DNA from: an uncultured Candidatus Rokubacteria bacterium
GTDB taxonomy: Bacteria; Methylomirabilota; Methylomirabilia; Rokubacteriales; CSP1-6
Assembly: GCA_963771355.1 (NCBI GenBank)
Contig: CAVYTA010000007.1
Location: forward strand, 32,001-96,000
Direction of reading: 5' to 3'
DNA: 64,000 nucleotides
This document shows, piece by piece, positions 1-64,000 of the stretch. Below the pieces are notes generated by a model. It searched no databases. It saw nothing but the letters and a program-made list of their open reading frames with translations, and was not told where the DNA came from. Both the position numbers and the translations under genes were made by a program. Position 1 is the stretch's first letter. The number at the start of each line of letters is the position of its first letter.

Positions 1-174
1 ACGCGCGAGTACCGGGAAAAGTTCGCCAACCCCTTCGTGGCCGCCGAGCGGGGCTACGTGGACGAGGTCATCGAGCCCCGGGACACCCGGCGCCGGCTCA
101 TCCAGGTGCTGGAGGTGCTTCACACCAAGCGCGACACCAACCCGCCCAAGAAGCACGGGAATATTCCCCTGTGA
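1..174 (+). CDS. pccB: Acyl-CoA (propionyl-CoA) carboxylase carboxyltransferase subunit, C-terminal fragment
   Basis: Frame 1 reads ...EKFANPFVAAERGYVDEVIEPRDTR...PPKKHGNIPL*, the typical carboxyltransferase C-terminus; next to the mutase gene. Confidence 0.85.
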   Translation, partial: TREYREKFANPFVAAERGYVDEVIEPRDTRRRLIQVLEVLHTKRDTNPPKKHGNIPL

Positions 175-198
175 GCTGGCCCCGATGAGCCGGTCCCG

Positions 199-1870
199 AT
201 GAGCGACGACGAGGCGAAGCGGATCGAGGAAGCACGGCGCGCCTGGGAGGCCCGGACGCGCAAGCCCGGCGGCGGGAGGCCGGCGGAGCGCCCCGGCCTC
301 TTCGCCACCTCCGGAGGCGCCCCCGTCGAGCCCCTCTACACGCCGGCGGACGTGGCCGGGCTCGACTATCTCCGCGATCTCGGCTTTCCGGGCGAGTACC
401 CGTACACGCGCGGGGTCCAGCCCTCCATGTATCGGGGACGTTTCTGGACGATGCGGCAGTACGCGGGCTTCGGCTCGGCGGTGGAGACCAACCGCCGCTA
501 CCGCTACCTCCTCGAGCAGGGGCAGACCGGCCTCAGCGTGGCCTTCGACCTGCCCACCCAGATGGGCTATGACGGTGACGATCCCATGGCGCGGAGCGAG
601 GTGGGCAAGGTGGGGGTGGCCATCTCGAGCCTGCCCGACATGCTCGATCTCTTCGACGGGATCCCGCTGGATCGGGTCTCCACCTCGATGACCATCAACG
701 CCACCGCGTCCATCCTCCTCGCGCTGTACATCGCGGTGGGGGAGCGGCAGGGGGTCGGCCCCGATCGGCTGTCGGGCACGGTGCAGAACGACATCCTGAA
801 GGAGTACATCGCGCGGGGCACCTACATCTTCCCGCCCACGCCGTCCATGCGGCTCATCACCGACACCTTCGCCTATTGCCGGGAGCGCGTGCCGCGCTGG
901 AATACCATCTCCATCTCCGGCTATCACCTGCGCGAAGCCGGCTCCACCGCGGGCCAGGAGCTCGCCTTCACGCTGTCCAACGGGATCGCCTACGTGACGG
1001 CAGCGCGGGAGGCGGGGCTCGAGGTGGACGAGTTCGCGCCGCAGCTCTCGTTCTTCTTCAATGCCCACAATAACCTCCTCGAGGAGGTGGCCAAGTTCCG
1101 CGCCGCACGCCGGATGTGGGCGCGGATCATGCGGGAGCGGTTCGCGGCCCGGGACCCGCGCTCGCTCATGCTCCGTTTCCACGCGCAGACCGCGGGCAGC
1201 ATGCTCACCGCGCAACAGCCCGCCAACAACATCGTGCGCGTGGCGGTGCAGGCCCTTGCCGCGGTGCTGGGGGGCTGCCAGTCCCTGCACACCAACTCCA
1301 TGGACGAGGCGCTGTCCCTGCCCACCGAGGAGTCGGTGCGCATCGCCCTCCGCACCCAGCAGATCCTGGCGCACGAGTCGGGGGTGGCCGATACCGCCGA
1401 TCCGCTGGGCGGCGCCTACGCGGTGGAGCGCCTCACCCGGCAGCTCGAGGAGGAAGCGGAGGCCTATATCGCCAAGATCGACGGGATGGGCGGCGCCGTG
1501 CAGGCCATCCCCTTCATGCAGCGCGAGATCCAGGAGGCCGCCTACCGCTATCAGCAGGAGGTGGAGGCCAAGGCCCGCATCGTGGTGGGCGTCAACGACT
1601 ACGTCGTCGACGAGCCTCCGGGCGGGAAGCTCTTCCAGATCGATCCCGCGGTGGGGGCGGCGGCGGCGGAGCGCCTGGAGATCCTCCGGCGCGCCCGCGA
1701 CGCCGGCGCGGCCGCGCGGGCGCTCGAGGCCATCGATCGCGCCGCCCGCGGGCGCGACAACCTCATGCCCCTCATCCTCGACGCCGTGCGGGCCTCGGTG
1801 ACCCTGGGCGAGATCTGCACCACGTTGCGCCGCGGTGTTCGGCACGCACCAGCCGTCGGTGGTGTTCTAG
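199..1870 (+). CDS. Methylmalonyl-CoA mutase, substrate-binding large subunit; apparent 1-nt insertion near 1831
   Basis: Motifs [44 protein letters not shown]; the expected end ([12 protein letters not shown]) lies in the +1 frame, with TAG at 1868-1870. Confidence 0.88.
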
Positions 1871-1872
1871 CG

Positions 1873-2682
1873 GTGCGGCGGTTGAGACGGTGGCTCGTCC
1901 CGGCGCTCCTCTGCCCACTCGTGCTCGCGGGCTCCCCCGGCGAGGCGGGGATGGCCGACCAGGTCGGCGCCACCTTCGGGCTCCTCGTTCAGGAGGTGAT
2001 GACGGCGTTCCCGGCCGTCGAGGGGCTGGTGGTGAGCGTGGACGGCGACCGCGTGTATCTGGATCTCACCGAGAAGGATGGCGTCCAGCGCGGGCAGGAG
2101 TTCACCGTCTTCCGCAAGGGGGAGGAGTTCCGCCATCCCTTCACGCAGAAGCCGCTCGGCCGCTTCGAGGACGTCCTGGGCTATGCGCAGATCACCCGCG
2201 TGGAGACCAGGTTCTCGGAGGGGCTGTTCATCCCCGTCCCCGACCGCGCCAAGGTGGCCGCGGAGGATGGCGTGCGCATCACCCGGGGCCGGATCAAGGT
2301 GGCGGTGGCGCCGACGCTCGACCTGACCAAGGCCCAGGCCGACCTCCGGCGCGTGCCCTTCATGATCGCGCTGGGGCTGGACCAGACCAAGCGCTTCCAG
2401 GCGGTGGACCCCGGGGTGGTGCAGGAGCTCTTCCTGAACCAGCGGGCCCGCAGCGAGGAGCTCCTGGTGCGACCCGAGCGCGCGGTCAGTCTCGGCCGGA
2501 CCCTCGACGTATCGGGCTGGCTGGTCCCCGTCCTGATCGACCGGCGGGGCACCACCTACCTCGACGTCACGTGGATCTCGGCGGTGACGGGCACCCCGCT
2601 CTTCTCACGCCGCCAGGCACTGACCCGGGCGCAGGGGGCCAGCGAGCAGCGCTTCCCCTGGGAGCCCCTCCCGGAGGACTAA
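1873..2682 (+). CDS. Secreted protein with FlgT C-terminal-like domain
   Basis: GTG start, signal peptide [20 protein letters not shown], motif VYLD...[23 protein letters not shown]; fused to the mutase in the ORF track. Confidence 0.7.
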
Positions 2683-2702
2683 TCTGCTATGCTTTGCCGG
2701 AC

Positions 2703-3434
2703 ATGCCGACCGCTCGCGCGCTTCGTCTGACCGCGGGTATCACGGCCGCCGCCATTCTGGCGACGGGATGCCAGACCGTTCGCGAGTTCGCCGGGTTCCC
2801 GGGCGCGGGCGATCCCAGCGTCACGATCAAGAGCGCGGAGCCGAAGTGGGTGCTGATCAAGAACCCGCGCTACGGCGACGTGGCCAGCGAGCCCGAGTAC
2901 ATCTGGGTGGAAGAAGACAAGATGCCCACCACGGTGAAGTCGTTCATGTTCGGCAAGTCCACCCTCCTCGCGCCGCCCGAGATAGTGCCGAAGTACGGGC
3001 TCCCGCCCGGCGGCGGCCGCGTCAGCTCGCTTCACAAGCTGCCCTATGACACGACTCCGGTGGCCGCGCCCGCGCCCGGCGGGGGCCGCGCGCCGCTGAC
3101 CGCGTCGACGACCACCCCCGCCACGCGCACCGACGGCGCGGTGGCGGTGGCGGCGGCGCCGCCCTCGCGCGGTTTCGTGGTGTTCGTGGACACCACGCGC
3201 ATCGTCATCGACCTCACCGCCCGCGACGGCGTCAAGCCCGGCACCATGGTCAGCCTGCGCCGTGACAAGATTCCCATTGTCCATCCCGTGACCGGCGAGC
3301 TCCTCGGCGAGCTGGACGAGGAGGTGGCCACCGGGAAGGTGATCGAGGTGCGCGACAAGTTCTCGGTGGTGGAGCTCCAGCGCGTCGAACAGGGGACGGA
3401 GATCAAGATCAAGGACCGGGTCGTTCTGCGGTGA
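2703..3434 (+). CDS. Lipoprotein with C-terminal FlgT-like domain
   Basis: Lipobox LATGC; IVIDL..DGVKPG...IVHPVTGELLG motif. Confidence 0.7.
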   Translation: MPTARALRLTAGITAAAILATGCQTVREFAGFPGAGDPSVTIKSAEPKWVLIKNPRYGDVASEPEYIWVEEDKMPTTVKSFMFGKSTLLAPPEIVPKYGLPPGGGRVSSLHKLPYDTTPVAAPAPGGGRAPLTASTTTPATRTDGAVAVAAAPPSRGFVVFVDTTRIVIDLTARDGVKPGTMVSLRRDKIPIVHPVTGELLGELDEEVATGKVIEVRDKFSVVELQRVEQGTEIKIKDRVVLR

Positions 3435-4456
3435 CCGCCCCCGCCCGCTCCGGCGTCAAGCCGCCCACCGCTCTCGAGACTCTTCTGAAGGAGCGCGTCT
3501 CCCTCATGATCGGCGGCGAGCTGGCCGCGATCGAGGCCGAGATCGCGCGCGAGCTCAACTCCTCGGTGGACCTCATCCGGGAGATGGGCGAGTTCATCGC
3601 GGGGGCCGGCGGCAAGCGGCTGCGTCCCATACTCCTCGTCATGGCCGCGCGCCTGGCTGGCTACCGGGGGCCGCGCGCGATCCGGATGGGCTGCGTGGTG
3701 GAGCTCCTGCACACCGCCACCCTCATCCACGATGACGTGGTGGACCAGGCGCCCCTCCGGCGCGGCCGTCCCTCCGCCAATGCGCGCTGGGGCGACGACG
3801 CCTCCGTGCTCGTGGGCGACCACCTCTACTCGAAGTCCTTCGCCCTCATGGTGGACGACGGCGATCCCGCCGTCCTCGACACGCTGGCGCGCGCCACCGT
3901 CTCGATGACCGAGGCCGAGGTGTTCCAGCTCGAGCGCAAGCGCAGCGGCACCACCACCGAGGCCGACTATCTGCGGATCATCACGCAGAAGACGGCGTCG
4001 TTCATCTCGGCCTGCTGCCGCATCGGGGGCGTGCTGGGCCGCGCCGACGCCGTGCGGCTCGAGGCGCTCACGCGCTACGGCCTGGACATCGGCATCGCCT
4101 TCCAGATCAGCGACGACTCGCTCGACTTCGTGGCCGACGAGGCGCGCCTGGGCAAGGCCATCGGCGCCGACCTGCGGGAGGGCAAGCGCACGCTGCCCCT
4201 CATCGCCACGCTGGAGCGGGCCGAGCCCGCCGAGCGCGAATGCATCCAGGCCGTGCTCAAGCGCGCCCGGCCGGAGACGGCCGACATCGAGGAGATCCGC
4301 CGCCTGGTCACCCGCTACGAGGGCGTGGAGTACGCGCTCGAGCGCGCCCACGCCTACGCGCAGACGGCCAAGGACGACCTCAAGCCTTTCGCCGACTCCG
4401 ACGACAAGGAGACCCTGGTCCTCATCGCGGACTTCGTGGTGGACCGGGACCGCTAG
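3431..4456 (+). CDS. Polyprenyl diphosphate synthase (IspB-like)
   Basis: GGKRLRP, LIHDDVVD..LRRG, AFQISDDSLD, GADLREGK motifs. Confidence 0.92.
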   Translation: MTAPARSGVKPPTALETLLKERVSLMIGGELAAIEAEIARELNSSVDLIREMGEFIAGAGGKRLRPILLVMAARLAGYRGPRAIRMGCVVELLHTATLIHDDVVDQAPLRRGRPSANARWGDDASVLVGDHLYSKSFALMVDDGDPAVLDTLARATVSMTEAEVFQLERKRSGTTTEADYLRIITQKTASFISACCRIGGVLGRADAVRLEALTRYGLDIGIAFQISDDSLDFVADEARLGKAIGADLREGKRTLPLIATLERAEPAERECIQAVLKRARPETADIEEIRRLVTRYEGVEYALERAHAYAQTAKDDLKPFADSDDKETLVLIADFVVDRDR

Positions 4457-4469
4457 TCTCTCGCCCGCC

Positions 4470-5249
4470 ATGCCGGGCCGCCTCATCACGCTGACCACGG
4501 ATTTCGGGGTCCGTGACCCGTTCGTCGGTGTCATGAAGGGCGTGATCCTCGGCATCTGCCCCGACGCCCGCCTGGTGGACCTCACCCACGAGATCGACCG
4601 CCAGGACGTGCGGGGCGCCCAGCTTGCCCTCGAGAGCGCGGTGGGCTTCTTTCCGCCGGGCACCGTTCACCTTGCCGTGGTCGACCCCGGGGTGGGGAGC
4701 GCGCGCCGGCCGCTGGCGCTGGAGTCGGGGGGCCGGCGATTCGTCGGCCCCGACAACGGCCTCTTCACCTTCGCCCTCGCCGATCCCGGCTGGACGGCGG
4801 TGACGCTGGAGGCGCCCCGATTCCGGCTGCCCGAGGTCTCCCGGACTTTTCACGGGCGCGACGTCTTCGCGCCGGCGGCCGCGCACCTGGCGCGTGGGGT
4901 GGCCCTGGCCGAGCTGGGCCCGCCGGCGCGCGATCTCGTGTGTCAGCCGCTCCCCGTGGCGCGGCGCGAAGGGGCGCGCCTGCTGGGGGAGGTGCTGGCG
5001 GTAGACCGCTTCGGCAACCTGATCACCTCGATCACCGTCGCGCAGCTCGCGGGAGCGCCGGGCGTGGCAGTGGAAGTGGCGGGGCGGTCGCTGGGAGCGC
5101 CCCGCGAGAGCTACCTGGAGGGCGAACGGGATCGAGCGGCCCCGATCATGGGATCACAGGGGCGGCTCGAGATCTTCGTGCGGGACGGCGACGCCCGCGC
5201 CCTGCTGGGAGCCGGGCCGGGGACGCCGGTATGGGTGACCCTGGGTTAG
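4470..5249 (+). CDS. SAM hydroxide adenosyltransferase (DUF62 family)
   Basis: ITLTTDFG, VVDPGVGS, GPDNG, TFHGRDVF, DRFGN motifs. Confidence 0.88.
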   Translation: MPGRLITLTTDFGVRDPFVGVMKGVILGICPDARLVDLTHEIDRQDVRGAQLALESAVGFFPPGTVHLAVVDPGVGSARRPLALESGGRRFVGPDNGLFTFALADPGWTAVTLEAPRFRLPEVSRTFHGRDVFAPAAAHLARGVALAELGPPARDLVCQPLPVARREGARLLGEVLAVDRFGNLITSITVAQLAGAPGVAVEVAGRSLGAPRESYLEGERDRAAPIMGSQGRLEIFVRDGDARALLGAGPGTPVWVTLG

Positions 5250-5686
5250 TCGGACGGCTTGGAGGGCTTGGGCGGCTTGGAAGAAGCGGATTTGCTTTTG
5301 GCACCTTCCGTCTTGCCCCCTTCGCTCCCGCCACTGCTGCCGCTCGCCCCCCCGCCGTTGGAAGCGCCGTCGCCCTTGGAGGCCCCGCCCGTCTTGGACG
5401 GGCCGTCGCCCGAGGTGCCGGAAGATGAGGGGGGGCTTTCACCCCCCGTGCTAGACTGGGCGCCGGTCGAGGATGAGGATTCGGCTTTCATCGCCTTCTT
5501 CCTCGAATCCGACGGGTAGTCGGTGACGTACCACCCGCCACCCTTGAGGATGAAGGTGGAGGCGCTCAAGAGCCGTTGCACGGGACCGCCGCATACGTCG
5601 CACGTCTCGAGCGGCTTCTCCGTGATGCGCTGTCGCACCTCGAAGACGCGAGGACATTTCGGACATTCGTACTCGTAAGTGGGCAC
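5246..5686 (-). CDS. FmdB-family zinc-ribbon protein with S/G/K-rich tail
   Basis: PTYEYECPKC...CDVCGG...FILKGGGWYVTDY; GTG start. Confidence 0.85.
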   Translation of the reverse strand: MPTYEYECPKCPRVFEVRQRITEKPLETCDVCGGPVQRLLSASTFILKGGGWYVTDYPSDSRKKAMKAESSSSTGAQSSTGGESPPSSSGTSGDGPSKTGGASKGDGASNGGGASGSSGGSEGGKTEGAKSKSASSKPPKPSKPSD

Positions 5687-5700
5687 GCCCAAACAAGTAC

Positions 5701-6387
5701 ATGGCTAACGTGGTGCTGTCAAGGAACGGAGTCGGAGCGCTGGTCGCGGCGCTCGCCGCTCTTGTCCTGGCCGCGGGTGGCTGTGCGACCAGCAAGGACG
5801 CGCAGGTTCGCAAGATCCAGGCGCGTAATGCCTACGATCAGGGCGGAAGCAACTTACGGGAGGGCCGCGTCTCGCTCGGTCTCGCCGCGCTACAGGAGGC
5901 GGTGCAGCTCGACCCCGAGAACCCCCTCTACTACAACGCGCTTGGCGTCGCCCAGCTCCAGCTCCGCCGGTGGCCCGAGGCGCAGGCGTCATTCGAGAAG
6001 GCCATCGAGTTGGACGGGGCGTACGCCGAGGCCTATCACAACCTGGGCCTGGCCCTGGCTCGACAGGGGCGCCTGGACCAGGCCGTCGCCAGCTACCGGA
6101 AGGCCTTGACCTTTCCCACCTACCCGAGCCCGGAGCTGGCCTACCACAATATGGGGGAGGCCTACCTGAGGCAGGGGAAGCTCCGCGAAGCGGAGGAGTC
6201 CCTCCGCCAGGCCATCCAGCTCGAGACGAAGAACCAGTTTTCTCATTATTTGCTGGGAGTTGTCCTAGCCGAGACTGGCCGGAAGGCCGAGGCCGCGAAT
6301 GTGTTCCGCCAGGCCCGGGACCTCGATCCCGACTCCTCCGTCGGGCTTCTGACGGTGGAGGCTCTGAAGAGCCTCGAAACGCGCTAG
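5701..6387 (+). CDS. TPR lipoprotein, PilF/PilW-like
   Basis: Lipobox AGGC; tandem TPRs (AYHNLG, PTYPSPELAYHNMG); start codon uncertain. Confidence 0.75.
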   Translation: MANVVLSRNGVGALVAALAALVLAAGGCATSKDAQVRKIQARNAYDQGGSNLREGRVSLGLAALQEAVQLDPENPLYYNALGVAQLQLRRWPEAQASFEKAIELDGAYAEAYHNLGLALARQGRLDQAVASYRKALTFPTYPSPELAYHNMGEAYLRQGKLREAEESLRQAIQLETKNQFSHYLLGVVLAETGRKAEAANVFRQARDLDPDSSVGLLTVEALKSLETR

Positions 6388-6582
6388 TTCGGGCATAATT
6401 CCTTGACCCAAGTTACCCCATTGCGGTAAAAAAGATCGTTGTCGTGAAGTCTCTGCGCCCCCCTATCTGTCTAGGGGATTCTCGGAGTGGCAGCACCGTG
6501 GTACCGCGTAGCCTGCACCAGGGCAGTCGAGGCAGGGGTTCTCGGAAGCACGAGAAGCCAACCACCAATGAGGAGAGGGTTC

Positions 6583-8220
6583 ATGAGAAAGTTGCTCGTA
6601 GTCACCTTGGCCGTGGTCGCCCTCATCGGCACCATGGCCCCAGGGGCGTTCGCGCAACCGGCCGCAGCGCCGGCGGCTCCGCCCCTGACGTTCAACATCA
6701 ACGGGTTCCTCGACACGGTCTCGTCGGCGAGCTGGAACCTGCGCGATTCGAACTTCACGCGAACGGGCGACAAGGAGTGGTACGCCCGGAACCGCGGCCG
6801 TATCAACATCGAAGGCCGCGCCGGCAACGCCGTGTTCGTGTGGGGTATCGAGATCGACACCACATGGGGCCAGACGAGCGGCACGGACAATAACCTGGCC
6901 GGTCAGGTGGTCGGTAACAACCAGCAGCGCGCCGGTACCACGTCGGGCTTCGATCTCAACACCGACGTGCAGGCCAGCGTGGAGACCAAGTGGCTCTTCG
7001 CCGAGTTCGACGCGCCGCTCCTTCCGTTCGCCACGCGCGTTCGCGTGGGTGCCCAGCCGTACTCGGTCACCTACAAGATCTGCGCCTTGGCGTGCTCCGA
7101 CTTCGCGGGGGTGAACCTCACCACCACGTGGTCGCCGAACGTCAAGTCGCACCTGACCTTCGCCCAGATCGAGGAAGAGCTCACGGGCCCGAGCACGGGC
7201 GGCACGGGTCTCACCGGCTTCAATCGCGGTGACGACTTCGCCTTCATCGGGAGCGTCGAGATCACCCCGTTCAAGGGCCTCGATATCCGTCCGATCTATT
7301 CGTACGCCTGGCTCCAGGGCGCGACGAACGCGGGCGCTCGCTCCATTGTCAGCGGCGGTGCCAACGCCGTCACTACCACTTACGTCTCCCGCCTCGCCGG
7401 TGGTTGCTCCCCGGGGGTTGCTACGTGCGGTCTCGTGGCGGCGACCCCGGGGGCCCCGACCAACGAGGAGCACCGGCACACCATCGGTGTTGATACGCGG
7501 TGGCGTTCGGGCCCCTTCTCGGTGGAGCCCACGATCTTCTATCAGTTCGGTACGCGTGACACCGATAACCCGTTCGGCGGCCCGACCAACCTGAGCAGTG
7601 AGGCCGACATCTCGGCCTTTCTCTTCGACCTGAAGACCGGCTGGCGCATCGGTCCGCTGCTTATGGAATTCCGGGGCATGTACACCACGGGTAACCGGCC
7701 GAAGGACCAGTTGCACAAAGAAGTGAACTACTACTCCCCGGTCACCGGTGACACGGGCTGGTATTCGGACGGGTGGGGTAATATCACCGCCCTCGGTATC
7801 GACTACTTCAACGGCGCCATCCGTGGTCTCGGGAACAATATCGGGTTCGATCGCTATGGCCGTCAGCAGCTCGCTGGGAAGGTGACCTATAGCATCACCC
7901 CGCAGCTCGACGTGTACGGGCTGGCCATGGGGGTGTGGACGGCTCGTTCGGTTGATACGGACGGGACGTTTAACGCGGCGGTCGTGAACTGCGATGGCCT
8001 GCGCGGGGGGAGTTGTAAGGGTGACTCCGCGTTTATCGGTCACGAGTATAATCTCGGTACCACCTGGCGGTTCGCGCCGGGCCTGACGTTCGATCTCGTG
8101 GGCGCCTACCTCTTCGCGGGCGACGCCCTGGACACGACCGAAGTCATCAGCGGTGTGGCCACCAAGCGGGATGCCAAGGATGTCTACACGGTGGCCGCCC
8201 GTCTGCGTCTGAGCTTCTAA
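6583..8220 (+). CDS. Outer-membrane beta-barrel protein / porin
   Basis: SD AGGAG, signal peptide ending AFA-Q, amphipathic beta strands, C-terminal RLRLSF BAM-type signal. Confidence 0.8.
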   Translation: MRKLLVVTLAVVALIGTMAPGAFAQPAAAPAAPPLTFNINGFLDTVSSASWNLRDSNFTRTGDKEWYARNRGRINIEGRAGNAVFVWGIEIDTTWGQTSGTDNNLAGQVVGNNQQRAGTTSGFDLNTDVQASVETKWLFAEFDAPLLPFATRVRVGAQPYSVTYKICALACSDFAGVNLTTTWSPNVKSHLTFAQIEEELTGPSTGGTGLTGFNRGDDFAFIGSVEITPFKGLDIRPIYSYAWLQGATNAGARSIVSGGANAVTTTYVSRLAGGCSPGVATCGLVAATPGAPTNEEHRHTIGVDTRWRSGPFSVEPTIFYQFGTRDTDNPFGGPTNLSSEADISAFLFDLKTGWRIGPLLMEFRGMYTTGNRPKDQLHKEVNYYSPVTGDTGWYSDGWGNITALGIDYFNGAIRGLGNNIGFDRYGRQQLAGKVTYSITPQLDVYGLAMGVWTARSVDTDGTFNAAVVNCDGLRGGSCKGDSAFIGHEYNLGTTWRFAPGLTFDLVGAYLFAGDALDTTEVISGVATKRDAKDVYTVAARLRLSF

Positions 8221-8243
8221 CTGCCACCGAAGCGGTAGTAGGG

Positions 8244-8286
8244 AGCGGGGCATGGGGGACAGACTCCATGCCCCGCTTTCTTTTCT
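8244..8286 (+). terminator. Rho-independent terminator after the porin gene
   Basis: Stem AGCGGGGCATGG / CCATGCCCCGCT followed by TTCTTTT. Confidence 0.8.
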
Positions 8287-8341
8287 CCGCCCGTCATTCC
8301 AGAGAGTTGCCTGTCCCGGGTCAGGGCGCTATAGTGCGGGC

Positions 8342-10228
8342 ATGGCCCGCCGTCTCCTGATCGGTTTCCTCGTCTATCTCCTGGCGGGCGGGGCATCCCT
8401 GGCGTTCGCCCAGCAGCGGCCGGCGCCCGCCGACACCCCCGGCCCGGCGCCGGGCCCCACCGTCCCGATGACCGTGCTCGCCGATCAGCTGGTGGATCTC
8501 TTCCCCAAGGTCGAAGGGGACGTGCTGGAGGTCCAGGAGGGCACGCTCACCCTCGGGGTGGGGCGCAAGGATGGGGCCCGTCGCGGGCTCGACCTGGCGC
8601 TGTTTCGCGAGGGCCGGGAGATCAAGCACCCCAAGACCGGCCAGCTGCTGGGCCGCTCCGAGATGGCTCTGGGGCGCGTGACCCTCACCGAGATAGAGGA
8701 GCAGTTCTCGCGCGGCACCGCCACCGCCACCGTCCCGATCGTGGCGGGGGATCGCTTCCGGCTCTCGTCCGGCAAGATCCGGCTCACGCTCCTGCCCCTG
8801 GCAGGGGGCGCCCGTGACAACCTCATCGAGGCCACCACCCAGGAGCTGGTCGAGCGGCTCAACGGCTCCGGCCGCTTCGTGGTGAGCATGGGTGATTCCA
8901 TCAACCCGTACCTGGCCCAGGAGGGGATCAAGGCCGACGAGTTCCTGGACGGGAAGGGCGTGAAGGAGGCGGCCGCGCGCTTCAAGGTCGAGAACCTCCT
9001 GGTATTGCATTTCAAGCGCGTGCAGAACCGACCCTTCATGGAGGTGCGCTTCTTTTCCCTCCCGGGCCGCGACGCCCTCGTGAGCACTGCCTTCTTCGTG
9101 CCGCCGTCCATCCGCACCGCCGCTGACAAGGACCGCTTCTCCTCGGCCGTCCGCGACGTGAATCGGCCCCAGGCCAAGCCGCGGTCGCTCCTCTCTCGTC
9201 TCCTCGGCGGCGACCTGGAGGCCGGATCGTTCTCCACCGGCGAGAACTCCATCCCGCTGAGGGAGGTGGCCCGCTTCGCCTTCCCCGTGCTCGCCATGGA
9301 CATCTCGGTGCAGCCCAAAGACAAGGTCCCGCGGGTGGCGGTGAGTGACGGCGAGAAGGTCTACCAGTACCGGCTCGTGAACCAGAAGTTCGAGCCCGAA
9401 TGGTCCTTCGCGGTGGGGACGCTGGGACGCGTGATGTCGATCCAGCTCGTCGATCTCGACGGCGACGGCATCTTCGAGGTGGTGGCCAACCGCTACCACA
9501 ACAAGGCCGGGCTCAACTCCTTCGTGATCACCGCCAAGGACGGGAAGCCCAAATTCCTGGCCGACAACCTCGAGATGTTCCTCTTCGGGCTCGACGCGAA
9601 GAACGAGGGCCACAAGCAGACGCTCTGGGCCCAGCGTTACAACTCGGACAACTTCTTCACACCGGGTCAGGCGGAGCAGGTCGTGATCAAGAAGGGCGGC
9701 ATCGTGGCGGAGAAGCCGGTGCGGGTGCCCACCTCTTTCCGGCCCATGGGTGCGGCGTTCTCCAACATCCACGGCAAGGACACCCGCGCCCTCGCCCACA
9801 TCGACGCGTTCAACCGGCTCCAGATCTCGCTGGACGGCGAGGACGTCTGGCGCTCGTCCACGATGGTGGGCGGCGGCTACATCAAGATGGAGCTGGTGAT
9901 CGAGCGCGGGCGTCAGGGCAGCCAGAGCAAGTTCTACAAGATCGAGCCCACCCCGCTCTCGGTGGATCTCGACGGCGACGGCATCGAGGAGCTGGTGATT
10001 CCCCAGAACCAGATCCGGGAAGGCCTGCTCGCAGTGGTGTTCAAGGGGCCGGCCGGCTATCGCCTGCAGTCCATCGAATCCGGCTTCGAGGGCGGCATCA
10101 CCGCGCTGGGCGCGTACCGCACCGAGGACAGCAATCAGCCCACCCTGGTGGCGGCGGTCGTCCGCTTCAACAGCTTCTTCAGTAGCGCGGGTGAGACGCA
10201 GATCATCATGACCATCCCGCAGGAGTAG
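8342..10228 (+). CDS. Secreted protein: FlgT-like domain plus FG-GAP/VCBS-repeat beta-propeller
   Basis: Signal peptide; LFREGREIKHPKTGQLLG; two DLDGDGI.E repeats. Confidence 0.75.
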   Translation: MARRLLIGFLVYLLAGGASLAFAQQRPAPADTPGPAPGPTVPMTVLADQLVDLFPKVEGDVLEVQEGTLTLGVGRKDGARRGLDLALFREGREIKHPKTGQLLGRSEMALGRVTLTEIEEQFSRGTATATVPIVAGDRFRLSSGKIRLTLLPLAGGARDNLIEATTQELVERLNGSGRFVVSMGDSINPYLAQEGIKADEFLDGKGVKEAAARFKVENLLVLHFKRVQNRPFMEVRFFSLPGRDALVSTAFFVPPSIRTAADKDRFSSAVRDVNRPQAKPRSLLSRLLGGDLEAGSFSTGENSIPLREVARFAFPVLAMDISVQPKDKVPRVAVSDGEKVYQYRLVNQKFEPEWSFAVGTLGRVMSIQLVDLDGDGIFEVVANRYHNKAGLNSFVITAKDGKPKFLADNLEMFLFGLDAKNEGHKQTLWAQRYNSDNFFTPGQAEQVVIKKGGIVAEKPVRVPTSFRPMGAAFSNIHGKDTRALAHIDAFNRLQISLDGEDVWRSSTMVGGGYIKMELVIERGRQGSQSKFYKIEPTPLSVDLDGDGIEELVIPQNQIREGLLAVVFKGPAGYRLQSIESGFEGGITALGAYRTEDSNQPTLVAAVVRFNSFFSSAGETQIIMTIPQE

Positions 10229-10232
10229 GGGC

Positions 10233-36795: not shown

Positions 36796-37001
36796 TGCCA
36801 GGGCCTCCCCTCACAGATCGGGCAGGCCTCGACCTCGCGCTGACACAGGCACTGCGGGCAATACCAGGACTCGTTCACCGCGCGGAGCTCGCTTCCACAG
36901 GGCTCGCAGCGGGCTCGCTCACGCGGCGGCGTCTGGTGGAAGATGCAGTGGGCGATCATGTGGATGGCCCCTGCGTGCCGGACTTGCTCGAGCACCGCCA
37001 T
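36792..37001 (-). CDS. 69-aa Cys-rich zinc-ribbon protein
   Basis: SD AAGGGAG; CIFH, CEPC, CPQC, CPIC pairs. Confidence 0.65.
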   Translation of the reverse strand: MAVLEQVRHAGAIHMIAHCIFHQTPPRERARCEPCGSELRAVNESWYCPQCLCQREVEACPICEGRPWQ

Positions 37002-37021
37002 GACTGGTCTCCCTTACCCGC

Positions 37022-37282
37022 TCAGTCCGCCCCGGCGATGGCGAAGCGCGGGGACCAGGATCCAGGCGCGTGCACACCCATCTCCAGGCTGGGCAGCCGG
37101 CGAAGCGGAAGCGATACGTGCTCCTGGCAGTCGAGGCAGAAGAAGTCCACCGCGACACTGCCGCGCGTGCCGTGGAACTCGAGCGGCTGCCCGCAGCGGG
37201 CATGCGAGATGGTCCCGTCGGAACCCATGGAGGCGGCGGCCTCCTGCTTGAGGCTGCCCGTTTCCGTGGCGCAAGTCGTCAT
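37022..37282 (-). CDS. Small putative zinc-ribbon protein (HxxC...CxxC), paralog 2
   Basis: HARCGQPLEFHGTR...DFFCLDCQEHVSLP; purine-rich SD. Confidence 0.72.
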   Translation of the reverse strand: MTTCATETGSLKQEAAASMGSDGTISHARCGQPLEFHGTRGSVAVDFFCLDCQEHVSLPLRRLPSLEMGVHAPGSWSPRFAIAGAD

Positions 37283-37322
37283 GTCAGTGGCCCCCTCTCT
37301 CCTGTCCTTGGAACATTAGGGG

Positions 37323-37338
37323 AGCAAGATCCGTTCCA
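37323..37338 (-). promoter_or_regulatory. Sigma-54 (-24/-12) promoter
   Basis: Minus strand TGGAACGGATCTTGCT. Confidence 0.7.
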
Positions 37339-37492
37339 CCGGAGCGGCGGTGGACCTTTGTCGATCTATTCGATACTTGGCGAGGGGCGCCGGCCGGGGT
37401 GGGTGACGACCTTGGTAGAAGAGACTCCCTTTCCGACGATTCTTTGCAGGGTGGTCCTTTCGTCCTTCGCCCCGATCTGCTACAACCGGGCG

Positions 37493-38254
37493 ATGCGAAA
37501 GGCCATCTTCATCGCGGCGGGCCGCGGCCGGCGGCTGATGCCGCTGACCGAGGACGTGCCCAAGTGCTACGCGGAGATCGGTGGGCGCCGCATCCTGGAC
37601 TGGTGTGTCGCGGCGCTCCGGAGCGCCGGGCTCGACGACATCGTCTTCGTGGGCGGCTACCGAATCGAGCGGGTCCGCGCCGACTACCCCGGCTTTCGGT
37701 TCTGCGACAACGCGGCGTGGGAATCGAACAATATCCTGAGCTCGCTCTTCTGCGCCGAGCATGAGATGGCGGACGGCTTCGTCTCCTCGTATGCGGACAT
37801 CCTCTATACTCCCGCCGCGGTGCAACGCCTGCTGGCGAGCCCGGGCGACATCGCGCTGCTCGTGGATACCGACTGGCGCCGGCGCTATCAACCCCGCACC
37901 GAGCACCCCGAGACCGACGGGGAGAAGGTACGGCTGCGCGATGGCCACGTAGTGGAGGTCAACCGCGCCATTCCGCCCGCCGAGGCGCCCGCGGAGTTCA
38001 CCGGGGTGGCCAAGTTCACGCCGCTGGGCGCCCGGCTCCTCACCGAGCACTATCACCGGGCGCGCCGGCGGCACGACGGCGGCCCCTACCGGGGAGCGCC
38101 CACCTTCGAGAAGGCGTACCTGATCCATCTCCTCCAGGACATGCTGGAGGCCGGGGTCGTGATGCGCGCGGTGGAGACGCACGGTGGCTACTTCGAGATC
38201 GATACCACCCAGGACCATGGGCTCGCCGAGCGCGGCTGGAGCGCGTCGGCATGA
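37493..38254 (+). CDS. LicC/PntC-like nucleotidyltransferase
   Basis: IAAGRGRRL.PLT...PKC, SYADI, FEIDT..D. Confidence 0.85.
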   Translation: MRKAIFIAAGRGRRLMPLTEDVPKCYAEIGGRRILDWCVAALRSAGLDDIVFVGGYRIERVRADYPGFRFCDNAAWESNNILSSLFCAEHEMADGFVSSYADILYTPAAVQRLLASPGDIALLVDTDWRRRYQPRTEHPETDGEKVRLRDGHVVEVNRAIPPAEAPAEFTGVAKFTPLGARLLTEHYHRARRRHDGGPYRGAPTFEKAYLIHLLQDMLEAGVVMRAVETHGGYFEIDTTQDHGLAERGWSASA

Positions 38255-39309
38255 CCACCGCTCGGCTGCCGCGCTTCGCCGCCTCGGTGGTGGGCAGCAT
38301 GCCCCGCTCGCAGCTCGTCCGCGATCTCCTCGAGGAGCCGGAGGAAGCGCCCGACCGCGCGGCCGCCATGGATGCCGCGGTGGCCTATGTGCTTGCCCTT
38401 CAAGAGGCGGCCGGTCTGGACGTGGTTTCCGACGGTGAGTGGCGCCGGCGCTCGTACATCGGGGTGATCGCCGAGATCATGCACGGCTTCACGCGCGAGA
38501 CGCGTGACGGTCTTTCCTGGCATACGGTGGTGGCGCCCATGACGCCCCGCCGGCCCGGACTCCTCGGCGAGGAGGCGCGCTTCCTGGTAGCTCGGGCGCG
38601 ACGCGCCACCAAGGTGGCCCTGCCCTCACCCTATCTCCTCGGCCAGCGGATGTGGGATCCGGCGCGGTCGCGAGAGGCGTATCCCACCCGCGAGGCCTTC
38701 ATGTGCGCGCTGGTCCCCGTGCTGCGCGCCGAGCTCCTTGCCGTCCGCGCCGCGGGAGTGGCGGTGGCCCAGTTCGACGACCCGCACCTCTGTCTCCTCG
38801 CCGACCCGAGGGTGCGTGCCGAGCACGAGGATCCCGACGCGGAGGCGGCGCTGTGCGTGGATCTCCTCAACGAGATCACCGACGGGGTGGACGGGATCCA
38901 GACCGCGGTGCACCTGTGTCGTCGCAACAAGGGCCGGGGCGGGTGGATCGGGGAGGGCGGCTACGATCCCATCGTCCCCGCGCTGCGGCGGCTGCGCGTG
39001 GACCAGTACGTGCTCGAGTTCACCATTCCGGTGGCGGGCGACTTCGCCGTGCTGCGCCGGCTGCCCGACGACCGTCAGATCGGGCTGGGCTGCGTGGACT
39101 GCCGCGGCGCCCAGGTGGACGGGCCGGCCGCCATCGTGGGCCGTGTGGAAGAGGCCCTCCGGCACGTGGATGCCGCGCGCGTGTCGCTGAACCCCGACTG
39201 CGGCTTCGCGCCGGGCAGCGCGGCCGACATCCCCGTGGATGAGGCCTACGCCAAGCTCCGGAACGAGGCCCTCGCCGCGCGTATCCTCCGCGACCGTCAT
39301 CCCGGCTAG
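38251..39309 (+). CDS. Cobalamin-independent methionine synthase-like protein (single catalytic domain)
   Basis: VVGSMPR, SDGEWRR, HLCRRN, LE, NPDCGF zinc ligands. Confidence 0.85.
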   Translation: MTTARLPRFAASVVGSMPRSQLVRDLLEEPEEAPDRAAAMDAAVAYVLALQEAAGLDVVSDGEWRRRSYIGVIAEIMHGFTRETRDGLSWHTVVAPMTPRRPGLLGEEARFLVARARRATKVALPSPYLLGQRMWDPARSREAYPTREAFMCALVPVLRAELLAVRAAGVAVAQFDDPHLCLLADPRVRAEHEDPDAEAALCVDLLNEITDGVDGIQTAVHLCRRNKGRGGWIGEGGYDPIVPALRRLRVDQYVLEFTIPVAGDFAVLRRLPDDRQIGLGCVDCRGAQVDGPAAIVGRVEEALRHVDAARVSLNPDCGFAPGSAADIPVDEAYAKLRNEALAARILRDRHPG

Positions 39310-39328
39310 ACCGACCAGGAGAGGACGA

Positions 39329-40099
39329 ATGACCGACCACGCGCGTCTCACCGATTGTCCCGACGGCGGGTACCGGTTTCTTCCCGGTATCGAGCCCTAC
39401 TCGTCCGGCGTGGTCGCCATGCCGGGGCACGAGATCGTGCATGCGACCCTGCAGGCGGCGCTGCCCTATCGTGAGGGCTTCGCGCTGATCGAGCGCCACC
39501 TCGCCGGGATCGGGCGGGCGCGGGCGGCGCTGTGCGCTATCGAGCTGCGTATCCCGGCCCCGCTGTCCTTCGACGGGTTCGGCGCGTTCAACCGGGACTA
39601 CCGGGCCCTCCTCACTGACTGGAAGCTCCTCGTCGCGGGCGTCAATCCCATCGCGCGGACCAATGTGGCGCCGGTGGTGCGCCCGCCCACCGAGCCCGTG
39701 CTCCACGCGTTCTCCTACACCCGTCGCGGCGACCGCCCGGGGACGCCGACCTTCGTCAACGCGGGCTCGGGCGAGCTGCGCAAGGGCGCGATGTCCGCCG
39801 AGGGAATTGTCCGGCGCGGCGAGACCTCACCCGCGGCGATGGCCGAGAAGGCGGCGCACGTGATGGGCGAGCAGGCGGCGCGGCTGGCCGGGCTCGGCGT
39901 CGACTGGTCCGACGTCACCGCGGTGGACGTCTACTGCCCGCACCCGCTCCACGGCTTTCTCGCCGCAGGCGTTCTCGGCCCGATGGGGCCCGCGGCCGCT
40001 CACGGCGTCCACTGGTTCCTCAGCCATCCGCCCATCGCGGGCCTCGAGTACGAGATGGACATGCGGGGCGTCCGCGACGAGATCCGGATCAACCGCTGA
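39329..40099 (+). CDS. RidA/CnbZ-like deaminase-fold protein
   Basis: GGYRFLPG..PYSSGV, LCAIELR, NPIARTNV, PPI.GLEYEMDMRG. Confidence 0.65.
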   Translation: MTDHARLTDCPDGGYRFLPGIEPYSSGVVAMPGHEIVHATLQAALPYREGFALIERHLAGIGRARAALCAIELRIPAPLSFDGFGAFNRDYRALLTDWKLLVAGVNPIARTNVAPVVRPPTEPVLHAFSYTRRGDRPGTPTFVNAGSGELRKGAMSAEGIVRRGETSPAAMAEKAAHVMGEQAARLAGLGVDWSDVTAVDVYCPHPLHGFLAAGVLGPMGPAAAHGVHWFLSHPPIAGLEYEMDMRGVRDEIRINR

Positions 40100-40187
40100 C
40101 CATGCTCGAGACCGGGAACATCCTCGAGCACCGGACGGGCTGCCGCCCATCGCGGACAAGGCGCCGAACGCGAACGGGATGCTCTAG

Positions 40188-41003
40188 CTAGGGGCGGTAA
40201 AAGGGCTTGTCGCCGCTGATGGTTACGCGATGTCCGTGGCGGCGCTGAGGAAAGTAGTCCCACATGGCGTGATGCTGGACGCAGCGGTTGTCCCAGAAGG
40301 CGATGGACCGGGGCTGCCAGCGGAAGCGGCACTGGTACTCCGGCGTCTCGATGTGACGGTACAGCATCTCCAGCACCGCGGCGCTCTCGTCCCGCTTGAG
40401 CTGGACGAGGCGTGTGGTGAAGCCGCGGTTCACGAAGAGCGCGGGCCGTCCGGAGACGGGATGGGTGCGGATGACCGGATGCTCCGCCTCCGGGTACACC
40501 CGGTTGCGATCGTCCACGCCGTAGGTGCCGCGATAGACGTGCTCGCCGCGGTGAAGGGCGGTCATCCCTTCCAGCATGCGCTTGAGCGGCTCCGACAGAC
40601 CGTCATAGGCCGCGTACATGCTGGCAAAGAGCGTATCGCCGCCCACCGGCGGCAGCTCGTGCATGTAGAGAATGCTCCCCATCGGGGGCTCGGCATCGCA
40701 GGACACGTCGGAGTGCCAGTTTTCGCCGGCCACCCGCTTGGACTTCTCGTCGGCGTGGATGACGAGGATCTCGGGGTGTCCTTCGACGAGGCCCGGGGCC
40801 GCGGGGTGGATGGCCAGCTCGCCGAAGCGCCGGCCGAAGGCCTTGTGCTGCTCGACGGTGAGCTGCTGATCGCGGAAGAAGATCACGCAGTTCTCGATGA
40901 GGGCGTCGTGGACGGTCTTGAAGGTGTCCTCGGATAGCGGCTGAGCGAGGTCCACACCCAGCACCTCGGCTCCGATATGCGGCGTCAGCTTCCGGATCTC
41001 CAT
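40188..41003 (-). CDS. TauD/TfdA-family Fe(II)/2-oxoglutarate dioxygenase
   Basis: WHSDVS, GGDTLF, HPVIRTHP, WDNRCVQH. Confidence 0.92.
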   Translation of the reverse strand: MEIRKLTPHIGAEVLGVDLAQPLSEDTFKTVHDALIENCVIFFRDQQLTVEQHKAFGRRFGELAIHPAAPGLVEGHPEILVIHADEKSKRVAGENWHSDVSCDAEPPMGSILYMHELPPVGGDTLFASMYAAYDGLSEPLKRMLEGMTALHRGEHVYRGTYGVDDRNRVYPEAEHPVIRTHPVSGRPALFVNRGFTTRLVQLKRDESAAVLEMLYRHIETPEYQCRFRWQPRSIAFWDNRCVQHHAMWDYFPQRRHGHRVTISGDKPFYRP

Positions 41004-41214
41004 CGATCGCTCCTCCTTGGCTCTCTGGTCCCCGGCGCCCCTCGTCCTGCCGAGCGGGCGCCATCGGGGGCGATGGTAGTCGCCGGCGCCCCGTTCTTCA
41101 AGTGCGTGCCGAACTTCGTCCTTGACCGCGTCGGCCCACCAGTGTATCCGAGGGCAGTGCCGGAGACTCGCCGGGGACGGCGGGGATGTTCCCGGATCCC
41201 AAGGGAGGTTCACC

Positions 41215-42816
41215 ATGGCAGTGGGAACGAAGCGAAAGGTCTCCCGGCCGGCGGCCGGGTCGGCGACCGACACGGCGGGCAAGAAGGGCACCCGGCCCTA
41301 TACCGGAAAGGAATTCCTCGCCAGCCTCGACGATGACCGCGAGGTCTGGATCTACGGGGAGCGCGTCAAGAACATAACCACGCATCCCGCCTTCCAGAAC
41401 ACCGCCCGGATGCTCGCCCGGCTCTACGATGCCCTGCACGAGGACCACCGGAGTGGGAAGAACGTCCTCACCATGCCCACCGAGTGGGGCGGCTTCACGC
41501 ATCGCTACTTCCGGGCGCCCACCAATGTGGACGAGCAGGTGGCTGGGCGGGATGCCATCGCGGCCTGGGCGCGTCTCACCTATGGCTGGCTCGGGCGCTC
41601 CCCCGACTACAAGGCGGCCTTCCTCGGCACTCTCGGCGCCAACTCGGACTTCTACGCGCCCTACCAGGCCAACGCGAAGCGCTGGTATCGCTACTCCCAG
41701 GAGCGCGTGCCCTTCATCAACCACGCCATCATCCATCCCCCGGTGGATCGCAACATTGCGCCAGGTGCGCCGGGTGGCGCCACCGACGTGTTCGCGCGGG
41801 TGGTGAAGGAGACGGACGCGGGCCTCTACGTGACGGGCGCCAAGGTGGTCGCCACCGGCTCCGCGCTCACGCACTTCACCTTCGTGGCGCATCACGGGCT
41901 CATTCCCGTCCAGGGCAAGAACTTCGCCGTCGTGTTCATGGTGCCGACCAACGCGAAAGGCGTGAAGCTCATCTGCCGTGTGTCCAACGAGATGCGGGCG
42001 GCCATGCTGGGCAGCCCCTTCGACTATCCGCTCTCCAGCCGGCTGGACGAGAACGACGCCATCTTCGTCATGGACAAGGTCTTCGTGCCCTGGGAGGACG
42101 TGTTCGTCTACGGCGACGTGGAGAAGGCTAACAACTTCTTCCCGCGCACGGGCTTTCTCCCGCGTGCCCTCATTCACGGCTGCACCCGACTCGCGGTGAA
42201 GCTCGACTTCATCACCGGCCTCCTCATCAAGGCCACCGAGATCACGGGGGCGCGGTCGTTCCGCGGGGTCGAGGCGAATATCGGCGAGGTGATCGCCTGG
42301 CGCAACATGATCTGGGGCCTCTCCGACGCCATGGCCAAGACCGCGGATCCGTGGACGGGGGGCTGCATCCTGCCCGGCATGGAGCCGGCGGCCGCTTACC
42401 AGGTCCTCGCCCCCGAAGCCTACGTGCAGGTCAAGAACCTCATCGAGAAGACGGTGGCGAGCGGGCTCATCTACCTGAACTCGCACGCGCGCGACTTCGC
42501 CGCGCCCGAGATGCGGAAGTATCTCGACCTCTACCTGCGCGGGTCGGGCGGGGTGGACGCGGTGGGCCGCGTCAAGCTGATGAAGCTCCTGTGGGACGCG
42601 GTGGGCACGGAGTTCGGCGGCCGGCACGAGCTGTACGAGATCAACTACTCCGGCAGCCACGAGGAGATCCGCCGTTACGCGCTGTTCGGCGCCCTGGCTT
42701 CCGGCCAGTACGACCGCTGGAAGCAGTTCGCGGAAACGTGCATGGCGGAGTACGACCTCGATGGCTGGAAGGCCAAGGACCTTGTCGACACCAGCAAGAT
42801 CTCTGCCCTCCCCTGA
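41215..42816 (+). CDS. 4-hydroxyphenylacetate 3-hydroxylase-family oxygenase component
   Basis: [38 protein letters not shown]. Confidence 0.9.
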
Positions 42817-43333
42817 GTTCGACGAGCGGACGTTCCGGAGCGCGCTGGGCCGCTTCCCCACCGGCGTCATCGTGCTCACGGTGGGACCGCAGCGCAACCC
42901 GCATGCCATGACCGCCAATGCCTTCATGTCCGGCTCGCTGGCGCCCCCTCTGGTGGTGGTGTCGGTGGGACTCAAGGCGCGCATGCACGAGCGGATCGTG
43001 CGCGCCCGGCGTTTTGGCGTCAGCATCCTCGAGACCGAGCAGGAGACCGAGAGCCGCCATTTTGCCGGCCAGCCCGTGGCGCGCTTCGCGCCCCGCTTCG
43101 CCGCCCTGGGAGGCGTGCCGGTCCTCGCGCGCGCGGCGGTGGCGCTGTCGGCGCGGGTCGCGCATCGTTACACCTGCGGCGACCACACCCTCGTGGTGGG
43201 CGAGGTGGAGCGCCTCGAAGTCGACAACTTTCCTTCGCCGCCGCTCGTGTTCTACAACGGCCGTTATCGCGAGCTGCTGCCCGTCGTGGACGCACCGGGG
43301 CGAAGCCCCGAGATTTTTCCGTCTTTCTTCTGA
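42761..43333 (+). CDS. Flavin reductase (HpaC-like); start uncertain
   Basis: [35 protein letters not shown]. Confidence 0.88.
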
Positions 43334-43353
43334 GCGGAACGAGGAGGTTCCCC

Positions 43354-44661
43354 ATGGCCGGTCGTGAGCACCCGATGAGCTGGTCCACGCGTCTGCCTCG
43401 CCGGAACGTGCTAGCCGTCGGCGCCGCCGCGGCCACCGCCGGGGTCGGCGCGGCGCTGCATCTCCCCGCCTTCGCCCAGGGGCCGCGGCGCATCAAGATC
43501 GGCTATGTCTCGCCGCAAACCGGTCCCCTGGCCGCCTTCGGCGAGGCGGACAAGTTCGTCATCGGCGAGGTGCAGAAGCTGCTCAAGGACGGGCTCGCCA
43601 TCGGCGGGCGCAAGTATCCGGTGCAGGTGGTGGTGCGGGACAGCCAATCGAATCCGAACCGCGCCGGTGAGGTGGCCGCCGATCTGATCCTGAAGGAGAA
43701 GGTCGACATCATGGCCGTCGGCAATACGCCGGAGACGGCCAACCCGGTGTCGGACCAGTGCGAGCTGAACGAGGTGCCCTGCGTGTCGAGCCTCTGCCCG
43801 TGGCAGCCGTGGTTCTTCGGCCGCAAGGGCGATCCCGCCAAGGGCTTCACCTGGACCTATCACTTCTTCTGGGGGCTCGAGGACATCATCGCGGTGTTCC
43901 TCAATTTGTGGAACTCCGTCCCCTCCAACAAGGTGGTGGGCGGGCTCTTTCCCAATGACGGGGACGGCAATGCCTGGGGCGATCCGCAGCGCGGTCTTCC
44001 GCCGGCGCTGGCCAAGGACGGCTACAAGCTCGTCGATCCGGGCCGCTTCCAGAACCTCAACCAGGACTTCAGCGCCCAGATCGCCGCCTTCAAGAAAGAG
44101 AATGTCGAGATCGTCACCGGCGTGGTGATCCCGCCCGACATGAAGACCTTCTGGACCCAGGCGCGCCAGCAGGGGTTCCGGCCCAAGGTCGCGACGGTGG
44201 GCAAGGCGCTGCTCTTCCCCGCCGCCATCGAGGCCCTGGGCGAGCTGGGCGACGGCATGTCCACCGAGGTGTGGTGGACGCCCGGCCATCCCTTCAAATC
44301 CTCGCTTACCGGGCAGACCGCTGCCCAGCTCGCGGCCGCCTACGAGGGAGCGACCAAGAAGCAGTGGACCCAGCCCATCGGCTTCGTCCACGCGCTGTTT
44401 GAGGTGGCCATCGACACCCTCAAGCGCGCCAAGGAGCCCGGGGACAAGGCCGCCATCCGCGACGCGCTCGTCGCCACCGACTTGCGCACCATCGTGGGGC
44501 CGGTGGCGTGGGGCAAGGGACCGGTCAAGAACGTGACCCGGACGCCGCTGGTCGGGGGGCAGTGGGTGCGTGGCAAGAAGCACAAGTACGAGCTGGTGGT
44601 GGTCGACAACCGCACCGCCCCCGAGGTGCCCACCGGCGGCAAGCTGAAGCCGCTCGGCTGA
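43354..44661 (+). CDS. Branched-chain amino acid-type ABC substrate-binding protein (Tat signal)
   Basis: RRNVL twin-arginine signal; IKIGYVSPQTGPLA.FG. Confidence 0.88.
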   Translation: MAGREHPMSWSTRLPRRNVLAVGAAAATAGVGAALHLPAFAQGPRRIKIGYVSPQTGPLAAFGEADKFVIGEVQKLLKDGLAIGGRKYPVQVVVRDSQSNPNRAGEVAADLILKEKVDIMAVGNTPETANPVSDQCELNEVPCVSSLCPWQPWFFGRKGDPAKGFTWTYHFFWGLEDIIAVFLNLWNSVPSNKVVGGLFPNDGDGNAWGDPQRGLPPALAKDGYKLVDPGRFQNLNQDFSAQIAAFKKENVEIVTGVVIPPDMKTFWTQARQQGFRPKVATVGKALLFPAAIEALGELGDGMSTEVWWTPGHPFKSSLTGQTAAQLAAAYEGATKKQWTQPIGFVHALFEVAIDTLKRAKEPGDKAAIRDALVATDLRTIVGPVAWGKGPVKNVTRTPLVGGQWVRGKKHKYELVVVDNRTAPEVPTGGKLKPLG

Positions 44662-44695
44662 TCGGCCGCTCCCGGCGCGACCGGCGCTTGTCCCG

Positions 44696-45418
44696 GTGAC
44701 GGAAGTCCTGGCGCTCGAGCGGGTCTCCAAGGCGTTCGGCGCCGTCCGCGCCGCGGACGGCGTCTCCCTCACCGTGGGGGCCCGCGAGGTGCTGGGCATC
44801 ATCGGCCCCAACGGCGCGGGCAAGACCACCGTCTTCAACCTGATCGGCGGCGACGTGCGTGTGGACTCGGGCACCATTCGCTTCCAGGGCGCGGACATCA
44901 CACGGCTCGCCCCGCATGAGCGCTGCCGCCGCGGCATCGGCCGCTCGTATCAGATCCCGCATCCCTTCGGCGGTATGACGGTCTACGAGAACCTGCTCGT
45001 GGCCGCCTGCTTCGGCGGCGACCGGACCGAGCGCGCCGCCGCGCCGGGCTGCCGCGAAATCCTCGAGAGCACCGGGCTCGAAGCCAAGGCGAACCGGGTG
45101 GCCGGCTCGCTCGGGCTCCTCGACCGCAAGCGGCTCGAGCTGGGCCGCGCCCTGGCCACCGGCCCCGCGCTGCTTCTCCTCGACGAGATCGCGGGCGGGC
45201 TCACCGAGGCCGAGTCGGCCGAGCTGGTGGCCCTCATCCGGCAGATCAAGGCGCGCGGCGTGGCCATGATCTGGATCGAGCACGTGGTGCATGCCCTCCT
45301 CGCGGTCGCGGACCGGCTGCTGGTGATGAACTCGGGCGCAACGCTTGCCGAGGGCGATCCGGCCGAGGTGATGGCCGATCGGGAAGTGCGGCGGATCTAT
45401 CTGGGCATCGAGGCATGA
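44696..45418 (+). CDS. ABC ATPase, LivG-like
   Basis: GPNGAGKTT, LLLDE, IEH. Confidence 0.9.
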   Translation: MTEVLALERVSKAFGAVRAADGVSLTVGAREVLGIIGPNGAGKTTVFNLIGGDVRVDSGTIRFQGADITRLAPHERCRRGIGRSYQIPHPFGGMTVYENLLVAACFGGDRTERAAAPGCREILESTGLEAKANRVAGSLGLLDRKRLELGRALATGPALLLLDEIAGGLTEAESAELVALIRQIKARGVAMIWIEHVVHALLAVADRLLVMNSGATLAEGDPAEVMADREVRRIYLGIEA

Positions 45419-46116
45419 GCCGGCTTCTCGCCACCACGGGGCTCTCCGCCTTCTACGGCGACTTCCAGGCGCTGTTCGGGATCGACTTCGAGGTCGGACC
45501 GGGCGAGGTGGTGGCCATCATCGGCGCCAACGGCGCCGGCAAATCGACGTTTCTGCGAGCCATCTGCGGGTTGCTGCCCGTCGACCCCGGGCAGGTGCGC
45601 CTGGATGGCGAGCCAATCGGCGGGCTGCCCGCGCATCGCGTTGCCGCGCGAGGCCTGGCCATGGTGCCCGAGGGCCGGCGTCTCTTCGGAAGCCTCAGCG
45701 TGGAGGAGAATCTGCTCGCGGGCGCCTATCTCCGCCGCGCCGGCCCCTGGAACCTGGCCCGCGTCTACGAGCTCTTCCCCGTGCTCAGCCAGAAGCGGCG
45801 GGCCTACCCGCGCACGCTATCGGGCGGCGAGCAACAGATGACGGCCATCGGCCGGGCGCTGATGGCCAACCCGCGACTCCTCATCTGCGACGAGCTCTCG
45901 CTGGGGCTGGCCCCCGTGGTGGTGAAGAGCCTCTACGAAGCGCTGGGGCGGGTGGTGCGGGAGGGAGTGACCGCCATCATCGTGGAGCAGGACGTGGCGC
46001 TGGCGCAGGGCATGTCCTCCAGCCTCTATTGCTTCCAGGAGGGCCGAGTCTCGCTGCGCGGCGCCTCCGCCGAGGTCACGCGCGCCGAGATCACCCGTGC
46101 CTATTTCGGCATCTGA
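45415..46116 (+). CDS. ABC ATPase, LivF-like
   Basis: GANGAGKST, VPEGRRLF, LSGGEQQM. Confidence 0.9.
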   Translation: MSRLLATTGLSAFYGDFQALFGIDFEVGPGEVVAIIGANGAGKSTFLRAICGLLPVDPGQVRLDGEPIGGLPAHRVAARGLAMVPEGRRLFGSLSVEENLLAGAYLRRAGPWNLARVYELFPVLSQKRRAYPRTLSGGEQQMTAIGRALMANPRLLICDELSLGLAPVVVKSLYEALGRVVREGVTAIIVEQDVALAQGMSSSLYCFQEGRVSLRGASAEVTRAEITRAYFGI

Positions 46117-46987
46117 CCTGATCGGCGGGCTCGACACTCTCATCCAGGGCGTGCTGCTGGGCGGCCTCTACGCGCTGTTTGCCATGGGGCTGTCGCTGGC
46201 CTTCGGGGTCATGCGGCTGGTGAATATCGCCCACGGCGATCTCATCGTGCTCTCGGCCTTCGTCGGCGTCGCGCTGGTGCAGGGCACCGGGTGGAGCCCC
46301 TTTGTCGCATTCGCCGTCGTGGTGCCCGCGATGGCGGCGCTGGGCTATGTGCTCCAGCGCGCGCTCCTCAATCGCACGCTCGGCGGCGATATCCTTCCCC
46401 CGCTGCTCGTGACCTTCGGCCTCTCGATCGTCATCCAGAACCTCCTGCTGGAGATCTTCTCGGCGGATTCGCGCTCGCTCCGCGCGGCGGGATTCGAGAC
46501 CGCGAGCATCCAGCTCGGCGGTGGCATCGCGGTGGGCTGGCTGCCGCTCAGCGTGCTCCTCGCCGCCGTCGCCGTGACCGCGGGGCTGGAGCTTCTCTTC
46601 GGCCGCACCCGCCTCGGTCGCGCTTTTCGCGCCACCTCGGACGACCTGATCACCGCGCAGCTCATGGGCATCGGCCACCGGCACGTGTATGCCCTGGCCG
46701 CCGCGGTCGCGATGGCCCTGGTGGCGGTGGCCGGCATCTTCCTCGCGTTCCGCACCACGGTGGCCCCCAGCGACGGGCCCGGTTATCTCCTCTACGCCTT
46801 CGAGGCGGTGATCATCGGTGGCATGGGCTCGTTCTGGGGCACCTTCGGCGGCGGCGTCATCCTCGGGGTGGCGCAGGCGGTGGGATTCCGCTTCGATCCG
46901 GGCTGGGGCATCCTCGTCGGTCACCTGGCCTGCCTGGCCGTGCTCCTCACGCGTCCCCAGGGCCTCTTCCCGCGCACGCGGGACTGA
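46097..46987 (+). CDS. ABC permease, LivH-like (start uncertain, possibly CTG at 46118)
   Basis: GGLYAL.A.GLSL.FGV...VNIAHG, IIGGMGS. Confidence 0.88.
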   Translation: MPISASDLIGGLDTLIQGVLLGGLYALFAMGLSLAFGVMRLVNIAHGDLIVLSAFVGVALVQGTGWSPFVAFAVVVPAMAALGYVLQRALLNRTLGGDILPPLLVTFGLSIVIQNLLLEIFSADSRSLRAAGFETASIQLGGGIAVGWLPLSVLLAAVAVTAGLELLFGRTRLGRAFRATSDDLITAQLMGIGHRHVYALAAAVAMALVAVAGIFLAFRTTVAPSDGPGYLLYAFEAVIIGGMGSFWGTFGGGVILGVAQAVGFRFDPGWGILVGHLACLAVLLTRPQGLFPRTRD

Positions 46988-46991
46988 TCCC

Positions 46992-47972
46992 GTGCCCGAT
47001 CCCATGACCGCACACCCGATGCGCGCCGGCCGCGCCGGTCTCTGGGGCGGCGCCGCGCTCGCCGGCTTCCTCGCCACCCTGCCGTGGTGGGCGGATGCCA
47101 GCACGCTCAGGCTCGTGGTCGAGGCGGTGTGCCTGCTCGTGCTCGCTCAGATGTGGAATCTCCTCGCCGGCTATGGCGGCCTGGTCTCGGTGGGACAGCA
47201 GGCCTATGTCGGGCTCGGCGGCTATACCCTCGTCGTGCTCGCCGACCTGGCGGGCCTCAACCCGTTCCTCTGCGTTCCGCTTGGCGGTCTGGTCGCCGCG
47301 CTGGCGGCGGCGCCGGTATCGCGGATCGCATTCCGTCTCCAGGGCGGCTACTTCGCCATCGGTACCTGGGTGATCGCGGAGGTGTTCCGCCTCGCGGTGG
47401 CGAATGCTTCCGCGCTCGGCGGCGGCTCCGGGCAAAGCCTTGTCGCCATGCGCGCGTTTCCCCGGGAGCTCCGCGAGTCGCTGACCTACTGGGTTGCGCT
47501 GGCGCTGCTGGTGGCGGTGATGGCGGGGGTGTACCTGCTGCTGCGCTCGCGTCACGGGCTGGCGCTGACCGCGCTGCGCGACAGCGAGGTGGCGGCGGAG
47601 AGCCAGGGCATCGACGTGGCCGCCACCAAGTTCATGGTCTACACGGTGGCGGCGTTCGGAGGGGGGTGCGCGGGGGCGCTCTACTTCCTCATGAACCTGC
47701 GCATCTCGCCCGACGCCGCCTTCGGCGTGAGCTGGTCCGCCTTCACCATCTTCATCGTGGTGATCGGCGGCACCGGCACCCTCGAAGGGCCCATCGCGGG
47801 AACGCTGCTCTTCTTCCTGCTGCGCGAGATGCTCGCCGATCACGGCACCTGGTACCTGATCGTGATCGGCGCGGTCGCCGTCGTCACCATGCTGGCCTTC
47901 CCCCAGGGACTCTGGGGCTGGGTGACACGCCGGCTCGACTTCTCCTTCTTTCCCGTGCGGCGGCGAATCTAG
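46992..47972 (+). CDS. ABC permease, LivM-like
   Basis: WNLLAGYGGLVSVGQ, GYFAIGT, VIGGTGTLEGP. Confidence 0.88.
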   Translation: MPDPMTAHPMRAGRAGLWGGAALAGFLATLPWWADASTLRLVVEAVCLLVLAQMWNLLAGYGGLVSVGQQAYVGLGGYTLVVLADLAGLNPFLCVPLGGLVAALAAAPVSRIAFRLQGGYFAIGTWVIAEVFRLAVANASALGGGSGQSLVAMRAFPRELRESLTYWVALALLVAVMAGVYLLLRSRHGLALTALRDSEVAAESQGIDVAATKFMVYTVAAFGGGCAGALYFLMNLRISPDAAFGVSWSAFTIFIVVIGGTGTLEGPIAGTLLFFLLREMLADHGTWYLIVIGAVAVVTMLAFPQGLWGWVTRRLDFSFFPVRRRI

Positions 47973-48373
47973 AGCTCGCGGTAGCCCCGAGCGTCGCTCC
48001 GCCCGCCGTCCTTGTACGCGACGATCCGCTTGGGCGAGGCATGGGTGCCGAGGAGCCGCAGCGGCTGGTCTCCGACTACGCGAAAGGAGTGCGGCACGCC
48101 GGGTGGGAGCGCGATGGTGTCCCCGCGACGGAGGACGATCTTCTCCGCTTCCCGCCCTTCCATCCAGGCCTCGGCCACCCCGTCCAGGATGTGCAGGACC
48201 TCCAGATACGGATGCGAATGCAGCGGGGCCTGATAGCCGGGCTGCGCGGTCTGGATACCGGTGCGTATCGGCGTCGTCCCCGCGTCGTCCCCGATGATGG
48301 GCTGATAGTTCGACAGCGGCCCGAAGGAAACCGTCTCGGTGTCGGCCAGGCGAACGACCTTGAGATCCGTCAT
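47969..48373 (-). CDS. Cupin domain protein
   Basis: HSHPY.E...G and GD...LPPGVPH cupin motifs. Confidence 0.85.
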   Translation of the reverse strand: MTDLKVVRLADTETVSFGPLSNYQPIIGDDAGTTPIRTGIQTAQPGYQAPLHSHPYLEVLHILDGVAEAWMEGREAEKIVLRRGDTIALPPGVPHSFRVVGDQPLRLLGTHASPKRIVAYKDGGRSDARGYREL

Positions 48374-48392
48374 GCTCGGGCCCTCCTGGGAC

Positions 48393-50196
<1,804 letters not shown>

Positions 50197-50371
50197 GTTC
50201 GGGGCATTGTCTCCGCGCGCCAAGGCATTGTCAAGTCTTGCCTCCCAGTCCGCGGGACCCCCTCTGGAAGGCCCCCGGACCTGGCTCCGGTCCACAAGAG
50301 CCTGGAATATCGGGGCTTCCGGACGGCCGACCCCTTGCGGTGGGCAGAGTTTCCGACTACTCTGCCGCTTG

Positions 50372-51457
50372 ATGCGAGTCCCCGCGCCGAAGATCCGTGA
50401 GCAGCTCATCGCCGTCCTCCGTGCGTGGGGGATGTCGGACGCGCATGCCGCCACCACGGCCGAGATGATGCTGGAGACCGATCTCCGCGGGGTGGACTCT
50501 CATGGCCTCTCGATGCTGCCCACCTACGACCGCGAGCTCCGGAGCGGCCGGCTGAACATGCGCCCGCAGTGGAAGACTCTGCGGGATGGGCCATCGATGG
50601 CGCTGATCGACGCCGACGCCTCGCTCGGCCACCCCATCTCGGTGCACGCCATGAATCTCGCCGTGGACAAGTGCCGCGAGAGCGCGGTGGCGGTGGTGTC
50701 GGTGACCAACTCGCATCACTTCGGCGCCGCCGGCTGCTATGCGCGGATCGCGGCCGAGCGCGGCGTGATCGGGATGGTCACCTCGTCCACCCGCGGCGTG
50801 ACCCTGGTGCCGACCTTCGGGGCCGAGCCGGTGATGGGCACCAACCCGCTCGCGTTCGCGGCGCCCGCGCGCCGCAATCCGCCCTTCCAGCTCGACATGG
50901 CCACCACCACGGTGGCGGCGGGCAAGGTCAAGGTTCACAAGCTGAACCATCGGCCGGTGCCCACGGGCTGGGTGGTCGACGGCGACGGCCGTCCGGTGAC
51001 CGACCCCGAGGAGGCGTTCCGCCACGTCTTCGAGCGCCCGGAGGGCGGCATCACGCCGCTCGGCGGCCCGCGCGAGGCCGGCGGCCACAAGGGGTACGGG
51101 CTGGCGGTGATGGTGCACATCCTGGGCGGCGCGCTGGCGGGCGCGTCCTTCTCGCCGATCCGGAACCGCACTCAGGGGCCGTCCGATCCGCACAATATCG
51201 GCCACTTCTTCCTCGCCATCGATCCGCGTGCCTTCCGCGCCGCGGGTGAGTTCGAGGACGACCTCGACCAGGTGATCGACGTGCTCCACGGCGCCCGGCG
51301 CGCCGATCCCGCCCAGCCCGTGCTGGTGGCGGGCGATCCGGAGATGGCGACGCGCGCGGAGCGGCTCCGCGACGGGGTGCCGGTTCCGGACGATCTGATG
51401 CAGCAGATCCAGGCGGTGACCCACAGCGCCGGCGTTCCGTTCATCCTCGGTCCGTAG
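50372..51457 (+). CDS. Ldh_2-family (malate/L-lactate/sulfolactate type) oxidoreductase
   Basis: RGVDSHG, SHHFGAAG, GTNPLAF, LDMATT, GHKGYGL. Confidence 0.9.
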   Translation: MRVPAPKIREQLIAVLRAWGMSDAHAATTAEMMLETDLRGVDSHGLSMLPTYDRELRSGRLNMRPQWKTLRDGPSMALIDADASLGHPISVHAMNLAVDKCRESAVAVVSVTNSHHFGAAGCYARIAAERGVIGMVTSSTRGVTLVPTFGAEPVMGTNPLAFAAPARRNPPFQLDMATTTVAAGKVKVHKLNHRPVPTGWVVDGDGRPVTDPEEAFRHVFERPEGGITPLGGPREAGGHKGYGLAVMVHILGGALAGASFSPIRNRTQGPSDPHNIGHFFLAIDPRAFRAAGEFEDDLDQVIDVLHGARRADPAQPVLVAGDPEMATRAERLRDGVPVPDDLMQQIQAVTHSAGVPFILGP

Positions 51458-51480
51458 GACCGAAGTCCCGGGAGGAGATC

Positions 51481-52428
51481 ATGGCAGTGATCAAGGTGAA
51501 AGACCTCGCGTTCGGGCGGCTGCGCTCACCGGACCTCGACCAGGCGGAGGAGTTCCTTACCCATTTCGGGATGATCCGCGCGGCGCGCACGCCCACGGCG
51601 CTCTACATGCGCGGGACGGACGCCGGCCACCATCTGCACGTGACCGAGCTGGGCGCGCCCGGCTTCGTGGGGCTCGCCTACTACGCGGCGAGCGAGGAGG
51701 ATCTCCAGCGCGTGGCGAAGGCGCCCGGGGCCTCCGCGGTGGAAGCCATCGACGAGCCGGGCGGGGGCCGGCGGGTCCGGTTGCGGGAGCCGAACGGGTA
51801 CCAGGTCGAGGTCGTCCACGGCATCGAGGCGCTGCCGCCGATCACGGTGCCGCGCCAGCCCATGAACACGGGCACCGAGCCGCTGCGGCGGGCAGGCGAG
51901 CTGATGCGGCTCCGCAAGTCCCCGGCGCCGATCAAGCGGATGGGGCACGGCGTGCTGGGCACGCCGAAGGTCGGCGAGACGGTGCAATGGTTCCGGGACA
52001 CGCTGGGCTTCATCCGGTCGGATGACGTCTACGCGGGCGCGAAGGACAATATCATCGGCTCGTTCAACCGCTGCGACCGCGGCGACGAGTACGTGGACCA
52101 CCACACGCTCTTCTGCGTCATGAACGAGCGGGCCGGGCTCAACCACATGTCTTTCGAGGTCCCCGACGTGGACGCGGTGTTCATGGACCACGAGTACCTG
52201 GCCCGGCTCGGCAAGTACGAGCACATGTGGGGCGTGGGGCGGCATCTCCTGGGCAGCCAGGTCTATGACTACTGGTGCGATCCCTGGGGCCGCGTGCACG
52301 AGCGGTGGGCGGACACCGACCGGCTGAACGCCCGGACGCCGGGGAATCTCCTGTCCGTCGAGGAAGGGTTCGTCAGCCAGTGGGGCGAGGCCCCGCCCGA
52401 CAAGTTCATCCACCACGTCAGCCAGTAG
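51481..52428 (+). CDS. VOC-family protein, extradiol dioxygenase-like
   Basis: Two VOC domains; GHGV, DHHTL, NHMSFEV, WGVGRHLLGSQVYDYW.DP. Confidence 0.82.
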   Translation: MAVIKVKDLAFGRLRSPDLDQAEEFLTHFGMIRAARTPTALYMRGTDAGHHLHVTELGAPGFVGLAYYAASEEDLQRVAKAPGASAVEAIDEPGGGRRVRLREPNGYQVEVVHGIEALPPITVPRQPMNTGTEPLRRAGELMRLRKSPAPIKRMGHGVLGTPKVGETVQWFRDTLGFIRSDDVYAGAKDNIIGSFNRCDRGDEYVDHHTLFCVMNERAGLNHMSFEVPDVDAVFMDHEYLARLGKYEHMWGVGRHLLGSQVYDYWCDPWGRVHERWADTDRLNARTPGNLLSVEEGFVSQWGEAPPDKFIHHVSQ

Positions 52429-52443
52429 CGGGGGGCCATAGCC

Positions 52444-52827
52444 ATGAGCGGCCGGCGGATCCTGTCCTTCGTATTCCCGGCGCTAATCTTCGTGGCCTTG
52501 GTGGCGTCGCCTCGCGCCGCTCAGGCGATGGAGGAGATCGCCCGCATGGAGACTCGTGAGGTCACCTGCGCGGACGGCGGCGACTTCTGCAAGCAATACC
52601 TCCACCAGCTCACTCTCACGAACCTCAACCAGACCCGGGCCGGCCGCACCTTCTTCGTCTACACCACAGACGAGATCGACGAGCGGCTCAAGGGGCTGAG
52701 GGCGGCGGTGCTCGACCCCGCCCTCGCCGCGTTGGCGGGCGAGATAGAGCGGCTCAAGCGCTCGCTGGTGGAGGTGGGCGCGGTGTGCTCGGAGGCGCCT
52801 CGCCCGGCCGCCCACACGACACGCTGA
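52444..52827 (+). CDS. Small secreted hypothetical protein
   Basis: Signal peptide, Cys pair, C-terminal coiled-coil-like segment. Confidence 0.55.
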   Translation: MSGRRILSFVFPALIFVALVASPRAAQAMEEIARMETREVTCADGGDFCKQYLHQLTLTNLNQTRAGRTFFVYTTDEIDERLKGLRAAVLDPALAALAGEIERLKRSLVEVGAVCSEAPRPAAHTTR

Positions 52828-52834
52828 GCGTGCG

Positions 52835-53728
52835 TCAGCTGCCGCGGAGGCGCGGGTCCAGCGTATCGCGGAGGGCGTCGCCCAGGAGATTGGTGCCGAA
52901 GACGGCCAGGCTGATGGCGATGCCGGGATAGATCACCAGCCACGGCGCCTTGGTGGCGTACTCCGCGGCGGCGATCGAGAGCATTCGGCCCCAGGACGGA
53001 AAGGGCTCCGGCACCCCCAGCCCGAGGAACGACAGCGCGGCTTCCGCGAGGATGGCGCCCCCGAGCTGCGCCGTGATGAGCACCACGAAGGGCCCGAAGG
53101 TGTTGGGCAGGATGTGGCGGAAGGCGACCCGCCCGTGGCCTCCCCCGAGAGCGTGGGCGGCCTCGATGTAGATGAACTCGCGGATGGCGAGCACGCTGGC
53201 GCGGACCACGCGTGCGGCCCGCGGCGCAATCACCACCGAGATGGCGATGATGGTATTGGTGAGGGAAGGACCCAGCGCGGCGGCCATCACCAGGGCCAGC
53301 ACGAGGATGGGCAGCGCCTGCATGATGTCCATCAGCCGCTGCGCGACCAGATCCGTCTTCCCGCCGACATAACCGGACACCAGCCCCACCAGCCCGCCCG
53401 TCACCGCGCCCAGGAGCGTGGAGGCGACGCCCACCAGGAGCGAGATGCGGGAGCCGTACACCAACCGGCTCCAGAGGTCGCGCCCGAGATTGTCCGTGCC
53501 CAGCCAGAACTCCGCCCCCGGCGCCACCAGCACCCGGGACGAGGTACGGATGGGATTGTGGGTGGCCAGGACCTCGGCGAGTACGGCGGCGATGATCAGG
53601 ACCAGCATGAGCAGCCCGCCCGCCGCGCCGAGCGGATTCTTCCGCACGAATAGCCAGAGCGCCCCGCCCCAGCCCCGCTCCTCGGGCAGCGCGTTGCGAA
53701 TGGGGACATCCAGGGTGCGGATGGCCAT
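52835..53728 (-). CDS. Peptide/nickel ABC permease, DppC-like
   Basis: LGTDNLGRDLWSR, EAA loop, RHILPN, LSFLGLG. Confidence 0.9.
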   Translation of the reverse strand: MAIRTLDVPIRNALPEERGWGGALWLFVRKNPLGAAGGLLMLVLIIAAVLAEVLATHNPIRTSSRVLVAPGAEFWLGTDNLGRDLWSRLVYGSRISLLVGVASTLLGAVTGGLVGLVSGYVGGKTDLVAQRLMDIMQALPILVLALVMAAALGPSLTNTIIAISVVIAPRAARVVRASVLAIREFIYIEAAHALGGGHGRVAFRHILPNTFGPFVVLITAQLGGAILAEAALSFLGLGVPEPFPSWGRMLSIAAAEYATKAPWLVIYPGIAISLAVFGTNLLGDALRDTLDPRLRGS

Positions 53729-54684
53729 CAAGCTTTCCCGTACTTGATGCGCGGGTCGAGCCAGGTGTACAGAAGGTCCACGGTGAGATTGGCCATCACC
53801 ACCACCACCGCGATCAGCATGACCAGGTTCTGGACGATGGGGTAGTCGCGCACCTGGATGGCGTCTACCAGATAGCGCGCGATGCCGGGCAGGTTGAACA
53901 CCGTCTCGGTGACGATGAGCCCGCCGATGAGGAAGGCGAACTCGATGCCGATGAGGGTGACGACGGGCAGGGAGGCGTTCTTGAGCGCGTGCCGCCACAC
54001 CACCTGCGTCTCCCGCTGGCCCTTGGCCCATGCCGTCCGGATATAGTCCTCCCGCAGCACCTCCAGCATGGTGGAGCGGGTGATGCGCATGATGAGGGCG
54101 GAGCTGCGATAGCCCACCGCCAGCCCGGGCAAGAGGAACTGGAAGAGGTTCGCGCCCAGGTTCTCGAAGGGGGACACGTAGGTCATGGACGGGATGAGGC
54201 CCAGTGAACGGACCAGGAGCAAGATCACGATCATGCCCAGCCAGAAGGACGGCATCGAGAGGCCGGCGAGCGAGAACACGCGCAGGGCATAGTCCACGGG
54301 TCGCCCTCGCCGGACGGCGCTGATCACGCCCGCCGGCACCCCCAGCAGCACCGAGAATCCCAGCGCGATGACGGCGAGCTCGAGGGTCACGGGCAGGCGC
54401 GGTTTGATGACTTCCCACGCGGGCAGATCGTAGCGGTAGGACTTGCCGAGGTCGCCGCGCAAGAACTCGCCGAGCCAGCGCACGTACTGGACCGGCACCG
54501 GCTTGTCGATGCCCAGCTCCGCCTCCAGCTTCCGGCGGTCCGCCTCGTCCACGTAGCCCGCCGACTCGAAGATCATGTCGGTGATATTGCCCGGAGCCAG
54601 GCGCATGAGGACGAAGATGAGGATGGACATCCCCAGGAGGGTGACGCCCGCGATCACCAGACGCTTGAAGATGTAGACCCGCAT
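53728..54684 (-). CDS. Peptide/nickel ABC permease, DppB-like
   Basis: GDLGKS, MPSFW, EDYIRTA.AKG, ETVFNLPG, LDPRI. Confidence 0.9.
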   Translation of the reverse strand: MRVYIFKRLVIAGVTLLGMSILIFVLMRLAPGNITDMIFESAGYVDEADRRKLEAELGIDKPVPVQYVRWLGEFLRGDLGKSYRYDLPAWEVIKPRLPVTLELAVIALGFSVLLGVPAGVISAVRRGRPVDYALRVFSLAGLSMPSFWLGMIVILLLVRSLGLIPSMTYVSPFENLGANLFQFLLPGLAVGYRSSALIMRITRSTMLEVLREDYIRTAWAKGQRETQVVWRHALKNASLPVVTLIGIEFAFLIGGLIVTETVFNLPGIARYLVDAIQVRDYPIVQNLVMLIAVVVVMANLTVDLLYTWLDPRIKYGKA

Positions 54685-54706
54685 GGCGCGCCGCGCCCCG
54701 CCCGCG

Positions 54707-56325
54707 CTACTTGTCCAGCCAGACGTCCTGGCGCCGGCTGATGTTGTAGATGGAGTTCTCGTGGGTAACCCAGTTCTTCACGTGCGGCCAGAGTACCCAG
54801 TGCTGCTTGCCCCAGCCCAGGATCGGCCGCGCTCCGTCCACCTGGAGCTTGCGGTCGATCTCGTTGACCAGAGCCAGCCGCTTCTTCGGGTCCGTCGTCT
54901 GCGACTGCTCGAGCATGAGCCGGTCGATCTCCTCCGAGCAGTAGCCGGAGAAGTTCCGCTGCGAGCCGCAGCGGTAGTTCTCGAAGAGCTGGGCGTCGGG
55001 ATCGTCGATGCCGACGCCGGTGAGGTTCAGCGCGACCGAGTACTCGAGTCGGGTCATCTTCGGGTGCCAGACCCCGGTCTCGATCTGCTCGAGGGTGGTC
55101 TCGATGCCCACCTGCTGGAGCTGGTCCACCATCCAGCTCGCGGTGTCCACGTAGATGGGCAGCGCCCGGGTCGAGAGCGTGAACTTCAGCGGGTTGCTGG
55201 GCCCGTAGCCCGCTTCGGCGAGGAGCTTGCGGGCCTCCGCCTTCTGCTTGGCCGGGTCGCCCATGCCGGCCAGCTTGGCGACCTCGGCGGCGGGCAGCCC
55301 CCACACCCCGGCCGGGCGCGGCAGCAAGGCGCCGCCGAAGGTGGCCGCTCCTTGCCGCGGCCCCACCAGATAGGCCTTGCGGTCCAGCGCCAGGTTGATG
55401 GCCTGCCGGATCCGTCGGTCGTTGAACGGCGGCTTCTTGAAGTTGATGAGGATGTTGTCGTTGACGTTGCTGTCGGTCTCGACCACGAGGAGCTTCGGCG
55501 CGCCGCCCTTTGCGTCTTCCGCGTTGGTGCGGTTCCAGCCGGTGCCGGCGACATCGAGTTGCCCGGATTGCACCGCGGCGATCTGGGTCGAGCGGTCGCG
55601 GATCACGATGAACTTGAGCCCGTCGAGGTAGGGCCGCCCCTTGACGAAGTAGTCGGGGTTCTTCACGTACTCGACGTACTCGCCCGGCTTGCTCTCCTTG
55701 AGCTTGAAGGGCCCCGTGCCGATGCACTTGTTCTTGAACTCCGCCAGCGGCACGTGCGCCGGATAGACGGGCGAGTAACCCGAGGCCAGCATGGGAAGGA
55801 GCGAGGGCTGCGGTTTCTTGAGGCGGAAGACCACGGTGTAAGGGTCCGGCGCCTCGATGGCGTCCACGTTCTCGTACCAGAGCTTGCGCGGGTTCACCTT
55901 GAGCTTCGCCTTCGCGTCGGCCGCCCCCCGCACCGCGTCGAAGGTGTACTTCACGTCCGCCGACGTGAAGGGCTTGCCGTCGTGCCACTTCACGTCCTTT
56001 CGCAGGAAGAAGACGAGGTTGCGATGCCCGTCCTGCCATGACCACCGCTCGGCCAGCTCGGGGATGATGGTGTCCACGCTCTCCTGCTTCTTCGCCGGGT
56101 CGTAGTAGATGAGATTGTTGAAGCAGGGGCTGGCCTGCTGGGTGGTCGCGACGGTGGACTCCTCGTGGGGCGAGAAGCTCGGCGTCGCGGACAGCGGGTG
56201 AGTGACGAGCACCCCGCCGTATTTGGGCGTCGGCGCCGACGGCGTCTGCGCCAGCGCGGCGCGCCCGGCCAGGCAAGGAGGACCAGCAGCGAAACCAAGG
56301 GGACGAGCGGTCGCGAACTTTTCAT
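54707..56325 (-). CDS. Family-5 ABC substrate-binding protein, frameshifted in the signal peptide (about 56260)
   Basis: SD GGAGG plus MKSSRPLVPLVSLLVLLAWPG in one frame; AALAQ...PELAERW, KWHDG, IGTGPF in another. Confidence 0.85.
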
Positions 56326-56529
56326 GGCGACCTCCGCGGGAGCGGAACGGTTCGACGTCGGACCGGCATGTGGTGGGGGAGTCTATCTGACGGGGATGCC
56401 GCTGGCAAGGGCTCCGCGAAGGCGCGAGGCTCCCAAGAATCATGGCGCGTCGCGTCTAGCCAACGGGCCTGCCTGCACCTTAAGGTTGGGCGCCGCCGGC
56501 GCATCCAGCACCGGGGAAGGAGGACGTCA

Positions 56530-57981
56530 ATGGGGACCTTCAACCGCATGTACGTCAACGGGGAGTGGATCGGGGCCGCCGGCGGAGCCGAGTTCGAGGT
56601 GCGCGACCCCGCCACGGGACAGGTGGTGGGCTCGGTCCCCGACGGCGGCGCCGCCGAGACGCAGATGGCCCTCGACGCGGCGGCGGCCGCCTTCCCGCGC
56701 TGGTCGGCGACGCCCGCCAAGGACCGCGGCGTCATCCTCAATCGCATCGGAGCCGGGATGGAGTCGAAGCGCGACGACATCGCGCGCCTCATCGTCCAGG
56801 AGAACGGCAAGCCGTTCGAGGAGGCGAAGAAGGAAGTCGCCTTCGCGCTGGGCTACTTCGCCTGGTTCGCCGAGGAGTCCCGTCGCCTCGGCGGCCAGTG
56901 GGTGCCCTCGCCGATGCCCGGCAAGCGGCTCTGGGTCTTCCACCAGCCGGTGGGGCCGGTCGCCGCCATCACGCCCTGGAACTTTCCCTCCACCATGGTG
57001 ACCCGCAAGATCGCGCCCGCGCTCGCCGCCGGCTGCCCGGTGGTGCTCAAGCCCGCCTCGGCCACGCCGCTCACCGCGCTGGCCCTGGCCGAGATTTGCC
57101 ACGAGGCGGGGCTGCCGGCCGGCGTCTTCAACGTGGTGACGAGCAAGCGCTCGTCGGTGGTGGCGGAGGCAATCCTCGCCGACGCGCGCATCCGCAAGAT
57201 CGGCTTCACCGGCTCCACCGAGGTGGGCAAGTGGATCATGGAGCGCGCGGCCAAGCAGCTCAAGCGCCTGTCCTTCGAGCTCGGCGGCAACGCGCCCTTC
57301 ATCGTCTTCGACGACGCCGACCTCGACGCGGCGGTCGAGGGCGCGGTGGCCATCAAGTTCCTGCGCGTGGGCGGCCAGTCCTGCATCTGCGCCAACCGGA
57401 TCTACGTGCAGCAGGGCATCGCGGGACGCTTCATCCCCGCGTTCACGGAGGCGGTGAAGAAGCTCGTGGTCGCGCCCGGATTCGAGCCCGGGGCCCAGGT
57501 GGGCCCGCTCATCAACGCGGCGGCGCGCGAGAGCGTGCACGCCCTGGTCGAGGACGCCGTGCGCCGCGGGGCGCGGGTGGCCGCCGGCGGCGGTCCGCTC
57601 ACGGAGGGGCCGCTCGCGCGCGGGTACTTCTACGCGCCCACCGTGCTGCTGGACGTCACCGACGACATGCGCGTCTGCCAGGAAGAGATCTTCGGCCCGG
57701 TGGCCCCGGTCGCCACGTTCGCGAGCGAGGACGAGGTGGTGCGCCGCGCCAACGACACCAGCTTCGGGCTGGCCGCCTACTTCTACACGCGGGACATGGC
57801 CCGGCTCGTCCGCGTGTCCGAGCGGCTGGAGTACGGGCTGGTGGGCGCCAATGACGCCGCCGGGTACACCCACGAGATCCCGTTCGGCGGATTCAAGGAG
57901 AGCGGGCTCGGTCGGGAAGGCGGCCACGACGGCCTCGAGGAGTACATGGAGGTGAAGTCCGTCGTGGTGAATCTCGCCTGA
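56530..57981 (-). other. Antisense shadow ORF region, not a gene (see the + strand ALDH)
   Basis: Long minus-strand ORF mirrors the ALDH codons and carries no motifs. Confidence 0.1.
56530..57981 (+). CDS. NAD(P)-dependent aldehyde dehydrogenase, GabD/SSADH-like
   Basis: ITPWNFP, FTGSTEVG, ELGGNAP, GQSCIC, EEIFGP. Confidence 0.92.
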   Translation: MGTFNRMYVNGEWIGAAGGAEFEVRDPATGQVVGSVPDGGAAETQMALDAAAAAFPRWSATPAKDRGVILNRIGAGMESKRDDIARLIVQENGKPFEEAKKEVAFALGYFAWFAEESRRLGGQWVPSPMPGKRLWVFHQPVGPVAAITPWNFPSTMVTRKIAPALAAGCPVVLKPASATPLTALALAEICHEAGLPAGVFNVVTSKRSSVVAEAILADARIRKIGFTGSTEVGKWIMERAAKQLKRLSFELGGNAPFIVFDDADLDAAVEGAVAIKFLRVGGQSCICANRIYVQQGIAGRFIPAFTEAVKKLVVAPGFEPGAQVGPLINAAARESVHALVEDAVRRGARVAAGGGPLTEGPLARGYFYAPTVLLDVTDDMRVCQEEIFGPVAPVATFASEDEVVRRANDTSFGLAAYFYTRDMARLVRVSERLEYGLVGANDAAGYTHEIPFGGFKESGLGREGGHDGLEEYMEVKSVVVNLA

Positions 57982-58018
57982 GGTGGTTCACGCGGACTCC
58001 AGTTCAGGAGGATGCTCA

Positions 58019-59050
58019 ATGACGCGGAACATGCTCGCCGGCTTCGCGGTCGCGCTCCTGTACCTCGCGCCGGCCGCCCCCGTCACCGCTCAGGAGGTCA
58101 TCAAGCTCAAGGTCTCCCACTTCGTCCCCGCCGCCCACAACCACCACGTCTCGGTGCTCGCGCCGTGGGTGGAGGAAGTGAAGAAGCGGACGAACGGCCG
58201 GGTGGAGCTGACGATCTTCCCCGGGGCCTCGCTCTGCAAGCCGCCGCAGCAGTACGACTGCGCGCGCGACGGCATCACCGACATCGCCTTCGGGGTCACC
58301 GGCTGGAGCCCGGGACGCTTTCCGCGCACCTCGGTGATCGAGCTGCCCTTCATGATGCACACTGCGGCCACCGGCTCGCAGATGCTGGCCGACCTCTGGG
58401 ACAAGTACTTGAAGGAAGAGTACGGGGACGTCCACGTGCTCTACATGAACGTCCATCCGGGCGGGCACATCCACACCTCCACCAAGCCCGTTCGCGCGCT
58501 GGAGGACTTGAAGGGGCTGAAAATCCGCACGCCGACCGCGACCATCGGTGACCTGCTCGAGACGCTGGGGGCGGTGAAGGTCGGCATGCCGGTGAACCAG
58601 ATCTATGAGTCGATGTCCACCAAGGTCATCGACGGCTTCGTGGTGCCGTACGAAGTGTTCCCGCCGCTGAAGCTGTTCGAGGTGTCGAAGTACCACACGG
58701 AGGTCGGCATGTACACGACGGCCTTCGCGACCTTCATGAACAAGAAGAAGTACGAGTCGCTGCCCGCCGACGTGCGCCGGGTGCTCGACGAGACGACGAG
58801 CGCGAAGGCCGGCTACTGGAAGAGCGTGGGCGCGCGGTGGGACGCCGCCGAGGCGCCGGGCCGCAAAGCGATCCTGGACCGCAAGAACGAGATCTACGTG
58901 GTGTCAAAGGAGGATCGCAAGAAGTGGCGCGACGCCACCCGCGGCCTCGACGACAAGTGGGTGGCCGAGATGGAGAAGAAGGGACAGCCGGGGAAGGCGC
59001 TGCTGAAGGAGGCGCGCGACCTCGCCGCGAAGTACGGCGAAGCCGACTAG
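58019..59050 (+). CDS. TRAP transporter substrate-binding protein (DctP family)
   Basis: Signal peptide, LKVSHF, ELPF, DLKGLKIR. Confidence 0.9.
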   Translation: MTRNMLAGFAVALLYLAPAAPVTAQEVIKLKVSHFVPAAHNHHVSVLAPWVEEVKKRTNGRVELTIFPGASLCKPPQQYDCARDGITDIAFGVTGWSPGRFPRTSVIELPFMMHTAATGSQMLADLWDKYLKEEYGDVHVLYMNVHPGGHIHTSTKPVRALEDLKGLKIRTPTATIGDLLETLGAVKVGMPVNQIYESMSTKVIDGFVVPYEVFPPLKLFEVSKYHTEVGMYTTAFATFMNKKKYESLPADVRRVLDETTSAKAGYWKSVGARWDAAEAPGRKAILDRKNEIYVVSKEDRKKWRDATRGLDDKWVAEMEKKGQPGKALLKEARDLAAKYGEAD

Positions 59051-59051
59051 G

Positions 59052-59585
59052 GTGTCGCTCCTCGCCCTCGAGCGAGCCGCCGTGGCCTCGACCCGGCGGC
59101 TCGCGCTGTTTGCGGGCTGGCTGCTGCTCGGCCTCTCGTTCGCCACCGTGCTCGACGCGCTGCTGCGGTACCTCTGGGGCCGGCCGATCCACGGGGCGTT
59201 CGAGGCGACCGAACTGCTGCTGGCCGGCATCATCTTCCTGGGCCTGCCGCACGCCAACATCACCGACGGCCACGTCTCGGTGGACCTCCTCACGCAGCGC
59301 TTTTCTCCCCGCGCCCAGCACGCGCTCATCGCCGCCAATGCCGTGCTCTCCGCGGCTCTGCTCGCCCTCATCACGATCGAGATGGCGCGGCTGGCGGCGG
59401 AGTTCTACGCGACGAGCCGGACCACGATCACCGCCCGGATCCCGATCTTCCCCTTCATCGTTCCGGTGACGGCGGCCGGCGGCCTCGCCGTGCTGGGCTT
59501 TCTGGCGCAGGCCGCGGGCGCGCTGGCGCGGGCGTTGCGAGGGGGGCTCCCGCCGCTGCCGGGGGCGGCCGGGCCACCGTCGTGA
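59052..59585 (+). CDS. TRAP small permease (DctQ)
   Basis: 4 TM segments, HVSVD motif. Confidence 0.88.
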   Translation: MSLLALERAAVASTRRLALFAGWLLLGLSFATVLDALLRYLWGRPIHGAFEATELLLAGIIFLGLPHANITDGHVSVDLLTQRFSPRAQHALIAANAVLSAALLALITIEMARLAAEFYATSRTTITARIPIFPFIVPVTAAGGLAVLGFLAQAAGALARALRGGLPPLPGAAGPPS

Positions 59586-60883
59586 GCGAGATGGCCGTCG
59601 CCACCCTCGGGTTTGCGGTGCTGCTGGCCCTCATCCTGTTGCGCGTGCCGATCGCGGTCGCGATGGCGCTGGTCGGTGTCGGCGGGACCGCGTGGCTGTC
59701 GGGGTGGCCGGCGGCGCTCGCCGTCCTACGCCTGGGGCCGTTCGAGCGGGCCTCGTCCTACACGCTCGTGGTGATCCCGCTGTTCGTCCTCATGGGCTAT
59801 CTCTCGGCGCGCGCCGGACTGAGCCAGAGCCTGTTCCGCGCCGCCAACGCGTGGCTGGGCCACTGGCGCGGCGGCCTCGCCATGGCGACGGTGGCCGGGT
59901 GCGCCGGGTTCGGCGCCATCTGCGGCTCCTCGGTGGCGACCGGCGCCACCATGTGCTCGGTCGCGCTCCCCGAGATGCGCCGCTACCGCTACGCCGACAG
60001 CCTCTCCACCGGCTCCATCGCGGCGGGGGGGACCCTCGGCATCATGATTCCCCCCTCGATCATTTTCGTCATCTACGGGATCATGACGGAGCAGTCGATC
60101 GGCAAGCTGCTCATGTCCGGAGTCCTGCCGGGGATCGTGGAGACGCTCCTTTTCGTCGGCGCCATTGCGGTGGTCACGGCGTGGTCGCCGGCGCTCGGCG
60201 CGGCCGGCCCTCGTGCGACCCTGCGTGAGCGGCTGCTCGCGCTGCGCGACATCTGGGAAGTCGGCGTGCTCTTCCTCATCGTCATCGGCGGCATCTACGG
60301 CGGGCTCGCCACCCCCGTCGAGTCGGCGGCGTTCGGCGCGGTGGGCGCGCTCCTCTTCGGCCTCGCCAAGCAAACCCTGACCTTCCGCGGGCTGCTGGAC
60401 GCGCTGGAGGAGACGATCCGCACGACTGCCATGGTTTTCTTCATCGTGATCGGCGCGGACCTCTTCGGCTACTTCATGGCGCTGTCGCAGATGCCCATGC
60501 GCCTGGCGGCATGGCTCGGCGCGATGCAGGTGGCGCCGGTGATCGTGCTGTGGGCGATCATCCTGACCTACATCGTCCTGGGCGCGCTGATGGACGAGCT
60601 GGCGATGATCCTGCTCACGGTGCCGATCTTCTTTCCGGTGGTGACGGCGATCGGGTACGACCCCATCTGGTTCGGCGTCGTCATCGTGGTGGTGGTGCAG
60701 ATCGGCCTCGTCGCTCCGCCGGTGGGGCTGAACGTGTTCGTCATCGGCGGCATGGCGCGCGACGTCCCGCTCGCCACCATTTACCGCGGGGTCATGCCGT
60801 TTCTGGTCGCGATGATCGTCCTGCTCGTCATCTTGACACTCTGGCCCGGTCTGGCGCTGCTGCTGCCGAACCAGATGCGATAG
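59582..60883 (+). CDS. TRAP large permease (DctM)
   Basis: IPLFVLMG, GTLGIMIPPS, PPVGLNVF. Confidence 0.92.
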   Translation: MSEMAVATLGFAVLLALILLRVPIAVAMALVGVGGTAWLSGWPAALAVLRLGPFERASSYTLVVIPLFVLMGYLSARAGLSQSLFRAANAWLGHWRGGLAMATVAGCAGFGAICGSSVATGATMCSVALPEMRRYRYADSLSTGSIAAGGTLGIMIPPSIIFVIYGIMTEQSIGKLLMSGVLPGIVETLLFVGAIAVVTAWSPALGAAGPRATLRERLLALRDIWEVGVLFLIVIGGIYGGLATPVESAAFGAVGALLFGLAKQTLTFRGLLDALEETIRTTAMVFFIVIGADLFGYFMALSQMPMRLAAWLGAMQVAPVIVLWAIILTYIVLGALMDELAMILLTVPIFFPVVTAIGYDPIWFGVVIVVVVQIGLVAPPVGLNVFVIGGMARDVPLATIYRGVMPFLVAMIVLLVILTLWPGLALLLPNQMR

Positions 60884-61005
60884 CGGGGGAGGTTGGAGGA
60901 GACAATGGCGAACGCGGCGGGCGACCCGGTGGCACGGTACAAGGCACCGACTCGGTGGACAAGAGAGAGCACGCCCCCGGCCGGGACTGACCCTCCCGGC
61001 GCGTG

Positions 61006-61746
61006 TCAGTCGATGCGGCGGGACTTGACGACGTTCGGCCGAAAGGATGGCTGGGCCATCGTCCCACAGTTGGGCGTCAGGAACTTCACGTCCTTCGTTT
61101 CGTTCGGCTTCAAGACGACGTTCTGGCTCCTCGAGAGTTGATCCTCGGAGCAATCCAATGAGCGAACCGCGCCTTGCCAGGTCTGTGTCTGCACGTTCTT
61201 GATCTGAAACAGCGCGTCCACGTTGGTCTTGTTTTGCGGGTTCAGGCCCCAACGATACCGGTATTGGACTCCCTCGCCGCGAGTCCACTTCGACCACTCG
61301 CCGGTCCGGTACGCAGCGGCCGGCGAGGCCGGGGCGGCCGGCGGGGCGGTTGGTGGCGCGGCTGGCGGGGCGGTCGGCGGGATGGCCGGCGCCGCGGACG
61401 CGCGGCGGGCGGCCGCCGCGCGGTTGTCGGCGGCCGTCTGGGCGCGCGTCTCGGGCGTCACGCAGACCACATCGTCAGGGCGCGCCTCCCTCCACACATA
61501 CCCGCCCACGCAGGTGTTCGGCCCGTACGCCCCTCCGCCCGGCTGGCGCCGGGCGCCCGCTTGGGCATTGTCCTCGGCGGCTTGCTGGCGGATCGCCGGG
61601 GTGACGCAGACGTGGTCGCCGGGGACGGCCTCGCGCCAGACATAGCCTTGGCGGCAAGCATCCGACGGAGGCGACTGGGCACGGGTGGTGGCGGCAAGAC
61701 CACAAACGAGCCCCGCGACGAGGAGGCCGGCTGTCATTCGGGTCAT
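61006..61746 (-). CDS. Secreted protein with two CxxGYVWREAxPxDxVCV repeats, Pro/Ala linker and C-terminal beta domain
   Basis: Signal peptide; repeats CRQGYVWREAVPGDHVCVTP and CVGGYVWREARPDDVVCVTP. Confidence 0.78.
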   Translation of the reverse strand: MTRMTAGLLVAGLVCGLAATTRAQSPPSDACRQGYVWREAVPGDHVCVTPAIRQQAAEDNAQAGARRQPGGGAYGPNTCVGGYVWREARPDDVVCVTPETRAQTAADNRAAAARRASAAPAIPPTAPPAAPPTAPPAAPASPAAAYRTGEWSKWTRGEGVQYRYRWGLNPQNKTNVDALFQIKNVQTQTWQGAVRSLDCSEDQLSRSQNVVLKPNETKDVKFLTPNCGTMAQPSFRPNVVKSRRID

Positions 61747-61766
61747 GGGTTCTCCGTGAGGAGGCG

Positions 61767-61991
61767 CTACTCGCGAAAGACGACGCGCCAGCCGGTGTCG
61801 CCGATCTCGATGCGCTCGACGCGCACGATGGCGAGCGGCTTCCAGGGTGCGGCGAGCAGCGTCGCGAGCGCGGCGTTCTTCCCCGCATTGGTCGTCTGAG
61901 TGTCGGGCTCGAAGAGCGACGTCTCCACAAACGGGGCCGCCGCCGGGCTCGCCGCCGCCGCGGCCCGCTTCCTCGACCTGGGCTTGCCCAT
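61767..61991 (-). CDS. Small hypothetical protein (74 aa)
   Basis: Tightly packed in the operon, SD GGAGG upstream. Confidence 0.55.
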   Translation of the reverse strand: MGKPRSRKRAAAAASPAAAPFVETSLFEPDTQTTNAGKNAALATLLAAPWKPLAIVRVERIEIGDTGWRVVFRE

Positions 61992-61994
61992 CGT

Positions 61995-63512
61995 CTAACC
62001 CTCCACGCCCGCGAGGTACACCTTGGTCCGCGCGAGGAGCGCATCATGCTTCCGGATCTCCTCGTCGAGCGCCTTGAGCGCCGATTCGTTCGCGGCGAGC
62101 TGCTCGCGCAGGTACTTCTCGGCGTCGGGCCCGCGCGTGGGGAAGCCCGCGACCGCCGTCGCCGCATTCGCCTGCGCCCGCTTGATCGCGGCGATCGAGA
62201 CGTAGAGCCGCCCGCGATACGTGGTGACCCGGTCGAAGCCCGCGCCGACGTCGAGCGGCCGGCCGGCCGCCCACACCACCTCGAGCGGGCCGCCGGGGTT
62301 GCGCACCCCGAGGAGGTTGGAGGGATAGGTGGCGGGAACAATCCCGCCGAGCGCGTCGAGCTCGCCGACCAGCCCGCTCGCACCCTGGTCGCCCCGGGCG
62401 GTGAGGGCCTTCAGCGTCTGGTACTCGATGGCCAGGGCCGCCGTCGAGGAGAGCCGCACCCCGAGGTCGCCGCGCAGCGCGGGACTCACGCCGCGCTCCA
62501 GCACCGCATGCGTGGGCATGGGCGGCCCGAGCAGCCCCCCCGGTCCGATGGCCATGTCGAAGCCGAGATAGCCGATCACCAGCGGCCGGGCGAAGTCTTC
62601 GGCCAGGGAGATGCTCCCGGACGAGGCGGAGACCACCTTCACGGTGCCGCCAGGGGCGAGATTGCTCCCGCCCACGCGCTCGAGGGCCTTGGCGATCATG
62701 GTGTTGAGCGCGGCGATATTGCTCGTATACGCCTCCAGGGTGTTCTTCTGCGGATCCGCGCCCGCGTTCGGCACCACGAGGTCCACCGGCTTGGCGGCGC
62801 CGCCGGACAGCGTGGCCCCCGAGCTCTTCGAGGACTGGAGCGAGACGTTGATCCGTCCCGTGATGTAGACGCGTGAGACCACGCGGACGTAGTTGGTGCG
62901 CTGAGGATCGCCGCCGTAGTACTGGAGGAAGGCGCGGTTACCGTCGGCCCAGCGCCGGACGTCGTCGTACAGCGAGATGGTATCCACGCCGTAGGTCCGC
63001 GCTTCCGCGATGGTGATGGTGCCCTGGGTGGCGTCGCCGCCGAGCAGGCTCAGCCCCACCGGGATGCCCTGCACGGGGAGCGCCACGTTGAAGCCGCCGC
63101 CCCGACGCGCGGAGAAGGCATAGGTGGGGAAGCTCGCGTTCGGCGCCAGCGTCCAGGAGGCCGGCTTGCCCGGCTCGAGCCAGTGCTTGGGCAGGGGATG
63201 CTGGGGGTCGCCCGCCTCGAAGGACTGGCGATAGAACGTCTCGTAGCCGCGAGGATCGAGCCGGAAGATGAGGTTGTCGAGCGGGAGGAAGCCACGCTCG
63301 CGATAGGTCTTGGCCTGCTCGTCCACCGTCACCTGGACGAGGAAGATGTCGCCGGGCTGGAGGTCCTCGGTCAGCGGATAGACGGGGACGATCTGGCTCG
63401 CACGGATCACCATGGACCAGTCGCGGGCGACGCGCTGAAGCTCGCGGTCGCTCACCGCCCGCGCACATCCCGATGCCGCCAGCGCCAGCAGGATCCAGAC
63501 GATCACGCGCAT
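61995..63512 (-). CDS. Lipoprotein with possible gasdermin-like pore-forming domain
   Basis: Lipobox AASGC, SD GGAGG; motif order PVYP..DLQPGD / YVRVVSRVY / GGTVKVVS / PLVIGY; gene is solid, fold call is tentative. Confidence 0.6.
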   Translation of the reverse strand: MRVIVWILLALAASGCARAVSDRELQRVARDWSMVIRASQIVPVYPLTEDLQPGDIFLVQVTVDEQAKTYRERGFLPLDNLIFRLDPRGYETFYRQSFEAGDPQHPLPKHWLEPGKPASWTLAPNASFPTYAFSARRGGGFNVALPVQGIPVGLSLLGGDATQGTITIAEARTYGVDTISLYDDVRRWADGNRAFLQYYGGDPQRTNYVRVVSRVYITGRINVSLQSSKSSGATLSGGAAKPVDLVVPNAGADPQKNTLEAYTSNIAALNTMIAKALERVGGSNLAPGGTVKVVSASSGSISLAEDFARPLVIGYLGFDMAIGPGGLLGPPMPTHAVLERGVSPALRGDLGVRLSSTAALAIEYQTLKALTARGDQGASGLVGELDALGGIVPATYPSNLLGVRNPGGPLEVVWAAGRPLDVGAGFDRVTTYRGRLYVSIAAIKRAQANAATAVAGFPTRGPDAEKYLREQLAANESALKALDEEIRKHDALLARTKVYLAGVEG

Positions 63513-63543
63513 GCGTCTCTCCTCCCGCGCGCTTGCACGCGCT

Positions 63544-64000
63544 TCAGGTCCCGCCCACCGCTCGCTCGCGCAGCGCCTTCACCATGCCCGCGTCGAAGGC
63601 CTCGCGCACGGGCAGCCCCTCGCGCTCCTGGAACATGCGGAGCGCGGAGCGTGTGAATCGCCCCACCATGCCGTCCACCGGCCCCGGGTTGTAGTCGAGG
63701 TAGACGAGATAGGCCTGGATGGCCCGCACATTGAGGTCCGGCAACGCGCCCGTCACGTACTTCTGCTGCGCGGCGCGCAGCCGCTCGTCGTAGGAGTTCT
63801 TGGCGTAAGCCGGACCATTGTAGGCGGCGGCGAAGGCCGGCCAGTTGTGCGCGCGTAGATGCTTGTCGGCGCCGATCGACGCGATGAAGCGCGCCATGCC
63901 TTCGAGCTGGGCGTTCTCCGACTCCACGAACGCGGCGACCATGGGCTCCACGTCCGGGAATCCCGCCGCCTTGAAGTTCTCCCCCATCACCTGCCCCAGC
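63544..64000 (-). CDS. N-acetylmuramidase (DUF3380) with C-terminal peptidoglycan-binding domain, 5' truncated by the window
   Basis: GQVMGEN...SENAQL...W.AFA..YNGP.Y..NSYD; PGPVDGMVG..T..ALRMFQ...GL. Confidence 0.85.
   Translation of the reverse strand, partial: LGQVMGENFKAAGFPDVEPMVAAFVESENAQLEGMARFIASIGADKHLRAHNWPAFAAAYNGPAYAKNSYDERLRAAQQKYVTGALPDLNVRAIQAYLVYLDYNPGPVDGMVGRFTRSALRMFQEREGLPVREAFDAGMVKALRERAVGGT

What the first reader, a model, noticed from the sequence alone, without database searches (positions are those of the whole stretch)
61995..63512. Lipoprotein with a gasdermin-like motif series, operonic with a muramidase: candidate envelope-breaching system
Seen: a 505-aa protein with a type II signal peptide (lipobox AASG-C). 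Residues ~35-325 carry, in order, IVPVYPLTEDLQPGDIF; a Gly-rich amphipathic hairpin (FSARRGGGFNVALP...VGLSLLGGDATQGTITI); YVRVVSRVYITGRINVSL; a second hairpin (GGTVKVVSASSGSISL); and PLVIGYLGF. A ~180-aa helical tail follows. Known: bacterial gasdermins have this topology (N-terminal P..I.P segment, two insertion hairpins, a 'vyVit.v' strand, a terminal 'pLvfGf' strand), a lipidated N-terminal Cys and a C-terminal inhibitory region, but they are cytoplasmic. Inference: this may be an exported, lipid-anchored gasdermin-fold pore former working with the adjacent DUF3380 muramidase in lysis, predation or secretion. The match is by eye only.
Basis: partly seen in the sequence, partly recalled or inferred. 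Interest (0 to 1): 0.82.

Follow-up and report, generated by a model that had tools for sequence, protein, structure and literature searches.

The report
Exported gasdermin with swappable partner cassette
This gene encodes a lipoprotein predicted to have the fold of gasdermins, the pore-formers that cells normally use to kill themselves from inside, but it carries an export signal and ends in a swappable tail that travels with its own small neighbouring gene, which likely makes it an undescribed outward-facing toxin-and-immunity system.

Summary
The ORF (61995-63512, minus strand, 505 aa) and every quoted motif are real. Two AlphaFold models match gasdermins first: for the core alone the top 13 VIA-align rows are all gasdermins (7n50 Z 10.9, rmsd 4.5, 205 aligned). 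The family is large (1,271 clusters at 50% identity) and unannotated. A lipoprotein signal is family-wide (75 of 75 and 45 of 47 scorable loci).

The muramidase link is local (13 of 160 loci, all close relatives), and no protease is conserved. Partner type matches C-terminal tail type (12 of 12 held-out loci), types interleave on the core tree, and the same tail-plus-partner cassettes sit on four non-gasdermin proteins.

This resembles polymorphic toxin-immunity systems, with a gasdermin pore as the carrier.

The parts
63465..63512 (-). Type II (lipoprotein) signal peptide, residues 1-15, and the Cys16 predicted to be lipidated
   Evidence: Seen in sequence. Cys is nearly invariant in alignments. 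A Cys after G/A/S preceded by a hydrophobic stretch in 75 of 75 anchored GTDB loci and 45 of 47 metagenome loci. Tat-like motif 0 of 112. No SignalP-type tool was run.
62496..63437 (-). Gasdermin-fold core, residues 26-339
   Evidence: VIA-align to 7n50 residues 2-250: Z 10.3, rmsd 4.2, 205 aligned; Z 10.9, rmsd 4.5, 205 aligned. Foldseek E 9.4e-6 and 1.2e-6.
62988..63122 (-). Putative membrane-inserting hairpin 1, residues 131-175 (Gly-rich, alternating hydrophobic columns)
   Evidence: Low pLDDT in its middle in both models. Alternation is visible per column but not significant against shuffles. The assignment as a finger is inferred from the gasdermin match.
62547..62891 (-). Putative hairpin 2, residues 208-322, with a ~45-aa poorly ordered loop plus helix (about 240-286) at its tip
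   Evidence: The span between flanking motifs is 77-105 aa in 116 of 119 loci, and 123, 237 and 262 in three. The tip position is inferred, as the model coordinates could not be inspected.
61995..62444 (-). Helical C-terminal tail, type A, residues 357-505, after a low-confidence linker (about 340-356); the swappable half of the cassette
   Evidence: No Pfam family. The same tail type occurs on non-gasdermin lipoproteins L215 and L216.
61767..61991 (-). Small partner gene, type A, 74 aa: Lys-rich N-terminus, no signal peptide or membrane helix; starts 3 nt after the lipoprotein stop
   Evidence: Same 6 of 183 genomes of the order as the lipoprotein, and adjacent in each. pN below pS in 6 of 6 pairwise comparisons. 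No Pfam or Atlas match.
63544..64000 (-). C-terminal part of a 260-aa PF11860 muramidase with a PG-binding domain; co-oriented but only a genus-level neighbour
   Evidence: Present in 13 of 160 loci, all close relatives.

Best explanation
This is a lipoprotein predicted to have a gasdermin pore-forming fold and to be exported and lipid-anchored, whose swappable C-terminal tail and small cognate downstream protein likely act as payload and immunity factor in a polymorphic-toxin-like system against other cells. Shown by calls: the fold match of the models, the family-wide lipobox, the tight gene pair, tail-partner matching, and the cassette's mobility between carriers. Inferred: Sec export and Lgt/LspA lipidation replace the cytoplasmic Cys palmitoylation of bacterial gasdermins; the protein reaches the outer membrane or vesicles; it oligomerises into a large beta-barrel in a neighbour's envelope; the tail, freed at the flexible linker (340-356) by a non-dedicated protease, passes through the pore; the cytoplasmic partner binds the tail and protects the producer and its kin, before export and on re-entry.
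For: Fold: the top 8 Foldseek rows are bacterial gasdermins for both models; the top 13 VIA-align rows are gasdermins, then CDC/CDCL at Z 5.4-4.9, and the best unrelated row is 4.5; the nearest named Atlas cluster is PF26164 Bact_GSDM at 0.83, a lead only. Export. Gene pair: a 40-140 aa ORF with ATG and ribosome-binding site follows 103 of 131 family genes against 16 of 388 control genes; homologous partners in 119 of 131 by clustering plus 3 by profile. Cognate pairing: tails clustered on sequence alone give groups pure for partner type, except one mixed D/F group; 12 of 12 held-out loci agree. Swapping: on the quick core tree, L100 (type A) is sister to L108 (type B) at 99% SH-aLRT, and B and C types mix in a 99% clade. 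Mobility: tail B plus partner B on two unrelated proteins (L192, L193) and tail A plus partner A on two more (L215, L216), none matching the core profile. Tail and partner evolve faster than the core (pN 0.11-0.25 against 0.03-0.10). Patchy spread: 6 of 183, 7 of 151 and 10 of 301 genomes. Precedents: MafB/MafI (PMC4287609, passages), CDCL SpII toxins (PMC11169675, passages), pyroptolysins (10.64898/2026.10.05.756811).
Against: No tail has a known toxic domain (30 tail segments or whole proteins scanned, none above a Pfam cut-off), and tail B is only about 70 aa. There are no arrays of spare cassettes: 0 of 132 loci have two partners and 1 of 138 has two tails, whereas such arrays are a hallmark of Maf islands. 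The partner has no export signal, while the tail is exported on the same side as the lipid anchor, so they can meet only before export or after delivery into a cytoplasm. The CDCL immunity protein is instead a surface lipoprotein. The ~45-aa insert at the tip of hairpin 2 is far longer than bacterial gasdermin fingertips (8-11 aa; PMC10153256 section 5) and may hinder spontaneous insertion. The pair is single-copy and stably kept across the genus (5 of 7 other genomes). Hairpin alternation was not significant against shuffles. The tree is a quick search and has long branches.
Confidence: 0.45

Rival explanations
1. Self-membrane channel: the lipoprotein builds a non-lethal beta-barrel conduit in the producer's own outer membrane (a CsgG-like job done by a gasdermin fold). 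The tail is a periplasmic adaptor and the small protein is its dedicated chaperone or cargo.
For: Lipoprotein signal is universal; strong purifying selection on the core; single copy and stable in the genus; no spare cassettes; no dedicated protease; the long fingertip insert could form an outer gate; L039 has a partner-B domain fused to a tail-B domain, which suggests a structural pair.
Against: The partner lacks any export signal, so it cannot be ordinary periplasmic cargo. No conserved substrate or accessory genes. Characterised gasdermin-fold proteins in the papers read are lytic.
Confidence: 0.25
2. Self-killing defence from the periplasmic side: the lipoprotein sits primed in the envelope and perforates the inner membrane on phage or predator attack, with the partner as cytoplasmic sensor or brake.
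For: Closest structures are bacterial gasdermins, known in anti-phage defence. Some members lie beside caspase, CHAT, trypsin-PLD, TPR-S, HipA or integrase genes.
Against: Those neighbours are clade-specific (caspase 8 and CHAT 6 of 160 loci) and the caspase shows no room for a signal peptide (domain starts at residue 3). No PADLOC match. Asp at +2 in only 4 of 112; that this residue signals inner-membrane retention is recalled from E. coli work.
Confidence: 0.12
3. The fold is a gasdermin relic used as a non-pore scaffold that displays the tail at the cell surface.
For: The same cassettes ride on unrelated lipoprotein N-domains, so a pore may not be needed; large fingertip inserts are tolerated.
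Against: Gly-rich alternating hairpin columns are strongly conserved, as expected if insertion is under selection; the other carriers were not folded and may also insert in membranes.
Confidence: 0.12
4. One reading: the gasdermin lipoprotein and the muramidase form one envelope-breaching unit for lysis, predation or secretion.
For: Co-oriented, 31 nt apart, and kept together in this genus. It could be a local add-on.
Against: Muramidase in only 13 of 160 loci, all close relatives; 123 loci had at least 900 nt upstream to show it. By eye it has no export signal.
Confidence: 0.06

Closest known systems
Bacterial gasdermins (bGSDM; PDB 7n50, 7n51, 7n52, 8sl0; Pfam PF26164)
   Same: Whole core fold in register (model 26-339 against 7n50 2-250); a lipid-bearing Cys near the N-terminus; a C-terminal extension after the core.
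   Different: Sec/SPII signal peptide; Cys16 lies about 10 residues before the position aligned with the bGSDM start; 11-14% identity; core about 70 aa longer with a fingertip insert; 70-190 aa swappable helical tail instead of a short inhibitory peptide (29 aa in Vitiosangium); no dedicated protease; conserved small partner gene.
Pyroptolysins (bioRxiv 10.64898/2026.10.05.756811; first noted in PMC10153256)
   Same: Gasdermin fold acting on non-self membranes from outside; environmental Gram-negative hosts; no protease operon.
   Different: Pyroptolysins carry a CDC-like Ig beta-sandwich that senses sterols and are mostly solitary genes; 'lipoprotein' occurs 0 times in the main text. Here the tail is helical, the protein has a lipobox, and a partner gene is nearly always present.
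CDC-like (CDCL) toxins of Bacteroidota (PMC11169675)
   Same: Giant-pore superfamily proteins with SpII signals, used against other bacteria, activated by a non-dedicated surface protease, with an immunity gene in the operon.
   Different: CDC/MACPF fold (Z 4.2-4.9 here against 10.9 for bGSDM); two pore components; the immunity protein BcdI is a 30-kDa surface lipoprotein, not a small signal-less protein.
Polymorphic toxin systems (MafB/MafI, PMC4287609; CdiA/CdiI, abstract of PMC4725963)
   Same: Conserved exported N-terminus, variable C-terminus, cognate small gene directly downstream, and C-terminus plus small gene shared among different carriers.
   Different: No recognised toxic domain, no arrays of orphan cassettes, few tail types, and the carrier is itself a predicted pore-former.

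Membership tests
Gasdermin superfamily (fold) | Twisted antiparallel beta-sheet core with gasdermin topology | tested here: met
   7n50 Z 10.9, rmsd 4.5, 205 aligned; top 13 rows all gasdermins; Foldseek E 1.2e-6, probability 1.00. Based on predicted models (pLDDT 78-80).
Gasdermin superfamily (fold) | Two amphipathic hairpins giving four membrane strands per subunit | tested here: inconclusive
   Conserved Gly-rich alternating segments with low pLDDT at the expected places, but the alternation score was reached by 18% or more of 300 shuffles.
Gasdermin superfamily (fold) | Oligomerises into large membrane pores | not testable with these tools
Canonical bacterial gasdermin defence system | Cytoplasmic protein without export signal | tested here: not met
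   Lipoprotein signal in 75 of 75 and 45 of 47 scorable loci.
Canonical bacterial gasdermin defence system | Encoded with a dedicated protease (caspase-like, CHAT, trypsin-like, subtilase) | tested here: not met
   None adjacent in this genome. Caspase 8 and CHAT 6 of 160 loci by tblastn with single queries; nearest neighbours scanned: 66 upstream, 48 downstream, with scattered proteases only. Distant proteases could be missed.
Canonical bacterial gasdermin defence system | Short removable C-terminal inhibitory peptide | tested here: not met
   Tails are about 70-190 aa helical domains shared with unrelated lipoproteins. Whether they also inhibit is untested.
Canonical bacterial gasdermin defence system | Detectable sequence similarity to bGSDM | tested here: inconclusive
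   No hit in PDB sequences, Pfam, NCBIfam or PADLOC; I did not confirm that the local Pfam copy holds PF26164. Atlas feature score 0.83 to a cluster with 13% PF26164.
Pyroptolysins | C-terminal CDC-like Ig beta-sandwich with WP motif | tested here: not met
   The tail is modelled as helices at pLDDT above 90 for most of 361-490 and matches only helical bundles.
CDCL toxins | CDC/MACPF core and paired large and small components | tested here: not met
   Gasdermins outrank CDC/CDCL by more than 5 Z units; single copy per genome and no second pore component.
Polymorphic toxin systems | Conserved exported N-terminus with variable C-terminus and cognate small downstream gene | tested here: met
Polymorphic toxin systems | Orphan C-terminus/immunity cassettes downstream | tested here: not met
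   0 of 132 loci with two partners; 1 of 138 with two tails (L039). Flanks were 3-8 kb.
Polymorphic toxin systems | C-terminus is toxic and is neutralised by the downstream protein | not testable with these tools
   Needs expression tests; no known toxin domain in tails.
CsgG-like lipoprotein channels | CsgG/TolB-N fold | tested here: inconclusive
   Gasdermins lead all four structure searches; no direct model-to-CsgG comparison was run.

The most novel reading that the evidence does not exclude
Bacteria turned the gasdermin suicide pore into an exported, lipid-anchored delivery device: it forms a giant pore in a rival's envelope and passes through it a swappable C-terminal payload, which a small cognate cytoplasmic protein neutralises. 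The payload-immunity cassettes shuttle among several unrelated, uncharacterised lipoprotein carriers, defining a new lipoprotein-based class of polymorphic toxin systems.
Probability: 0.3. Interest if true: 0.92.

Novelty: new variant of a known kind. Interest (0 to 1): 0.8.

Why it matters
Gasdermins were held to act from within cells until the pyroptolysin preprint of October 2026. This is a second, separate and large branch (1,271 clusters at 50% identity) that has left the cytoplasm, by the lipoprotein route. It bears directly on the proposal that gasdermin suicide arose from toxins aimed at non-self membranes (PMC10153256). It also uncovers tail-plus-partner cassettes shared by unrelated unannotated lipoproteins, a handle on several hypothetical families at once. 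Members occur in Planctomycetota, Verrucomicrobiota, Acidobacteriota, Betaproteobacteria, Nitrospirota and Rokubacteria, including a named Nitrospira species (P0074), and distant ones on Rhizobium and Cupriavidus plasmids, so cultured material exists for tests.

Tried and rejected
Sequence libraries: no significant Pfam, NCBIfam, PADLOC or PDB-sequence match for the lipoprotein, for 36 partners or for the tails. CsgG is not among the listed rows of the four structure searches (the last list reaches down to Z 3.2); this does not exclude a remote relation.

Viruses: no relative in IMG/VR or phage records; no viral structure at E 0.001 or better.

The 'shorter' homologue search returned 106 hits that look like fragments of the same family and gave no bridge to bGSDM. 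A partner domain fused to the lipoprotein: none in 375 stored proteins beyond one weak hit on a 120-aa fragment.

Expression: four rhizosphere RNA runs of one study gave thin, flat contig cover over the pair and its neighbours alike, so DNA carry-over cannot be excluded and nothing is concluded. The promoter and terminator scan was at chance level. Hairpin alternation was not significant.

The Cys-repeat gene (61006-61746), the papain-like gene and the TPR-like gene were rejected as system parts (1, 1 and 0 of 160 loci). One tail-A hit (L217) is an ABC-F ATPase coiled coil, a false positive. Earlier scan notes: nothing relevant.

Full report
Observation. The ORF at 61995-63512 (minus strand) gives 505 aa, with Cys16 after A-S-G and all six quoted motifs in order. 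The window is G000:C7:32001-96000 of a 5.5-Mb, 70% GC genome, where the gene is single-copy. Three of the four closest GTDB relatives (81-85% identity) are titled Methylomirabilota or Rokubacteria and one Verrucomicrobiia, so the host is probably a rokubacterium. No library names the protein.

Family. Homologue searches gave 880 proteins, 1,548 with a profile (only the 7,996 best candidates were scored) and 1,271 clusters at 50% identity in an exhaustive search. None of the listed hits has a functional name. The N-terminal ~340 residues are conserved and the tail varies. The gene is patchy: 6 of 183 genomes in its order, all one genus, 7 of 151 in an Acidobacteriota class and 10 of 301 Planctomycetota.

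Fold. The full-length AlphaFold model (pLDDT 78) and a core-only model (pLDDT 80, pTM 0.79) both return bacterial gasdermins as the first eight Foldseek rows (7n50 E 9.4e-6 and 1.2e-6). TM-scores are modest (0.44-0.47 by target), as expected with inserts. VIA-align, which does not lean on Foldseek, gives 7n50 Z 10.3, rmsd 4.2, 205 aligned and Z 10.9, rmsd 4.5, 205 aligned, covering 7n50 residues 2-250. For the core the first 13 rows are bacterial, fungal and animal gasdermins, then pneumolysin (Z 5.4, rmsd 5.9, 201 aligned), a second CDC and a CDCL; the best unrelated row is Z 4.5. The Atlas's nearest named cluster carries PF26164 Bact_GSDM in 13% of members at score 0.83, a lead only. Low-confidence stretches fall on the presumed fingers. 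Their hydrophobic alternation is visible column by column but did not beat shuffles (best window reached by 18% of 300). The second finger appears to carry a ~45-aa loop and helix at its tip, against 8-11 aa in the Vitiosangium pore (PMC10153256, section 5 read).

Export signal. A Cys after G/A/S, preceded by a hydrophobic stretch, lies 17-30 residues before the first core motif in 75 of 75 GTDB loci; five of the 80 could not be anchored by my pattern. It is present in 45 of 47 metagenome loci with enough upstream sequence; one miss was mis-anchored and one has Asn before the Cys. No Tat-like motif in 112. Sec export and diacylglyceryl lipidation follow from established lipoprotein biology; I ran no signal predictor. 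bGSDMs need a palmitoylated N-terminal Cys that is thought to enter the membrane before the fingers refold (PMC10153256, passages), so a lipoprotein anchor could do the same job on the other side of the membrane. That is inference.

Neighbours. The muramidase is real (260 aa, PF11860 plus PG-binding) but occurs in 13 of 160 loci, all close relatives; 123 loci had at least 900 nt upstream. No caspase lies beside the gene here; a papain-like gene lies 2.3 kb away on the other strand. Caspase and CHAT genes appear in 8 and 6 of 160 loci, nearly all one syntenic Burkholderiales group. Pfam scans of 66 upstream and 48 downstream nearest genes from GTDB loci (near-duplicates and the small partners left out) showed no recurring family beyond single clades.

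The missed partner. A 74-aa ORF starts 3 nt after the stop (61767-61991). Of 131 loci with an intact end and 250 nt of room, 119 have a downstream small ORF that clusters with others (median 67 aa, median gap 12 nt), 3 more match by profile, and 9 have none assigned, though several show an unclustered small ORF. A blind rule (ATG, ribosome-binding site, 40-140 aa) is met by 103 of 131 family genes and 16 of 388 other genes. In the order, the same 6 of 183 genomes hold both genes, adjacent. Partners show no signal peptide or clear membrane helix and no family.

Tail and partner form a cassette. Partners fall into type A (53), type B (39) and five small types. I split A from B by tail length; the sequence graph confirms it, the only two cross-links being through Lys-rich leaders. 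Tails clustered by sequence alone give groups of 44 A, 31 B, 8 B, 5 C, 9 D+F, 2 G, 2 H and six singletons (107 rows). In 12 loci not used to build the profiles, this window included, tail and partner type agree 12 of 12. On a quick IQ-TREE of 107 cores the types interleave: 18 changes where 7 would do, with A sister to B at 99% (L100, L108) and B mixed with C in a 99% clade. The careful tree did not finish and long branches are present, so I lean only on the short-branch cases. Most telling, genome searches with tail and partner profiles found four genomes where the cassette sits on a protein with no gasdermin core: tail B and partner B on L192 and L193, tail A and partner A on L215 and L216 (tail E 4e-6 to 1e-11, partner E 2e-6 to 8e-10; core profile E 0.14 or worse). 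These carriers look by eye like lipoproteins of three unrelated, unnamed families (no family match for the three scanned). Conversely, distant gasdermin-core lipoproteins (L175, L176, L194, L208) have no tail match and no partner. In L039 a downstream ORF holds a partner-B domain followed by a tail-B domain; one case, either a true fusion or a duplication relic. A crude count gives pN/pS near 0.1-0.2 for the core and about 0.2-0.7 for tail and partner.

How it most likely works. Conserved exported N-terminus, variable C-terminus, cognate small downstream gene and cassettes shared among carriers are the layout of polymorphic toxin systems (PMC4287609, passages). I therefore favour a lipid-anchored gasdermin pore aimed outward, with the tail as payload and the partner as cytoplasmic immunity or safety chaperone (0.45). 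The weak points are real: no known toxic domain, no spare cassettes, a partner that cannot follow the lipoprotein out, and an oversized fingertip. A benign channel in the cell's own outer membrane is the main rival (0.25), then periplasm-side suicide (0.12), a non-pore scaffold (0.12) and the muramidase unit (0.06). My rough confidence in the parts: gasdermin fold 0.93, lipoprotein 0.92, cognate tail-partner module 0.85, pore formation 0.7.

What is known. Pyroptolysins are gasdermin-CDC chimeras acting on sterol membranes from outside (10.64898/2026.10.05.756811; outline, term search and parts 1-2 of 3 of the main section read; supplements closed, and they might list other gasdermin-like groups). 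CDCLs are SpII-signal pore toxins with a surface immunity lipoprotein (PMC11169675, passages). An AlphaFold clustering preprint reports two unannotated gasdermin-like clusters, one of them diverse, without mention of signals in the passages seen (10.1101/2023.03.09.531927); this family could lie inside that cluster unremarked. PMC13475620 has no mention of signal peptide or lipoprotein; PMC11952106 passages add nothing on this. Searches listed no paper on a lipoprotein gasdermin; most subscription journals are not covered and the 2022 Science paper was not held.

Verdict. It works like a gasdermin by fold but is not a member of the canonical bGSDM defence system, the pyroptolysins or the CDCLs, each failing a defining feature. 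It is a new variant of a known kind, with a novel cassette architecture. Interest 0.8.

Noticed in passing
window 61006-61746 (-): 246-aa protein with an apparent signal peptide, two Cys-bounded repeats, a Pro/Ala linker and a Cys-containing C-terminal domain; no family match; starts 20 nt after the partner gene but seen in only 1 of 160 family loci.
   Followed up: partly
L001:9781-11931 (+), beyond the window (C7:97780-99933): 717-aa papain-like C1 peptidase fused to a probable alpha/beta-hydrolase, with a basic N-terminal leader; a homologue (38%) also lies near the family gene in L148.
   Followed up: partly
L045, L048, L052, L060, L061, L069, L074: In a Burkholderiales group the lipoprotein gene is divergent from a caspase gene and, in six of the seven, a ~1,880-aa DUF7379-CHAT-TPR-S gene; probably one conflict island, but it is the one clade where a gasdermin-fold gene sits by caspase-like proteases.
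   Followed up: partly
L039:2018-2737 (+): Ca. Brocadia ORF with a partner-B domain fused ahead of a second tail-B domain, with a short internal duplication between them.
   Followed up: partly
L191:508-1677, L190:736-1701, L198:reverse 461-1441, L216:976-1914: Three unrelated, unnamed lipoprotein-like families carry the same tail-plus-partner cassettes; one has a long hydrophobic helical hairpin and one is rich in alternating beta-hairpins. Not folded.
   Followed up: partly
L175:7983-9239, L176:7941-9260, L194:5034-6911, L208: Distant gasdermin-core proteins without tail or partner; those on Rhizobium and Cupriavidus plasmids have a lipobox and lie near HipA, a helicase or integrases; L194 has a long coiled-coil insert inside the core.
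   Followed up: partly
window residue 33 of the lipoprotein (about 63414-63416): The residue after the conserved D-W is Cys in 74 of 135 homologues and Ser here; it lies near the region that aligns with the bGSDM N-terminal helix and could be a second lipidation or disulfide site.
   Followed up: no
L025, L035 and several 620-700 aa representatives: Planctomycete members carry 140-170 extra residues in the hairpin-2 tip region.
   Followed up: no
window 22001-28000: A low-GC stretch (0.57-0.60 against 0.70) with strong GC skew, likely a foreign island.
   Followed up: no
L072:1794-3583: The family gene is in two pieces in an Anaerolineales MAG.
   Followed up: no
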